In this document: positions 1-64,000 of the stretch, in pieces
How positions within the stretch are numbered: position 1 is the first letter of the stretch
Layout of the letters: the number at the start of each line of letters is the position of its first letter
Sequence record: MN871453.1
Direction: 5' to 3' (one strand)
DNA length: 64,000 nucleotides
Translations under genes and position numbers: made by a program
Notes under the pieces: generated by a model
Database searches by the model: none
What the model saw: the letters and a program-made list of their open reading frames with translations, nothing else
What the model was told of the DNA's origin: nothing

Positions 1-330
1 GATAGTAGCTAAGGGTTGACTTTTCCCTTCGCTGAGCAATCCGATCGGAAAACCCTGATCACTGTACCCGATGATTTTAACTAATCGGATATGTTTAAGG
101 TGTCCCGATTGATAAACAACATTATTCCGTCGTTTCCATTCTTCGATCAACCGCTTTTCTTCGAAGAAGTCATTAGCGGTCGTTAAATAACCCTCAGGAA
201 TCTCTGAGGGCGTTTTCACTGCAATAAGGTAGTACTTATCCAAAACTAACTGATCGATGCTCAGAGGCGCATTCAGGAACCCTGACATCGGTCGAGTTTG
301 GTTAGCGGTAATATCGATCGTGACTTTCAT
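1..330 (-). CDS. hypothetical protein (partial, runs off window start)
   Basis: Hand-translated ORF from ATG at 330 (MKVTIDITANQTRPMSGFLNAPLSIDQ...), open to position 1, starts 9 nt after the macrodomain stop; absent from ORF track. Confidence 0.65.
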   Translation of the reverse strand, partial: MKVTIDITANQTRPMSGFLNAPLSIDQLVLDKYYLIAVKTPSEIPEGYLTTANDFFEEKRLIEEWKRRNNVVYQSGHLKHIRLVKIIGYSDQGFPIGLLSEGKSQPLATI

Positions 331-339
331 CCTTCGTCC

Positions 340-783
340 TTAAAAATACAAATGAACATCAACTAAGGCTGCACCCAATTCATCGTCTGTCATCCTCCTC
401 ACGATGACCGGGTCTAACTTACCGTTACCACAGCCCAAATGCGTTAATGCAAGCGTGTTGACCTGTTCCCGTTCTACAAAGACTGCAATCCGTTTTAAAC
501 AGGCTTCTACCCACGGGTACCGAGAGGGGTAACGCCAATGGTCTTTAGTCGCCGCCAGTAACAGTCGCGTCCCATCGTTCGCTTCCGTATACCAGACGTT
601 CCCTGGTTTCCATTGGGCTTTATCGCACTGCGCTCTATACCGCGCGTAGACCTCAGGGTAGCGTTGCTTGCATGTCAAGGCAACTCCAGCACCCATTGCC
701 CCTACACAATTTACGGTTACGACCTTTACGACCTCAGCCTCTTCCTCAAACAAATCCCCTTTCCGCAAATATAAAATACCCAC
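340..783 (-). CDS. DarG-type macrodomain (ADP-ribose glycohydrolase)
   Basis: Motifs GDLF, TVNCVGAMGAGVA, ATKDHW, LGCGNGKL match DarG/PARG-like macrodomain signatures (NxVGVMGxGIA, PTKxHW, LGCGNGGL). Confidence 0.85.
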   Translation of the reverse strand: MGILYLRKGDLFEEEAEVVKVVTVNCVGAMGAGVALTCKQRYPEVYARYRAQCDKAQWKPGNVWYTEANDGTRLLLAATKDHWRYPSRYPWVEACLKRIAVFVEREQVNTLALTHLGCGNGKLDPVIVRRMTDDELGAALVDVHLYF

Positions 784-885
784 TTTCTTCTCCTGTTCTC
801 ATTATCGTTAAATGCTTCACAGAATCCATCCTCAGCGGTTTTCTCTTCAAACCCGACCAAAGATATCTCTAAACAAAGAAAATGG

Positions 886-1566
886 TTAACGTTGCCAAAT
901 AGGGAGATTTCTTTTCTTCAGGTCTTTTACCCGTGACATCCAAAACCGATGACTCAATCGATACGGATACGGTAACAATACCCGACCATTATCCACAGGT
1001 TCAATCGAGTCAGTAAAGTACGCGTTCGGACTGGAGATCGGATAGGTCGTCACGACGACATCGGTACCTGCCTTCTGTCTCTTTTCTAAACGCCTTTGAA
1101 ACCGCCGGAGCTTGTAACGATTTGCTTTTCGTCTTTGAGGTTCTACCGCCAACCCGTAGTACCGCACAAACGCTTTGAGCGCTACAGTTAAACGAGCGTA
1201 GGGAGAGAGTGCCACTTTATCCCAATCCACTACGTGCCCTGAACCATCGTGTTCCACATCCATATTCGGGAACATCTCACCGACCAACCAATACTCGCTG
1301 ACACTGGTACTATAGCCCAGGGGTTGGAGCGAATCGAAGGCTTTCCCATCGACCTCAATCCACGCGTGCCAGCCGTGGTCATTCCAGACGGCGCTATAGC
1401 CTTTCTTCAGGAGCGCGACACTCAACGCTTGTCGAACCTGATAACAGCACCCGTTGCTGAGAATGAATCGACTCTCGTCTATGGTTTCGTATTTCGGTCC
1501 TGTCAGATGAAATAATGTAATCAACGTTTTTAAGCAATCTTGTACGTACAACTGAGCTTCGGTCAT
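886..1566 (-). CDS. hypothetical protein with transglutaminase/papain-like Cys-His-Asp motif
   Basis: NGCCYQV...HAWIEVDGKAFDSLQPLG; strong SD (AGGAGG) upstream. Confidence 0.5.
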   Translation of the reverse strand: MTEAQLYVQDCLKTLITLFHLTGPKYETIDESRFILSNGCCYQVRQALSVALLKKGYSAVWNDHGWHAWIEVDGKAFDSLQPLGYSTSVSEYWLVGEMFPNMDVEHDGSGHVVDWDKVALSPYARLTVALKAFVRYYGLAVEPQRRKANRYKLRRFQRRLEKRQKAGTDVVVTTYPISSPNAYFTDSIEPVDNGRVLLPYPYRLSHRFWMSRVKDLKKRNLPIWQR

Positions 1567-1683
1567 TTCTCCTCCTTTTGGTATTTTAAGAGCATAAAAC
1601 GAAGTCCCTCACGGACTCCGATAAATAGTTAATCAAATAGTATTTAAAAAATGATTACCCTAAAAGAATAGGTCAACCCCAGT

Positions 1684-1807
1684 AACCGGCAAGGATGTCG
1701 TTCAGTCTACTCGATCTCGCTCCGTTCCGTATCCTCCCCCTCTACGAGTGTGAGTCTACTACACTACTCTCGCTCTCGTTTCCTTCACTCCTCTCTTCTT
1801 GCCGGTT
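1684..1807. ncRNA. candidate structured non-coding element (sRNA or cis-acting DNA site)
   Basis: 10-bp inverted repeat AACCGGCAAG (1684-1693)/CTTGCCGGTT (1798-1807) enclosing ~100 nt with strong strand bias (purine-rich on -), six GGA on - strand, AT-rich flanks, no ORF. Confidence 0.35.
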
Positions 1808-2018
1808 TCAATTTTGTTCATAATAATAAAAGTAGTAAAATTTTAATTTCCTCTATTCGAACGTTAGAGAGAATAGATTAGGAATATTTATTTCTTAGTT
1901 TATTTAATCCTTGAATTAACGATATTAAAGAATCTTTCGATAGAAAGAAATAAAACTCTCCTTCCTTCCGTCAGGAGAGAAACTGCCGTTCGGTAAATGT
2001 GAATAGGCGGCGGGGCGA

Positions 2019-2501
2019 TCAGCAGCGGCGAACCAGGCTGGCGGCTTTGAACATAGCCCGCGCCTTGTCATCGAAGTGCGTCTCGTTTAAAATTCCTTCT
2101 CGTTTTAATTTCGTGAAGAAGCCACAACTTTGCAAATCCCATGGATGCCAATAGACTTCTTTATCTTCTGCCTCTGACATAATCGCTTTTACTAATTCTA
2201 CTGCTAAGCCGGTTCCTCGGTAACCAGACCTCACGTAAAGCATTCCTTCCCAGACTCGTTTGTTCCCTCGTTCCCCTGGTATTAATACCGCAACAGCGTC
2301 TTCCCGGTAGAAAATCGCTCGGCATGGAAACTCTCCCTGCCGTTGGTCGTAGAGCGCCTCTAACATTTTCCCTTTGTACAAATAGAGTTCGTGCTCAAGG
2401 CACAAACGATAAATCTCGCTGCTGTCGTTAATCTGCACGAAAGCCTCTTTAAAACGTTCCGTGATAGTCTCTACGCTTTTTATTAGTTTTGGACGAGTCA
2501 T
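2019..2501 (-). CDS. GNAT-family acetyltransferase
   Basis: Acetyl-CoA motif A-like LYVRSGYRGTGLAVELVKAIM; later FFTKL motif-B-like segment. Confidence 0.7.
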   Translation of the reverse strand: MTRPKLIKSVETITERFKEAFVQINDSSEIYRLCLEHELYLYKGKMLEALYDQRQGEFPCRAIFYREDAVAVLIPGERGNKRVWEGMLYVRSGYRGTGLAVELVKAIMSEAEDKEVYWHPWDLQSCGFFTKLKREGILNETHFDDKARAMFKAASLVRRC

Positions 2502-2555
2502 TTTATTCCCCTGAAAATGAAATCGCTTACAGAGCTTCCTGTTAGCTCTATTAAG

Positions 2556-2563
2556 GTAATATA
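2556..2563 (-). promoter_or_regulatory. phage promoter core TATATTAC
   Basis: Same core as the recurring TATAT(T/C)AC motif, ~55 nt upstream of the GNAT gene. Confidence 0.5.
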
Positions 2564-2637
2564 TGTTTTAAACCAACTTCACTGGTTAATTAACTTCTTA
2601 CTATTTTAACGATAACAAAATAATTATACAGGCACAC

Positions 2638-2666
2638 GACTGAGAGAGGTTTTGCCTCTCTCAGTC
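2638..2666 (-). terminator. intrinsic terminator-like hairpin after helicase
   Basis: 12-bp perfect stem GACTGAGAGAGG/CCTCTCTCAGTC just past the helicase stop. Confidence 0.6.
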
Positions 2667-2678
2667 GATGCGTTTTAC

Positions 2679-4862
2679 TTAGATGATCTGATTCAAGTGT
2701 GCGGTACGTGTGCTCAATACCCTTCCCCGGAAGAGTACCTCTTTACTCCGCCAGTAGTCGAGATGTTTATCAATGTTCATGCAAACAAAGCAATGATAGC
2801 TCTGTGGGAATTTCTTCTCCCCTTTGAGTTCACGCAAACGCCCTAACGCCTGAACGTTCGCGTTCGGTGAGTCAATCGCAACGGTCAGATAGGCTTGCGT
2901 CAAGTTAGGGATATCCACCGCGGTACCGGATTTACCAATCGTACTGAAAATGATATCCGAATCCAGTAACAATTGATAATCGTCTCCTGATGTAAAGGAG
3001 TTGATCACCAGTTCCGGGAGACGTTTCCTGAAGAACGTGGCCAGGCGCTGGCACATCTCAATAGTCGCCGAGAAGATTAACAGCTTATGTTCCCTTTTCC
3101 TCTTCTCTAACCAGTTATCCTTGGTGTAGTCAAAAAGCGATTCTTGCCACCGTTGCTCTCGTTGCCTGTCTGCCATGATCCAGGCTTCGTACGTCGTATG
3201 ACTGTACGACCCTTGACCTCCGACGACTTTCGCTTTCTGCCAATCCTTCAGATTATACTGGACTTTCACCAGATCGATATACCTACTTGGTTGCCCGCCA
3301 TTTCGCCGCAGTTTTTTCGGTAAGAAGGTTTCGTAGATGAAAAGTTGAAAATCCATCTTAGCCAATAACGTAGCGGTCAAGTAGATCTTTTTCGGAACAT
3401 GCGAATAGAGATCAGAGACAAAGTTCGCATGGATCTCTTTATGCGCTTCATCAATGATAACCAGACCTATCCCCAGAAACTCCCAGAGATCTCTCGGATT
3501 GATATCTTCGCAATCAGTCCCAACCACCCTCCCGTTATTCCAGTTCTTGTAAAAATCCCTCAGCGTGGCCGTGGAAATGAAAATCGCCTTAACGTTATCA
3601 ATACCGGTGGTCTTCGCTTCCCGTAATAAACGATAGAGCTTTACACAACCGCAGCACGAACGAACCTCTTCCGGCTTGAGATTGAGTTTAGCGTAAAACT
3701 CCGGTATCCATCTATCCTCGTAGCCGCCGAGCGTTACCACCGCAAAACGGGTTCCGTTATTCTTTGCCATCGCCAATGAACAAGCCGTGTTATGGGTCAC
3801 GATATAGTCATCAGTGATGTAGAGGTGCTCAGGGTCATCAATCATGATGCACTGAGTGGCCTCAGGCGCGCGTACTTCGATTGAGGCGATAGCTAACCGC
3901 TCTTGAGTGAGATCGACGCGTAGTGTGTCCCCTGCTTCATTTAAGTAGGCGAGACCACCATAAGCCCGTGCGGTATATTGTATTGCCTCCAACAATTCAA
4001 GGCTCCCTAAACTAACCGTAAACTCCATTTCGTCCTGCGAGGTCTCTGTTACCATTCGGAAGTCGGCAGGTAAAGTCTGACCGAGAATGAGCGGCACAGA
4101 GAAAGAACTTTCCCCTAGCCGGTCTTTTATTTCGCGTGTCGTGATAACTTTATCTTGCTGCTCCTCGTTTTCCTGTACTGACCAGAGATGTTCCGGGTTA
4201 ACATCAGTATATCGTCCATCAGCAAAGTGGATACGCCAGACGTCGGTCACGCCCTGCGGGAAGACCCCGATGACAGAAGCGAGGCGTCCCTTAGGTGTCA
4301 CGACCTGTTGCCCGACTTTCATCTCGCCCATGGTTAACCAACCGCCAGGGACTCTGATTTTAGAAGAAAGTGTCTGAGCCTTACCGAACCCAGGCTCTGC
4401 GGTGATCGCTTTCTGGATACCGGGACCCGAACCGAATTCAATAATCGGCACCTGGTTATCCCACGGCGTGAAGTCCATCTCAAACTCAAACTTCACCGGT
4501 TCGTACATCGGGACAACATCGATTTCAAACGTGCAGCCATTCCATTGGTATTTTTCCGCTTCCTGTTTAAAGCGTTCCAGTGTGTTGATGTGGAAACACG
4601 TCTCTTCCGTTTCAAGGTCTCGGCGTGCGTAAACCTTGGTAGGTTCCATTCGGAATCGCCCACGTTTCTTCACTAAGTTTTTCTCAATAAAGTGCTCAGT
4701 GAATTGTCGACGGAATTGTCGGCCTTTGGCGGTATAGGCAAAAACGGAAAAGTAGTGGCTATATTGCGTGATACGTAGATCCAATGTCTTAGCCCTCACA
4801 GGTGATAATCGAATCTCGTAGATTCTTTTCTCTAGGTATAGGTCTCTATAGGAATTACTCAC
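2679..4862 (-). CDS. SF2 DEAH-box helicase with intein (phiKZ gp75-like)
   Basis: Walker A PGFGK|T split by intein, IIDEAHKE, LTAT motif III, QALGRLR motif VI; follows nvRNAP beta-prime C as in phiKZ-like phages. Confidence 0.9.
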   Translation of the reverse strand: MSNSYRDLYLEKRIYEIRLSPVRAKTLDLRITQYSHYFSVFAYTAKGRQFRRQFTEHFIEKNLVKKRGRFRMEPTKVYARRDLETEETCFHINTLERFKQEAEKYQWNGCTFEIDVVPMYEPVKFEFEMDFTPWDNQVPIIEFGSGPGIQKAITAEPGFGKAQTLSSKIRVPGGWLTMGEMKVGQQVVTPKGRLASVIGVFPQGVTDVWRIHFADGRYTDVNPEHLWSVQENEEQQDKVITTREIKDRLGESSFSVPLILGQTLPADFRMVTETSQDEMEFTVSLGSLELLEAIQYTARAYGGLAYLNEAGDTLRVDLTQERLAIASIEVRAPEATQCIMIDDPEHLYITDDYIVTHNTACSLAMAKNNGTRFAVVTLGGYEDRWIPEFYAKLNLKPEEVRSCCGCVKLYRLLREAKTTGIDNVKAIFISTATLRDFYKNWNNGRVVGTDCEDINPRDLWEFLGIGLVIIDEAHKEIHANFVSDLYSHVPKKIYLTATLLAKMDFQLFIYETFLPKKLRRNGGQPSRYIDLVKVQYNLKDWQKAKVVGGQGSYSHTTYEAWIMADRQREQRWQESLFDYTKDNWLEKRKREHKLLIFSATIEMCQRLATFFRKRLPELVINSFTSGDDYQLLLDSDIIFSTIGKSGTAVDIPNLTQAYLTVAIDSPNANVQALGRLRELKGEKKFPQSYHCFVCMNIDKHLDYWRSKEVLFRGRVLSTRTAHLNQII
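3789..4379 (-). mobile_element. class-3 mini-intein (197 aa) in helicase Walker A
   Basis: Starts AQTLSSKIRVPGGWLTMGEMKVGQ, block B NPEHLW, block F TQCIMID, ends IVTHN then Thr+1; Ala1 plus Trp/Cys/Thr triplet diagnostic of class 3. Confidence 0.9.
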
Positions 4863-4889
4863 TTAGTGTAAAAATACCGTAGATAAAAC

Positions 4890-4925
4890 AAAAAAAAGAA
4901 GGAGGGAATTACCCCTCCTTCTTTC
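4890..4925 (-). terminator. intrinsic terminator after beta-prime C gene
   Basis: AAAGAAGGAGGG/CCCTCCTTCTTT stem with U-tract on - strand. Confidence 0.75.
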
Positions 4926-4928
4926 ACC

Positions 4929-6896
4929 TTAGATACGTTTTAAACGCATTTCCTTATCGACATCCAACAACAGATAGTCGAAAGGATGGTTCTCTTTAAT
5001 CGGGTCATACGAGCCCGGAGAGAGCATGTTTTGATACTGCTTCTCGTAAGCACATTTCACCGAGAGACTCCGTCCAGACATGATATCGGATTTCGTAGCG
5101 AAGTAACGTCCCGTCCCTTTCTTCGGTAAACGGAAATCGCCGTTCTTCGGATCACGCGACATCATGGCGTAAAGGACAATTTCCACAATCGCCAGGTTAA
5201 CCGAGAACTTACGGTTCGTCATTTCCGAGATGTCTTTCAACGCCATTGCCAGAATGTCAGGGTCGGTTAAGTCATACCGTAACCGCTCTTTCGATTCTTT
5301 ACTCGACATGAAGATATTGGATTTTAACTCCATCATCATCTCGAGCGTCGAGCTATGACGTTCCGGGAATTTCAGAATACTTTCTGAAGGGTCCCAGTTT
5401 TTCAGATCAACCCGAATCTTACGCCCTAAGTTCTGGAAACCGTAATCCTTCATGTGCTGAATAAAGGCAGCGGTTAAGAACGGTTTATAAGACGAATGAC
5501 TTGTAGCGATCAATTCTTCCTTGATAGTCCCTTTGACATCGCCTTGGTGAACGATGATCATGACGTCTTCTACGCCTGAAATACGACGGAGGTCATTCTG
5601 ACTGAACTCGGTCATCGCATGAATATCGGAAAGACGTGGCAGATACGCCATATCGATTTCGATTTCCACATGATGATTCCAGATCGCCTCAGACAACATC
5701 AGTTCAGAAATATCCGACGCATTGACCATATAGTCCTTATAGAACGGATCGATTTCAAAACCTTCCGTCTCAGCAGAGCGCAGAAGGTGTTTCGTCGAGA
5801 TAACGTCTTGAGAGACTTTTTCGTTCTGGGTTACGGTTGCAGCATGTCCCAGGTTAGTGCCTCGTTGTACGGATCGCGCCAACTGGCCCATACAGGTGCT
5901 ACAGACTACGCCGTCATCGGGGTGCCAACAACACGCCACATTCCGCAGCTGGATCGTTTTCCCTACCAGGAAGACGTCTCCTGCCTTAATGGCTTTGAGT
6001 TGTCCTGTTTCAGTGAGATAAAACTTACCGGGTAAGATATTATCCAGTTCGTTTTTCTTCACCGTCCACGGGATCGTTTCCGTACTTCCGCAATCCCCCA
6101 TCCAAATGCTCTTCACAACGTACGTAAAGAGCTGCAGCTCACGGTTATAATACTCCGTCTGCTTAACAGGATCGTCCGTCGCCTGGAGCGCTTTAGAAGC
6201 GTCTCTGGAGATCATGGCGAAGAAACTGGCCCGATGTATCCCTTCGAAGAAACCCGCATTGACGACGTTAGGAAAGATGCTCTGATCAACTTCAGAACAC
6301 CACCCTCGTTTCCCGATGACCTGGTGGAACTGCGCCATCTTCGTCTGACCGATGTGACAGGCCAGCGCCATGCTGTTCCCTTGTAAGAAGGGGTCAGTGG
6401 CAATCACACGGGAAATCACCCCGTATGCACGGTTGACTCCGCCGGGGCTCGGTTCCATGTTATAGAGCGCATTCTGGATCTCAGGGCGGTCGTAGATATC
6501 CAATAACGTCAGAACATCAACGGTATCGATATACGCCTCGCCGCGCGTCGTGAAGGCATTGTGTAACCGGTTATTGCCGCGATATATAGCAGCCTGTAGG
6601 TTTTCAATGTCTTCATGCGGATACGCTTCGAGAACAACCTCCTTCATGCGGTTGAGGATTTTTAATTCCAACCCCGGCGAATCAAAGTCATCCCAGAGAT
6701 GATGACGAATACTGATTTGTGCGTCAGGGTAGTCTCGAAATACCTCCCAGAAATACCAACTAACAATCGTCTGCGACCAATCTGTAATGATCTCGCCATC
6801 ACTGAAGACTAAACGAAATCGATCGTGGTCGTGTTCCTTTTTCCAGAGTTCTTCCTCGGTCCAGTGTACGATGTCTTCTGCCCACACAACTTGCAT
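4929..6896 (-). CDS. non-virion RNA polymerase beta-prime C-terminal subunit (phiKZ gp74-like)
   Basis: MGDCGS, Zn motif CCWHPDDGVVCSTCMG, trigger-loop-like SQDVISTKHL; start overlaps upstream stop (TAATG). Confidence 0.88.
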   Translation of the reverse strand: MQVVWAEDIVHWTEEELWKKEHDHDRFRLVFSDGEIITDWSQTIVSWYFWEVFRDYPDAQISIRHHLWDDFDSPGLELKILNRMKEVVLEAYPHEDIENLQAAIYRGNNRLHNAFTTRGEAYIDTVDVLTLLDIYDRPEIQNALYNMEPSPGGVNRAYGVISRVIATDPFLQGNSMALACHIGQTKMAQFHQVIGKRGWCSEVDQSIFPNVVNAGFFEGIHRASFFAMISRDASKALQATDDPVKQTEYYNRELQLFTYVVKSIWMGDCGSTETIPWTVKKNELDNILPGKFYLTETGQLKAIKAGDVFLVGKTIQLRNVACCWHPDDGVVCSTCMGQLARSVQRGTNLGHAATVTQNEKVSQDVISTKHLLRSAETEGFEIDPFYKDYMVNASDISELMLSEAIWNHHVEIEIDMAYLPRLSDIHAMTEFSQNDLRRISGVEDVMIIVHQGDVKGTIKEELIATSHSSYKPFLTAAFIQHMKDYGFQNLGRKIRVDLKNWDPSESILKFPERHSSTLEMMMELKSNIFMSSKESKERLRYDLTDPDILAMALKDISEMTNRKFSVNLAIVEIVLYAMMSRDPKNGDFRLPKKGTGRYFATKSDIMSGRSLSVKCAYEKQYQNMLSPGSYDPIKENHPFDYLLLDVDKEMRLKRI

Positions 6897-9166
6897 TATT
6901 CATCCTCTTCGAGCGCGTCGTTATCTTCTTCTGGAATTTCAAACTCATCTTCCAGTTCCGGGTCTTCATCGTAGTTGATTTCTATTTCAGGAATGTCGGA
7001 GAAATCGTCCCTGTAACCCGGCTTGGTTCGGGTTGCCGCTCGGATTTTCTCTTCTTCCACCGGGGTAATGTTATCCACGTTCATGTACGCCATTTTCACC
7101 CCTGAGCAATAGAGTGTATTGTTCAGATAGTTCAGCGCCATGCTATTACCCAGCGGGATCTCGTTACGGTCAATACAGAAATCGAGATCAACAGGGTTTT
7201 CCGCAGAGATAATCTTACTCCATTGGTATTCCTGCGCTTTCGGGTTATTGGCACGATCCAGCATATCAGCCGCCCACTTCCCGCCAACGATACCAACATA
7301 GTTTCGAATCTCCGATTCACCGAAGAGACGGAACGGGATTTTACGGAAAGGTAAGTTGAAACGCTCACGACCGGAAGGCTTGGTAGGAACACCATGCACC
7401 TGTCGTTTAGCGATATCCACTGCACCCCAGTCATGGCCGGTTTTCTCAAGGACAATGACCTTGATTTCCCCGATCATCGTTGGCTTCGTACTGGTAACAC
7501 GTTCGCCCAGATCATTGATCCAGGTAACATGCTCAACCGGTTCAGGAAATGCCTCACGTAACCGCCGACATTGTTCTGCCCCCAGGCCCGGTGTGTACGG
7601 CGGCATATAGGCGAAAATCGCATCTTCTGCCACGGCATCAACGTGTTGTTTAATCCGATCAAACGACCAGTTTTGCTGATCAATCTTATCGAGATAAACA
7701 GGCGTCGCCGCCCGATAATAACGACGAAGTAATTCGTAACATTCGAGATACGTCTCCTTACTCTTACTCTCCTTCAGCATGGCACGAATCGGTTTCTCCA
7801 CCCGCTGTTCGGCGATGTAATTACAATACTGCTCGATGAACATACTGGGGTTCATTCGGTTTGCAATGCTGAAACCGTCAACGATCAGGTCAGCAGTCGT
7901 TCCGTCTTCATAACGCGGCATTTTAGCACGAGGTTTCTTCGCACAGATAACGCCTTTCATGCCATAGTCAGTCGAGAGTTTATAACCGATAGTGGGGGTG
8001 ATGTCGTACATGAAAGAGATCTTCACGTACAGCGTGGGGATGCTCTGTTTCTTTAAACGGAAACGTCGTTTTCCTTCCGGGGCCGAAGTGAAGACGATTG
8101 CATCGGTGATAAGTCGATGAAGTTTCTTCGACAGCGCGGGTTCCTTTCCTTGCCCTGCTTCACGACGCAGTTGACGATAGACTTTGACGATCGCATCCAT
8201 GTAACGCAATTTCGCTTTCCACAGACGTGTGATCGCATCATCTTCACCGTATTCTTTCCCGGTGAACTCCGGCATGGCATCCAGTTTATCCCCATCAGAC
8301 ATCCACAGGTCGATATCAACGACTCGCGCATTCTCAACGCCTGCTTCGATAAAATATTTCTCATCGAAATAGTAGTCGTAATCTTCCATGGCTTCCGCCG
8401 TCATTTCGACACAACCTAACATGTCGTCATATTCGCGCAGCGCCATTAAGAGTCCGTCTTTACGAATCTGCTCACCTGGTAACGGAAGAGGACGATAACG
8501 TTTACTGTTCCCGTAGGTATTGATCGGATACTTACCTTTAGGAACAATAATCGTGACCTCGCCAAAGCCCGTGGTCTGATTCTCCTTACACCATTCTTCT
8601 GACACCAGAAAACCGTCTTCGGTCACAGCGTGATGACTTTGGAAGGTTGTTTTGGTACGGGTAGCATAAATGTAATCGCCGTCTGGCGTTACCCCCGGAG
8701 AACGATTGAGTCGAACTCCTCGTTGAAGAATCTCGCCAGGCCGCATGAGTTTTTGATTCTCTATGACCGGGACGAATTCAAAGCCGAAGCTAGTGTGATG
8801 AGAACAATAGGTATCGTAGTCCAGGTAGTCGTATTCACGCGTTTCCATGTTACGTACGATAACAATCTTTTTCGGGTTACTTTTAAAACTCTCGGAACCT
8901 CGACCCACCTCAAACTTGTCGATTACCGCAATCACTTCCGCAGGGAACTGAACGCGACAACCGAAAGTATATTCGGCATACTCTTTCTCAACACCCACGA
9001 AAAAGCGGGGTCGATTGATCCCTTTTGTGATCAGTTTTTGCTGTATCTGCGATGCCAGCATAACCAAACGAGAAGGCGAAGTACAAACTGCCCAGGGTCC
9101 GAGGTGAGTGGCTGTCCCTATCAGATCAACATCCATTTGATGTTCATTAGGTAACTTTTCTCTCAT
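6896..9166 (-). CDS. non-virion RNA polymerase beta C-terminal subunit (phiKZ gp71-73-like)
   Basis: GYKLSTDYGMKGVI (GDK..RHGNKG equivalent), DLIVDGFSIANRMNPS, RLFGESEIR; acidic C-tail. Confidence 0.92.
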   Translation of the reverse strand: MREKLPNEHQMDVDLIGTATHLGPWAVCTSPSRLVMLASQIQQKLITKGINRPRFFVGVEKEYAEYTFGCRVQFPAEVIAVIDKFEVGRGSESFKSNPKKIVIVRNMETREYDYLDYDTYCSHHTSFGFEFVPVIENQKLMRPGEILQRGVRLNRSPGVTPDGDYIYATRTKTTFQSHHAVTEDGFLVSEEWCKENQTTGFGEVTIIVPKGKYPINTYGNSKRYRPLPLPGEQIRKDGLLMALREYDDMLGCVEMTAEAMEDYDYYFDEKYFIEAGVENARVVDIDLWMSDGDKLDAMPEFTGKEYGEDDAITRLWKAKLRYMDAIVKVYRQLRREAGQGKEPALSKKLHRLITDAIVFTSAPEGKRRFRLKKQSIPTLYVKISFMYDITPTIGYKLSTDYGMKGVICAKKPRAKMPRYEDGTTADLIVDGFSIANRMNPSMFIEQYCNYIAEQRVEKPIRAMLKESKSKETYLECYELLRRYYRAATPVYLDKIDQQNWSFDRIKQHVDAVAEDAIFAYMPPYTPGLGAEQCRRLREAFPEPVEHVTWINDLGERVTSTKPTMIGEIKVIVLEKTGHDWGAVDIAKRQVHGVPTKPSGRERFNLPFRKIPFRLFGESEIRNYVGIVGGKWAADMLDRANNPKAQEYQWSKIISAENPVDLDFCIDRNEIPLGNSMALNYLNNTLYCSGVKMAYMNVDNITPVEEEKIRAATRTKPGYRDDFSDIPEIEINYDEDPELEDEFEIPEEDNDALEEDE

Positions 9167-9238
9167 GACAGACTAAACCCCTTTATGCTTCTTTCACGAT
9201 AGTTAAAAATAGATTTAGACTCAGTGTCTAAACAGCCT

Positions 9239-9254
9239 TCAATAGAGTGATATA
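9239..9254 (-). promoter_or_regulatory. phage promoter TATATCACTCTATTGA upstream of nvRNAP beta
   Basis: Near-identical 16-mer recurs at 14411, 30712, 38899, 43732, always intergenic and upstream of - strand genes. Confidence 0.7.
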
Positions 9255-9283
9255 TTCTTTAAGTCAGTTGGAGAAACCTTGTT

Positions 9284-9634
9284 ATGGCAGAACCTTTAAT
9301 AACGAAATTGAGGAACCCAGGACAACCTCAATACTACACGGAAAGTTGGTTGAATTGTGTTGAAGATCATTTACTGTTCCTTCAAGACCCAGGGAACGGC
9401 GAAACTTACCGTCCCACGGGAATGGAGCGGGCACGGTATAAAGGAAGATTCTACGCTTTCCTCCGTGACGTAGCGAAGGTAACGCAACCGCAATACTTTT
9501 ACCCTTATCTTCGTGCTAACAACATGACATCACCTGATCAATTCGGGGAAAAGTTTGATTTGCTCATCTTCCCTTCAATTAATAAAATCGAGCAGATATA
9601 CACGCGGTATACGTCGTCTCTGCCGACGAATTAA
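9284..9634 (+). CDS. conserved-type hypothetical protein, possibly virion (late strand)
   Basis: 116-aa ORF with SD GGAG, opposite strand within the nvRNAP block. Confidence 0.6.
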   Translation: MAEPLITKLRNPGQPQYYTESWLNCVEDHLLFLQDPGNGETYRPTGMERARYKGRFYAFLRDVAKVTQPQYFYPYLRANNMTSPDQFGEKFDLLIFPSINKIEQIYTRYTSSLPTN

Positions 9635-9677
9635 AAGGTTTTCTATATCATTAGACCCAGCCGTTGAAAATGAGAAA

Positions 9678-9718
9678 ACAAAAAATAAAGAGAAGAGGCG
9701 AAAACCTCTTCTCGTTTA
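9678..9718. terminator. bidirectional terminator between convergent genes
   Basis: GAGAAGAGG/CCTCTTCTC stem flanked by A- and T-tracts. Confidence 0.7.
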
Positions 9719-9725
9719 TAACGAA

Positions 9726-9956
9726 TTAATTGGGTTCGAAAACATCGGGCGAGTAGCTAAGAAAGTTGTCTACAGCACCGACCGGTATTTCCAGAAACGC
9801 AGCAATTTCTTCGTTGAGATAGCCCCGCTCAGCCGCCGATACCACCAAACGATGCAGGTGATTATCGATCGTTGTCCGGTAGAGATTAACTTGTGCCTCG
9901 ACGTCGTCGAGGATAAGTTTCATCTGCGAATCTTCTTTTGATTGACGCATTTTCAT
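9726..9956 (-). CDS. hypothetical protein
   Basis: 76-aa ORF with SD AAGGAG. Confidence 0.6.
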   Translation of the reverse strand: MKMRQSKEDSQMKLILDDVEAQVNLYRTTIDNHLHRLVVSAAERGYLNEEIAAFLEIPVGAVDNFLSYSPDVFEPN

Positions 9957-10010
9957 CTCCTTAAAAGAACAGATTGAGAGAGGGCAAATGCCCTCTCTCG
10001 GTTTTATGTC

Positions 10011-11264
10011 TTAACGACGGAAACGGTTGCGAGAACCAAACGCGCTTCGTTCTCCGAATCCGCTTCCGCGACGGTCGTAGTCACGATCATCGTAACGGTC
10101 GAGTAAGGAACGAGGACGTGAACCACGACGGTCATCATCGTAGTCACGATCGTCCCGGTCGTCATGAGAAACACGACGCAGTAAACCACCGCCCCGGCGA
10201 TCATCATCGTAACGACGATCGTTACGACTTCCGCCGATTAAACTCCGCGGTTCATCACGACGCTCATCCGTTGAACGAAGTACTTGCCGGCGACCAGAGG
10301 AAACTTCACGACGTTGTTCGCGTTCTTCACGAATACGTTCGCGGTTTTCCGCTTTAGCCTTAGGCTTCGCCAGCTCGTCTTCGTTCGCTTCGCCTTCGTT
10401 ACCTTCCAGCGGCGGAATGTCATTACGATACTCCGTCAGCTCCGCCATGTTCTTAACCCAGTTCGTTCCGATCAACAGACCTTTCATTTCTTCAAAGTCT
10501 TCCTGGAATACTTTCGTGACCTTATTCAGATCAAAGGCCAGGTTTGCAAACGCCATCATCAGCGAATGGAAATTCGGCGCGACCGATGAACGACTACCGT
10601 AGCTATATTCGTCGATCGATTTATCGAAGTTAGGGAAGATGTGACGGAGCAGGTTAAACAGCGCTGCACGGTCACGAACGCGGAAGGTGACATCGAAGAT
10701 TTTCTTATCTTCGTTATTCTCCTGGTCCGCAATCGGGAAGGTGGTTACCGCCACGCGAGAATACTCTTCGCCTTTCCATACGCCGCCACGTTTGATGAAG
10801 ATGTTGATAAACGCGTTATCGCCTTTAAAGGTCAACTTCGACATCATCAATTTACGGGTATCTTCAACCGTACGTTTATCGGCTTCCGGTAAGAGGCGAA
10901 GATAGTCGCGTTGCTCCGGCGTCAGTTTTGCATGGCGATCTGTGTCCGCGGCCAGTTCGGTCAGGAAACAGATCATCGTTGCCCCAACCTGATAGAGTCG
11001 GTTACAAACACAGAGCGTCAACCGTTCCAGTACTTCGGACTTTTTCCGTTGGGTGTTTTCGGATAGCGGGTGGAACGGGATAGTATTTTCCCAATCCGGA
11101 TTTTTCAGCCATTCGTCGGTCGGAATAACCAACTGACGTTTGTTCATGGTGAAAGGTGCTCTGACGTCCAATGCTTCGAAATAGACGCCGCCCTTCTCAT
11201 CCACCTCAAAACCTAACGCGGTAAGAATCTCGCGATAGATCGTAGTCAACTTTTTCTTGTTCAT
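10011..11264 (-). CDS. conserved nucleus-block protein (phiKZ gp70-like) with R/D/G-rich disordered tail
   Basis: 417 aa; synteny between PicA-like and beta genes; last ~110 aa low complexity (RRYDDDRRGGG...). Confidence 0.65.
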   Translation of the reverse strand: MNKKKLTTIYREILTALGFEVDEKGGVYFEALDVRAPFTMNKRQLVIPTDEWLKNPDWENTIPFHPLSENTQRKKSEVLERLTLCVCNRLYQVGATMICFLTELAADTDRHAKLTPEQRDYLRLLPEADKRTVEDTRKLMMSKLTFKGDNAFINIFIKRGGVWKGEEYSRVAVTTFPIADQENNEDKKIFDVTFRVRDRAALFNLLRHIFPNFDKSIDEYSYGSRSSVAPNFHSLMMAFANLAFDLNKVTKVFQEDFEEMKGLLIGTNWVKNMAELTEYRNDIPPLEGNEGEANEDELAKPKAKAENRERIREEREQRREVSSGRRQVLRSTDERRDEPRSLIGGSRNDRRYDDDRRGGGLLRRVSHDDRDDRDYDDDRRGSRPRSLLDRYDDRDYDRRGSGFGERSAFGSRNRFRR

Positions 11265-11292
11265 TTCTTTTCCTCAAAGAGAATCTTATCGT

Positions 11293-12816
11293 TTAAAAAC
11301 GGCCGTTCCCGCCCCAACTGAAACCAGTCAACGCGTCATCGATACGGTTTTCTTCCATGGAGAATTGACTGTCTGCCAATTCGGTGATCGTACTTTGCAA
11401 GTCAGTGACGATCTTAGATGCCAGATCGTAGTCATCGGTTTTCTGCGGTGAGATAAGGCCATCGCAATACATCGGAATAACGTAAAGCTCTTCCGGTTGG
11501 CCGTCTAACGACAGATTGATTTTAATGTCCGTGATCGCAGAGCAGTCGATCGTACAGGTAACGATCATCTGACCATTATGAGAAATGGGATTCGCTACTT
11601 GATACTCAATCAACTGGCGAACCGCGTTCACCGCGCCCGAGACGTTCGAACCCGGAATCAACGGACGTTCACCCCAGACCTCAACCTGCATTTCTCCGAT
11701 ATCGTTATCATTACTGAAAGCGATCATGGCATCAGAGATGTGGTTGGTCATCAGGATAGAAGGTACGGCTTGAGAGATGATACGAACGGCTACCGCATCA
11801 ACACCTGCACCGCCGAGGTTGTTCCCACGTCCACGTTCGTAGCTTTTATAACCACGCTCTTCGACCTGTTTCGGATTGATAAACTGCGTGACGGGCTGAC
11901 CACGATAAGTCTCTGGCCAATCTACCATCCGCGCTAAGTCTTCGAGGCGAATGACGCCTTCTTGATAGAAGTCGCATTCTTGCAGGAACTGTGCAAAGAG
12001 TGGGTTATCTTCTGTTTTGCTCAGGTTAACTGCTCCTGCCGCCAGTTCCGATTTTGACATCTCTTCCCCTGCTAACGCAGAGTCGGGGTTCCAGCTCGGC
12101 TGCTCCATTGTCTCCGCCAGTACACCCGCCTTCAACACCGTCGAGATGTAGTCCGCCGCATTATTCTCACGACGAGAACCCATCTTGATATCGCCCACCA
12201 GATCAGCACGGGTATCAATAATCTGATCGCCGCCGGAATGGTAACGCTGATAATCCTGGATACCTACGTCATTGAAGATATCGTGCGGACGAATTAAACG
12301 CTCGCCACGGTCACGGCGAAGACCACGCTGGCCTTCGTTACGACCCCGACCACGGATAACGTACTCAGAGGATTCAATTCGTGGACGCAGAATACGGCCA
12401 CGGCCCGTATCGAGAACGGTGTCACGGATGATGATGGAGTTATTGATGAAGAGATCCATTTGGTCATCCAGTTCACCGCTGACCATACTGACGCCGTTAT
12501 AATCGGTGAACCCGGTCAGTACCTGACGTTGGGTAGATCCCGCATAGTCAGAGATCAGGAACGTGATAATGAAACTCAAACGTTTCTCACCCCAACCCCC
12601 GGGGATATCAATAATTGAACCGCGCTTTGCAGTCATGCTGATCGCATCGTTAACAGCTGCTGATAACGAAATCGAGTTGATGTTTCTGCCGCGATCGGTT
12701 GCTTTGACAAGACGGTCTTTCACGCCATTGTCGAAATGAGTCGTGAATGAGCTACCGTATTGGTCATCGTAATTAGAAGTAGTGAAGAAGAATGCACTAA
12801 TTACAGTCGGTTTCAT
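11293..12816 (-). CDS. picA: putative phage-nucleus protein import factor (PicA/Imp1, phiKZ gp69-like)
   Basis: 507 aa, immediately downstream of the gp68-like gene; assignment by synteny and size only. Confidence 0.55.
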   Translation of the reverse strand: MKPTVISAFFFTTSNYDDQYGSSFTTHFDNGVKDRLVKATDRGRNINSISLSAAVNDAISMTAKRGSIIDIPGGWGEKRLSFIITFLISDYAGSTQRQVLTGFTDYNGVSMVSGELDDQMDLFINNSIIIRDTVLDTGRGRILRPRIESSEYVIRGRGRNEGQRGLRRDRGERLIRPHDIFNDVGIQDYQRYHSGGDQIIDTRADLVGDIKMGSRRENNAADYISTVLKAGVLAETMEQPSWNPDSALAGEEMSKSELAAGAVNLSKTEDNPLFAQFLQECDFYQEGVIRLEDLARMVDWPETYRGQPVTQFINPKQVEERGYKSYERGRGNNLGGAGVDAVAVRIISQAVPSILMTNHISDAMIAFSNDNDIGEMQVEVWGERPLIPGSNVSGAVNAVRQLIEYQVANPISHNGQMIVTCTIDCSAITDIKINLSLDGQPEELYVIPMYCDGLISPQKTDDYDLASKIVTDLQSTITELADSQFSMEENRIDDALTGFSWGGNGRF

Positions 12817-12844
12817 TTACAGGTTCCTTTTCGGTAGTTTGGTA

Positions 12845-14386
12845 TTAAGGTTTAGCAATGGTAGAACGCGTCTTAATGAAGATAATGAACTCAGCCAGTA
12901 ACTGTTTAAAGTTAGGCGGTACCATTAATCCGCGATGATTATCTTCAATCATCGTACTTTCGTTTGCAATCTCGGCAACGACGTCGCGTTGCCAATAGTT
13001 GTTCGCAAATTCATTATAGAAGGCGTTAACGGCGATTTCGCCAGGAGTTTTTAGCATGGCTTTAGAGCGGGCAGACCCTAAAGTTGAATAGCGTCGATAT
13101 GGATAAATTTCATTGAAGACATTCAGTTGCTCCTCTTTGATTTGTCCTGCATTGAAGATGTTTTGGATTCTTTCTTTCTGCGTGGCACCAATCAAGTCCG
13201 CCAACGCCGCGAACCCGTTTTGATAAAGATAGACCTGCGCAATAGAGATCAGATCAATCGCTCCGCTGCGCTCCGTATGCGGAATAGAACGCGTAACAAC
13301 CTGTTGATGTAACGTCACCGCTACCAACTTCAGTTGCGCTTCGTTCGGGTTGAAAAACTTCCTGGACTTATTACGCGCAATCACCGAGAAAAGTAACGCT
13401 TGGTCGTAGTCATCACCGAGAATACGACTGGCTTTCGCCCGCAGTTCTTTCGCCCAATAATCAAACGCGATACGTTCGCCGTCAGAAATACTTTCCCTGA
13501 CTTTATAACTTTCCGCCGTAGATAGGTTATCTTCTTCCCCGCCTGAGTCTTTGACCATGGTCTTTGGCCTGACGTCATCCTTGCCGCTCCGTCCGCCGTC
13601 ACTTGGAAGCTGCGTTTTGATCGCGCTCCACATCTTACTGATCAGGTTAACGGTTTCGACTTGATCATCGTCATCATCATGACTCAACTGAATCACTGAC
13701 AACCGACTCACCACGAGATACGCCAACATCCATTCGGGAATATCCGCTGAACCGATCCCAAAGATGATATTTTTCATCCCTGGTGTCGTCCCCGAAACCA
13801 CCGCATCTACGAACTCACGGAAACGTTCCATCGCCTGTGATTCATAGATTTCAGTTCGACGTAAAAGCTGTTGCGCGTAGATCTCTTTGTTGGATTCTGC
13901 CATTGCGGATTCCAACGCCAAGAACTCACTCCAGATCGGCACCATTGCTTTCAGAGCAATCGACATCACGGTCAGTTGACGATAATCCGGTTCCAGATAC
14001 GTTTGCTCTGGACGATCATCTTCCAGCAAAGACGTTTTCAAATCTGGTGGTAAACGGATATCGCTGTAGTGGCGCATCCAGTGATCGATCAAGGCTAACG
14101 GCAAGAACTGATAAAGTTCAATGATGTCCTCGTTGACCAATTTACTCGTGGTATTGAATTCGTACGCATTGTCAAGTTTATCACGAATGTTACGATAAAC
14201 TAAGAAGACCTTTTCCTGAATGTCTTCTTCGAGATAAGAGAAGAATCGATTAATGTCACGAAAGGTTGTTTCGTTCCAGGTCAATTTCTTCATCTCCCAA
14301 AAGAGCGTGTCGTATTCCCCGTGACTCATGCAGAGTACACGCGTTTTTGCTCGACCACCTAAACTTTCATCAAAATAAAATTGCAT
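12845..14386 (-). CDS. putative nvRNAP promoter-specificity subunit (phiKZ gp68-like)
   Basis: 513 aa, largely helical, between ChmC-like and PicA-like genes, own promoter motif at 14411; synteny and size only. Confidence 0.6.
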   Translation of the reverse strand: MQFYFDESLGGRAKTRVLCMSHGEYDTLFWEMKKLTWNETTFRDINRFFSYLEEDIQEKVFLVYRNIRDKLDNAYEFNTTSKLVNEDIIELYQFLPLALIDHWMRHYSDIRLPPDLKTSLLEDDRPEQTYLEPDYRQLTVMSIALKAMVPIWSEFLALESAMAESNKEIYAQQLLRRTEIYESQAMERFREFVDAVVSGTTPGMKNIIFGIGSADIPEWMLAYLVVSRLSVIQLSHDDDDDQVETVNLISKMWSAIKTQLPSDGGRSGKDDVRPKTMVKDSGGEEDNLSTAESYKVRESISDGERIAFDYWAKELRAKASRILGDDYDQALLFSVIARNKSRKFFNPNEAQLKLVAVTLHQQVVTRSIPHTERSGAIDLISIAQVYLYQNGFAALADLIGATQKERIQNIFNAGQIKEEQLNVFNEIYPYRRYSTLGSARSKAMLKTPGEIAVNAFYNEFANNYWQRDVVAEIANESTMIEDNHRGLMVPPNFKQLLAEFIIFIKTRSTIAKP

Positions 14387-14410
14387 GGTTTTTCCTCGGG
14401 TTTACGGCTA

Positions 14411-14426
14411 TCAATAGAGTAATATA
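14411..14426 (-). promoter_or_regulatory. phage promoter TATATTACTCTATTGA
   Basis: Copy of the recurrent motif 25 nt upstream of the gp68-like start. Confidence 0.7.
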
Positions 14427-14480
14427 TGCACGAAAACAAATGGAACCGAGCGAGTCTCACGACTCGCTCGGGTATTCCTG

Positions 14481-15317
14481 TTACCAAGGAACGTCGTTAT
14501 CAAAGGTGCCTTGCGGCGCCGCAGGTGCAGCAGGTTGAGAGGACGCTTGGTTGCCGCCACCCCAACTATTACCGCCGTTACCGCCACCGGAATTGTTGTT
14601 CCAGTTACCGCCGCCGTTACCGCCTTGACGTTTAGCAAAGTTCTGTTGGTTCTGCTGACGGTTACGGTCTTTCGCTTCTTGAACTTCTTGGTCAGACATA
14701 TAACCCGCTTTCAGAATGGTGTTAACGTGATCCCACCAGATGTCTGCACGAGCACGGGCCGCCAGAGAGGAAACATAACCGTTAGTCAGGACTTCACCGG
14801 AAGAAAGACGCAGCTGCGTCATCTTCGGCGGAGTGAAGTAGAACTTCACGTTATCGCGCCCTTTCATCATCAGACCAATGAAAACGCCTTCCTGGTCTTT
14901 ACCTACAACAACCATGACTTCGGTTTCAGGGCGATCGAGCTTTTTGCCGAACATGAAAGTTGTCATACTTTCAAGTTTAACGATCGAAACCGGCTGTCCG
15001 TTCTCATCCAGTGCGCGACCCGAAGCAACGTCTTCGATCGCCATCGTGATCATTCTGAACTGCGTCAACGAAGGGTAGAAATCGATTTTCCCGTCACGAC
15101 CTTGTTTACGCAGGTTCACGCCCATTTTGATATCACGGACTTTAACGTGATTGCCGTCAACTTTGTGATAACGGAAATCGACGAACAGAAACGGTTCTTT
15201 ACCGTCACTGCTTTGTGTTGCGGGCGCGCTCAAACGGCAGTCCCAAGCATCCATCGCGCGAAGAGGACGTCCGAGATCAAATGTATTGTTGTTAGCCATA
15301 ACTAGCCTTAATTTCAC
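14481..15317 (-). CDS. chmC: putative nucleus-associated nucleic-acid-binding protein (ChmC, phiKZ gp67-like)
   Basis: Folded N-domain plus G/N-rich disordered tail; directly upstream of gp68-like gene; likely true start 15299 (MANNNTFD). Confidence 0.6.
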   Translation of the reverse strand: MKLRLVMANNNTFDLGRPLRAMDAWDCRLSAPATQSSDGKEPFLFVDFRYHKVDGNHVKVRDIKMGVNLRKQGRDGKIDFYPSLTQFRMITMAIEDVASGRALDENGQPVSIVKLESMTTFMFGKKLDRPETEVMVVVGKDQEGVFIGLMMKGRDNVKFYFTPPKMTQLRLSSGEVLTNGYVSSLAARARADIWWDHVNTILKAGYMSDQEVQEAKDRNRQQNQQNFAKRQGGNGGGNWNNNSGGGNGGNSWGGGNQASSQPAAPAAPQGTFDNDVPW

Positions 15318-15369
15318 GGTTAAGAAAAGGGTATCGTATTAACTCACCCTCGCGTAAAAACTGAGACTC

Positions 15370-16215
15370 TTAGAAAAGTCTTTTTAGCATCTCAGCAGTG
15401 TAGCGGTCGTTCATCCAGTTCAGGTTGAGCCTTATTTTGTCCATCGTTGTCATCGTTGTCCATTTGAAACGTTCTGACAATTCAAGAACAGCCTCCCTCA
15501 CCGGTTTGGGGTAACGCATAAAAAGAATATTTCGGTCACCGAAGACCTGAATCGTGAACGCGTTAAACGGAATCCTCGGGTAGAGCTTTCCATCCGTCAA
15601 TTTGGTGTTCCACTGACTCTTCGATTTGATCGCACCTGAATACGATTCAATCAAACGTAATTGCGTAAACTCAGTACGGGAAAGTAAGTCAATGGAGTAA
15701 TGAGTCATAATCAGAGCTTTGATAGGTTCCCCTTTTAACTGAGAGCCTTTATCAAAGTCGACATAGCGTCCGATGGGTCGACGTAAAACCTCATCGATAA
15801 CATTGTCCATTAAATGACGAAACGTTTTCTGAAGCGGAGTCTTCGGGTTAAACAAAATCGCGTGACGATAATCCCGTAGCAAGTTGGCGTATTCACGGTG
15901 ATATAAGGTAACTTTGTCAAGTTTCCCTTGCCCGTACTGAAGAATTTGATGGAGCTCTTCTTCGAGGGTATCGGCAAATGCTGCGACCACCACCTGATTA
16001 TTACGCTGGCTTTTATCCTGCATCAGAGACCCTACAAGCGCTTTTCTGTCTTCACCGTCTAACGCATCGTAGATGTTACGATAAAGCGTCCGTGTGTTGA
16101 TCCAGAGCCCTCCGTAACGTTTGTTTGGTTCAAGGGTCTCCATAGCCAAACTGGTACCGATACTGAGCGGTAGTTCCCCTACCGCTCTTCTCGCAAGGAT
16201 GTCGTAGATATTCAT
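15370..16215 (-). CDS. conserved hypothetical protein of the nvRNAP block
   Basis: 281-aa ORF, ATGA overlap with upstream gene. Confidence 0.65.
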   Translation of the reverse strand: MNIYDILARRAVGELPLSIGTSLAMETLEPNKRYGGLWINTRTLYRNIYDALDGEDRKALVGSLMQDKSQRNNQVVVAAFADTLEEELHQILQYGQGKLDKVTLYHREYANLLRDYRHAILFNPKTPLQKTFRHLMDNVIDEVLRRPIGRYVDFDKGSQLKGEPIKALIMTHYSIDLLSRTEFTQLRLIESYSGAIKSKSQWNTKLTDGKLYPRIPFNAFTIQVFGDRNILFMRYPKPVREAVLELSERFKWTTMTTMDKIRLNLNWMNDRYTAEMLKRLF

Positions 16216-16448
16216 TCTGCTCCTTGGTCGACGTTCTTACTTTTGGTCACCGAGCTTAAAATCGCATAGATGACCCGGGCCAAAATCAATGCGAACAACG
16301 CTAATGTCGCATGAGCAGCAACATTGTAGTCGTTAGCGTGAAAGAGACTGGCGAAAGAGGACATAAACCAAAATAAAAACCAAAATCCTGATGCCGCAAT
16401 AATCTCCAGAATAATGTTCGTCGCCGGCTTATCCATCTTATTCCTCAA
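16212..16448 (-). CDS. small two-TM membrane protein
   Basis: 78 aa, two hydrophobic segments, overlaps both neighbours. Confidence 0.6.
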   Translation of the reverse strand: MRNKMDKPATNIILEIIAASGFWFLFWFMSSFASLFHANDYNVAAHATLALFALILARVIYAILSSVTKSKNVDQGAE

Positions 16449-17559
16449 TTAATTCATTCAATAACGAAAGAGTCTTTTCAATTTTACTTGCCGGGATTTG
16501 TTCGTTCTCCCAGCGCTGTTTGAACAGAGGCTGAATACTTGACGGTGTGATAGGGGTAAACTCAAAACGTTTCTGAGTGAACGTGCTCCCCGCCACCGTT
16601 TGGGTTTTCTTCCCTCTTCTGATCTCACTGAGTTCATAATCAGGGAAAGTAGATTTAAGAATTTCCATCCACGCCGCCACTGGGTCATCGGACATAAACT
16701 CTAACCTTATCGCCGAGCCTTTCGGGAGATCACTCTGCCTGTCGATGAGATCGATAATTTCCGGGAAATCTAAACCGATAGCAGAAAGCGTACGGTATAT
16801 TTTCGCCTGCTGATTAATCCGGCGTTTAAAGTCGACCTCTTTCCCGTTTAAGAACGTCAGTTCGATCACACCTTTAGGTTCTTCTTCCCCATGACCAAGT
16901 CGCTCCAATGAACCCACAGAGACCCATTTCAGATACCGACTGTGGTTATGGATATGCCCAGAGAGAACGACCAGGGAGACAAGATCACTCCATTTCACGG
17001 CATCGTGTAACGCAGGGGAATGAATCCCAGGTAACTGATAAGTACAGCCCCCATGAACAATAGCGATATCGACTTTTTCCAGCCCGCGAGAATGAATCAA
17101 ATCCTTAACCTGCTGGAGCGTTAGTTCCGCGTTATGAGTCCATTCATCGGGAAGGTAAAGTACGTTGATATCCCACGCCTCAAAATATTCGATACTCAAC
17201 GTATCAACGTATTTCAGTTGCGCGTCAATCCCCTCGCCGTCGTTGATAAAATCGAAAATCTGATTCTGTCGACGGTCATGAGAGTTGGTCCCTTCTAATA
17301 CACGGAGTAAAATGTTCCATTTTTTACAATAGCGCAAGAGGTGACGAACACCTTCAATTGCGTAGTAGATATCGGGTTCATTGAAACTGACCAAATGATC
17401 GAAGTAATCCCCTGACACCGTGAGGATGTCTAAATCGGGCTTTTCTTCCATCGGGTAAAGTCGCCTTAACCCCGCAAGCATTCGCGGGGATTTGGTTCGC
17501 TTATGGAAGAAGTGAATATCGCTGACAGCACCTATTGTGAGTTTTTTGTCAGAAATCAT
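16438..17559 (-). CDS. SbcD/Mre11-like metallophosphoesterase nuclease
   Basis: SDIH, SGDYFD, GTNSHD, HGG, SGHIH: all five calcineurin-like motifs. Confidence 0.85.
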   Translation of the reverse strand: MISDKKLTIGAVSDIHFFHKRTKSPRMLAGLRRLYPMEEKPDLDILTVSGDYFDHLVSFNEPDIYYAIEGVRHLLRYCKKWNILLRVLEGTNSHDRRQNQIFDFINDGEGIDAQLKYVDTLSIEYFEAWDINVLYLPDEWTHNAELTLQQVKDLIHSRGLEKVDIAIVHGGCTYQLPGIHSPALHDAVKWSDLVSLVVLSGHIHNHSRYLKWVSVGSLERLGHGEEEPKGVIELTFLNGKEVDFKRRINQQAKIYRTLSAIGLDFPEIIDLIDRQSDLPKGSAIRLEFMSDDPVAAWMEILKSTFPDYELSEIRRGKKTQTVAGSTFTQKRFEFTPITPSSIQPLFKQRWENEQIPASKIEKTLSLLNELIEE

Positions 17560-18106
17560 AATCGTCCGGTTGACTCAGTGAAGAGGGAGTTACAGGAGCA
17601 GCGTTCCCTTTACCTGTCGTTATTGTCGTTTGGCCAGGATAAGGGTAACCACAGTGCATCCTGATTTCGTGGAGGTGACGTTGCCACATTTCTTTATCGG
17701 CTGTTTCAAGCGCGAGTGAGGAGTAGATTTTCTCGCTCATGGCTTCGCCCTGTTTACGCATCCGATTCATAACCGTTTTTATCTCCATCCCGATGGAAAA
17801 TAACGAATTATGTTCGCCGGTGTAACGAGGTTGGAAATCGCCGAGAATAGGCGGGAAAACCCATTTAATCGTTCTATCCTCATCGAAGAGGAAAACCGGT
17901 TTATTCCGCCCAAACGCAATCAGGCGTTCCCACTCCTCTAAAGCTTGTGTTTGGACAGCGGGTTCGGTATTAAAGAAACGTGGTGCCCAATTGGCTGCAA
18001 AATCCCGCATACTGAGCTTACTGATCATCTCTGCGGAATATTGCATAACGTCGCTCAGATCCCGTTCCAGGTCTTCTCGTGTTAGCTTAGGCGTTGCATC
18101 AGTCAT
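17549..18106 (-). CDS. conserved hypothetical protein
   Basis: 185-aa ORF overlapping neighbours in operon. Confidence 0.65.
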   Translation of the reverse strand: MTDATPKLTREDLERDLSDVMQYSAEMISKLSMRDFAANWAPRFFNTEPAVQTQALEEWERLIAFGRNKPVFLFDEDRTIKWVFPPILGDFQPRYTGEHNSLFSIGMEIKTVMNRMRKQGEAMSEKIYSSLALETADKEMWQRHLHEIRMHCGYPYPGQTTITTGKGNAAPVTPSSLSQPDDYDF

Positions 18107-18497
18107 TGTTTAAAACCCCCAAAACATTTTTAATCACACCGTTGTAATACTCAATAATTCGTGAGAAGTCGTAACTCTTCCCTTCTCGCGTAAAACGCAC
18201 TTTGAAGATTACACCGAAGGTATCTTTTGTCTCGTCGATTTCAGGCGTAACCAGGACTTTTACGTCGGAAAAATGCGTACTGAATAAAGTAGTGTATTGT
18301 TCCGTCATTTCCGTACAAAGGCTATTTGGGTCATCCGAGTACCTTTGTATCATCATGTCAAGGGAAATGATTTGACCGTGATACAGTTCAGACTGACTGT
18401 CCTTTGCCCAAATAGAGGAAGCGAATAATTCATCGGCAATCACAAAAGGATTTTTCGTATAACCGTGACCGTTTAAACTGGGGTGTACAGTGGCCAT
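18099..18497 (-). CDS. conserved hypothetical protein
   Basis: 132-aa ORF, SD AGGAG. Confidence 0.65.
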   Translation of the reverse strand: MATVHPSLNGHGYTKNPFVIADELFASSIWAKDSQSELYHGQIISLDMMIQRYSDDPNSLCTEMTEQYTTLFSTHFSDVKVLVTPEIDETKDTFGVIFKVRFTREGKSYDFSRIIEYYNGVIKNVLGVLNND

Positions 18498-18548
18498 TTT
18501 TTACTCCTAGTTATTAAGTTTGGTCTACAGAAATACAGAACAGAAACA

Positions 18549-18580
18549 AAAAAGAAAGGGGCGAACCCCTTTCTTTTATT
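18549..18580 (-). terminator. intrinsic terminator (UUCG loop); core identical to 38942-38967
   Basis: AAAGAAAGGGG-CGAA-CCCCTTTCTTT with A-tract on + strand. Confidence 0.8.
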
Positions 18581-18583
18581 ATT

Positions 18584-19204
18584 TTACAGTTTCTCACCTA
18601 ACGGACTGAAGGGGTCAATGCCTTCATCAATCGCGTTATTGATCACGTCAAAGGTCGCACAAAGCTCCATCTGCTGTTCCAACGTCAGATGTTCTTCGCC
18701 CTCAACATCACAAGCGCCATAGGTGTATTCCACCCACCACTCCCCTTTACTGTTTTTCTCTGCGACTCCATTGCGAATCGCTTTCCAGTAAGGGTCGTTT
18801 TCCGGCGTAGTCTCAAACACAAAGGCGTCGCGTTTAGAACCCCAGCCGTGCGTACTCTGGCGATCCCAAAGTGAACGGGTTCTCGGACTACTGAGTAACC
18901 AACGTCGCATCTTCAGCGGTGCACTGGCCACTTCCTCAGGACTGTCCAAGAACTGAATGATGTTATCACGATAGAGACCGCGTTTACTGCTGTTCAAACG
19001 CTTGAGCTGACTTCTGACTGTGTCATCATAAAGCGATGAAATCATTGTCTTCGCCGAGTTAAGCATTCCTTTCGCCCGGTCAGACAGATTGGAACTAAAA
19101 CGCTCCAGTCTATCGTAAGAGCGCTGAATGTCCTCACGATCGGGAAGACCGAAGGCCGCTGCCCTAAAAACAGACTCACCGCCATCGATAATTGCAATTT
19201 TCAA
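18584..19204 (-). CDS. conserved hypothetical protein downstream of beta-prime N
   Basis: 206 aa, 4-nt overlap with RNAP gene. Confidence 0.65.
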   Translation of the reverse strand: MKIAIIDGGESVFRAAAFGLPDREDIQRSYDRLERFSSNLSDRAKGMLNSAKTMISSLYDDTVRSQLKRLNSSKRGLYRDNIIQFLDSPEEVASAPLKMRRWLLSSPRTRSLWDRQSTHGWGSKRDAFVFETTPENDPYWKAIRNGVAEKNSKGEWWVEYTYGACDVEGEEHLTLEQQMELCATFDVINNAIDEGIDPFSPLGEKL

Positions 19205-20655
19205 AAGTGTCTCCCGTATAAGAAATTGTTGATTGTGGAACGCACAGGTTTCCCAATCTCCATGTTGCTATTCAAACTCAGAGGTTTATTGAGATCGAAA
19301 GTCCCCGTGTGCGGAGAAAGCTTCCGTATAGCAATAAAGTCCTCACGTGAAAGAATAGGCATTCCCGCGAGCTGGTCCCCGTCGAAATCGCAGTTGGGGG
19401 CTCGGAGCACGAGTAAGCTTAGGCCGATGGTATTGTCGTGAGGGTCTGTCTTGAAGCGTGTAACGAACAGAGACTGTACTGAACGCAGGTTTAAGGTCGG
19501 GTTACGACCCAAGATCTGCGGTAAGCCACGTTTACCCTGAAGCGTTTCGTAAGGAGAACGATCAATCAGACGATTGAGAAGATCGTGCATGTACGGGTCG
19601 TATTGCCCTACACAATCCAAAATGAACCGCTCACTCTGCGCCAAGGTTAATCCGTCACGCATTAACATCCCAAGAAGATGCGTATGATACAAGGTTATAC
19701 CCATACCCCAAGGCATGTGCATTTCTTCGTAGTCATGTGCACCGGACAACGAACTCACCACGCCACGATAAGTCGGCCCTGTACGGGAACCGAAGATTTG
19801 TTTACGATACCAACCAGGTTTCGAACCCAAAACATTCTTATCGACAAACTCACGATACGCAATCAGCATTGTTAATGCTTTAAACGTATTATGCTCACGG
19901 GTGTTTTGATAACGGGGTTCCTCTTTCCCAACGAGCCCGTAAATGGCCCTTGCTGCGTCAACCACATTGACATAGCCCTCCGCGCAAAAGCGCGTTTTGT
20001 TTGAGAGTTCTGTAATGATACTCCGCCGACTGGGTAACGGGATATATTGCGAAAAGAGGAGATGACGATTGTTGCGCATGAAGTCATAAACTTCGGTTCG
20101 CTTCTGGTCGGGTTTGAAGACAGGGGCCGTCATCAATAATTCCAGAATTTCGTCGAAGTGATCAATGAAGTGGTTATACCCTCTTGGTATCCCTAACTTC
20201 TTGAATCGTTCATAGACTATGCTGTTGCGATTCTTAGGCTCATACCGCGTATTACAGAGCCATTCTATCGCACTAAAATCGTCTTGCTTAAAAGCCCGCA
20301 TTAACATATCGAGCGCATTAACGCGTATAAAGGCTCTAACGCCATGAGGGACTTTCATCCAAACACTGGACTCAAAACCTCGGTCAATCGGTGACATCAC
20401 TTCAGTGTCACAATACGGACACACGGTATTGGCGGTGCCAGGTTTGGTTGAGGTATTATAACGACCAGTGGTCATCCCACATTCACACGAGGGTAACGTA
20501 TCGATCACGTCGCCTTCATACTCTGTCATGGTTAATTCACGGACAGGGTCAATGAGTTCATATTCGTCGGAACGAATTTCATTGAGAATAATAGGAGGAC
20601 GTTTGAGCCGTTGTATGTCTTTGTCGTAGTCAGGTAACGCGTAATAAATGCCCAT
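19201..20655 (-). CDS. non-virion RNA polymerase beta-prime N-terminal/catalytic subunit (phiKZ gp55/56.1-like)
   Basis: Zn ribbon CECG...CPYC, RNPTL, catalytic NCDFDGD. Confidence 0.92.
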   Translation of the reverse strand: MGIYYALPDYDKDIQRLKRPPIILNEIRSDEYELIDPVRELTMTEYEGDVIDTLPSCECGMTTGRYNTSTKPGTANTVCPYCDTEVMSPIDRGFESSVWMKVPHGVRAFIRVNALDMLMRAFKQDDFSAIEWLCNTRYEPKNRNSIVYERFKKLGIPRGYNHFIDHFDEILELLMTAPVFKPDQKRTEVYDFMRNNRHLLFSQYIPLPSRRSIITELSNKTRFCAEGYVNVVDAARAIYGLVGKEEPRYQNTREHNTFKALTMLIAYREFVDKNVLGSKPGWYRKQIFGSRTGPTYRGVVSSLSGAHDYEEMHMPWGMGITLYHTHLLGMLMRDGLTLAQSERFILDCVGQYDPYMHDLLNRLIDRSPYETLQGKRGLPQILGRNPTLNLRSVQSLFVTRFKTDPHDNTIGLSLLVLRAPNCDFDGDQLAGMPILSREDFIAIRKLSPHTGTFDLNKPLSLNSNMEIGKPVRSTINNFLYGRHF

Positions 20656-20685
20656 GATTCCCCTCTAAGCATTAAAAGTCAAGAC

Positions 20686-20717
20686 AAAAAAAGAAAGGAC
20701 CGAAGTCCTTTCTTTTT
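20686..20717 (-). terminator. terminator after chimallin
   Basis: AAAGAAAGGAC-CGAA-GTCCTTTCTTT with U-tract on - strand. Confidence 0.8.
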
Positions 20718-20738
20718 AGAGTATTACCAAACTACGAA

Positions 20739-22640
20739 TTAACGACCGCCGAAACCGTAAGAAGAACGAGAACGAGAACGGAAACCTGCACCGTCGTAGC
20801 CGTTGGATTCGTAACGAGAAGTATAACCACGACGGCTGGTACGGCCATCCTGAGTAATACCATCAGCGGTAACTACCATGCCTGCTGCGGACAGTGCGCG
20901 GGTCAGGCCGAACAGCCAGTTGGCGTTCACTTCGATGACGTCTGCACGGTCGGTGATCTGATACTGACCGCCGGTGTAGTCTTCGATGATTTTTTCCATC
21001 TGGTCCATACGGACTTGCAGATCGATCGAATCGTCGTTCAGGCAACGATCGTAATCAGCAACCACCTGCGGAGATTTCAGACCGAAGTTGGTCAGAATTT
21101 CGTAGTAACCGATTTCACGCAGGTCACGTTTATGACCCTGTTCGTCGATCCAGGTGCCCAGCAGTTGCGGCATGTCGCGGATGATACCCACGTCGTACAG
21201 ATCTGAGGTGTTCATGATGGTAGAGAAACGATCGCCGGAGATGTTGTCGGCGGCTTCGATCAGCACGTCAACAGCTTCTTTACGGTTCGGGTTCGTTTCG
21301 TCGCACGCATCAACCAGCAGCTGCAGCAGCGGGGTGTTGATGGAAGAACGCGGGATCTGGATCTGAACGATCTGGCTGTTCTCACGAACAACGTTAGCAA
21401 CCAGGCCAGCCCATTCGTCGTCGTTCAGAACTTCCGGGAGTTTTTCAAACTCGCCTTTCAGTTCGTAGGTCAGAGCTTCAGCGGTACGCAGCGCGCCTTT
21501 GGTGTTCAGCGGACGCAGACCCTGAATCAGAGCCGGTTCAGTCATCAGTGCAGATACCTGTGCCAGAGAGAACATCAGGTATTCAGGAATCGCCACGCAT
21601 TTCAGATCGCTGATCACCAGAGCGATACCGTAGATACGGGTATCGAAGTCTTCCGCTTTCTTTTTGCGCAGTGCAAAGAAACTGTTGGACTGCTCTTCTT
21701 CGCCTTTGTAATACAGGTCGACGTGGGAGATCAGACCGGCCAGCTGAGTGGACTCACGCTCGGACAATACGTTAACAATACCGCCACGACGTTCGTCACG
21801 CGGCGCCACCATCAGGTCAACAACGATATCGGCGCGATGCGGCATTTCGGTGATGTCGTCAGCAACGTCACCTTGATGGAACGCGATGTTCGCCAGCAGA
21901 TCGTTATTTTTCAGGTCCAGCGCCGCAATGCTGAACTCGTTAGTGGTCAGGATCGCGTTAACGGAATAGATGATCTGGTTGATCACCGCAGAAGCGATAC
22001 GCTCCAGTTCTGCGTCGGTCGGTTTGTCCAGGAAGATCGGGGACGCCGCCAGATGCTGAACCTGGCCGGTGAATGCCGGGTTGGACAGGGCAATCAGATC
22101 GTCCAGGGACTCTTTATAGCCGATCGCTTCGTACTGGTCGTTAGCGGTGGTGGTGAAACGCACGGTGTGGTCACGACCAACCTGCACGGCCTGTTTCGGC
22201 ATCACGGTGTTACCCACGAAGATCACGGTAGACGCGAAGATCATGCCGTTGTCTTTCAGACGGGCAGCGATGACCGCAGCATCCAGTTTCATTTGGGTAT
22301 CTTTGCCTGTTGCCGGCGTTACCGTCCATTCCAGGACACCGTTCAGGCTGATCGCGGCGCTGTGCTGTTTCTGGATTTCTTTGGTCAGTTCGACGAATTT
22401 GGCTACGTCGCCTGCCGCAGAGTTCAGGGACAGTACTGGCGCATCTTTACGGAAGTTATAGGATGAAGTCACTTTTTTCTCCTGACGGGAATCATTTTCG
22501 TTGGAACGGGTGTAAAAGGAACGGCGGCGTGCAGAGGATTCTTCCTGGCGACCTTCGTCGCGAGAAGTTTCCTGCGCACCAGTTTCTACTGCTGCTTCTT
22601 CTGCTTTGTTTTTGTTGTGATCGTCATCACGTAAGGCCAT
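20739..22640 (-). CDS. chmA: chimallin, major phage nuclear shell protein (phiKZ gp54-like)
   Basis: 633 aa, immediately upstream of beta-prime N, disordered N- and C-terminal arms, strong highly-expressed codon bias, dedicated promoter; size and synteny match chimallin. Confidence 0.8.
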   Translation of the reverse strand: MALRDDDHNKNKAEEAAVETGAQETSRDEGRQEESSARRRSFYTRSNENDSRQEKKVTSSYNFRKDAPVLSLNSAAGDVAKFVELTKEIQKQHSAAISLNGVLEWTVTPATGKDTQMKLDAAVIAARLKDNGMIFASTVIFVGNTVMPKQAVQVGRDHTVRFTTTANDQYEAIGYKESLDDLIALSNPAFTGQVQHLAASPIFLDKPTDAELERIASAVINQIIYSVNAILTTNEFSIAALDLKNNDLLANIAFHQGDVADDITEMPHRADIVVDLMVAPRDERRGGIVNVLSERESTQLAGLISHVDLYYKGEEEQSNSFFALRKKKAEDFDTRIYGIALVISDLKCVAIPEYLMFSLAQVSALMTEPALIQGLRPLNTKGALRTAEALTYELKGEFEKLPEVLNDDEWAGLVANVVRENSQIVQIQIPRSSINTPLLQLLVDACDETNPNRKEAVDVLIEAADNISGDRFSTIMNTSDLYDVGIIRDMPQLLGTWIDEQGHKRDLREIGYYEILTNFGLKSPQVVADYDRCLNDDSIDLQVRMDQMEKIIEDYTGGQYQITDRADVIEVNANWLFGLTRALSAAGMVVTADGITQDGRTSRRGYTSRYESNGYDGAGFRSRSRSSYGFGGR

Positions 22641-22703
22641 CTTTAAATCTCCTAGGAGTTAAAACAATTTTTATCGCGATTCTGAAGGTACTCATTACCT
22701 TCT

Positions 22704-22736
22704 TCACTATTGTGATATAGATGTGAAAAAAGTTTG
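22704..22736 (-). promoter_or_regulatory. probable early promoter of chimallin
   Basis: AAACTTTTTTCACATCTATATCAC on - strand: T-tract plus TATATCAC core like 41240/62770 copies. Confidence 0.6.
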
Positions 22737-22924
22737 AAATGGGTCTTTTATAGCGATGAGATATAATAGACCTCACTCAATAGAGAGTCAATCGGGTTTC
22801 CGATTAGAACTTTCTACATATAATAGTCATTATGCCCATTTAGGGCTAGTCCTTCGTTATGAAGGAGTTCTTTCATAATATAGCAGATGCACTTTAAAAA
22901 TGATTAGTCGCTCGGAGAAAACTA

Positions 22925-24019
22925 ATGATCTCAGCTTTCGAATTTCTAAACCGTCAATCCGTGAAGACGTTTTTTCCGGGACAACTCACCTTGCTGCGCA
23001 ACAATGCCGACATTAATTTAAAGAACATTAAACAACATTACCGTAATAGCATCCGTGCTGTTGAGAGTGATCATATACTGATTCAGATACTTCAACATTT
23101 ACCGTCGCGGGTAGACATGAACGATGAACAGTATTATCGATTCTGTCACTCCGCCAGTAAACTGACACACAGGGCGTTGAACCTCAATACGGAAACCGTG
23201 CTTTCTGGTAAAGCCAGTAAACCATGGTTTTACGGTCAAGGTATGACTGAGTTCTACATCGTTGAAGAAAAAGATCTCCCTTATCGATTCGACGCAAAGA
23301 ACTACTGGCAAGAACTTATTCCAGTACGCCCAATTTCGCACAATCTGACAGGGCTTTCTTTTAACGCCCGTGACGGGCAGCACTTTAGTCACTATAAAGG
23401 AAACGCTTTCCTGTCTATCGACATCGGTCTTCTGGCAGTCCAGTATCGGCACTGGTCGCAGTTTAACGTTGGTACAGAAGCGAACCCGCATCCCGTTTCT
23501 ATCAACCAATTTGTTTATCAGTACCCTTTAGTCAACATGATCGAAGAGGACATGAATTTTTGTTTCTTCAATCGTCTTCGGTTGTCGACAGGGTATATCC
23601 CGGTTAACGATGACGCCGCGCGACACGGGTTGGCAATCTACGATTTACGTCCACTGGTTGATAAAGTCTGGGAGCAGTGGTTACAACGCGCCAGAAGCGC
23701 CCCACGGCGCTTCATTGACCTTCCGGCACAAATCCCCGGGTTATTTACAGAAACACTCCTTGAAGCGATTACGATCCCGGATATCTTTTTCAACCGTCAG
23801 AACCTCGGTCTTTACACACTGGCAAATTTACCGTACTTAAGTACCCTGTCCCGTCTTTCTGGCGAAACAGGGTCTAAAGACAACGGCAGTGTAAAAACTC
23901 AACTGGAACGTTGGTACGCGCGTTTTGTTAACGGAGGTTACCTGACACCGATAACGGGGATTAATCCTCAAGATACTCTACAGGTTCTGTTGGACGAAGT
24001 GCTGATTCCACTTCGTTAA
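22925..24019 (+). CDS. putative virion structural protein (phiKZ gp52-like)
   Basis: 364 aa on the late strand between chimallin and DNA polymerase; 59-bp convergent overlap with pol. Confidence 0.55.
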   Translation: MISAFEFLNRQSVKTFFPGQLTLLRNNADINLKNIKQHYRNSIRAVESDHILIQILQHLPSRVDMNDEQYYRFCHSASKLTHRALNLNTETVLSGKASKPWFYGQGMTEFYIVEEKDLPYRFDAKNYWQELIPVRPISHNLTGLSFNARDGQHFSHYKGNAFLSIDIGLLAVQYRHWSQFNVGTEANPHPVSINQFVYQYPLVNMIEEDMNFCFFNRLRLSTGYIPVNDDAARHGLAIYDLRPLVDKVWEQWLQRARSAPRRFIDLPAQIPGLFTETLLEAITIPDIFFNRQNLGLYTLANLPYLSTLSRLSGETGSKDNGSVKTQLERWYARFVNGGYLTPITGINPQDTLQVLLDEVLIPLR

Positions 24020-26177
24020 AGTCAGAGAAAGCATCCTCACGAGAAATTTGATCAAAGACCAGTTTAGATTGGTCTTTATCAAAGAGGTAGTATTCCAGTG
24101 ACTCAAGAACCAAGTAGAAAGGTGACATGGCACTGCCGATAATTTTACGAATGTTTGTCGCCTCAAGGATATCCTCTGGAATCCCGATTGACATGACAAT
24201 ACTTTCTGGCAGCAGGATACGACCCAAATAAGTCTTATTCTTCGCTGCCAGGAATTGTCGCATTCGTTTCGCCATTTCCTGATCTTTCCAGTTCGCTAAC
24301 CATTTCTCCGTTTTGGTTTTCGTATCGTGAATAATGCTGAACGACAACGCAGAGTATGGCGGTGGTTCAATAAGACCAAACTTCGGCGCAAAGACTTCTT
24401 GCCAGAGTTCGTAGTTCAGATACGGCGTATTCTGTTCTTCGGTCTTCTTAGTGTACCCTTCCTCTTCTTTAACACGTGCGGCTTTAAGGTACGTGGTCTC
24501 CCCTTTACGAATCGATTCGTAGATCGTATATTCCCACCGGGCTACCCACCGTAAGTAACGACTCAGTTCCAACATTTTCCCTTCCGTAACACTGTCGACA
24601 ATCTCTTCGATCATCAAATCAAGATCTTTACGTACTCCGGCCGGTGAGTTGGAAGCAATGAGCTCTACGCCTTTCTTCTCTCGGTCTTCGATATAGACCC
24701 CTTCTTGTACGCGTTTGTTTGCCGCATAGTGCTTAGCACGGCTGGTCAACATGAACACCGGGAAAAGGAATTCGTTCTTCATTGCCAGACGGAAGACTTC
24801 TTTCTCGTCCTGAACGCCCATGTTTACGGTCATGGTAGCAAGGTTATGCGTGGTCGTCTGCGAGACAAGGAACGCAATCCCTTCAGCCAGAATGATATTT
24901 TCTTTCGTTAGCAAATCATTATCAGAGTACCAACGAATCCAATCCTGAACCGTAAAGATAGCGGAGTCGGTATCAGACCCTACACCACTACGTCTAACTG
25001 CGTGAGGGAAGTCAGAAATCAGGAACGGGATGTTTCTTGACATCAGGAACGTATCAATGATTTCTTTATATTTGTCCAGCGTCTGGTAAATGAGCGCACA
25101 GGTGGAACCTAAACGCCAGTAATCGGGTTTAGCAATAACTTCTTCGTGGAATGGGTTTTTATCGCCAATGATTTCCGGGAACATAACCGTGATCTGTGCG
25201 ATGGTGTCTTCATCGACAAACTTCATCCATCCTTCGTAGTCAGGTACCGGCGTTTCTGCTGGGGTGACTAAACCATGAATCAGATCCCTTACAATCGCCT
25301 CGTTGAATTGACGAATATGATAAAGGTCGCCCATGTAAACGAACGCTGCTCGTTCGTAATCGCTACAGCCTTTCAGGAAACGTTTTAAATTGCGGTCTCC
25401 CCCTTCTGATCGCCAGTAGAGGTCAGACGAATACGACAGTACCGCTAACGTTTCTTCAACCGACGGGATATGCAAATTAAACTTCTTAACGGTATTTTCT
25501 ACTTTTGCCCAATCGGTCAGTTCAAGGATACTGGTCAGGTTAGCGTAGACAACGTCAGGTCGCCAGTAGTGACGAGAGCCAGACAATAAACGGTCATTGT
25601 TGGAGTTGGCAATACCGTTGGCTATACGACAGCAACTTGTCAATACCGGGTGCGTTGAGCGGTCGTAAAGCGGTGAGTGCTCAGAACGGTGGTTACCAGA
25701 GATGGCGTTGTTCAGAATCTTTTTGTTGTTCTGATTGTTGTTGTGGAAGGTTGCCTTAATAAAGTTACCGACTTTCTTCGCTTCAAACATTTCATGTTTT
25801 TCGGCGGAGCGCTTTTTCAAGTTACCTTTGATATATTCAGAGAGTAACGATAACTTTTGGTGCGGCGGTAACACGGTCGTGAACGTAGGTGCCATTAACC
25901 ATTCGTTATCGAGAATGTCTTTGAGGTACTGTGAGAAAGGTACCATAATCGGTTTTTGATCCAGATTCTCATCGCGTTCCAACATGCAAAAAACAGGATC
26001 GGTCACGCCGTTATCCGGGTTTTTCAGTTCCTCGACAACAAAGTCACGACATTCTTCGAAAGGTCTTCCAGTGCTGCGTTGTATGAATAAAGCAGTTTGA
26101 ATAATGTACGACTCGTGCACGCCAAGGTCTCGATGGTAATCCTTAGCGGTGCGCGTAAACGGGTTAGAAACTTTCAC
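23961..26177 (-). CDS. family B DNA polymerase, palm/thumb part of split enzyme (phiKZ gp50-like)
   Basis: Motif B KKILNNAISG, motif C GSDTDSAIF, KHY and KKGVEL; no exonuclease motifs seen. Confidence 0.88.
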   Translation of the reverse strand: MKVSNPFTRTAKDYHRDLGVHESYIIQTALFIQRSTGRPFEECRDFVVEELKNPDNGVTDPVFCMLERDENLDQKPIMVPFSQYLKDILDNEWLMAPTFTTVLPPHQKLSLLSEYIKGNLKKRSAEKHEMFEAKKVGNFIKATFHNNNQNNKKILNNAISGNHRSEHSPLYDRSTHPVLTSCCRIANGIANSNNDRLLSGSRHYWRPDVVYANLTSILELTDWAKVENTVKKFNLHIPSVEETLAVLSYSSDLYWRSEGGDRNLKRFLKGCSDYERAAFVYMGDLYHIRQFNEAIVRDLIHGLVTPAETPVPDYEGWMKFVDEDTIAQITVMFPEIIGDKNPFHEEVIAKPDYWRLGSTCALIYQTLDKYKEIIDTFLMSRNIPFLISDFPHAVRRSGVGSDTDSAIFTVQDWIRWYSDNDLLTKENIILAEGIAFLVSQTTTHNLATMTVNMGVQDEKEVFRLAMKNEFLFPVFMLTSRAKHYAANKRVQEGVYIEDREKKGVELIASNSPAGVRKDLDLMIEEIVDSVTEGKMLELSRYLRWVARWEYTIYESIRKGETTYLKAARVKEEEGYTKKTEEQNTPYLNYELWQEVFAPKFGLIEPPPYSALSFSIIHDTKTKTEKWLANWKDQEMAKRMRQFLAAKNKTYLGRILLPESIVMSIGIPEDILEATNIRKIIGSAMSPFYLVLESLEYYLFDKDQSKLVFDQISREDAFSDFNEVESALRPTEPVEYLED

Positions 26178-26225
26178 GCTATCGTCCTATGTAATCGGTC
26201 TTCTACAGGAATAGTACGGTCACTG

Positions 26226-26285
26226 AAAAAAGAAAAAAAAAAGAAAAGATAACCTTCTCCTGTAACCTTTCGGTTACAGGAGAAG
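26226..26285 (-). terminator. terminator closing the small-gene array operon
   Basis: 14-bp stem CTTCTCCTGTAACC/GGTTACAGGAGAAG, GAAA loop on -, long U-tract. Confidence 0.8.
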
Positions 26286-26292
26286 AGAATAG

Positions 26293-26715
26293 TTAACTGG
26301 TGACGATGGTGAAATTGTTGAAGCCTGCGCTGTTAATCGCCAGCCGGATCTTTTCAATATCGCCTGTACCAATCCCGGGAATAGTGACAAGGGCATTCAC
26401 TGTCTCAACAACGTTGATAGTATCAACTTTGATCCAGGGTAATCCGATGACGCGTTCTGTGCCGTCTTCTAAGGTCAATACCAACCAGTTGTAAGAACGG
26501 GCATTGTCTTCAACGCTACCCGATGGCAGAAGAGGATAAACCTTCGCGTGCTCTGCTTCCGGGTCAATACCGAATTTAGCAGCACCTCTGGCCGACACGA
26601 CGTCAGTCGGAACCGCGTTACGGAAAACATCCCCGTAAAGCGCCGACGGATAAACCTGAAAGGTCACCGTGGAGTTCAGTGTAAATTTACCGAGGATGAG
26701 GTCTGAAGACGCCAT
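26293..26715 (-). CDS. conserved hypothetical protein upstream of DNA polymerase
   Basis: 140 aa, beta-rich, abuts upstream gene. Confidence 0.65.
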   Translation of the reverse strand: MASSDLILGKFTLNSTVTFQVYPSALYGDVFRNAVPTDVVSARGAAKFGIDPEAEHAKVYPLLPSGSVEDNARSYNWLVLTLEDGTERVIGLPWIKVDTINVVETVNALVTIPGIGTGDIEKIRLAINSAGFNNFTIVTS

Positions 26716-27075
26716 TTAATTTTCTCCCGATTCGAAAAGCAACATTAACGTAGTAGAGTCGAAGTACTCGAGGTCTACATAACGAAAGGTTGTTTTACTG
26801 GTGATTTCTTCCACTCGTTCTTTCAAGGTTTCGTGGGTGAGAAAAAGATGACCAGCAATCTCACCGTGTTCAATAGAAGGAGCAGTAGTTTTCAATCCGC
26901 TGTCAATGACTTCCAATACGAGCTTCCTGGTCGAGTCCTTTAGGTATTCGATGTCAATAACCGTATCATCATCTTCATCGCATTGGACTTCGTCTAAAAG
27001 ACCCTGATAAAAATAACTAAAGATTAAAGGGAGTCGTACAAGGGAAGTAAGAACTTTTATTTTCATGTTCTTCAA
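26716..27075 (-). CDS. array protein 10 (putative paralogue family)
   Basis: 119 aa; C-terminal RYVDLEYFDSTTLMLLF. Confidence 0.6.
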   Translation of the reverse strand: MKNMKIKVLTSLVRLPLIFSYFYQGLLDEVQCDEDDDTVIDIEYLKDSTRKLVLEVIDSGLKTTAPSIEHGEIAGHLFLTHETLKERVEEITSKTTFRYVDLEYFDSTTLMLLFESGEN

Positions 27076-27445
27076 TCCTTAAACCAAGAGAATAACTTCC
27101 CGTGTACAGGAATAAGTTCTCAAGATGATAACGTTTCTCTAATAGGAAGGGATGGACTTTCTCCATCTCACGGTAAAGTCGAGTATGGAGACAATCGTAG
27201 TTTTCCAGAATGATTTCCATGCCGTACTCGAGTAAACCAGGATCACTCGCAATAAAGAATCCTTTTAAGACCTCGGGGTGCATCGCCATTTTTTCCGGTT
27301 CCAAAATATCTTCGACAAAAAGCGACGAAAGATCACGTGCTTTTATCCAGACATCTCTTGGCATATTATCTAGGAGCGTCGATAAACCGGAATAAAAAGA
27401 CTGGCAGGGTAAAACAACCAACGTTGCATTTTTGTTTTTCACCAT
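27017..27445 (-). CDS. array protein 9
   Basis: 142 aa; RYHLENLFLYTGSYSLGLRI. Confidence 0.6.
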   Translation of the reverse strand: MVKNKNATLVVLPCQSFYSGLSTLLDNMPRDVWIKARDLSSLFVEDILEPEKMAMHPEVLKGFFIASDPGLLEYGMEIILENYDCLHTRLYREMEKVHPFLLEKRYHLENLFLYTGSYSLGLRIEEHENKSSYFPCTTPFNL

Positions 27446-27903
27446 ACCTCCCGACTAAGGTCCTCCACTACAAATGAGATTGCGTTGTTTCGTAAGAGTA
27501 CGTCGCCGATATCGATATCTTCGTGATATCGGAGTTGACTCCTCTCGAAGGACAACAGTAAATCGGTCGCAATCACTTCAGCCATATCTTCAATGTAACA
27601 AAGCAATCGGTGTCGAGTACCCCTATCTAACCGTAACTGATCGCTGGGATCATCTGCATCAGGGACAAAGAAAAGATCAATCGTGTCATCGAGTCTTTCC
27701 GATGCCTCCTGCTGACCGAAGTGCTTAACGTCCAATACATAAGCGATGGTACAGCCGATAAAGTCAGTCACTTCAAAACGAATCTTGTCTCGGGGGATAT
27801 AACGATTAAACCCATCGATATATCGACTGAAGAAAAGGTGGAAGTTTGACGTTGGCCAATCCTTCACCGTAAAGATTAAGATAGTACGAAAGAAACGGGA
27901 CAT
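27439..27903 (-). CDS. array protein 8
   Basis: 154 aa; IDIGDVLLRNNAISFVV. Confidence 0.6.
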   Translation of the reverse strand: MSRFFRTILIFTVKDWPTSNFHLFFSRYIDGFNRYIPRDKIRFEVTDFIGCTIAYVLDVKHFGQQEASERLDDTIDLFFVPDADDPSDQLRLDRGTRHRLLCYIEDMAEVIATDLLLSFERSQLRYHEDIDIGDVLLRNNAISFVVEDLSREVW

Positions 27904-28313
27904 TAAGATCCTCTGCGAACAGTCAATTGGAAGGCGATGCCGTGGTGGCGTAATTCTACAAAATCAATACGGGGGGAACGTGAAAAGTTACTTCGTATCT
28001 CCCGTCGATAATCACGATAAAACGAGACGAAGAGTTCTTCCGCTGTTTCTATCAACTCTTCCGTTGTAACATCCGGCATCTTAGCGTGCGGATACGAACG
28101 TAAGAAATTCTCGATTTCAACTCTGATACGCCGCGTACCTGATGACGATAGATTTTCTTCGTCGGTGCCGATAATGAAGTCGAATATCATTTGCAGAACA
28201 AGTCGGCGATAGAGTAAATCGCAATACATCAGTTCGTGCAGTATGGCAGCGGTTTCTCTTCGATAAGGCAAAACAAAAAGACGGGTCGTAGTTTCAGTCA
28301 CTGACGGTAACAT
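27903..28313 (-). CDS. array protein 7
   Basis: 136 aa; RIDFVELRHHGIAFQL. Confidence 0.6.
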   Translation of the reverse strand: MLPSVTETTTRLFVLPYRRETAAILHELMYCDLLYRRLVLQMIFDFIIGTDEENLSSSGTRRIRVEIENFLRSYPHAKMPDVTTEELIETAEELFVSFYRDYRREIRSNFSRSPRIDFVELRHHGIAFQLTVRRGS

Positions 28314-28761
28314 AGAGGTCTCCTCTAACGAATCTTACGTTTCTGATTTGATCAGGACTCAAAACGATATCTTTCATGGCTAAAGTCTTCCTTGATATCT
28401 TCGAGCCTAATAATTGAATATCGATGTAGAAATTTCGCTTGAATTCTTCTTTGAGCTTCTCGTCCAGATGTTCCATTCCGTCGGAGCACAATAAGTTATC
28501 TAAGACCTTTTCCGCTTCTTCGTTAGCCTTGAAAAAGAAGGGCATGAAGAAGGTTCTTTGGTAACGTGATAAAGAAAATAGAAAAGCCGGGAGAATAATC
28601 TCCCGGCTGTGTATTGAGTATAGGTTTTCTATTTTCTTTATTTCTGACGCGTCCCAATGCAGGTCATAGATGAAGGTTTGTGAATAATCTAATCGACCGT
28701 TGGTCACGTGAGATCTCCCATCCATAATAGTCAATGATACGTTCTTCGCTTGTTTTCTCAA
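28294..28761 (-). CDS. array protein 6 (likely GTG start at 28707)
   Basis: QIRNVRFVRGDLYVTV; SD GGGAG before GTG. Confidence 0.55.
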   Translation of the reverse strand: MRKQAKNVSLTIMDGRSHVTNGRLDYSQTFIYDLHWDASEIKKIENLYSIHSREIILPAFLFSLSRYQRTFFMPFFFKANEEAEKVLDNLLCSDGMEHLDEKLKEEFKRNFYIDIQLLGSKISRKTLAMKDIVLSPDQIRNVRFVRGDLYVTVSD

Positions 28762-29038
28762 GAAACGTTTTGATTTCTTGTAGCGACAATTCCAGAAGTG
28801 CGTCAGTATCAGATAAATTTAGTTCAGGCGTAGAAAAAAAGGAAAGAAGTCGTTGCTCCATCGTAGAGTAACCATAAATCAGTTTCTCCAGACTAAAGAG
28901 CAAAAGTAAACCATACGCCTCGCCAAACGTCACCGGCTCTAAAGTGTCAGAGAAAAAGCAACGGTAGATCTTCTCGAGGCGAGGTCGTAATAACGCGATG
29001 TCAATAATCTCTATTTTGTTCTTCAGATTGTTCTTCAC
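28664..29038 (-). CDS. array protein 5 (GTG start inferred at 29038)
   Basis: EIIDIALL...RIIDYYGWEISRDQRSIRLF. Confidence 0.55.
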   Translation of the reverse strand: MKNNLKNKIEIIDIALLRPRLEKIYRCFFSDTLEPVTFGEAYGLLLLFSLEKLIYGYSTMEQRLLSFFSTPELNLSDTDALLELSLQEIKTFLEKTSEERIIDYYGWEISRDQRSIRLFTNLHL

Positions 29039-29540
29039 GTTTTTCTCGTTGTATCCTTTCCCAATCCCGAATTCGCCAATCGCCAAGGTTCTCGACAATC
29101 AATGCGTTGTTTCTGACTTCGACCACCACAATTTCATCCCAGAACCTATTTTTTCGTATCCCCATGTCACGAAAATACTCTACCGCGAACACGATAAAGA
29201 TATCGATGACTTCGCGGTAGAGTTCTTGGGACGGCTCATCCACGATCTCTTCGTTGTACGGATTAAAACCAATAGGCTCTAACGTGTAACCTTTAAACCA
29301 ACCACGAATAGCAGCATCGTCGTCCCAGCATTCCCAAGGATATTTAGCGTCTTTATTGATGGCATTCCAAAAGAGACGGAGGGCGGTTTCCTTAAGATCT
29401 TCTACACGAAGGTTCTTGTCAGCGTACCGGTCGATAACACCGTGTTGGCGACGGACTGAATAGAGAATGGACGATAGTCGTCTGGCGAGATAATCAATAT
29501 CAATAACATAACGCATAATAGAGACCTTATCGATAAACAA
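29001..29540 (-). CDS. array protein 4 (likely start 29516, MRYVIDIDYL)
   Basis: EIVVVEVRNNALIVEN. Confidence 0.6.
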   Translation of the reverse strand: MFIDKVSIMRYVIDIDYLARRLSSILYSVRRQHGVIDRYADKNLRVEDLKETALRLFWNAINKDAKYPWECWDDDAAIRGWFKGYTLEPIGFNPYNEEIVDEPSQELYREVIDIFIVFAVEYFRDMGIRKNRFWDEIVVVEVRNNALIVENLGDWRIRDWERIQREKREEQSEEQNRDY

Positions 29541-29931
29541 GATAGGTACGTGAGTTCATCCGTTCCGTGTAGCATTCACCGTAAATACCGTATCGATCCC
29601 ATTGAGAACGAAGATCGCTAAGGATTTTTTCTAATACGCCTGTATTTTTCATTTTTTCAATTTCTTCCTGAAGAGACATGTAAAACGATAACTGGTCCCG
29701 ATAATAAGGATCATCGGGAATCGTTTCAAAATCGCTTTCCAGCGGGTCAATGTTGTTCGAGTAATAAATCTCAATGAACAGTTTGTTATAATCTTTAGCT
29801 TTTCCTTTTTCCCAGTGGTACGCGGTAGAAAGGAAAGCGTCTATAATCTGATCCCGCCAGAGACCCTTATAGCCATCGGTGAAGACCTTAAGCGCCGGGG
29901 GGATTTCGAAGAGATATTTTTGCACTGCCAT
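29527..29931 (-). CDS. array protein 3
   Basis: 134 aa; YGECYTERMNSRTYLVYR. Confidence 0.55.
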   Translation of the reverse strand: MAVQKYLFEIPPALKVFTDGYKGLWRDQIIDAFLSTAYHWEKGKAKDYNKLFIEIYYSNNIDPLESDFETIPDDPYYRDQLSFYMSLQEEIEKMKNTGVLEKILSDLRSQWDRYGIYGECYTERMNSRTYLVYR

Positions 29932-30245
29932 AAATCAGGATTCCTCTGACGAAACTCTTCATCATCTACCCAAACCATTAATGCGTTCCGTTGTATATCG
30001 AGCGATTCGATATGAAGCAGATTAACCGGAAGTTTCAATGGTACGCCACCGTACTCCTTTTCCAATACCCTGGCTACTTGCCATATCTTTTCTGTCTCCC
30101 AACGGTCATTATCAGTAATTAAATAATCAGGCGGAATCGTGTTATACGTCCGGTCTAACCAGTGGGCTAAAATCCTTAACCGATAGAACCGATCCATTGT
30201 CGGTGTCATATCGAGAAAATGCTTAATATCGATGACAATCAACAT
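29841..30245 (-). CDS. array protein 2 (start inferred at 30245, MLIVIDIKHFL)
   Basis: LHIESLDIQRNALMVWV. Confidence 0.6.
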   Translation of the reverse strand: MLIVIDIKHFLDMTPTMDRFYRLRILAHWLDRTYNTIPPDYLITDNDRWETEKIWQVARVLEKEYGGVPLKLPVNLLHIESLDIQRNALMVWVDDEEFRQRNPDLWQCKNISSKSPRRLRSSPMAIRVSGGIRL

Positions 30246-30672
30246 GGTCTTCAGTTCCCAGTGTAATTTCAAAATGATTGTGTTGGAAAGAAAAGTCGAG
30301 GACACGATAATGACGCGGGATACCCTCCAATTGAAAGAGCGTAGTGAGTTCCTTTTCTTTTTCATTAACTCGATTGAAGATCGCTTCGATCATTGCGTTA
30401 AAATCACGTTTATCTCTACCCGGTAGCATTTTGCTGGGTTCTACCTTATCGGTTAACAAATAGATCCCTTGCGCCCAATGCTTTCTTTCCCGGAAATGAA
30501 ACCACGTCATCCAGGTCGCGTAGAAAATTTCTTTCACAGTGAAAATACCGTGATAAGGTGAATTAATCCAGTAAAAGATCTTTGGGATCTCGCCTTTAAC
30601 TATCATGACGTCACCAGACTTCCTGTAAGTCATTCTAAGCCTCTTTTTACTGTCAGTAGTACTATCTATCAA
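30223..30672 (-). CDS. array protein 1
   Basis: RVLDFSFQHNHFEITL; first gene after promoter 30712. Confidence 0.55.
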   Translation of the reverse strand: MIDSTTDSKKRLRMTYRKSGDVMIVKGEIPKIFYWINSPYHGIFTVKEIFYATWMTWFHFRERKHWAQGIYLLTDKVEPSKMLPGRDKRDFNAMIEAIFNRVNEKEKELTTLFQLEGIPRHYRVLDFSFQHNHFEITLGTEDHVDCHRY

Positions 30673-30711
30673 ATAAATTGATAAACCCGTACAAAGCGAT
30701 TACAGCTATGT

Positions 30712-30727
30712 TCAATAGGGTAATATA
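30712..30727 (-). promoter_or_regulatory. phage promoter TATATTACCCTATTGA driving the array
   Basis: Copy of recurrent motif, downstream of the PhuZ terminator. Confidence 0.7.
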
Positions 30728-30755
30728 TGTCCTATTTCTTTTCCAACAAAACAAA

Positions 30756-30790
30756 ATAAAAAAGACGGAGCGGGAAAACCCCGCTCCGTT
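30756..30790 (-). terminator. terminator after phuZ
   Basis: ACGGAGCGGG/CCCGCTCCGT stem plus U-tract on -. Confidence 0.75.
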
Positions 30791-30837
30791 GATGATCTTA
30801 AATGATTGAAGCAGATAAAAGTCCTACATACTAACGA

Positions 30838-31806
30838 CTAGAGTTCCATCCCGTCGCCCTGAACATCGCCACGGATAAAGTTTTGTGCAGCCTTGGACTT
30901 CTTATCGCGTGCAGCGCGACGTTGTTCGTAATCGTCAAACGTTTGGCGAAGTTCCATTAAGATCTCATTCAGCCCATCTGTATGAATGACAAAATAAAGT
31001 GAATCTTCCCCTGTACGTTTACGGGTGCCGAACGTGTTATAGTCCGCTGGGATAGTACCGGCTACCGGCTTGTTGTCGCCGTAGAGTTCCGCAACTGAAA
31101 TAGGTGCGTTAACGCTCACCGCGTCATCACGGTCCTGGAAGACGTCAAGGAGACCGAGTTCCGGACTTACGCCTGCACCAAGAACGGGTTTCGCCCAGGT
31201 CAGTACGTCCGCAGAATCCAGTCCGTGATGTTTCCCGGAATAAAGATCCAGAACGGCGCGGATGGTAGCGATCATGATCGCATCGACTTCGGCGTTGCGC
31301 AGGTTGTTCTCATTGCTCTCGTAACAGACGTTACAGAACTGATTGTTCTTGATCGCAATGTTACGCAGCGACGAAATGGTCTTCATGGTGTTTTCGGTAG
31401 TATTACCCGATTCTGTCGAACCGACTAAAAAGACCAGCACCGCTTTATTCTGCGCATAAAGCGCTTCGATCAGTTTCGGACCAATGACCGAACCGCTGCC
31501 GCCGGAGGCGGAGAAAATCAGAATGTTGAGATCTGACGGCTTCAACTTAAAGAGAATGTCGCTGATGCTTCGGTTCGTGACGTCGTAGTTGGTTTTACGG
31601 ATTTTCCCTGCGCCGTCTACGCCCTCGAGGAAATACCATTTGTCAGGGTCTTGAACAGACCGCTCGGAAACGTTGGAACGGCTACCGTCAACATACGCTT
31701 CTTTGACGTTAGCGAGCTCAGAAAGATCAGTACGCATGAGTTTAGTGAGGATGTCGATACCCGCACCACCTGCGCCGTAAATAGTTACTGTGTTATTCGA
31801 TGACAT
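30838..31806 (-). CDS. phuZ: PhuZ phage tubulin
   Basis: IYGAGGAG, DGAGK, tubulin signature SASGGSGS, C-terminal GDGMEL similar to PhuZ tail; 322 aa. Confidence 0.93.
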   Translation of the reverse strand: MSSNNTVTIYGAGGAGIDILTKLMRTDLSELANVKEAYVDGSRSNVSERSVQDPDKWYFLEGVDGAGKIRKTNYDVTNRSISDILFKLKPSDLNILIFSASGGSGSVIGPKLIEALYAQNKAVLVFLVGSTESGNTTENTMKTISSLRNIAIKNNQFCNVCYESNENNLRNAEVDAIMIATIRAVLDLYSGKHHGLDSADVLTWAKPVLGAGVSPELGLLDVFQDRDDAVSVNAPISVAELYGDNKPVAGTIPADYNTFGTRKRTGEDSLYFVIHTDGLNEILMELRQTFDDYEQRRAARDKKSKAAQNFIRGDVQGDGMEL

Positions 31807-31892
31807 AATACGGTCGCTCCTTATGTTGGACCAAAAGTCGTATCATAGTACTTTATAACAAGACGTAAAATAATCGATGGAGGATCTCAAAG

Positions 31893-32723
31893 ATGGTGTT
31901 ACAGAAAGTGATTTCTGATATTCGTTTTATCATTCCTAAAGAGGTACTTGAAGTTGCCTTTTTAGGTGACGTCGGGTTGGAAAGAAAACGACCCGGTTCA
32001 TTGGATTGGGAAATTCGTAACAAAGTGATCGACGCGAAAGTCAGACCCGATTGTAATTTACTGGGTGCGCTGGAAATGAACATTCCGCTGGCAAACGCAG
32101 AAGTAACTTACGATACCAGCGGTCTTTACCGCAACACGGTAAGAATCCCTAAGTCGTTAACCGGCGGACGTTCTATCGTGCTCCCCACTTACTTTAACTA
32201 TTACTACTACACCGGGGCAATCGGTCAAGTTGGTGGCTACATGGCCAATAACTACTCGAGCAACACGTGTGGTAACTCACCGTTAATGGCACAGGCCAGT
32301 CGAATCCTACAATCCTCCGCGAACTCCGATGCTACCGGTACCGCGGCAGTAAGATTGATCGGTGAAAACACGGTAACGATTAACGACTATATCGGCTCGA
32401 TTACACAAGGTTCATTGGTTTGTTTAGTGAGCCATGATTCCGAGATGAATTCTATCGGTCGCCGTGCTGTTCCACAGTTCTCCAAACTCTGTCAACTGGC
32501 TTGTAAAGCGTACATCTACAACACGTTAAAAGTTAAGTTGAACGGCGGGTATCTTTCAGGTGGGACCGAGCTGGGAGAGATCCAGAATGTCGTGGACAGC
32601 TACTCTGATGCTGCTGAACAGTATTCTGAGTATTACGAGAACGAATGGCAGATGGTTCAGTTCAGTAACGACGATACACGTAACTCGTGGTATCTCCGTA
32701 ATTTGATTGGCGGTGGCGCATAA
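31893..32723 (+). CDS. putative virion structural protein (late strand)
   Basis: 276 aa divergent from phuZ; TATG late-promoter-like motif near 31824. Confidence 0.55.
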   Translation: MVLQKVISDIRFIIPKEVLEVAFLGDVGLERKRPGSLDWEIRNKVIDAKVRPDCNLLGALEMNIPLANAEVTYDTSGLYRNTVRIPKSLTGGRSIVLPTYFNYYYYTGAIGQVGGYMANNYSSNTCGNSPLMAQASRILQSSANSDATGTAAVRLIGENTVTINDYIGSITQGSLVCLVSHDSEMNSIGRRAVPQFSKLCQLACKAYIYNTLKVKLNGGYLSGGTELGEIQNVVDSYSDAAEQYSEYYENEWQMVQFSNDDTRNSWYLRNLIGGGA

Positions 32724-32757
32724 CGGGTAGGAGGGGTAAACCCTCCTACCTCTATGT

Positions 32758-33579
32758 TTAGTGTAGTCGTAATACGACGCAACTGGCGTCGAGATCAATC
32801 GCAGTGACCCCTTCGTTTTCTTTATCGGAGATAGCAAGGCGGTAAAAGTTGACCTCGTTCACTGCGCCCATTAATCGATCGCTGTAAACGGTTTCTTCAA
32901 TCTCGGTTTTTCCGCTGGCAAATGTATAACCTTCGACCGTCCCGTAGCACATCGCAAGCATGGAACCGATAACATAGTTCCATTCTGATTCCTGCCACGT
33001 TTCTCCCTGAAAGACAGAGAACAGGATTCTGGCGTTGGTTCTCTCTTCGATGAGTAAGAGCGCATCTTTACCAATGAAGTGCGGGTTATTCTGGTCAGCG
33101 TATTGATAGACCAACAAAGTTTTGCTGGTCTTGCTGTCCTTTATTTCAAAACCTTCTTCGATATTCCAAAAGATGAAATAATCTTCATTGTTCTTCGCCA
33201 TCAGTTCGTAGAAATCTAAAATACCGTCAGCGTCAAAGGTGGGCCTGGCGTACACTCCACCATTGACGTAAGGGAACGGTGAACCTTCGTTAAGTTCCTT
33301 TATCTGGAACACTGCAGCGACTACCGCGTCATCCGGTATCGCGTCGACATCCGACAGCAATAAAGAAACTTCCAGTAACGATAGCGAAGGTGTCTCGGTT
33401 TCAGGGACGCCGGTAAACGATATCGCCCAAACCGTGTGACCACCGGTAGGGAACGTCATTGTGACGAGAATCGTCCCAATACCGATGTCACCTTTTTTAG
33501 GAAGCGGATGTATACTGACAGTACCCTTCGATTTCTCTGATGTAGACAAGCCCACTGCATTTTCAACTACCGTCTCCAT
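32758..33579 (-). CDS. hypothetical protein
   Basis: 273-aa ORF, SD GGGGGTAGG. Confidence 0.65.
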   Translation of the reverse strand: METVVENAVGLSTSEKSKGTVSIHPLPKKGDIGIGTILVTMTFPTGGHTVWAISFTGVPETETPSLSLLEVSLLLSDVDAIPDDAVVAAVFQIKELNEGSPFPYVNGGVYARPTFDADGILDFYELMAKNNEDYFIFWNIEEGFEIKDSKTSKTLLVYQYADQNNPHFIGKDALLLIEERTNARILFSVFQGETWQESEWNYVIGSMLAMCYGTVEGYTFASGKTEIEETVYSDRLMGAVNEVNFYRLAISDKENEGVTAIDLDASCVVLRLH

Positions 33580-33599
33580 TCCTACCCCCAGGTATAAAC

Positions 33600-34061
33600 T
33601 CAGTTTGTTTCTAATCTTTTAAACACAGCCGTATTTCTAACGATATTAAAATATTGGAGCAACTGCGTCTTATCGGTAACAACAATGTTATACTTGTCTA
33701 AAATTTCCTGGAATAAAGCAGATAAGTTACCCAACTCATCAATGATTGGGATTTCGTTTAAGAGCCACCACCATCGCCCTTTGATCCGGGTGATTGCAGG
33801 TTGCCCCCAGACTAACCCTTTCATCTCGAAATGATAATGCGAAGAAAGGTTCTCTTCTACCTGATTTAACAGGCTTCTAATCGGACCAGCTTCTTTACTC
33901 TTCCTGAGAATACGGTAAACAACGAGTGTTCCGTCAATGGCAACTACCACGCTATGTCGAATTGTCTTCGAGGAAAGCGAAAGGGTTAAAAGACAATCCG
34001 TGTCGTTCATTAAAGTGAGATCAAGAAGATGGCCATCGGTAAAACGAACTGTAGTACTCAT
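33600..34061 (-). CDS. hypothetical protein
   Basis: 153-aa ORF, SD GGAGG. Confidence 0.65.
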   Translation of the reverse strand: MSTTVRFTDGHLLDLTLMNDTDCLLTLSLSSKTIRHSVVVAIDGTLVVYRILRKSKEAGPIRSLLNQVEENLSSHYHFEMKGLVWGQPAITRIKGRWWWLLNEIPIIDELGNLSALFQEILDKYNIVVTDKTQLLQYFNIVRNTAVFKRLETN

Positions 34062-34091
34062 TCAACGCCTCCCGTGGCCAGTGTGTATTTA

Positions 34092-34709
34092 TTAGAGTAA
34101 ATTCCAACGTTTTTCCATTAATTCGCTAATGCGATCTTTGATTCGCGGACTGGTGATCCATGGCGGGTTGATCAGTTCAGAAATGACAATCCCGAGATCA
34201 GGGAGTTTTTTCAACAGCGCCGTAATCTGTCCGGTAGTGAATCCCTCTGGTGGCGTATTGATGTCGAGTTTACAATAGCGACCAAAGTCATTCTCTTCTT
34301 TATCGAAGTACCAGTCCAGTTCCCCAATTATCCCGTTACCCAGATCAATCAGTGAGCGTCTTTTTTGGTAGAGACGTTCGCCGAATGGTAATGCCATTTC
34401 ATATTCTTCCGGCGTAATGACCTTTTCAAGTTCAATGCACCGAGATGTCTGAGTTTTAGCATCGTAAGGTAAACGATACTTCGTCGCCGCTTCATAAACC
34501 ACTTGACCGGCAACGTCTTTGCTTTCGGAGAAAACTTCAGTTCGTCTAACCCGAACGGTAATGCGGGTGTTGTTTGTTGTTAACGCATTCGTTTCTGATT
34601 GCGTTATTTGGTAATAGTCGCCTGTACTTTCTTTTAGTCTTCGGAAACTCGCCTCATCGACCTTAAAGAAAATGGCCACTTCATTTTCGTTACTCTTTTT
34701 ATTACCCAT
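34092..34709 (-). CDS. CYTH-like (triphosphate tunnel) protein, partly degenerate
   Basis: ENEVA (ExExK-like), VRVRR, ATKYR, IELEKVI, QKRR, ELDWY; track extension to 34874 crosses a terminator, so start inferred at 34709. Confidence 0.55.
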   Translation of the reverse strand: MGNKKSNENEVAIFFKVDEASFRRLKESTGDYYQITQSETNALTTNNTRITVRVRRTEVFSESKDVAGQVVYEAATKYRLPYDAKTQTSRCIELEKVITPEEYEMALPFGERLYQKRRSLIDLGNGIIGELDWYFDKEENDFGRYCKLDINTPPEGFTTGQITALLKKLPDLGIVISELINPPWITSPRIKDRISELMEKRWNLL

Positions 34710-34884
34710 GAAGAAGCTCGTTATTCTGTAGTTAATTTGGACGGTAGGGAACCACTGGTCATTTCGCCTACCTTGCATAAGTAACGTCCGAAGGCCAAAA
34801 AAGAAACAGAAAAAATAAAAAAAAAGAAGGTGTGAAAACACCTTCTTTCGCGACAGATGCACTATAAATAGCAAGAGGAATAAA

Positions 34885-35439
34885 TTATGAAAACCCGGCC
34901 AAAAGACGTTGGAAAGAATTCAACTCTTTAATGTATTTAGCGAGCACCGCAGCCTTCAGTTGGATATCTAATCCAGGCGGGAGTTGTTCCTTCAGCCTGA
35001 TCTGTCCGAACTGACTTTCGAACGTTGCGTAGAGAAAAACTTTACCAAGCTCTAACCGTAACCCTGCGTTGATCGCTCTTAACGGTAACGGATGTTTCTC
35101 GGTGAGAATGTCCCACTGCTCGGTGAACCCGCGAACGTTAAGGCAATACCCTCCTTCTGACGCGAGACGATTGATGTCGTCACCGGTCATGGAAAGATAG
35201 AGGTCTGCTATGTCAACCCCCAACTGGGTAACTGGGAATCGTTTGTTCGGTTCTTTCAGCGCGTATTTAAGTACCAGCGTACTGTAGTGTTCTTTGACGA
35301 TGTTCTGAATATCAGTTTTCGCCTCTTTCGTTTTAAACGACGTCACTAACGAGCCGTAGTGTCGTAATTCATGGATGACGTTCCCTTGTGTCACGTAACT
35401 CTTCGCTCTAATTTTGCCCAGATCAAAATTATAGTACAT
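34885..35439 (-). CDS. hypothetical protein
   Basis: 184-aa ORF, SD AGGAG. Confidence 0.65.
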   Translation of the reverse strand: MYYNFDLGKIRAKSYVTQGNVIHELRHYGSLVTSFKTKEAKTDIQNIVKEHYSTLVLKYALKEPNKRFPVTQLGVDIADLYLSMTGDDINRLASEGGYCLNVRGFTEQWDILTEKHPLPLRAINAGLRLELGKVFLYATFESQFGQIRLKEQLPPGLDIQLKAAVLAKYIKELNSFQRLLAGFS

Positions 35440-35473
35440 TACTCGCTCCTTATTTACTGTCGTGGCGGTACGG

Positions 35474-35926
35474 TTATTGACCAGCGATTAACGCGTTCTC
35501 TAACACCAAACGAAGAATCTTATCGTTCAGGTCGTCACGGTTAGTGGGCGAAGTAATCCGCTTTTTACGCAGTCCTTCTGCGACCGTTCCCGTATTGAAC
35601 TCGAGTGTAAGGTAGCCCACGTCTTCTTTCTTGTCTTCCAGCCAACGATATTCATACTCGAATTTTCTGTCATCATACGCGACAGGGTGGCGAGAAACAA
35701 TACGGTAGGTGCGGCACATCACTTTATTTTGAAGATCACTGTAGAGCTTGTAGATCTCCATTTTAGTGACTTGACCTTTGACTTCCCGGTAATTCTCTGC
35801 CGAGAGTTCCGCGATCAGTTTACCGTCCTTTGCCAAGAGCAGGTTTCCGTGATGGATAGTCGCAACCATCCCGTCTTCACGGCGCTCTTGTAGACCGGCG
35901 CAGCCTGTTAGTTCAAATGTAATCAC
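35474..35926 (-). CDS. hypothetical protein
   Basis: 150-aa ORF overlapping upstream gene. Confidence 0.55.
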   Translation of the reverse strand: MITFELTGCAGLQERREDGMVATIHHGNLLLAKDGKLIAELSAENYREVKGQVTKMEIYKLYSDLQNKVMCRTYRIVSRHPVAYDDRKFEYEYRWLEDKKEDVGYLTLEFNTGTVAEGLRKKRITSPTNRDDLNDKILRLVLENALIAGQ

Positions 35927-36431
35927 TGAGTAATCCTTTAAAAAGTTTGAAAGCTTCTGGTTGGTAACCGATTTGTTCTGGGGCTTCCGAAGGACTGAGA
36001 AGGTAAAACCGATTCTCCTCGTCTTCTTGCCAAAGGAAATGATCCCGATAATCTAATAACCCATCAGGATATAAAAGATCGTAATAATAATCCCCTACTT
36101 TCAATAACGAATGACCAAAACAAAAATCAGTCGGCGTATTGTCGTCGTAAGAAATCTCTTGGTAATAAAATAAAAATTCTTCCGGGTGATCGTTACACAG
36201 TTCTTTCCCTAAATCACTGATGGCTAAGCAACACCCTGAATAGACTTCGCCAGGGCCTTGATCCGTTGAACCGTATAACCAGATATCAAAATCATCGCCT
36301 GGAACAAAACCGATTTCTTTCGCCCGCACTATCCCCCAGTCCCAACAATGTTGACCGAGATTTAGGTTGTTAGTCAGAAAGAACTCCTTGTAGACTTTCC
36401 TCAACAAATGCAGGTATTCACTTGTCGTCAT
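35913..36431 (-). CDS. hypothetical protein with transglutaminase-like Cys-His-Asp motif (start inferred 36431)
   Basis: SGCCLAI...GHSLLKVGDYYYDLLYPDG. Confidence 0.5.
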   Translation of the reverse strand: MTTSEYLHLLRKVYKEFFLTNNLNLGQHCWDWGIVRAKEIGFVPGDDFDIWLYGSTDQGPGEVYSGCCLAISDLGKELCNDHPEEFLFYYQEISYDDNTPTDFCFGHSLLKVGDYYYDLLYPDGLLDYRDHFLWQEDEENRFYLLSPSEAPEQIGYQPEAFKLFKGLLSDYI

Positions 36432-36432
36432 C

Positions 36433-36777
36433 TTATTCGATCCTGTCGGTGTAATTTCCGTACCACCATCCATCCGGCGCCAACGTGACAACGATTCGAC
36501 TTCCGCCTTCCAACGGAATCCATTCCTTATCAAAAACGTATTTAACAGGCCATGATGTCTCGTTAGCACGGACGCGTCTTCCTACGTTACTCTCTAAAGG
36601 AAGAAACCGGAATCGAAACATTTCTTTATTTTCCAGGGTTCCAATTTCTACCTTGACGTCAGGTATTCGACAACTTCTACGAACCGCCCGGGAAAAGGTA
36701 GCGATGATTCTTTTTTCATTGCGATAAAATTTAACACAAGGTGTAGTTTTAATTATACTCATAGGCAATTTCATCAA
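36433..36777 (-). CDS. hypothetical basic beta-rich protein
   Basis: 114 aa, SD GAGGG; abuts next gene. Confidence 0.55.
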   Translation of the reverse strand: MMKLPMSIIKTTPCVKFYRNEKRIIATFSRAVRRSCRIPDVKVEIGTLENKEMFRFRFLPLESNVGRRVRANETSWPVKYVFDKEWIPLEGGSRIVVTLAPDGWWYGNYTDRIE

Positions 36778-36841
36778 AAAACCCTCTTAACGATTATAGA
36801 ACCTCTAGAGACGGAAACGTCTCTAGAGGGGAGTATTTTAT

Positions 36842-37522
36842 TCAGCGAGGTGAATGGTTATCTGCAAGGGCTATAGGTAACTGGTTCTGAAACGCGTAAA
36901 GCGTGACTTCCTGTTTATACGCCTTGCGGTGATTTGAAACGACGGAGTTGACGTATTGCTTGAATCCGGCAACTGTGCGGGGTTTACCTTTATCAGTGTA
37001 GAAGTACGCGCGATTACCTGCTGCGCCTCCTGTCACCCTTACCGCTAACCGATCATTTCGTGCCTTCAATATTTTCACTGCACCGCCGGGTCCTAACAGA
37101 TGGGCCATGTAGATTTCATTGATCCCGACCTGACGCTGGAGTGAACGCTCTAAAAACTCTTTGTTCTCCTTCATGTACGCTACCGCCATAAGCGTGTTCG
37201 CACGTGAGTTTTTTACACTGGTTCCGGGTTTGACCCCGTACTGTTTACCGTACTTCTTTACCGTGGCTCGCCACGTTCGATCTGTAAAACCAAATAGTCC
37301 TTTTGCTGAAGAGTGTTTATTGTGCATACCGGCGCCCATCGTACTTTCAATGGAAGCCATGGTAACCAAGTCAATCATTTTAACGTCGGTTTTTTGAGAT
37401 ACTCGATATAAGGTATCGCTATGCTTTGCAAAGCCTACGCTATTAGTCGAGACAGATGCGGTTGCTGGGGTAGCAATAATGCTTACCAGGCAAAGGACAA
37501 GCGCCCAGAAATAGTTTGGCAT
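36842..37522 (-). CDS. signal-peptide-bearing lytic transglycosylase (SLT/lysozyme-like)
   Basis: N-terminal hydrophobic segment ending ATA; catalytic ASIES, SSAKGLFGF, IYMAHLLGPGGA. Confidence 0.8.
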   Translation of the reverse strand: MPNYFWALVLCLVSIIATPATASVSTNSVGFAKHSDTLYRVSQKTDVKMIDLVTMASIESTMGAGMHNKHSSAKGLFGFTDRTWRATVKKYGKQYGVKPGTSVKNSRANTLMAVAYMKENKEFLERSLQRQVGINEIYMAHLLGPGGAVKILKARNDRLAVRVTGGAAGNRAYFYTDKGKPRTVAGFKQYVNSVVSNHRKAYKQEVTLYAFQNQLPIALADNHSPR

Positions 37523-37618
37523 TTCTCATATTTCCTATTCAAATCAAAAGAAAGCCAAGGTAACCCTTGGTTACGTATCTCAACGTAACCGGGCATACCC
37601 TGACTATAGAAAGGCGAA

Positions 37619-38266
37619 CTATTGTACCGAAATCACCCGCTCTTTCATCAAAGGGAAATCAAGATTCGTCCGGAAATCGACAATCTCGTGATCAAAGAAG
37701 CTGATATAGACGCGTTCACGGTCAACCAGATTACCAATAACAAAACGCGTAGTACCGAGTCGGATATGTTCCGCGACGACACTGAATGCGTACAGCAGCT
37801 CACCCGGATTAAACGGTATACTGTTCCCCTCAACGTTATCGACAGGCAATGACAATACTTCTGCCGCCACGAAGATGTGTGTTGTTCCTCGATGCCACCA
37901 TGCGTATTTGTGCACACCTTCTTTCACTTTCAACATCACCGCAGGAATATCCGGGCGAGTGAGATCAAGAGCAATCTGCTGCACTGTTGGGAAAGTCGCA
38001 CAGAGTTCAAAGAGTACCCAGAAGAGATCTTTGTGATCCTCTCCTACCGCTGCATTCAGTTCCTCAATAGCGGTTGCGCTACCGTACTGACCGATAACAC
38101 TACTGAAGACAACGGGTTCGTCCAATAACTTGCTCCCTGGGTGTGGCACGTTCTCGAAGTTTTGAGTTTCTTCCGCACTGATTGGAACGGTCAGGATCAA
38201 AGTTTCCGTAGCGTTATCCAACGTGAAGTTACCGGTCTGGAAGATTTTAAGTTCTGGTTTACTCAT
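37619..38266 (-). CDS. hypothetical protein
   Basis: 215-aa ORF. Confidence 0.65.
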   Translation of the reverse strand: MSKPELKIFQTGNFTLDNATETLILTVPISAEETQNFENVPHPGSKLLDEPVVFSSVIGQYGSATAIEELNAAVGEDHKDLFWVLFELCATFPTVQQIALDLTRPDIPAVMLKVKEGVHKYAWWHRGTTHIFVAAEVLSLPVDNVEGNSIPFNPGELLYAFSVVAEHIRLGTTRFVIGNLVDRERVYISFFDHEIVDFRTNLDFPLMKERVISVQ

Positions 38267-38465
38267 TTTCTTTTCCGTATTAAGGTTAGTCTAACAAATC
38301 AAGAGAACGTAACGTGACTTTGCAAATCGAAGTCAAGGTCAACTACTTAACCGTTATGACTTTTAGAGTCATAACTCTAAGGATGGACCTACGGTCTAAT
38401 TAACGCACAGGCTTCGCCGTGCGAAGGTCAACAGATAAATATAAATAAATTTATTTTTCGATGAA

Positions 38466-38873
38466 TCAACTTTTGTACAACGCAATCACCTTCAAAATCT
38501 CACTGACCATCGAATCGGGAAGTTTGAAATCATTCCGTTCCATCTGTTCTTTAAAGAGACGAATCTCTTTCAATGACCGATCCACTCGTAAACCGAAACG
38601 ATCCCCTAACCAGAACAACATCGGGTTTTTCATAAAACGTTTCAGTAGGCGTTGTTCGGGTTCCGTCAGTTCGTCAAACGTCCGTAAGACTTTAATCCGT
38701 AAGAGCAGCGGGCGACGTTTCGGGGATTCTAAGTAACGAGAGAGACGTTCAAAGAGTTCATTGTCAGAAATCTCTGGATTTTTCTCAGAAGGGATTAACC
38801 GATCGATATAGTCATCACTGAATCCAAAAGAGCGAAGGAAACGTTCCGCAACGTCATAGTGGCGAATGGCCAT
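38466..38873 (-). CDS. hypothetical protein
   Basis: 135 aa, SD GAGGAG, promoter motif at 38899. Confidence 0.65.
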   Translation of the reverse strand: MAIRHYDVAERFLRSFGFSDDYIDRLIPSEKNPEISDNELFERLSRYLESPKRRPLLLRIKVLRTFDELTEPEQRLLKRFMKNPMLFWLGDRFGLRVDRSLKEIRLFKEQMERNDFKLPDSMVSEILKVIALYKS

Positions 38874-38898
38874 GGTAATACTCCTCTAGTTAGTACAT

Positions 38899-38914
38899 TC
38901 AATAACGTGATATA
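38899..38914 (-). promoter_or_regulatory. phage promoter TATATCACGTTATTGA
   Basis: Copy of recurrent motif. Confidence 0.65.
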
Positions 38915-38967
38915 TTTTTTAATTCAATTTGAAACAAAAAAAAAGAAAGGGGCGAACCCCTTTCTTT

Positions 38968-39333
38968 TCAGCTGATTGGAACGATCTCGAGAAACCGCTT
39001 ACTGACAGTAATACGGCTCCGTTTTCGTTTCGCCAACGCACGTTCCAGCACTGCCCGCAGTTTGATTGCTTGTAGCCGGGTTAAGTCCCAGACAATCTCT
39101 TTGCGCGTGACACATTTCCAGAACCCCCAGTAAGCGCCCGTGGAGATACGGATGATATTGTTCTCAGAAGCGATGAGACGCTCTCTCAGCGTCGGTAAGT
39201 CCAACGTCAGTAAATGACCATGGGTTTTGATAGAGTCGGTTAGCTTGTCATTCAGTGCGTTATAGAGCGCTTTCATTTCACGGGGCTCGATAACCATATC
39301 TCGATATCCGTAAACTTGAATCTCAACGGCCAT
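38968..39333 (-). CDS. hypothetical protein, paralogue A
   Basis: 121 aa; WDLTRLQAIKLRAVLERALAKR. Confidence 0.65.
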   Translation of the reverse strand: MAVEIQVYGYRDMVIEPREMKALYNALNDKLTDSIKTHGHLLTLDLPTLRERLIASENNIIRISTGAYWGFWKCVTRKEIVWDLTRLQAIKLRAVLERALAKRKRSRITVSKRFLEIVPIS

Positions 39334-39688
39334 TTTTATTTACCGCCATCAGCTGAATTTGAGAAAAACGCACTTGGTTAAAAGACATCACCAGTCGATC
39401 AGATTGACGTTTCGCTAAGAAAGCTTCGCAACGTAACATCAAACGAAACGCCTGACTGCGAGTTAGCTTCCAGTAGTGACGATTGCCTAACCAGATCTGA
39501 AGAAGACCGTCGTCAATATCGATGACACGGACCAGAATATCTTCGCCCTGATTTTCTTCAAGGTCAGCGGCGATAGTCGCCCGGAGCTTTTTGGCGTAGT
39601 GTCGACTAAGAACCATCTTAGGGACAATAGTATTTTCTTTTTCTTTCGCTGAGTCCCATTGTTTGGCAACGTTCTGAGTAAAGTTCAT
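39323..39688 (-). CDS. hypothetical protein, paralogue B
   Basis: 121 aa; WKLTRSQAFRLMLRCEAFLAKR. Confidence 0.65.
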   Translation of the reverse strand: MNFTQNVAKQWDSAKEKENTIVPKMVLSRHYAKKLRATIAADLEENQGEDILVRVIDIDDGLLQIWLGNRHYWKLTRSQAFRLMLRCEAFLAKRQSDRLVMSFNQVRFSQIQLMAVNKNGR

Positions 39689-39756
39689 TTTGAATTCCTT
39701 ATTGGTTTAGTTAGCATAGTCCTTCGGTCAAACGACCGAAGGAAGTGTAAATAGGA

Positions 39757-40146
39757 TTAAGCGGCTTCAGCCATTTTGATACGAATTTCTGAAGGGAAAT
39801 CGAAACCAACTTCTTTCCCTGGGCGCAATGCTTCCTGACGAGAAGCAACTTCGATGCGAACGTTTTTACGAATCTGAATACCAAAGCCCAGATCGGTTTT
39901 GTAACATTCGATGTCACGGTATTTATCGTTGGTGTTTTCAATGGCGTTCAGTAACAGCCATTTGATATCACCTTTACGGTCGAAGGCAATGTCTTGCAGC
40001 TGCGCATAAAGCGGGTAGTATTCGGTTTCGAAAAGAATCTGTGCCGGAGTATCGACGAATTCAGTTTCGTGGTAAAGCGCTCTCAGTAAACCGGCGATGC
40101 GAGCAGCGGTGATAGCGAGGGTTTGTTTATCAGTGAAAGTGATCAT
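39757..40146 (-). CDS. hypothetical early protein
   Basis: 129 aa, SD GGAG, optimised codons. Confidence 0.65.
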   Translation of the reverse strand: MITFTDKQTLAITAARIAGLLRALYHETEFVDTPAQILFETEYYPLYAQLQDIAFDRKGDIKWLLLNAIENTNDKYRDIECYKTDLGFGIQIRKNVRIEVASRQEALRPGKEVGFDFPSEIRIKMAEAA

Positions 40147-40187
40147 TTTTGGATACTCCGGTAGAATTGTTGAGGTAAAAGAATGTC

Positions 40188-40508
40188 TTAGGAAATGTTT
40201 TTAACTAACCGTTTGAAGACGCCCGCATCGATAGTGAAGCAAACGATACTCGCGGGTTCGACGTAATGATTGGTCAGCGTGAAGATGTAGTCGTCGTAGG
40301 TTTGCAGTATCTTCAATGCCGCCTCGTAGACGCTATGGTCTGCTTTACGAACTAATACAACGGTGTTGTACGAATCCCCGGGCAGGAGAAGGCGATCACC
40401 CAGCGCATTGGCGTCATCGTGGGAAAAGATCAGCTCGATACTGCGGACGTCGTTTGATTCGATGTCGTTCTCGAGAAAGACCACGGAGTTCATTTTTGAA
40501 AAGCGCAT
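40188..40508 (-). CDS. hypothetical early protein
   Basis: 106 aa, SD GAGG. Confidence 0.6.
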   Translation of the reverse strand: MRFSKMNSVVFLENDIESNDVRSIELIFSHDDANALGDRLLLPGDSYNTVVLVRKADHSVYEAALKILQTYDDYIFTLTNHYVEPASIVCFTIDAGVFKRLVKNIS

Positions 40509-40517
40509 GTTTAACCT

Positions 40518-41177
40518 CTATTGGTTGAAAACGGAAATGAAGCGACTTACAACACGCGTACGACCTTTACCCGGACCGCGCTTAATTGGACAGGTCATCG
40601 TGAGACGGTACGCTTTTAATACATCACCATCGAAGTCTGCAAAACCAGGCACCGCTGGCCCTTTATTTGCATGAAGATTAATAAGAGGGAGATGAGGGAT
40701 CATCGTGATACGGGCATCTGAAGTTAATAAATTATTCAGCAAAGCCTCCCGCTGAGATTGATCGTAATGGCCGATATTGTCTTTGTCCTCAAAAACAATA
40801 ACTTTAGAGTTATCGGGAGAGCCATAGATGTCTAGCTGGGGGCTATCAAGGAATTGAACTGTTTCGTACGGTTCTTCTGAAAGCACAACAATTTCTTTCA
40901 AACCGTCAATGATTGAAGAAGTTGCAATTACTGCCCGGACTTCTCCAGCTGGGGTCGTATCGTGAATACAATGTCGCGCAGTCATTAAAGACAATTGCAT
41001 CCCTCTCACTTTTTCACTTCTAACGAATAGTTCAGGTAATGACATGTCGTAGAACGCTTCAGCGTTATGTGATAATAGGTAAGCAATTTTCTTCTGGGAA
41101 ATCTCAGTATCTTTTACAGTATCAAACCATGATAAAATATCTTTGGCCAGTTGTACGATAGTTTCAAAATTAGCCAT
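40518..41177 (-). CDS. hypothetical early protein (AT-rich)
   Basis: 219 aa, first gene after promoter cassette 41193-41266. Confidence 0.65.
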   Translation of the reverse strand: MANFETIVQLAKDILSWFDTVKDTEISQKKIAYLLSHNAEAFYDMSLPELFVRSEKVRGMQLSLMTARHCIHDTTPAGEVRAVIATSSIIDGLKEIVVLSEEPYETVQFLDSPQLDIYGSPDNSKVIVFEDKDNIGHYDQSQREALLNNLLTSDARITMIPHLPLINLHANKGPAVPGFADFDGDVLKAYRLTMTCPIKRGPGKGRTRVVSRFISVFNQ

Positions 41178-41192
41178 TTCGCTTTCCTCTAA

Positions 41193-41266
41193 GTTTAGTT
41201 ATTTAGAAAGGTCTTTACCTTTCCTTCTTCACCTTGGCTATATATACATCAAAAAAACTGCATTTC
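41193..41266 (-). repeat. duplicated early promoter plus leader (copy 1)
   Basis: ~75-bp near-identity to 62725-62799; contains AAATGCAGTTTTTTTGATGTATATA on -. Confidence 0.85.
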
Positions 41267-41285
41267 ATTCTCTTAGAAAGTTTTT

Positions 41286-42572
41286 ATGTTACCCATTCTA
41301 ATTTTGAAGGACACTGTTGTGGAAATCAAAAACCTTTTTGACGATCGTTTTAAGAACGTCGTTTACGATAGTCGCTTTGCCAGGGATGTCGCTGTTTTCA
41401 CGAAGACCTTCGAAAACAAAGGCGAACATGCAAACTTCTTTGGTAGCGGTCTACTCGGTACCGTCAGGATTCGTTGGACAAACACTGAAACCAACGGGTT
41501 CTTTGATGACATTTTAAAAATCGACCCCGATGACCTGAAAGCTGACATCGACGAACTGGATTGCATCGATCCAAGTCATATCGTGACTACGGACGCCTTT
41601 AACTTGATGATCGTCTACTGCGTCCATCGTGCGATGACCAGTGGTAAACTCTCAGCGGTACAACGAAAAGAAACCGCGATTAACCTGTTAAGAATTCTCC
41701 ACTTTAAATTCATCTGCGGGATCATCACTCGGTACTTCCCGCACGGGACAGACGTACAGATCGCACTGCGGACGTATGAGGCCATGACTAACCGCTTCGA
41801 CCTCAAGATCTACAAGACTTGGGGTAAACTCATTACGGCCCGCGCCCAGTCAATTATTGAGCCTCACGGCATCCACGCGAAAACGATCCAGACCTTCACA
41901 GACGACGACGCTGTCAAGTACATGCTCTCGGATATCCAGACCCGTATTCGAACCGTGATCAAAACGTTAACGGCGCTCTATTACCAGGTCAGAGAAAACG
42001 ATGGTCGAGTTATCTCGGTTTCCAGTATGGTTGAGGTCGAAGGTAACCTCGAGCTGCGAGACGTTAAACGTGCCTTCCCGAAATACCGCCGTTACCTCTT
42101 TGAACAAATGACTGACCCGGCTAGTTTTATACGTTTGGAGTTAGTGGATATTCTGACAAAGAATGCCCCTTCGCAGAAAAAAGCGTTAATTGCCACGTTG
42201 CAATATACCAGCTTGCATGTCATTAACCCGGAAACGTTATTTAACACCAACCGTGGGAAAGAAGTTAAGCAGAGTAAAGAAACGCGTCAATTGGTTGAGT
42301 TTACTGAAAGAACGCTCGAATATACTTTCGACTTTATTCACGGTAAGGGAATCAACCCACGCAACCTCGTCGAGTTAATCGGCAGCATCAAAGCGGTATT
42401 GAACGCCTCCCGTAACAAAGAACCGGAGGTCATGTACCTCAGAACCGAAGGCGATAAGATTGTGCGTGCAGCCACCGGTAAACGCGAACCTACGCCAGTC
42501 TCTGCGGAACGAACATCGTTTATCCTGTATTTGATTCTGCGTACCCTGACAATGAACTACTACCAAAATTAA
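41286..42572 (+). CDS. conserved phiKZ-like protein, late strand (likely GTG start 41319)
   Basis: Long helical ORF; SD AAGGA before GTG 41319; TATG at 41285 resembles late promoter. Confidence 0.7.
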   Translation: MLPILILKDTVVEIKNLFDDRFKNVVYDSRFARDVAVFTKTFENKGEHANFFGSGLLGTVRIRWTNTETNGFFDDILKIDPDDLKADIDELDCIDPSHIVTTDAFNLMIVYCVHRAMTSGKLSAVQRKETAINLLRILHFKFICGIITRYFPHGTDVQIALRTYEAMTNRFDLKIYKTWGKLITARAQSIIEPHGIHAKTIQTFTDDDAVKYMLSDIQTRIRTVIKTLTALYYQVRENDGRVISVSSMVEVEGNLELRDVKRAFPKYRRYLFEQMTDPASFIRLELVDILTKNAPSQKKALIATLQYTSLHVINPETLFNTNRGKEVKQSKETRQLVEFTERTLEYTFDFIHGKGINPRNLVELIGSIKAVLNASRNKEPEVMYLRTEGDKIVRAATGKREPTPVSAERTSFILYLILRTLTMNYYQN

Positions 42573-42575
42573 ACC

Positions 42576-42609
42576 AAAAAAAAAAGAGAGGGGTAACCCT
42601 CTCTTTTTT
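42576..42609. terminator. bidirectional terminator
   Basis: AAAAAGAGAGGG/CCCTCTCTTTTT between convergent genes. Confidence 0.8.
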
Positions 42610-42616
42610 ATTTTCG

Positions 42617-43663
42617 TTATAACCCGATTTGTTTCGCCAGTCGGCAATAACCACGATAGAACGCGTCGATCAGAAGATTCTCGAGAAGCGGAATGGAGGC
42701 GATACTCTGTCCAAAGACGTTGTAGTTCCAGGTGACGTGTTTGCGTACCGCACAGGTGTTCTCGGGTCGTGGGCCTTTCACCATATAGGCAATATCGCCT
42801 ACGCTGGAAGTTAATACCCAACGCCCCTGATCTTCCCGGTATTCGACGTCCGTGATAAAGCGATCGGTTTTAAACTCTTCTTCGCTCAACGGTGAACCGA
42901 TGATATCTTCCACTGCTTTTCGCATGTAAGAATCAATCAGCGGGATTTTCTCGACGTTTCCGTCGATATGGTAACCAAACCCCTTACCGAGTATTGACCC
43001 TACGTAGAAGCCTTCACAGGTGTCTTTATCGTTGGATCGATTAATGAGCTTTAGAACAAGGTCAGTTGTGCTGTCAAAGAACAGGGCAACGTTCGGGAGA
43101 AACTGGTATTCACCGCGGCGTTGACAAACCACTTTGTGCGCCCAGCTTAATTCGAAGTGTTCCCGCATGTACAGGATAAAATCTTCACCCAGTTGTTTCT
43201 GCCAGGTACGGCCGTAAAAGTCACCGGTCCACGTACTCTTGTCGTCGGCCATAGTTCCGACTGCGATCGGGCGACCATTCATCAACAACGTCCGCTGCAT
43301 GACATGAATTTTAAAACGACAGTTGAGCATAAACCGTGCTCGCGCTTTCTGACCAATAAACCCTTGGAAAGCGTGTTGGATCGCCAGGAAACTAAACGGG
43401 CTTTTCGTTTCCTGAGTGAAATGATACCGCGTAGTATCGCCGCCTTCGGTAACGAAGACAAGGTGTTTCATTTCTAAGGTAGGGTTAGTGCTAAACCGTA
43501 AAACAATATTGTCGTCCTTGTCCGTAAAGATAAATCCGTTTTCGTTACGATAACCAAAAAGACGATCCTTTTTACTGATCTCCAAAACCCCTTCGTAGTG
43601 AAAATCAGTCCCTGTTTTCTTATCGTAAACGGTACTGTAAACAAACGTTTCTATCGTTGCCAT
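42617..43663 (-). CDS. hypothetical protein
   Basis: 348 aa, SD AAGGAG, promoter motif at 43732. Confidence 0.7.
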   Translation of the reverse strand: MATIETFVYSTVYDKKTGTDFHYEGVLEISKKDRLFGYRNENGFIFTDKDDNIVLRFSTNPTLEMKHLVFVTEGGDTTRYHFTQETKSPFSFLAIQHAFQGFIGQKARARFMLNCRFKIHVMQRTLLMNGRPIAVGTMADDKSTWTGDFYGRTWQKQLGEDFILYMREHFELSWAHKVVCQRRGEYQFLPNVALFFDSTTDLVLKLINRSNDKDTCEGFYVGSILGKGFGYHIDGNVEKIPLIDSYMRKAVEDIIGSPLSEEEFKTDRFITDVEYREDQGRWVLTSSVGDIAYMVKGPRPENTCAVRKHVTWNYNVFGQSIASIPLLENLLIDAFYRGYCRLAKQIGL

Positions 43664-43731
43664 GTCGTTCTCCTTTTAGTGTGGATAATAAAAAGAATGT
43701 CAGCAATAACGCCGACATTCTGTTGCGTATT

Positions 43732-43747
43732 TCAATAGAGTGATATA
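43732..43747 (-). promoter_or_regulatory. phage promoter TATATCACTCTATTGA
   Basis: Identical to the 9239-9254 copy. Confidence 0.7.
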
Positions 43748-43765
43748 TTCGTCTATTGTTTTCGA

Positions 43766-45958
43766 TTACCTATAGAAATTCGTCCCCATGTATTTTTGGA
43801 AGTCAGCGTGACGATTAGCGTTCATCTCCTCGATCTTACCTGCGACGTTAATCGGTTCCGCACCCGCCTCTTGTAAACACTCGTTAAGGTAATTGAGACG
43901 TCGCTCAAGCTTCATAGTGATAATTGGATTATCGGCATTTTCGATGGCTGACAATGTCTTTTCAATTTCACGATGGAGGAAATCAATCTCTTCCTGCTGC
44001 TCGTCAATTTCCTGCGCATTCCCTGCCAACGCATCTACTGCCCCCGTCAATACCCTTCTGGAATCTAACCCGTAATAGTCTAAGTTCGATCCGTACAATA
44101 ACAGATAGACGGTCAGAAGGTAGGCGATAACGGTATCGTCATGTCCACCCGGTGGATGGTCAATTCTTCCGTTCTTCTCGACCAACCCGGTCAATTCCGC
44201 AATGAGAATTTTATCATGAAGTCGTGTAGCCCCTTTCTGCATGGCGATCTTCAGAACGGTTTCGTAAAGCTGACGTCGGGTGGTGGTTCCCGTGCAGAAA
44301 CCAAACTTCGTTTTACGACGAATATAGAATGCGTCATCACGACGGTTCATGTCACCCTGCAGCTCAAGGAACGCCGCGGTGTCCACTGACTTATTATCGA
44401 CAATTAAGTTAAAGATTCGTTTGAACGGATCAATTCCCTTGCTGTGCAATATCAGACAGAGGTAATCAATAAACGTTTGTCCGGTGGATTTACGTTCCGG
44501 GATGAAGACAGCCTTAGGATAAGAAATTAACAGATCACCTAAGAACTCAGCGTATTTAGGAATCAGTGCTTCGTTGATTACTGAAATCCCGATAACGTCC
44601 GCAGTATAAGGATCAAGGAACACCAACGACAGCGCATCTCGTCCACCGCCTTCTGAGGTATCGGCCCCAATGACAAAGGTCATCGTCTTACGATTTGCAT
44701 CCAGATATTCTTTGGAGACATACCAGTGGACAATGTAACCGTTCCTGAAGATTTCGGAATAATCAGAATAACGCTGTGAGGCAATGGCTTTTGCTAACAG
44801 CTCTTTATCAATCGGGTTGTTCGTCCCCGCTGCGGTCCAGATGTTAAAGAAGTCACGATCTGCTTCTGGGCCACGTGCCATAGCACGACGCATGTTCTCG
44901 TAATGCTGTTCGTCAGAGACCCCAACCTGGTTGTGACTCCACGTTCCGTTGATTAAGAGTTTCGCATCAGAGGATTTCAGATTGCGCTGAACGATCTCAC
45001 GAAGTTCTTCTTGACTCCCTGCGTCGTAAAAGTGCTCAGACCACCGAGCAGCTTCGTTCCACATTTTGAAAACAAAGCGACCATCGCGAGACGTTTGGTC
45101 ACCCGCGGTAGTGGTCATGATGCTGCCCCAGGGCATGTTTCTCGCTTTCGCTTTTTGAATCGCGGCGTTCATACCGGGCATTGCTGCTTTAAACGCAATT
45201 TCGATATAGTTGATGAAGGGAGTTTCATCCCAGCCTACCGTAGGCGAGGTGTTACCACGGCCAACTTTATTCGCACCACCTGGGTCAGAACGAGATACTG
45301 CTACCGCAAACAAGTTACCACGGGTGTTATAGGTCACCTTCTCGTTAGCAATCGTGTCTGAACGGTCTGTTACTGTCAGATAAGGTGGCAAGTATTCACG
45401 GATACGACGTATCATCGTGGTTGTTTCAGAACGTAATTCGTCTGATTTGGTCACGAGTGAGATACGGGCCTTTGTATATCGCATATACAGCAGCCAGGAG
45501 TAAAGACAATAAGAGATAAGTGACTTACCAGTCTGACGGGGTTGTATCAACAGGTAATCGATATGGTTCATGTACGACCAGATCAAAGACATGTTCGCGC
45601 GGTTTGCTCTTAAAAGATCACCTTCTTCACCGACAACCGGCGGAACGCGAAGACACTCTCTGAGATAATACCAGATGTTATATTCCGCTTCGATCTTAAT
45701 TGCGATCATCTGTTCTTCAGTCAGATCGGGACTGAAAGGATCGACACCGACAAGGTCCGGGTTTAAAAGTGCAATCGGCCAGTGGTGGTTTTTAATTCCC
45801 ATGTTTTGTAAGACACCAACAAAACGTAGGAATTCTTTGTTTGGCGTATCCCAATCCGGGATAGCAGAGGGATGATAATCCCAATCGCTAAGGTGGAGAA
45901 TAGGACGCGAGTCATTCTCTAGAATAATGGAGGAGGTCATAGAGTTTCCCTCTGACAA
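43766..45958 (-). CDS. terL: terminase large subunit (phiKZ gp25-like)
   Basis: Walker A PRQTGKS, Walker B VGWDE, nuclease GADTSEG and HDDTVIA; next to tail module. Confidence 0.92.
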   Translation of the reverse strand: MSEGNSMTSSIILENDSRPILHLSDWDYHPSAIPDWDTPNKEFLRFVGVLQNMGIKNHHWPIALLNPDLVGVDPFSPDLTEEQMIAIKIEAEYNIWYYLRECLRVPPVVGEEGDLLRANRANMSLIWSYMNHIDYLLIQPRQTGKSLISYCLYSWLLYMRYTKARISLVTKSDELRSETTTMIRRIREYLPPYLTVTDRSDTIANEKVTYNTRGNLFAVAVSRSDPGGANKVGRGNTSPTVGWDETPFINYIEIAFKAAMPGMNAAIQKAKARNMPWGSIMTTTAGDQTSRDGRFVFKMWNEAARWSEHFYDAGSQEELREIVQRNLKSSDAKLLINGTWSHNQVGVSDEQHYENMRRAMARGPEADRDFFNIWTAAGTNNPIDKELLAKAIASQRYSDYSEIFRNGYIVHWYVSKEYLDANRKTMTFVIGADTSEGGGRDALSLVFLDPYTADVIGISVINEALIPKYAEFLGDLLISYPKAVFIPERKSTGQTFIDYLCLILHSKGIDPFKRIFNLIVDNKSVDTAAFLELQGDMNRRDDAFYIRRKTKFGFCTGTTTRRQLYETVLKIAMQKGATRLHDKILIAELTGLVEKNGRIDHPPGGHDDTVIAYLLTVYLLLYGSNLDYYGLDSRRVLTGAVDALAGNAQEIDEQQEEIDFLHREIEKTLSAIENADNPIITMKLERRLNYLNECLQEAGAEPINVAGKIEEMNANRHADFQKYMGTNFYR

Positions 45959-45987
45959 CGAAAAGACAATATCATAGGGAATATAGC

Positions 45988-46017
45988 GGTACAGGAGGCC
46001 ATTAAGCCTCCTGTACC
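45988..46017 (-). terminator. terminator-like hairpin between tail gene and terminase
   Basis: 12-bp stem GGTACAGGAGGC/GCCTCCTGTACC. Confidence 0.6.
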
Positions 46018-46031
46018 AAGGGTTTGTGTTT

Positions 46032-47741
46032 TTAACTCAGTGTTTGACGTATGATCAAACCGGAAGACGCAAGTTGTAAATCCACCCCGTTCACTGAACG
46101 TACCCAATGAACGAGCGCCAATTCACCTACGTGCCCACCGGTTGCAATGGTAAACGTCGTGTTCCAGGCAGAGATCGGTTGTCTGACTCGAATGTTATCC
46201 ACCTGAAGAATGAAGTGCGTCGGCATCGGCGCTTCCGTTTCTGTCTCAGTGTCAAACAACGGGTGAAGACGGTAATATAGCCGATCCAGCCATTCGTTCT
46301 GTGTCTGGGCTCCCATGGTAAGGTCAGTCGACCAAACCTGAGACGAAATGTATTTCAGACGACATTCTAACGATCCGCCGTAGTCTTCGTCACCCAGTTC
46401 GTAGTTGACGTACCACGGACTATCAACGCCCGATTCACCATTGGCCATCAGGGTGATGTCGTTGCTCTGTACATGTCGATAGGAGCCAAACGAAGCAGAG
46501 ACTTTGGAAATATCAAGCGCAAAGATCATGTGCTGTTTGGTGTTGTAAAGCGTAGGGTCCCAAACCGCCGAACCCGGCGACGCTTCGACGATATCGGTCA
46601 CTTCGTACATCGCCAGACGATCGAGCGAATACATAAAGTGACGGAGCTTAAACCCGTTACCGTTCCGCTGCCATTCCGGGAACATGAAGAGTTTAACTGC
46701 ATAGGCATTCGGTAAAGTTACAGTTTCGATCGTATAGGGAACCGTGATCGTTCCAGAAGCTGTCGTTGTCCCTTTAAAACTCTCTGTCGTGTCGAGCTGA
46801 TAGAAAAGCGTCAGTGGGCTGTTTTGACCCGATTGCGTCGGGATAAACTCCGCTAAACCAGACAGGTAGATCTTACTGCCGTCCACCGGTTTAATGACCG
46901 AGCTGCCATCAGTGTACGTTACCTTCGCGCTGACATCGATGGAGGTCATCAGAAGATTGACCGGAACATTCAGGCGGTTAGGGTCGGTTGCCGACAGGTA
47001 ACTGCTGACCAAGGCGACCGAGTCAATAGAACGTTTCGCTGAATTCGATTGACGAATAATACCAGAGTCAACAACGGTCATTGTGAAACGGGACGTCGGT
47101 AACCCCGCAGCGTCGTAGAACACCACCAGGACTGTCTCACCGTTGGTAATTTTACGCGTAGCGTTGGCAGTCACGGGAATACGGTAATTACCGGTTCCAT
47201 CCCCTTCGATTGTCATCAGGGGGATTTTATCGCTTTCGAGTTCACCGGACTGATTGTAATACGCTGAAAGCACTTCGAGGTTACCAGTACTGGACATGTT
47301 AGAGAAAACTCGCACGTAAGTCGCAGTAGGTTGATAGGCTCTCATTAAACTGTCGAATGCCATCTCCGGTGGTGAAACGGTATTGTCGACATAAACGAAA
47401 TAGCCAGGTTGCGGGTAACGGCTACCGACTCCCAGTAGAATATCGATGGAGTTATCAATCGTAGTAGGAACGTTGTACGCAATCCACTTAGAAAGTAATG
47501 TTGAGGTATCGACTTCGGTAACGATATAGAGACCTGAAGTTTTGTCGAAGATACGGTTACCAACATTCGGCACAAACCGGCCTTTGTTACCGCTACCAAT
47601 CCCTGCTGGTCCGACATAGATCTCGGACATGTCCCATTCTTTCCATAATCCATTCGGGTTCCAAATGGGGACGTCAGACGGCGTACTGTCCGTTAACGCT
47701 AATGCGTAACGCACCCCACTACTCGTGATCGATGTGGTCAT
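46032..47741 (-). CDS. virion/baseplate-region protein (phiKZ gp26-like)
   Basis: 569 aa, beta-rich; synteny between terminase and sheath. Confidence 0.65.
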   Translation of the reverse strand: MTTSITSSGVRYALALTDSTPSDVPIWNPNGLWKEWDMSEIYVGPAGIGSGNKGRFVPNVGNRIFDKTSGLYIVTEVDTSTLLSKWIAYNVPTTIDNSIDILLGVGSRYPQPGYFVYVDNTVSPPEMAFDSLMRAYQPTATYVRVFSNMSSTGNLEVLSAYYNQSGELESDKIPLMTIEGDGTGNYRIPVTANATRKITNGETVLVVFYDAAGLPTSRFTMTVVDSGIIRQSNSAKRSIDSVALVSSYLSATDPNRLNVPVNLLMTSIDVSAKVTYTDGSSVIKPVDGSKIYLSGLAEFIPTQSGQNSPLTLFYQLDTTESFKGTTTASGTITVPYTIETVTLPNAYAVKLFMFPEWQRNGNGFKLRHFMYSLDRLAMYEVTDIVEASPGSAVWDPTLYNTKQHMIFALDISKVSASFGSYRHVQSNDITLMANGESGVDSPWYVNYELGDEDYGGSLECRLKYISSQVWSTDLTMGAQTQNEWLDRLYYRLHPLFDTETETEAPMPTHFILQVDNIRVRQPISAWNTTFTIATGGHVGELALVHWVRSVNGVDLQLASSGLIIRQTLS

Positions 47742-47742
47742 T

Positions 47743-50301
47743 TCAGGATTCCTTTATAAAGAAATAGTTATTAAGCGACAGACGATTATTCAGGTAATAC
47801 TGATTGACGTTCTGAAGGAACTTCCAGCGCTTTGTGGTTACCGCGACGGCGGAGCTAAACGGATGTGCGTCAATGAAAATGTAGTTTGTATTCCAGACGC
47901 TTCGGCACGGGTCAATATCGAGGTACTCGCTGTAGTTCTTCATGACACGGTCAAGCGAGACTTTGTCATTAACGTTCAGCGGCTCAGTGATGGTTCCGTT
48001 ATCAAGATCGAAGATCAGTCGTGTGATCACCACCGAGAACATCCGATAACGTTCGCTGATTGGGTTAGGGCCGGTTAAGATCTTCTCCGGGTACTTCAAC
48101 GTCATGTAGTCACTGACACGTTTATCGCTCTCGGCGCCCATCTGAATCAACTCAGCGTTCGCATTCGTCGATATCCCGTACAGCGGAACGAAAACCGTCT
48201 CTTCGCAGTAAGGTAAGCCGTTAGGGAGCAACGGGATTTGTTTTTCGTCAGCGTCTTCAATAAACGGTACTGTTGAAGGGTCAACCACTTTCCCGTCAAT
48301 AATCGTACGTATAACCTTGTCGTCACGAATATCAAACGTACCGTTCACACTGACATAACCGTGATCCACGAATCCGATATTCAGCGGTCTTTTGTACTTC
48401 GCGCTTGGCGTTTCCCAACCTAAACAGGCAAAGGTAAAGTTTTGACTGTTACCTAACGTTTCATCGTAGTAACGATTGGTGATGACCGTTCCTTTATTTC
48501 CATCCAGGATATAGTCGAGCCCTTCAATCAACGGATGACCATTCATCCACACGCGCAGTTGTTGTGGCCGAATAGGAAGAATCGTCCCGAGCGTCTTACC
48601 GTAGGTCAGTGTAAAGCGGAAGATCCCGTCCGAACTCCCTACAACCTGATCGTATACAAGCGCCTCAGAGCTACTGAGGATCAGGCCCATGTTTCTGGCC
48701 TTGACGTGAATCCACGTGACGACATTATTTAAGACCGTGTAATCCGTCCCTTCTACGGCAGGTACCCAGACGTCGGAGACAACTCCTTTGTTGATTGCCG
48801 CTTTAAAGAAGTAATATTGGTACTTATCGTCCAGCGTGTAGTTGTTGTTACTGGGCGACCAGGTAATGGCTTTCTTACCCCACCCCATGAACCCTTCAAC
48901 CAACGCTGCCCGTTCATTCTTCACGAAGTAGCGTTCCGAGTAACCGTGCTGATTCCAGCCCAACAACACCCCGTCTTCGTCGTACTCAAAGAGCGTAGAA
49001 CAGAGCGAGAGTCCAAAGGGTAGATCGACAAAACCACCGTTCGAGGAAGGCGTCACCTTCGTTGGGTTTAACGCAAAGAGTTTTGCTAATGCGTTGTAGC
49101 CGTAAGCGTTGATGACGTCCGTCGCTGTAAACGAGCCCCAGAAGTTTCGCATGATCGCCGTATAAAGAGAGTTTTCCAGGTTCTCTACACGCCACTCAGC
49201 CAACGTGGAATCGAGTCCAATCATTGCTCTGAGAATGTCAGTGTCGCTTAAACGGTAAAGTGTTTCAATCCGATTCACCTCGTCGATGAGAGGGCGTTTA
49301 AAACCAGACTCACGAAGATGAAGACGAATATAAAGGTTGTCGTACGTTGTCCAGCCATCGTTCAGATAAGCCGAAACATAACCCGTCGGAATACTGTAAT
49401 CAGCATGAGTTACGTTACGCAGACTGTTCTCTTTATTGCGGTGATAATAGCGACCTGAAACCGAATCATTCGCACCGACTTTGTACATGAACAAATCGAT
49501 ATCGTCGACGTAATAGATTTCGTTATCGTGCGTATTTTTACTCGGGTGCAGCAGATACTTCTTCAGGTTGTCTAACGTCGACGTATAGTCGTACAGCGAC
49601 GAGACTTTGAAGTCCACTACGTGACTCACCGCGGCGTCGTAAACTGCCTCAGCCAGGTCACCAATGGAAATATCAGTCGATTTGATTTCCGGCTTCCAGA
49701 CGCCATTATGGTAAATATTGGTTACACCGGTTAAGGTTTGCAGCGGCCGCAACCCATTAATAAACGCAGCGATATCAGTTTGCTTAGTAATCTCTCTGCC
49801 GATATAAGCCACTTTCTGACCGATGTTATTACTTCGCTCTGAACGGAAAAAGGCGTTGTTGTAAATTCTGAGATACGCTTTCTTTTCACTTAACTCGCCA
49901 AAGATAGCGTGCTCTTTAATCGCAATGATCAAATTGTCGTCGTAGGTACGAAGAACGTAACTGCTAAAGAGCGGGAGTTTAACGCCCGTTTCCAGATAGA
50001 GGTCAATGATCAGCGCAGTCGCTTCGCTGTAAGGTCCCAACGCCATCCATTTTCCGCGAACGTCAGGGAGACCTGTACGCCAACGACTGTTTGCCCCGAT
50101 CTGATAGAGATGATAGACGTCGCCTTCGGTAGGTAATGGGGTATCAACCCAGAGAATGGTACTGGAAACTTTCGCACCACTGTCTCGACTGATTCGCGTC
50201 AGATCGAGAATGACCTGACGATCCTGAATAGGTGCACACCACAAATTCGTGCGTGCATGATCGAGAAGGAAACTTTCGGTTACGGAATTCATTACACGCA
50301 C
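47743..50301 (-). CDS. virion/baseplate-region protein (phiKZ gp27-like)
   Basis: 852 aa; synteny. Confidence 0.65.
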   Translation of the reverse strand: MRVMNSVTESFLLDHARTNLWCAPIQDRQVILDLTRISRDSGAKVSSTILWVDTPLPTEGDVYHLYQIGANSRWRTGLPDVRGKWMALGPYSEATALIIDLYLETGVKLPLFSSYVLRTYDDNLIIAIKEHAIFGELSEKKAYLRIYNNAFFRSERSNNIGQKVAYIGREITKQTDIAAFINGLRPLQTLTGVTNIYHNGVWKPEIKSTDISIGDLAEAVYDAAVSHVVDFKVSSLYDYTSTLDNLKKYLLHPSKNTHDNEIYYVDDIDLFMYKVGANDSVSGRYYHRNKENSLRNVTHADYSIPTGYVSAYLNDGWTTYDNLYIRLHLRESGFKRPLIDEVNRIETLYRLSDTDILRAMIGLDSTLAEWRVENLENSLYTAIMRNFWGSFTATDVINAYGYNALAKLFALNPTKVTPSSNGGFVDLPFGLSLCSTLFEYDEDGVLLGWNQHGYSERYFVKNERAALVEGFMGWGKKAITWSPSNNNYTLDDKYQYYFFKAAINKGVVSDVWVPAVEGTDYTVLNNVVTWIHVKARNMGLILSSSEALVYDQVVGSSDGIFRFTLTYGKTLGTILPIRPQQLRVWMNGHPLIEGLDYILDGNKGTVITNRYYDETLGNSQNFTFACLGWETPSAKYKRPLNIGFVDHGYVSVNGTFDIRDDKVIRTIIDGKVVDPSTVPFIEDADEKQIPLLPNGLPYCEETVFVPLYGISTNANAELIQMGAESDKRVSDYMTLKYPEKILTGPNPISERYRMFSVVITRLIFDLDNGTITEPLNVNDKVSLDRVMKNYSEYLDIDPCRSVWNTNYIFIDAHPFSSAVAVTTKRWKFLQNVNQYYLNNRLSLNNYFFIKES

Positions 50302-50309
50302 CTTCTACT

Positions 50310-51248
50310 TTAATAAGTTTTCTCGTGATGATTCGCCGTCAATGCGATCAGGTCGTTAACACGAGCAACGAAATCGTCGGTTTTCAGATTACGACCTTCA
50401 CGGTCAATCAACTGCGTTAACCATGCTTTACGGTATTGTTTTTCACCGGCACACGCTGAATAAATCATGGCAATAAACATCGGTGGGTATTCGAGCGCCA
50501 CGGCCAATTGCTCCCGGACTTCTGAACTACCAAACCAGCTGGTTGATGTCAGCGTCCAGAGAATACGTTTGTCAATTCGTTTCAGCGATAAGCTCTCGCC
50601 GAATTCAGCTAATGCTTTACAGTAGTCATCGAGGTTCGCCATGTAGCCAACCGGACGCAACCACAGATCCAGTTTCTGGTAAGGGATATTCAGGATGCGA
50701 CTGATCTTCACGCAGAAGACCTCGTGACGACGATCGTTAAAGTCTTTCGCATCGCAGTGTAAGCAGTAGTAATAATAAGCAGTGATTGCTTTGAGTTTTT
50801 CTGCAACCAGCTCATTCAGGTTCAGTTTGTTTTTGAGCAGCCCAGTTAACCACTTAGCAAAGATTGCCAACGGGACATCGACGTTGAAATAGAACGCATC
50901 GATATTCCCTTCCGACCAAGCCATCTCCAGAACAGCACGGCGGAAAATGATCCCGACAGAACCTTCATTAACAAAGTCTGTGGTGCCGTCTGCATTTAAT
51001 TTTAACGTCCCGCGGTAAGGGCGAAGATCAATATATGTATACGGTATACTTTGAACTTCTTGAGAAAGGGGATGACGAAAGACAGGAATGGCTTCCAATT
51101 CTGGGGTTTTCTCCAGTACCGCGAACAGCCCTTTAAAGTGGTTAATTGGGGTTAATGCACCTTCTGCGTTCGCCACCAACATCTTCCCGGGTAGACTCGC
51201 AGGAAAAATAGAACTGCCGGCTGAGGTGTCAAAACTGTGTTTAAACAT
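50310..51248 (-). CDS. virion protein (phiKZ gp28-like)
   Basis: 312 aa, divergent from sheath gene; synteny. Confidence 0.6.
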   Translation of the reverse strand: MFKHSFDTSAGSSIFPASLPGKMLVANAEGALTPINHFKGLFAVLEKTPELEAIPVFRHPLSQEVQSIPYTYIDLRPYRGTLKLNADGTTDFVNEGSVGIIFRRAVLEMAWSEGNIDAFYFNVDVPLAIFAKWLTGLLKNKLNLNELVAEKLKAITAYYYYCLHCDAKDFNDRRHEVFCVKISRILNIPYQKLDLWLRPVGYMANLDDYCKALAEFGESLSLKRIDKRILWTLTSTSWFGSSEVREQLAVALEYPPMFIAMIYSACAGEKQYRKAWLTQLIDREGRNLKTDDFVARVNDLIALTANHHEKTY

Positions 51249-51411
51249 TGCTTAATTCTCCGATAATGACCGTGACCTATAGAATGTTAATATGACGACG
51301 TTTCCGTATTACCGGTAAACTATGGTTTAAAAACCACCCAAGCTTGGATTTAGCGTCATCAAGTAGCTACATAATTTATGCGGTACCCACTCTTTTTAAG
51401 AGGCAAAAGAC

Positions 51412-53481
51412 ATGTCAGAACAAATTACGGGATCAACACCCAGAATTTATTACCGCGGTACGAAGGATATTTCGTTCACCCGTTCTACGGGTTCAACGAC
51501 GACCCTGGCTCTTCATCGACCGCTCATCATGTTCTTCGGCCAGAAAGGTCCAACTGTCCCTACCTGGATCGATCCGGTAAAATTCGAAGACATTTACGGT
51601 AGCGAAACTACCAACCTTTCCGGCGTTTATGCGACCCACAGTACTCCTTTTATTAAGGAAGCGATTGCAGCGGGTAACCAGTTCCTGGCCTTGCGTCTGG
51701 AACCGGCAGATATCCCTGACGTCGCCACGCTGGGTCTCTCCGTCGATTGGGTAAAAACCAAAATCGACGACTATGAGCGTAACGACGACGGAACTTATAA
51801 AACCGATACCAACGGTGACAAAATTCCGCTGGCCACGCAAGTAGACGGGATCAAATTCCGCTTTGTTCTCTCTAAAATCGAGACGGACGAGTCGGGCGTT
51901 TCCCAGTACAAAAAACGTACCGCTTCTGCGGGGACAATCGGTACCGCTGAGAACCCGTCAACGATCACGCCACTGGCCGATTTCCGTTGCCGTTATAAAT
52001 CGTCTCTCGGTGCGAATACAGCGATCCGTATTTGGGCACCGACTGTCAATTCGACTCAGGCCGCTGATGCCGATCTGCAAGAACGTATCAAATCGTTCCT
52101 GTACCGCTTCCAGCTCCTGACCCGTACCGATAAAAACAGTTCACCAACTATTTTTGAGACGATCTATAATGAAGCGTCTCTGTCGGTCGGTTTCGGTGAG
52201 AACTTAGTCGATCCGCAGACCGAAGTGGTTTACGATTTCGCGGAACGTATCGAAAGTCGTTACAACGACGAAGATCCATCGACTTACCTGATGTCGCCGA
52301 TCGATGCGCCGTACCTGTATCAGTCCAACATCGATACCGTCCTGAAAGCAGTACAGTCGGTGGAATCCACCTTCGGTACGGTTTCTGACGATGAAGCGGA
52401 TCTCTACACAATTAACCTGTTCGGTGCGCAGACGGTAGAGGGTGTACCGTATCACGCTGTTCAGATTATGGGCGTACTGGATGGTGGCGTCACGCTGACA
52501 GAAACCTCCACCAACTACCTGCAAGGCGGTGGTGACGGTACGCTGGGTAACGCCAGTTTCAACGCTGCCGCTAACCTGGTGCTGTCCAACATGTCCAGCG
52601 GCGCATCTTTCAATATCGGTAACTACGCGCGTTATCCGTTCAATGCGTTCTGGGATTCCGGTTTCGACCTGAAGACCAAACAACTGATTCCGCAATTGAT
52701 CGGTCTGCGTGCAGACACCTGGATCGCCCTGTCGACTCAGGACATCAGCCTCGACTTCAACAGCAATGAAGAAGAAGAATCAATCGCGCTGTCCCTGATG
52801 TCTCGCGTAAACGCTTTCCCGGACTCCTCTGATTTCGGTACCCCGGCGTTTCGCGGTATGATCGTAGGTGGTGCAGGTTATTACACGGAAACTACGCGTA
52901 AGCTGGCGGTCCCGCTGACCCTCGACCGTTTCCGTGCTTACTGTCAGTATGCTGGCGCTTCTGACGGTGTACTCAAACCGGAATACGCGGTGGATGAAGG
53001 TGAGAACCGGAAAGTCCAGGTGGTTAAAAATATTAACAACCTCGATAAATCCTGGCGCGTTCGTCGTGCGCAGTGGAACAACAACCTGGTTTACGTAGAA
53101 GACTACGATACCGGTTCGCAGTTCTACCCGGGCCAGCAGTCGTTCTACAGCGAACAAGGTTCCGTACTGAAGGCGGCTATCGTGGGTCTGTGCGTGGCTA
53201 ACCTGAACCGTTTCGCTTTCGAAGCGTGGCGTGACCTGAGCGGTACTCAGAAACTCACCGACGATCAGTTGATTGAGCGCTCTGACGAAATCGTGAGCAC
53301 CCGCGGTGCCGGTGCCTTCGATAACCGCCTGATCTTCACGCCGCATTCTGAGATTACCCAGGCCGATAAAGAACGTGGTTATTCTTGGTCTATGCGCATT
53401 GACTTCGGTGCTAACGCGTTCCGTACCGTAATGGATATGTCTTCTGTCGCATACACCAGAGAGGAATTAGCAAATGGCTAA
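51412..53481 (+). CDS. tail sheath protein (phiKZ gp29-like)
   Basis: 689 aa; FFGQKGP, FEDIYG, FWDSGF sheath-like segments; optimised codons; followed by ~290-aa tube gene. Confidence 0.88.
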   Translation: MSEQITGSTPRIYYRGTKDISFTRSTGSTTTLALHRPLIMFFGQKGPTVPTWIDPVKFEDIYGSETTNLSGVYATHSTPFIKEAIAAGNQFLALRLEPADIPDVATLGLSVDWVKTKIDDYERNDDGTYKTDTNGDKIPLATQVDGIKFRFVLSKIETDESGVSQYKKRTASAGTIGTAENPSTITPLADFRCRYKSSLGANTAIRIWAPTVNSTQAADADLQERIKSFLYRFQLLTRTDKNSSPTIFETIYNEASLSVGFGENLVDPQTEVVYDFAERIESRYNDEDPSTYLMSPIDAPYLYQSNIDTVLKAVQSVESTFGTVSDDEADLYTINLFGAQTVEGVPYHAVQIMGVLDGGVTLTETSTNYLQGGGDGTLGNASFNAAANLVLSNMSSGASFNIGNYARYPFNAFWDSGFDLKTKQLIPQLIGLRADTWIALSTQDISLDFNSNEEEESIALSLMSRVNAFPDSSDFGTPAFRGMIVGGAGYYTETTRKLAVPLTLDRFRAYCQYAGASDGVLKPEYAVDEGENRKVQVVKNINNLDKSWRVRRAQWNNNLVYVEDYDTGSQFYPGQQSFYSEQGSVLKAAIVGLCVANLNRFAFEAWRDLSGTQKLTDDQLIERSDEIVSTRGAGAFDNRLIFTPHSEITQADKERGYSWSMRIDFGANAFRTVMDMSSVAYTREELANG

Positions 53482-54349
53482 GAAAGATCCGAACACAGTC
53501 ATGAGTGCTAATAGTTCGTACGCTAACGGGGCCAATGGTCCCGTGACGAACTTGGAAATCCCAGCACCCTATGGCTATACCCCTGACTTCCGTTATTACC
53601 ACGCTGCGGCCGATTATACTCGTCGCCCGACCATCGCGTTTCTGATGGAGTTGCCTAACTGCTTCAAAGACACTGATGACCCGGAAAAATGGGGCGGTTC
53701 ACTGAAAGCGCTAATCGAGATGCACGCTCGTACGATCGACGGTATCGATTACACGCTGGAAGTAGAACACGTTGAAACCCCGTTCGGTGGCGGCGGCGAA
53801 ATGATGCAAACGCTGTCCAAGGTTCGTCGCGCTCGTTCTGTCCCGGTCTTTACCTGGGTAGAAAAAGTAGGGATGCCGGTTTCCCGTTACTGGAACAACT
53901 ACATCCTGTACTTCATGGGCGAACCGAACTCCAACGTCGCAGGGATTATTGGTAAAGGTGGTATTACCCCGGCTGCAACTTACCCGGATTACAACACCTT
54001 CTCTATCCTGTTTGTGGAACCGGATCCGACCGAACGTTACGCGTTGCGTTCTACGCTGATCACTAACATGCAACCGACCGGCCAAGGCCCAGAAATGCGC
54101 ATGTCAAAAGATCAGACCTCTTCACCGGAACAGCTCCAGGTATCCTTGACGATGACCGGTCTGCAGATGGTAGGTCGCGGCGTTGATAAACTCGGTCAGA
54201 TGATGTTGGACCGCGCGTCCCAGACGGGTATCGATCTTAACGCCCAACCTGCCTTCCTGAGCGATCGTGAAGCAGACGTGGCGGCAAGAGACGACGGGTA
54301 TATCGAACAATTAGTTTCGAGCCTGTCTAAACCTGGCGTGGCGATCTAA
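53474..54349 (+). CDS. tail tube protein (phiKZ gp30-like)
   Basis: 291 aa overlapping sheath stop. Confidence 0.8.
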   Translation: MAKKDPNTVMSANSSYANGANGPVTNLEIPAPYGYTPDFRYYHAAADYTRRPTIAFLMELPNCFKDTDDPEKWGGSLKALIEMHARTIDGIDYTLEVEHVETPFGGGGEMMQTLSKVRRARSVPVFTWVEKVGMPVSRYWNNYILYFMGEPNSNVAGIIGKGGITPAATYPDYNTFSILFVEPDPTERYALRSTLITNMQPTGQGPEMRMSKDQTSSPEQLQVSLTMTGLQMVGRGVDKLGQMMLDRASQTGIDLNAQPAFLSDREADVAARDDGYIEQLVSSLSKPGVAI

Positions 54350-54375
54350 GTTATCAACACCTTAGTAAATAGATT

Positions 54376-54411
54376 CCTCAAGGAACCTTCGGGTTCCTTG
54401 AGGTTTATTCT
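54376..54411 (+). terminator. terminator after tail tube
   Basis: CCTCAAGGAACC-TTCG-GGTTCCTTGAGG then T-rich tract. Confidence 0.85.
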
Positions 54412-54476
54412 CTTAAGTTTTTTATTTTACCGACCTGCAATAATCATCCTATGAAAGAATAGTTGAGAGGTGAATT

Positions 54477-55121
54477 ATGTTTGATAAAAACGCAGCATTA
54501 AAATTACAGCAGTCGTTAAAGAACGCGGGTTTCGATCCGAAAGGCGTTGATGGTTTATGGGGTAAGAACTCGCAAGCGGCACTTGATGCTTCTTTCGAGA
54601 AGTATGACATCGCGTGGAGTGCAATCCCCTCACTGGAGTTCGTCAACAAGACGAAAGACATCGTGGCAAAATTAGGCGGTGATCCGAGTCATTTGATGTC
54701 GTGCATGGCGTTTGAAACCGGCCGTACCTTTAGCCCCACAATTAAAAATGGTGCAGGCGCACCTTACTGGGGAATCATTCAGGGCGGTGCCGCATTCTGC
54801 AAAGACGTCGGGATCACACTTGATCAGTGGAAGTCCATGACCAACGTACAACAGCTAGACTACGTGTATAAATGGTATATCCCTTATAAAGGGAAACTGA
54901 ACGATCTGCCGTCTTGGTATTTAAGAATTCTCTGGCCCGTTGCCGTGACCAAACCGGATTCTTACGTCATGTGGGACAATAAAACGCGTCCGACGACCTA
55001 TCTCCAGAACAAGGGTCTCGACGTGAACAAAGATGGGTTGATTACGCGTGGGGAAGTGGCTAAAGTTATTTACAACATGTATGCGGAAGGTTGTTTAATC
55101 GAAAAACGCCGACCGCTTTAA
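54477..55121 (+). CDS. modular endolysin: PG-binding domain plus lysozyme-like domain with EF-hand loop
   Basis: LQQSLKNAGFDPKGVDGLWGKNSQAAL (PG_binding_1-like), MAFETG catalytic Glu, DVNKDGLITRGE. Confidence 0.82.
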   Translation: MFDKNAALKLQQSLKNAGFDPKGVDGLWGKNSQAALDASFEKYDIAWSAIPSLEFVNKTKDIVAKLGGDPSHLMSCMAFETGRTFSPTIKNGAGAPYWGIIQGGAAFCKDVGITLDQWKSMTNVQQLDYVYKWYIPYKGKLNDLPSWYLRILWPVAVTKPDSYVMWDNKTRPTTYLQNKGLDVNKDGLITRGEVAKVIYNMYAEGCLIEKRRPL

Positions 55122-55131
55122 GCGAGGCGAT

Positions 55132-55257
55132 ATGGGTGTGAGTACTCTTACCGGTGTTGACGTTATAATTATTTGCACCGGTATTCTTGTCACCATGGCT
55201 ACAACAGCGTTTGTTATTTCTATCCTGTTTGATGACAAAAATAAAAAAGATGAATAA
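55132..55257 (+). CDS. 41-aa single-TM protein after endolysin
   Basis: Hand translation MGVSTLTGVDVIIICTGILVTMATTAFVISILFDDKNKKDE; SD GAGG; below ORF-track cutoff. Confidence 0.55.
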   Translation: MGVSTLTGVDVIIICTGILVTMATTAFVISILFDDKNKKDE

Positions 55258-55261
55258 TTAA

Positions 55262-55292
55262 AAGAGAGAGTCCAAATGGACTCTCTCTTTGT
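55262..55292. terminator. bidirectional terminator
   Basis: AAGAGAGAGTCC/GGACTCTCTCTT. Confidence 0.75.
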
Positions 55293-55295
55293 GTT

Positions 55296-55895
55296 TTACC
55301 CTAAATGCTTCACCGCGAGATCGAAGACTTTTTGCTTCACGTCATCGAAGGTGAACAGACGTTCGTAAGCGGTTTCTTTCTGGTTCCACAACTTGTCCAT
55401 CAAAAAGACGTTACTGACTTCGTTGCGATCAGTACCATTCCAGTGCGGGTTATCGTCAAAGAGGTAATACTGATACCCCTTAAGGTTCTGGTCTAACCAC
55501 GTCTTTTTACACGGCACAATGGCAGGGTCAAGGAAAACCCCTTCCATCTCAATGCCCAGACGATCAAACTGTTTCTGCGTAAACTCTGCTGCGCGAGGAT
55601 GATACCCGCGGTGCGTGGCGAACATCGTTTGAATGCGAGAACCAAAGACCGTTTGCATTTCTTTAATGAGCGAAGGGAGTTGCTCAAAGCCCGAAACCCA
55701 TTCTGCTTCTTCCATGAAATGGCCGTCTTCTAAAACCGCCTTGAGGTAAGGCGCTTCAAACGGATCGGTTCTCGAGAGACGGTTCTTCCAAACCAGACCA
55801 CAGTTGAAGGTCCGATTGATCCAATTAGTCATCGCCACTTCAGTTTCGAATTTAGTGTCATCTAAATCGAAAACGAACATCAATTTTTCCATCAT
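55296..55895 (-). CDS. HAD-family 5'(3')-deoxyribonucleotidase-like phosphatase
   Basis: FDLDDT motif I, ATHR motif II, LFDDNP motif IV. Confidence 0.8.
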   Translation of the reverse strand: MMEKLMFVFDLDDTKFETEVAMTNWINRTFNCGLVWKNRLSRTDPFEAPYLKAVLEDGHFMEEAEWVSGFEQLPSLIKEMQTVFGSRIQTMFATHRGYHPRAAEFTQKQFDRLGIEMEGVFLDPAIVPCKKTWLDQNLKGYQYYLFDDNPHWNGTDRNEVSNVFLMDKLWNQKETAYERLFTFDDVKQKVFDLAVKHLG

Positions 55896-56392
55896 TTACC
55901 TTTACGTTGAATGTAGAGTTCCAGCGACTCTTTGAGATTCTCAAGGAAGCTTTGGTTTTGACTGGTCAACTTAAAAGTTCCGCCGCTCCCGGAAATGACC
56001 AGAGTTTGCCAGAATAAAGAAATGGCGTTAAACTTCCTCAGATCGATGTGGAGCGTATGAGGTCCCCAATATACCATTATCTCAAGGTCTTGAATAAAAC
56101 GCGTTCTAGGGTGTTCTGAGGAGTTCTCAAAGACCCCTTCGTGAAGAAGATAGTCCGACCACTGCGAGATGATATATTTAAAGACGGTTTCCGCCTCTAC
56201 AAGGTCAAGCGTTTGGATGTTAGTGATGTTGTTATCCTGGTCGATAACCGAGACAAAAGTTTTCGGATAGAGCGTACCTAAACTCTGCGCTTTATCAACG
56301 TTTTTGATTCGGTTAAGGTCAACGTAGTAAACACCCTTGGTCGTCGAGATAAACAGTTTATCCGACTGTATCCGTTGTAAAAGAGTTTCCAT
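55892..56392 (-). CDS. hypothetical protein
   Basis: 166 aa, ATGA overlap. Confidence 0.6.
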   Translation of the reverse strand: METLLQRIQSDKLFISTTKGVYYVDLNRIKNVDKAQSLGTLYPKTFVSVIDQDNNITNIQTLDLVEAETVFKYIISQWSDYLLHEGVFENSSEHPRTRFIQDLEIMVYWGPHTLHIDLRKFNAISLFWQTLVISGSGGTFKLTSQNQSFLENLKESLELYIQRKGK

Positions 56393-56397
56393 CAGTT

Positions 56398-57360
56398 TTA
56401 CCCTTTGTTATTTGTACCCAGTTCACTGTATTGATCGAGTAAAAAGTTAAGATACGCCTCATGGGGATCAGTGCGGAAAATCATCTCATGAAGCACGGTA
56501 AAAGGTACAGGATTGTCAAAGACCCCGCCAGCAGCCTCAGCGTGCCCTCCACCGTTAAAGCGCACCGCGGCTTGTTGTGCCAAACCTGTCCCTTTGCGTG
56601 ACCGGAACGACAAACCGAGACCGTTCCGGTTTAACGTTACGTTCACGACCAGATTAACTTTGTCGTCTTGGGCCATGATTGTACTGGCCGCTTCAGAAGC
56701 GTAATAATACGGAGCAGAAATATACGCCACTGAGAAAGGACTTTCTGCCGCCTCTTCAATAATGACTGCTTTATTCAGGTGAAACGCAATATTTTTATCC
56801 CGACCTTTTACTAACAGTTCGGCCTGCGGGCGGAGAATTTCTTCAACTTGTTCTTTGCTGTATTTAAACAACTCAATGAAAGGTGGGAAAATTTCATCCT
56901 TATCCCCCTTCTTCAAATACTGAACAAAGAGTTCGTGGTAATTCCGTTCGCTCTCTTCTGCAATCCAGAGGTCGCGGTTATTGATTAAACGAATCACTTC
57001 TGGCATAGGGGTAGAATTAACATATTTCCATGCTAAACCCGCCCCTGAAAGTTCTGTGTCGAAATAAACAACCGTCGCCCCGAAGAATTTTTGGATCTTA
57101 TCACATTCTTCTTTTTTGTCTGCATGATGATCGAGGATCACGATAGACCGTATACGTGCCGCGTTCTTCTCAACCCATTCAAACGGTGGAGTGAAATCGA
57201 CAAAAACAATATGTACCGGCTCCTCATTTTCTAAGTCCGGCATAGCACGGTAGTTTACCGGGATGAAAGTCTGCAGCCTTGTATATTGATACATGATTGC
57301 CGCCGCCGCGAAACCGTCCATGCAAAGGTCGTGGTAATAAACGATTATTTCATTATTCAT
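56398..57360 (-). CDS. DHH/DHHA1 phosphoesterase
   Basis: HDLCMDGF, FVDF, ILDHH, SFRS, GGGHAEAAG. Confidence 0.88.
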   Translation of the reverse strand: MNNEIIVYYHDLCMDGFAAAAIMYQYTRLQTFIPVNYRAMPDLENEEPVHIVFVDFTPPFEWVEKNAARIRSIVILDHHADKKEECDKIQKFFGATVVYFDTELSGAGLAWKYVNSTPMPEVIRLINNRDLWIAEESERNYHELFVQYLKKGDKDEIFPPFIELFKYSKEQVEEILRPQAELLVKGRDKNIAFHLNKAVIIEEAAESPFSVAYISAPYYYASEAASTIMAQDDKVNLVVNVTLNRNGLGLSFRSRKGTGLAQQAAVRFNGGGHAEAAGGVFDNPVPFTVLHEMIFRTDPHEAYLNFLLDQYSELGTNNKG

Positions 57361-57406
57361 AAATTCTCCAAAAAATAAAAGAGGGGAAAATTCCCCTCTG
57401 TGATAG

Positions 57407-57658
57407 TTAGGCCAGGATTTTTAAAATCTGACGACCGTAGAACGTTTGGGTTAAGACGTTCAATTTAAACTCGGCCTTTTCAGGATAAACAATGAATTGT
57501 TCGCAGATATTTTTCGTCTCGTCAAAACGAAGACGTTTAAAAATCCGTTCCGCGACCCGTTTCATGATTTTTGCTTTTCCGTTGTGTTCGCGAAAGGCTA
57601 TGGCTAATGTAACGAGCAGATCGATCATCTCGTGATCAATTAAACGTCTATCACTCAT
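57407..57658 (-). CDS. hypothetical protein
   Basis: 83 aa, ATGA overlap. Confidence 0.6.
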   Translation of the reverse strand: MSDRRLIDHEMIDLLVTLAIAFREHNGKAKIMKRVAERIFKRLRFDETKNICEQFIVYPEKAEFKLNVLTQTFYGRQILKILA

Positions 57659-58002
57659 CCCGCGACATCCAGATTAGTGTAAAGTACAGAACAAGTGTCA
57701 TCTCCGTCAAAAACAACACCGCTTTCATTCAACCAACGAACAGTTTCCTTTTTCTGCGTGAAAGAGACCGTACTGTAAACTTTATACCCTGGCGTCTGCG
57801 CCTCGCCTTCCATGGCAGAAAGCGAAGAAGGCTTAGCACGCATAAAGGTGACATGAACGGTTTTAGGGTTAACGCCAGGGAACAACGTCACCGCGTTTTT
57901 AACCTCAGTGTTGACGCGATCGATACAAGCGCTATTCGGCGCAGCTTGGGCGGTCGTAGCAGTGAACAGTAGAGCGATGGCCATCAAAGTAATCTTTTTC
58001 AT
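57655..58002 (-). CDS. secreted/periplasmic protein
   Basis: Sec signal MKKITLMAIALLFTATTAQA; two Cys; SD AGGAG. Confidence 0.7.
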   Translation of the reverse strand: MKKITLMAIALLFTATTAQAAPNSACIDRVNTEVKNAVTLFPGVNPKTVHVTFMRAKPSSLSAMEGEAQTPGYKVYSTVSFTQKKETVRWLNESGVVFDGDDTCSVLYTNLDVAG

Positions 58003-58098
58003 TTTCTTCTCCTTCTAAAACGCGGTTCTTTTGTTCGTTGTCTAAGTGAATCCCGATTTCGCTCATAGCGGCAAAGAAATCGTCGTCGGTGAAATTTT

Positions 58099-58500
58099 TC
58101 ATTCTGTTACGATAAAACCAAAATTGTTTAACGGTCGGAAAGACCCGTGATCGATAAAACGAGAATAGTTGGAAAGCGTTTCGTACCATCTCAAAATTGA
58201 GGGCGTGAGATTGTAGTACTCAATTCCCTCAATGATAGTTAACCAACTGGTCTCAGTTTGAATATCCAGTAAATATCCCTCATAATCGCAATTTAAAATA
58301 TCGTAGAGCGTTTCTACGAACAATTCGGTATCTACATCAGAAAGGTGAAGATCACTTCTGGAGAGCGTTTGTAGCGCCTTAAAAATAGGACCTAGCGTTT
58401 CAAAAACTTCCATCCCATGATAACTCGCGAGTATCCGGATGAATGGCGGATACTCAACGAAAAATCGGCTACGCGACCCCCGGATAATATCGTAAGTCAT
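58099..58500 (-). CDS. hypothetical protein
   Basis: 133-aa ORF in operon. Confidence 0.55.
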   Translation of the reverse strand: MTYDIIRGSRSRFFVEYPPFIRILASYHGMEVFETLGPIFKALQTLSRSDLHLSDVDTELFVETLYDILNCDYEGYLLDIQTETSWLTIIEGIEYYNLTPSILRWYETLSNYSRFIDHGSFRPLNNFGFIVTE

Positions 58501-58702
58501 CAGGGCGACGCTCCTTGAGTTCGCGGACTAAAACTTTCAATGGCGCCGGCGAGAGTGTCACTTTCATCAGCCAGTTATAACAGTCAATTTCTTTGACTTT
58601 AGTCGCCATTAACCGGGCGGCTGTTTTGATAGCCGTTTGAGTTTTGTGCTCGCTGTACGCCAGTTGTAACGTGAGAAGAATGTGATCCCATTCAGTTTCC
58701 AT
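58469..58702 (-). CDS. hypothetical protein
   Basis: 77 aa, SD GGAG. Confidence 0.55.
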   Translation of the reverse strand: METEWDHILLTLQLAYSEHKTQTAIKTAARLMATKVKEIDCYNWLMKVTLSPAPLKVLVRELKERRPDDLRYYPGVA

Positions 58703-58704
58703 GA

Positions 58705-59103
58705 TTAGCTCCGTGTGAAAATGTCTACCCCAAAGAATCCTGGGGCGTCTTTGTAACTGTCACCCAACTTCCAATAGTCATTGAAGGTGCGGCGTTTAAG
58801 GGTTATCACCCCTTCGTATTCGATCAAAGTTTTATTCGTAATGGCGATATCGGCTTTGATCCCTTTATCGGTCAGTCTGAAATTACCGATGAAGTGAGAA
58901 GGCGTCACGATCTTTCTAAAACGTGCGAAGAATTCGTTAGTATTTTCCCAGGCGAGTTTAGTTAATTGAGGATTAAGTTCACCCTCAAGAACTTGTCTGG
59001 TTTTAAACGCCCTTGATAACCGTTCGATATCGGCAGCGCGCAGGTAGTTCGGTAAGGGGAGATAAATATTAACTAGTTTACTAACATTAGCCGGTTTAAA
59101 CAC
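58705..59103 (-). CDS. hypothetical protein, weak T4 gp21 prohead-protease-like motif (GTG start inferred)
   Basis: EGELNPQ...PSHFI resembles GELNHP...SH; SD AAAGGG before GTG 59103. Confidence 0.35.
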   Translation of the reverse strand: MFKPANVSKLVNIYLPLPNYLRAADIERLSRAFKTRQVLEGELNPQLTKLAWENTNEFFARFRKIVTPSHFIGNFRLTDKGIKADIAITNKTLIEYEGVITLKRRTFNDYWKLGDSYKDAPGFFGVDIFTRS

Positions 59104-59156
59104 GTTGAATACCCTTTCATGAAACAAAACAAATAAGGGCGAAAACGCCCTTAGAA

Positions 59157-59324
59157 TTAAATTTTACATGCCCCGCCTTCGCAGTCATCGCTGGCTTCGA
59201 TTTCGGGTTGTTCTTCGATAAACGCTTCGGCTTTCGCTAACGCCGATTCCGCTTCTTCTTCGCTCAGAGTGAATGAATCAAAATCCAGACTTTCGTCTTT
59301 CTTTTCAGGGGTGGTTTGTGACAT
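59157..59324 (-). CDS. 55-aa acidic peptide ending in NrdA-like redox tail
   Basis: Hand translation MSQTTPEKKDESLDFDSFTLSEEEAESALAKAEAFIEEQPEIEASDDCEGGACKI; SD AAAGGA; flanked by hairpins at 59136-59153 and 59408-59427. Confidence 0.8.
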   Translation of the reverse strand: MSQTTPEKKDESLDFDSFTLSEEEAESALAKAEAFIEEQPEIEASDDCEGGACKI

Positions 59325-59437
59325 GGTAACACTATCCTTTCTTTATTCTAGGCGGCTTGCCTCAAAGAAAGACAGAATAAACTTAAAAAAGAAAAAGATC
59401 TAGGAGCGGAGAGGGTTTACCCTCTCCACCCACTTGT

Positions 59438-59908
59438 TTAGCCGAGATAGAAGCAATTACTGCCTTTATTTTCGGTGACGATTTTCTTGAGCCCGTTGGT
59501 TGAGAAAACAACGAAGGTCTCCGGATGATCTTGTACGTAAACCTTAACGGTTTTTGCTTTGGTTTTCTTAACGCCTTCGAAGAACAAGCGCCAGTTACTT
59601 GCCCCAACGGTAGAAACAGGAGAGATCATCTGGTACTTCTGACCGCCCATTTCGATAACCAGCGCGTAGCGATCATCATCGCTGGAAAGCGAGTTGCCGT
59701 TAGTACCGTTCAGAAACAGCGCTTGAACCGGCCATTGGTCGCCAGTATCGCGGCAAGAGAATGCGAGTGAGAAACCGTCGCTGTTTTCGGTGTAGAATTC
59801 CAGAGTACCCTGCTGATAAGATTCGGTCCAATTATTGACGGTGGCCATGGCATTGAATGACGCGATAGAGGACAGGGCGATGAGTGAAGCAGCAATGAAT
59901 TTTTTCAT
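59438..59908 (-). CDS. secreted/periplasmic protein
   Basis: Sec signal MKKFIAASLIALSSIASFNAMA. Confidence 0.75.
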   Translation of the reverse strand: MKKFIAASLIALSSIASFNAMATVNNWTESYQQGTLEFYTENSDGFSLAFSCRDTGDQWPVQALFLNGTNGNSLSSDDDRYALVIEMGGQKYQMISPVSTVGASNWRLFFEGVKKTKAKTVKVYVQDHPETFVVFSTNGLKKIVTENKGSNCFYLG

Positions 59909-59972
59909 GGGATAGACCTTATTAAGTTAACGTAAATAGATAGTTGAACGACAAGGAAACTGCGTCAGTGGA

Positions 59973-60281
59973 CTAGTACCAGTAATTACGGGAATGAAAC
60001 GATTCTCTTGCTACCGCTTCTCTTGTTTTCTGATAAACGAGACCTTCGAAGACAGCGCGCATGATCCAGAAAGCGACATGACTGATCAGGTAGCCGATTT
60101 TACTTAAGAAACAAGTCCAATCACGGAGTTTTCTTATCGAGCGACCTTTCCAGGAATTATCGTAAAGGACTTCTGGTGTTGCGCACTTTGTAGTTAACTT
60201 TTTGTTAGCGATGTAGGTTAAGAAAGTGATCATCGCCAGGACAGCAAAAGTAACAACAGAAATGAACAGATAGAATTCCAT
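59973..60281 (-). CDS. membrane protein
   Basis: N-terminal TM; SD GAGGA. Confidence 0.65.
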   Translation of the reverse strand: MEFYLFISVVTFAVLAMITFLTYIANKKLTTKCATPEVLYDNSWKGRSIRKLRDWTCFLSKIGYLISHVAFWIMRAVFEGLVYQKTREAVARESFHSRNYWY

Positions 60282-60301
60282 GGAGTAGTCCTCGGTTTGT
60301 C

Positions 60302-60607
60302 TTAAAGTGGTTGGTAGTCAGCATCATCAAATTTGTCGTGCCACGTGCGACGGTTCTTGCCGGACACGCGATGGCGGTTACGATGACGTTTGTGTTTTTC
60401 TTTTTGTCTTTCCGTTGGTTCACCGTAGAAAAGAACATCGTTAACAGCAGGTTCTTCGTTAACAATTTCTTCGGTAGCACAAACTACTTCGGTCGTTACC
60501 TCTTCGGTAACGACGTCAGCGGCTGTATTTTGAGTACGCGAAGTAAAGAGGTAACCAATTACAAAAGAGACAATGAAAATAACAATGAAAAGTAGCGCCG
60601 TAAACAT
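60302..60607 (-). CDS. N-anchored membrane protein with basic HR-rich tail
   Basis: TM 1-22; KHKRHRNRHR. Confidence 0.65.
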   Translation of the reverse strand: MFTALLFIVIFIVSFVIGYLFTSRTQNTAADVVTEEVTTEVVCATEEIVNEEPAVNDVLFYGEPTERQKEKHKRHRNRHRVSGKNRRTWHDKFDDADYQPL

Positions 60608-60636
60608 AGATACACCTTTTGGTTAAGAAGATAGCC

Positions 60637-61236
60637 TCACGAGAGGACATGTCCCATCTCGTCGAGTCCTGTTTCTTTATACGTATTAAATTTTTCAGTA
60701 CGGTCTTTAGTGCAATATTTTCCTTCTCTCCTTAAATTATTACGTTCGTTACGTTTAGCCATAAGGAGTTCGCGGAAGGCCAAGAGACTAAAGTTAGAAA
60801 CAATAATACTGAGATTAACTAGTAGAATGCTCGCGGAGATAATTATTCCCACAGGGTGTCTGTTAGTAATACAAGTCAAAAGACCAATTATACTTGTACC
60901 AGTAGTTATTGATAAAATAAAACCGTATTTTTTCAAAATGCGAGTGACGAACGATTTAGTGAGTATTGTACGAAAGAATTTAATGTCCGAACTGGTCATC
61001 TTGCTCCGATGTTTTAACAGACATTTAGACCATACTCGTAACTTGTAAGTGATGAATTCCGCCCATTCTTCGTTGGAGCAGTCTTGATTTATTTTATCAA
61101 AAAAATCAATGACTTCTCTTACTTGACCGACCACATTTAAAACTTTACTAAGTTGAGCAATGCCAGATTCCCACATTTTACGCTCTTCGCTTTTATTTTT
61201 ATTATTTTTCGAACCATTTTCTTTTTTAGAAGTCAT
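60637..61236 (-). CDS. AT-rich two-TM membrane protein
   Basis: 199 aa, hydrophobic hairpin near residues 105-152. Confidence 0.6.
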   Translation of the reverse strand: MTSKKENGSKNNKNKSEERKMWESGIAQLSKVLNVVGQVREVIDFFDKINQDCSNEEWAEFITYKLRVWSKCLLKHRSKMTSSDIKFFRTILTKSFVTRILKKYGFILSITTGTSIIGLLTCITNRHPVGIIISASILLVNLSIIVSNFSLLAFRELLMAKRNERNNLRREGKYCTKDRTEKFNTYKETGLDEMGHVLS

Positions 61237-61254
61237 TTTTATTTCCTTTATAAA

Positions 61255-61539
61255 TTAATTATTTTTTGATGAATTCAAACTACCATAAAACATCAAACCG
61301 ATGATTCCGGTAAGGATAGTTAAAGTCAACAGTTCGATGTTGAAAATAACTGCCCCAATAATAGAGAGGATGAAAATAGCTGAAATGACAGCATAAAGTA
61401 CTTTAGTACCTTTATTACTCTTACCTTTTTCTTCTTCGGTTTTTGCATTCTTGATGGCCAATTTGTTCATTCCAATGGCCGTCCAAAGAACAAAACTTAT
61501 AGCGAAGGTTAATGCAATAATGATGATGGAAGTTAACAT
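61255..61539 (-). CDS. multi-TM small membrane protein
   Basis: 94 aa, three hydrophobic segments, SD AAGGA. Confidence 0.65.
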   Translation of the reverse strand: MLTSIIIIALTFAISFVLWTAIGMNKLAIKNAKTEEEKGKSNKGTKVLYAVISAIFILSIIGAVIFNIELLTLTILTGIIGLMFYGSLNSSKNN

Positions 61540-61873
61540 AATTTTTCCTTTTACTTTAAGAGTAGACTTAGACGTGAGAGAGTTGTTTGCGTTATAAGAG
61601 TCGCATACGGCGATGTCCAGAACCAGACGGCGAAGCCTGTCATTTGTTCTGCAACTACCGAACCAGTAAGAGGGTTTACTGCTATTGTACCTGAACTCTG
61701 ATCTTTCCTCGATTTCGGAAGAGTCAGTAGGTACAACGCCACAGCCTCGATTACAGGTGTCGGGTGGGTAACGAGAAATATCGTCTTATAACGGTTTGAG
61801 AGTGTGAGAATTTAATTTAGCTTATCGTAAGGCGTTTCCTTCTTATCTCGTGTGCCAAGGGTGAGGTGACGAC

Positions 61874-62161
61874 TTAAGCGGTTACCGCTGCGTCAGAGAC
61901 GTCGGTCTCGCCTGCGTCAGTCGCAGTCTCGCCGTCAGTGGCAGGAGAAATGACGGTTTTGAGGTTGTTGTAGCTATCGTGAATATAGCTGAAGATAACC
62001 AAGACCGCAAAAGCGTAGGCTGCCACTTCCATGGCAGTAGCCATGCAGAACGCGGCGAAGATTGCCAGCGCGGCAACGATCAGGGTGTCGGTGATGAAAG
62101 CAAAGATTGCTTTGGTTTTCTCAGTGAAAGAGAAAGAGAAGAACGCTTTGATTTTTTCCAT
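61874..62161 (-). CDS. small membrane protein with acidic tail
   Basis: 95 aa, hydrophobic hairpin, SD AAGG. Confidence 0.7.
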   Translation of the reverse strand: MEKIKAFFSFSFTEKTKAIFAFITDTLIVAALAIFAAFCMATAMEVAAYAFAVLVIFSYIHDSYNNLKTVISPATDGETATDAGETDVSDAAVTA

Positions 62162-62241
62162 GATAATTTACCTTTTGAATTGAATAATTTAACTACGGGT
62201 GAGAGTGCACTACTCACGCTGTTGAGAGGCAGCGCTTACTA

Positions 62242-62361
62242 CTATTTGACCGCTTTTAAGTAACTCCCTACGGCGACGGCGAAAACGCAGGCCGGAAGTA
62301 AAGCCAGGTCAAGAATAAGTACCGAGGAAATAATCCCCAGTACCACGAAAGACGTTTTCAT
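62242..62361 (-). CDS. 39-aa membrane peptide
   Basis: Hand translation MKTSFVVLGIISSVLILDLALLPACVFAVAVGSYLKAVK; TAATG overlap, SD GGAGG. Confidence 0.6.
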   Translation of the reverse strand: MKTSFVVLGIISSVLILDLALLPACVFAVAVGSYLKAVK

Positions 62362-62531
62362 TACAACGCCTCCGGTGAATGAGTTGCGTTGAAATTGGCT
62401 TTGTTAAACTGCTCTTCTGAAAGCGCTCCAATAACTCCCGCGGCGAACGCTACCAGAACTGCTGGGATGATAGTCAGTTCAAAGAAGGTGCAGATCAGCA
62501 GAGTGAGAATTAACGTGATGAAGTAAGACAT
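62361..62531 (-). CDS. 56-aa membrane peptide
   Basis: Hand translation MSYFITLILTLLICTFFELTIIPAVLVAFAAGVIGALSEEQF...; SD GAGGGAG. Confidence 0.62.
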   Translation of the reverse strand: MSYFITLILTLLICTFFELTIIPAVLVAFAAGVIGALSEEQFNKANFNATHSPEAL

Positions 62532-62546
62532 GATGATTTCTCCCTC

Positions 62547-62705
62547 TTAGGATAAATAGGTAACGGAGACTAACAGAGCGAACGGCGAAACAATATACCA
62601 GACGAGCACAGAGACGAACCCGTAAAGGATGGCCATCGGTAACGATACGCCGAAACAAAGCAATGCAATGAGAGTGACAATTAATAAAAGTATACTTTCT
62701 TTCAT
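62547..62705 (-). CDS. 52-aa membrane peptide, first gene after early promoter
   Basis: Hand translation MKESILLLIVTLIALLCFGVSLPMAILYGFVSVLVWYIVSPFALLVSVTYLS; SD GAGG. Confidence 0.62.
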   Translation of the reverse strand: MKESILLLIVTLIALLCFGVSLPMAILYGFVSVLVWYIVSPFALLVSVTYLS

Positions 62706-62724
62706 TTTACTTTACCTCTTATTG

Positions 62725-62799
62725 GTTTAGTTATTTGGAAAAGACTTTTTCCTTTCCTATTTCACCTTAGCAATATATACATCAAAAAAACTGCATTTC
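62725..62799 (-). repeat. duplicated early promoter plus leader (copy 2)
   Basis: Near-identical to 41193-41266. Confidence 0.85.
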
Positions 62800-62816
62800 G
62801 ATTTATTGAAGTTTTT

Positions 62817-63386
62817 ATGAAACATCTACCTTGGGGATTGAATACGATGAAGAAAATTACGCTTTGGGGACATCCTGTTCCGTTATTGGGCTTCTTGCAT
62901 TGGCTGAGTTTTTTATTGATCTACTTCGCAGCGTTGATCATTTGCGTCATTGTCACACCGTTTCTACCGGCCTTTGCGACGAAGGACGGGAAACTACCGA
63001 AATGGCTGAAATGGTTCGACACACCGGACAATAGTTTAGATGGGGATTCCGGTTGGAAAGAGAAACACTCTCTCTGGGTAAAGGTACTCCCTGAATGGGC
63101 GCAAACTTACGTCGCCCGTGTCTTTTGGTTATACCGCAATCCATTGTACGGTTTTTCTATTAGCGTGTTAGGTGCACCAAAAGACAAATTCCGTCAACCT
63201 GTTTTAGAGGGTAAAGGGTTTGATGTTAAAGGCACCTATAAGTCCCATTACTGGATGGTCTACTTCATGCGTGACGACCACGTGAAGAAACGCCGGTTTA
63301 AGGTTTACATTGGATGGAAACTGAAAGCAGAAGGATTTGAGAAATACCAGTTTGCATTTCTGATCAACCCGTTCCAAACGCCGTAA
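62817..63386 (+). CDS. conserved-type phage protein, late strand (likely start at second Met, MKKITL)
   Basis: WLKWFDTPDNSLDGDSGW, WLYRNP; N-terminal TM; TATG at 62816. Confidence 0.65.
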   Translation: MKHLPWGLNTMKKITLWGHPVPLLGFLHWLSFLLIYFAALIICVIVTPFLPAFATKDGKLPKWLKWFDTPDNSLDGDSGWKEKHSLWVKVLPEWAQTYVARVFWLYRNPLYGFSISVLGAPKDKFRQPVLEGKGFDVKGTYKSHYWMVYFMRDDHVKKRRFKVYIGWKLKAEGFEKYQFAFLINPFQTP

Positions 63387-63392
63387 AAGAAA

Positions 63393-63428
63393 CAAAAAAA
63401 AGAGAGGGCAAACGCCCTCTCTTTTTTA
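63393..63428. terminator. bidirectional terminator
   Basis: AAAAAAGAGAGGGC/GCCCTCTCTTTTTT between convergent genes. Confidence 0.8.
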
Positions 63429-63866
63429 TATTCTTTTTAAAGAATCGATTTCCAGCGCCACTTCAAATTCGTAAAGCATTCGCCCGAAGAAGGTCGCAAT
63501 CGTGAGCAAGCCGAGGAGGTATTCGTGATGTACCATCAACAGAATCGTAAAAGCCAGTGCAACGATGATTCGCTGACAAACATTCATTCCGCCTACAAAG
63601 GTGATGTGTTTTTCTGCCTTTTCAACGATTACTTGGCGCATAGCGGGGGTCAGGACGGCTCGTGTTATATCGGGCAGTGAAATATATTGGTAAAGCACCC
63701 AGCCTAAACGACCGAGGATGAGTGCTACTGCCCATAGACGAACCAAATCAAAGGCTGTTTCGTTTTGCTTAAAACACAATACAGCGAGTACCACGCAAGA
63801 GAGCAGCGAGCAAATTTTAGAGGTGAGGGTAGAGAGGTAGAACATCTTTGTATTCCTTTTCTTCAT
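63426..63866 (-). CDS. four-TM membrane protein
   Basis: 146 aa, four hydrophobic segments. Confidence 0.6.
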   Translation of the reverse strand: MKKRNTKMFYLSTLTSKICSLLSCVVLAVLCFKQNETAFDLVRLWAVALILGRLGWVLYQYISLPDITRAVLTPAMRQVIVEKAEKHITFVGGMNVCQRIIVALAFTILLMVHHEYLLGLLTIATFFGRMLYEFEVALEIDSLKRI

Positions 63867-63916
63867 GAATTGTCATAGTTGTCAGGGAACGGTTGTTCCC
63901 TGACAATGGACGGAGA

Positions 63917-64000
63917 TTAGTTACAGGTCAGAACGAGCTTCCCTTGGATATGGGTCACGCCAAATGGCATCTGCTGAGCGTCCAGGTTGATTTTCGGAGC
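63917..64000 (-). CDS. 3' end of a gene starting outside the window
   Basis: Open frame ...APKINLDAQQMPFGVTHIQGKLVLTCN* followed by hairpin 63881-63907. Confidence 0.5.
   Translation of the reverse strand, partial: APKINLDAQQMPFGVTHIQGKLVLTCN

Follow-up and report, generated by a model that had tools for sequence, protein, structure and literature searches.

Ribonucleotide reductase (RNR) makes all DNA precursors. After it has acted, the Cys pair on the tail of the enzyme is reduced in turn by thioredoxin (Trx) or glutaredoxin (Grx), which, like NrdH and NrdC of phage T4, are thioredoxin-fold proteins with a CxxC motif that serve the RNR electron relay, and some of which are encoded by phages. 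The C-terminal tail of the other subunit, NrdB, is the alpha-binding peptide. In class I RNRs, the disordered C-terminal Cys pair re-reduces the active site (PMC9669993). The C-terminal tail has so far been treated as inseparable from the enzyme.

A separate gene that corresponds to the C-terminal working segment of a larger enzyme is known from GrcA/YfiD, which reproduces the C-terminal glycyl-radical segment of pyruvate formate-lyase (PFL) on its own and acts as a 'spare part' in trans. Sml1, reportedly described by Zhang et al. in 2007 as a small disordered inhibitor of yeast RNR, is said to act where the C-terminal tail of the large subunit works. The PA incompatibility domain of UN-24, the RNR large subunit of Neurospora, is a lone C-terminal piece that interacts with the RNR large subunit (PMC3618301).

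GrcA, Sml1 and the UN-24 C-terminal domain are the nearest ideas to the phage-encoded peptide described below, and none of them is a relative. The peptide shares with GrcA/YfiD the concept only, in that a copy of the NrdA tail is encoded as a separate gene, whereas the enzyme, the fold and the chemistry (glycyl radical in GrcA, dithiol in the peptide) are different, there is no sequence relation, and GrcA is a folded domain of ~127 aa whereas the peptide is a disordered chain of ~50 aa. No match of the peptide to a glycyl-radical motif or to the PFL C-terminus was found in Pfam or NCBIfam. Sml1, unlike the peptide, is not a copy of the tail, has no Cys pair and is an inhibitor, and the peptide gave no Pfam match that would connect the two. 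The UN-24 PA domain differs in that it is a 135-aa fragment made experimentally from a eukaryotic enzyme, with no natural separate gene, and that it forms a toxic, non-reducible complex (PMC3618301). In contrast to the thioredoxin-fold reductants, the peptide has C-x4-C, one predicted helix, no thioredoxin fold and no CxxC motif. The preliminary description of this DNA had named no characterised system of this type, and in our literature search no paper was found that contained the tail strings or described a separately encoded RNR tail.

The peptide is encoded in a stretch of 64,000 nucleotides from sequence record MN871453.1, referred to here as the window. Records MN871447-MN871453 comprise several near-identical genomes, which are titled 'Serratia phage', have Klebsiella pneumoniae as the recorded host and carry no annotation. 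The 3 kb of the window that were searched (58000-61000) were 100% identical to Serratia phage KpSz_1, KpZh_1 and KpZh_LPS_45 and ~98.6% identical to Klebsiella phage KpLz-2_45 (genus Siatvirus, 296.7 kb). The KpLz-2_45 genome encodes PhuZ tubulin and split multisubunit RNA polymerases, and it is therefore a phiKZ-like jumbo phage. The ORF corresponds to the hypothetical protein MOA67_gp267 of KpLz-2_45 and is likewise 'hypothetical' in related Siatvirus jumbo phages, and the 55-aa protein is 100% identical in 10 phage records. The features of the locus, in window coordinates, are the following.

59157..59324, minus strand: 55-aa ORF including the stop codon, with an ATG start and with Cys48 and Cys53
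59335-59339, minus strand: Shine-Dalgarno (SD) sequence AAGGA, 10 nt before the ATG
59262..59297, minus strand: short acidic/hydrophobic N-terminal motif, residues 10-21, the second conserved element
59211..59261, minus strand: predicted single acidic helix (linker), residues 22-38, from AF2 on the family alignment
59160..59207, minus strand: NrdA-like flexible tail, residues 40-55, with Cys48 and Cys53 and ending in K-I, from the match to NrdA tails
59124..59153 (hairpin 59134-59153), minus strand: intrinsic terminator of the ORF, directly after the stop codon
59382..59434 (hairpin 59402-59434), minus strand: upstream hairpin and U-rich run (-24.3 kcal/mol, z -4.3)

An ORF of 55 aa with its own SD sequence, lying between hairpins and carrying C48 and C53, had been reported before, and all of this was borne out, with the minus strand as the coding strand. 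The protein is small and acidic (net charge -13), and only two residues remain between Cys53 and the C-terminus. The terminator of the ORF consists of an 8-bp GC-rich stem with a 4-nt loop and a U-run (-13 kcal/mol, z -5.9), and the upstream hairpin is most likely the terminator of the preceding gene (59438..59908). The ORF looks like a short transcription unit of its own, because hairpins are located on both sides. In comparison with two relatives, Centimanus and FBKp24, the stem of the upstream hairpin shows compensatory substitutions by which the pairing is kept; the T-run after this hairpin and one leader block are invariant in both relatives, in which an AAAGGA block upstream of the ORF is also kept. 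The preceding gene, on the minus strand, encodes a 156-aa protein which has a signal-peptide-like hydrophobic N-terminal stretch and no Pfam match, and it is kept at the same position in Centimanus. On the other side, a 77-aa ORF at 58469..58702 (minus strand) matches Pfam DUF7740 barely above the gathering score (29 vs 28 bits).

Searches of Pfam, NCBIfam and PHROGs returned nothing significant for the window protein. The Pfam domains of the NrdA catalytic barrel and ATP-cone (PF02867, PF00317 and PF03477), all three of which are carried by true NrdA proteins, had no match in the 55-aa protein. The possibility that the locus encodes a small RNA instead of a protein was rejected, since Rfam returned no credible RNA family for the ORF region and the pattern of substitutions was as expected of coding sequence. 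The AF2 model built on the family alignment (mean pLDDT 69.5) contained one helix, at residues 22-38 (block pLDDT 82-88), while residues 39-55 (block pLDDT 52-57) and the N-terminal motif were without secondary structure. The protein is predicted to be intrinsically disordered, with a flexible tail.

When 28 Gb of E. coli genomes were searched with the ORF by blastn, two places only were matched, both of them at the 3' end of nrdA, where 27 of the last 30 nucleotides of the E. coli gene are identical. The comparison with NrdA was made by way of this blastn-located gene because the match was too short to be scored by phmmer, which found no NrdA when the peptide was searched against the PDB sequences. 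The likeness to the E. coli NrdA tail that had been pointed out earlier, consisting of the Cys spacing, the terminal K-I and the acidic linker, holds in the fetched sequence, in which nine of the last ten residues match with identical Cys geometry (BLASTP E 9e-5). For Morganella NrdA, agreement extends to 11 of the last 12 residues, with the same Cys-x4-Cys-x2-end (E 7e-6), and the last ten residues are identical in a Bermanella NrdA and in a metagenomic NrdA fragment. Among Enterobacterales NrdA proteins (120 clusters, those of Klebsiella and Erwinia among them), hardly any variation occurs in the last eight residues, which differ from those of the peptide at one Ser/Gly position, at which Brenneria has the version of the peptide. 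A fine co-variation of the peptide tail with the tail of the host NrdA was not seen; at this position the Klebsiella and Erwinia NrdA proteins have Ser and the peptide has Gly.

When the family profile is aligned to NrdA, the match begins at the R-D-G motif and takes in the whole flexible tail past the ordered core. The copied NrdA stretch comprises ~16 C-terminal residues in the window protein and ~22 in the wider family. The NrdA-tail segment is found as a separate 25-residue chain in PDB 1qfn, which we take to be the complex with glutaredoxin-1. The peptide and the class Ia NrdA tail (E. coli residues ~737-761) have in common the C-x4-C pair placed two residues from the C-terminus, the acidic run before the Cys residues and the disordered character, whereas the peptide has neither an RNR catalytic domain nor an RNR gene in its genome, and its N-terminal motif and helix are family-specific and are both lacking in NrdA. 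Only one of the 306 Met-started ORFs of at least 30 aa in the window ends in C-x4-C-x2, namely the 55-aa ORF. The N-terminal motif is at most a tentative candidate for a mimic of the NrdB C-terminal tail; the spacing of acidic and hydrophobic residues in that tail recurs in the subfamily of the window protein, and the larger subfamily with a glycine run is spaced differently.

By its sequence, the peptide is a member of an uncharacterised family of strongly acidic proteins of 42-64 aa, or C-terminal modules, with a net charge of about -8 to -14. The window protein has the traits of this family, which are the acidic/hydrophobic N-terminal motif, two Cys residues at the extreme C-terminus and an aliphatic last residue. 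Searches of phage records by tblastn found full-length copies in all Siatvirus-like genomes, as well as shorter stand-alone ORFs (45-51 aa) with the same ending in Klebsiella phage Miami and its relatives, in Yersinia phage phiR1-37 and in Erwinia phages of the genus Snuvirus, the last with stand-alone copies in ~20 records. A profile search of a word-indexed protein collection returned ~50 clusters of 42-64 aa. The family occurs in several unrelated jumbo-phage lineages, and copies are also located in Moraxella and Neisseria chromosomes; therefore, it is not confined to phages. Pfam and NCBIfam hold no model that covers the family, and every record says hypothetical. Two PHROGs of 'unknown function', 10239 (47 positions) and 14561 (51 positions), match the module and have no link to NrdA on record; family member P0058 matched phrog_10239 at 6.6e-9, and the window tail matched phrog_14561 at 0.048, which is below significance. 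The copies outside the window that are discussed below are the following.

L003:3989-4144: g117 of phage phiR1-37
L019:8001-8153: Moraxella, chromosomal stand-alone copy
L024:6001-6141: Moraxella, chromosomal stand-alone copy
L025:1653-1718: Neisseria metagenome-assembled genome (MAG), stand-alone copy
P0052-P0058, P0061, P0079, P0084, P0093: fusion-related proteins from the HMMER scan

An unbiased HMMER scan of 1.84 billion representatives (E <= 1e-3) gave 57 matches, one of which, a long acidic repeat protein, was dropped as a false positive. In all of the remaining 56, the module is located at the extreme C-terminus with two Cys residues, and the last residue is Ile or Leu. Conservation of the CxxxxCKI end had been proposed earlier as a check; the spacing C-x4-C-x2-end is present in 51 of the 56 and is shorter in five, and the penultimate residue varies in distant members. 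In an alignment of 50 members, C48, G51, C53 and K54 are conserved in 100%, I55 in 92%, and E43, D46, E49 and G50 in 90% of the members; this set was found through words of the tail, and the HMMER set gives the fairer picture of tail conservation. Exactly two Cys residues are present in 48 of the 50 members. The N-terminal motif of the same members is hydrophobic at residue 15 in 100%, at residue 20 in 92% and at residue 18 in 72%, and it is acidic at residues 14 and 16 in 80%. Many members have a glycine run before the Ser/Cys-containing end, which is absent from the subfamily of the window protein.

Between lineages, the identity outside the tail is only 30-45%. The last 18 codons of the window ORF differ from those of Centimanus and FBKp24 at four synonymous and no non-synonymous positions, and distant members keep the serine of the tail through a switch of the Ser codon family. 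These codon comparisons show the tail to be under purifying selection.

The E. coli NrdA and NrdB sequences were searched by tblastn against the window and the whole KpLz-2_45 genome, and nothing was found other than the tail of the peptide itself. The KpLz-2_45 genome has no annotated RNR, and no nrdA or nrdB is located near the ORF. The same tblastn search, in which the positive controls worked, found no RNR alpha or beta subunit in the complete genome of pEa_SNUABM_7 (Snuvirus), a different, non-phiKZ-like jumbo phage, and no phage RNR appears among the genes tabulated for phiR1-37 in the literature. The absence of class II and class III RNRs is based on annotation and on tblastn with class Ia queries only. 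Since no RNR genes were found in three peptide-bearing phage lineages, the tail can only relate to the NrdA of the host.

The earlier observation that no nrdA lies beside the ORF is therefore extended, as none is present near it or anywhere in the closest annotated genome. In contrast, the proposal that the peptide completes a phage RNR is excluded: class I alpha and beta subunits are missing from the window with KpLz-2_45 and from pEa_SNUABM_7, and none is annotated in phiR1-37. A fragment of a split phage nrdA was likewise rejected on the ground that RNR alpha and beta are absent from the genome. What the preliminary description had stated about the tail stands, and is strengthened by the family-wide conservation of the Cys residues. 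The copies in bacterial chromosomes, the fusions to unrelated domains and the near-silence of one homologue in RNA-seq, all described below, go beyond it.

Enzymes of salvage and modification are encoded in the phages concerned, namely thymidylate synthase and kinase, thymidine kinase, dUTPase, DHFR and dCMP deaminase. Scanning the phage for CxxC motifs with a simple pattern, which is a weak test, revealed no Trx/Grx-like ORF. A close relative, NC_061418.1, encodes an NAD+ salvage set (NadR, PnuC, nicotinamide phosphoribosyltransferase and PRPP synthetase) along with several dNTP salvage enzymes and no RNR.

The neighbours of the peptide gene are not conserved between lineages. A dCMP deaminase and an HD hydrolase are located near the peptide gene in Snuvirus and Miami, a MYG1-like hydrolase on a 325-kb contig, and Endonuclease_1 and thymidylate synthase on a phiKZ-like marine contig; in these other lineages the gene tends to lie loosely near genes of nucleotide metabolism. 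In both Miami and pEa_SNUABM_7, the peptide gene abuts or overlaps a preceding gene of ~165 aa. A conserved neighbour gene was considered and rejected, as no relationship was detectable between the ~165-aa genes of these two phages, or between either of them and the neighbours of the ORF in the window.

Ten representatives of 115-360 aa end in the whole ~45-aa module, which follows one of at least four unrelated N-domains. These N-domains gave no Pfam, PHROG or fold match and none of them is present in the window phage; the AF2 model of one fusion N-domain (pLDDT 62) gave no informative fold match in the PDB or BFVD. In Moraxella nasibovis and a second Moraxella genome, the peptide gene is found at a syntenic place among housekeeping genes, away from the nrd genes.

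Published transcriptome data are available for the phiR1-37 homologue g117, for which the mean gene-read counts (TGR) were 3.91, 1.51 and 1.16 in the early, middle and late phases, whereas the counts of its neighbours lie between hundreds and tens of thousands (PMC4848604 Table S2). In the published table, g117 is preceded by predicted sigma-70-type promoters, and expression of the next gene, g118, ranks among the highest (PMC4848604). The near-silence of g117 speaks more strongly than any other finding against an important role under laboratory conditions.

The tail of the peptide, whose C-terminus is free in every case, has retained the positions conserved in NrdA, and because of this it probably meets the same partners as the tail of NrdA; the reductants would be the thioredoxin and glutaredoxin of the host and the oxidant would be the active-site disulfide of the host NrdA. 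The best reading of these data, which we put forward tentatively, is that the peptide is a trans-acting dithiol shuttle in the relay from host Trx/Grx to class Ia RNR. The free peptide would act in trans as an extra dithiol shuttle that supports the turnover of the host RNR, reducing the active-site disulfide of NrdA and then being re-reduced itself, with no dead-end adduct. The N-terminal acidic/hydrophobic motif may dock the peptide on a partner and thereby raise its local concentration. A 300-kb phage without an RNR would rely on the host enzyme for dNTPs. On this reading, a free tail would be able to reach the active site of NrdA and to speed its turnover.

Both a shuttle for the host RNR and a decoy or competitor fit the evidence obtained from sequence. 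As a competitive mimic, the free tail would compete for the active-site cleft of NrdA or for Trx/Grx1, and would dampen or re-time dNTP synthesis or thiol flow; the identity to the NrdA tail and the small, acidic and disordered nature of the protein agree with this equally, the chromosomal copies in Moraxella and Neisseria suggest a cellular regulatory role, and yeast Sml1, as a small disordered regulator of RNR, would be an analogous case. Furthermore, an RNR C-terminal domain that was expressed free in trans formed a complex with yeast Rnr1 and was toxic (PMC3618301). However, for phages that lack an RNR of their own, blocking the host enzyme would cut off the sole de novo source of dNTPs, and a reduced peptide would probably be no substrate for Trx/Grx unless it were continually oxidised. 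Both Cys residues are kept in all members, as in a competent reductant and not as in a dead-end blocker, and a shuttle would seem to suit better than a blocker because the two Cys residues form a complete dithiol and there is no single trapping Cys. On these grounds a decoy is considered unlikely. The presence of the module in at least four fusions and in the Moraxella and Neisseria chromosomes fits a general adapter role at least as well as the shuttle. Such an adapter would be a portable address or redox tag which ties a fused domain, or a partner of the N-terminal motif, to host Trx/Grx or RNR; alternatively, the disulfide that it reduces might be that of another phage or host partner and not that of NrdA, or it might hold a partner at RNR. 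The conservation of the N-terminal motif as an element separate from the tail, the changing genomic neighbours and the close apposition to the preceding ~165-aa gene in Miami and pEa_SNUABM_7 would also be explained in this way. On the other hand, the N-domains are without any match that would implicate a redox enzyme, some of the fusions may be neighbouring genes joined through the loss of a stop codon, and the window phage has none of the fusion N-domains, and an adapter in this sense appears improbable. A broader formulation, that a portable NrdA-tail plug links either the free peptide or a fused domain into the relay from host Trx/Grx to RNR, in RNR-less jumbo phages and in some bacteria, is a possible but doubtful account.

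Two further explanations would separate the ending from any function in RNR reduction. A convergent ending unrelated to RNR might belong to a RiPP precursor (a leader followed by Gly-Gly and a Ser/Cys core) or to a peptide that binds a metal or a cluster, as suggested by the glycine run before the Ser/Cys-containing end in many members and by the two Cys residues per chain. Chance likeness of this kind is very improbable given the match of 11 of 12 residues to NrdA, which is co-linear up to the R-D-G motif, and given that the subfamily of the window protein is without the glycine run and that the protein is extremely acidic. In addition, neither modifying enzymes nor transporters are conserved in the vicinity, and the neighbours, which differ in every lineage, include no known maturation enzyme. 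The peptide might also be an inert remnant of a captured nrdA 3' end that has been kept by chance, as could be thought from the identity of 27 of 30 nucleotides to the E. coli nrdA 3' end and from the very low transcription of the phiR1-37 homologue. This would hardly leave an intact ORF with its own SD sequence and terminator across lineages that are only 30-45% identical elsewhere in the protein, nor a tail in which the changes are only synonymous, including the switches of Ser codon family, and it is the least probable of the explanations considered here.

The recurring module points to an undescribed way of plugging into the DNA-precursor supply of the cell. If the portable plug proved real, it would be the first case, for any RNR, of a redox tail encoded in trans, and the re-reduction of RNR would be a control point that is exploited by viruses. 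A conserved tail with a gene of its own, in viruses that rely wholly on the host enzyme, would open a new approach to the limits and the control of RNR turnover in cells. It would also represent a new class of phage-host interface, in which a flexible enzyme segment and not a folded domain is mimicked, and a protein that recurs as 'hypothetical' in jumbo phages would gain a likely role. Judging from the bacterial copies, the idea seems to reach beyond viruses.

Upstream of the 156-aa gene, at 59973..63866, the window contains successive small ORFs, most of them on the minus strand, whose products have strongly hydrophobic, membrane-like segments. The megablast identity to KpLz-2_45, LPKP23 and MJ359 ends near window position 60520, and five other records continue beyond it. 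Because identity stops near 60520 in some of the records, 59973..63866 represents a region that is variable among Siatvirus genomes.
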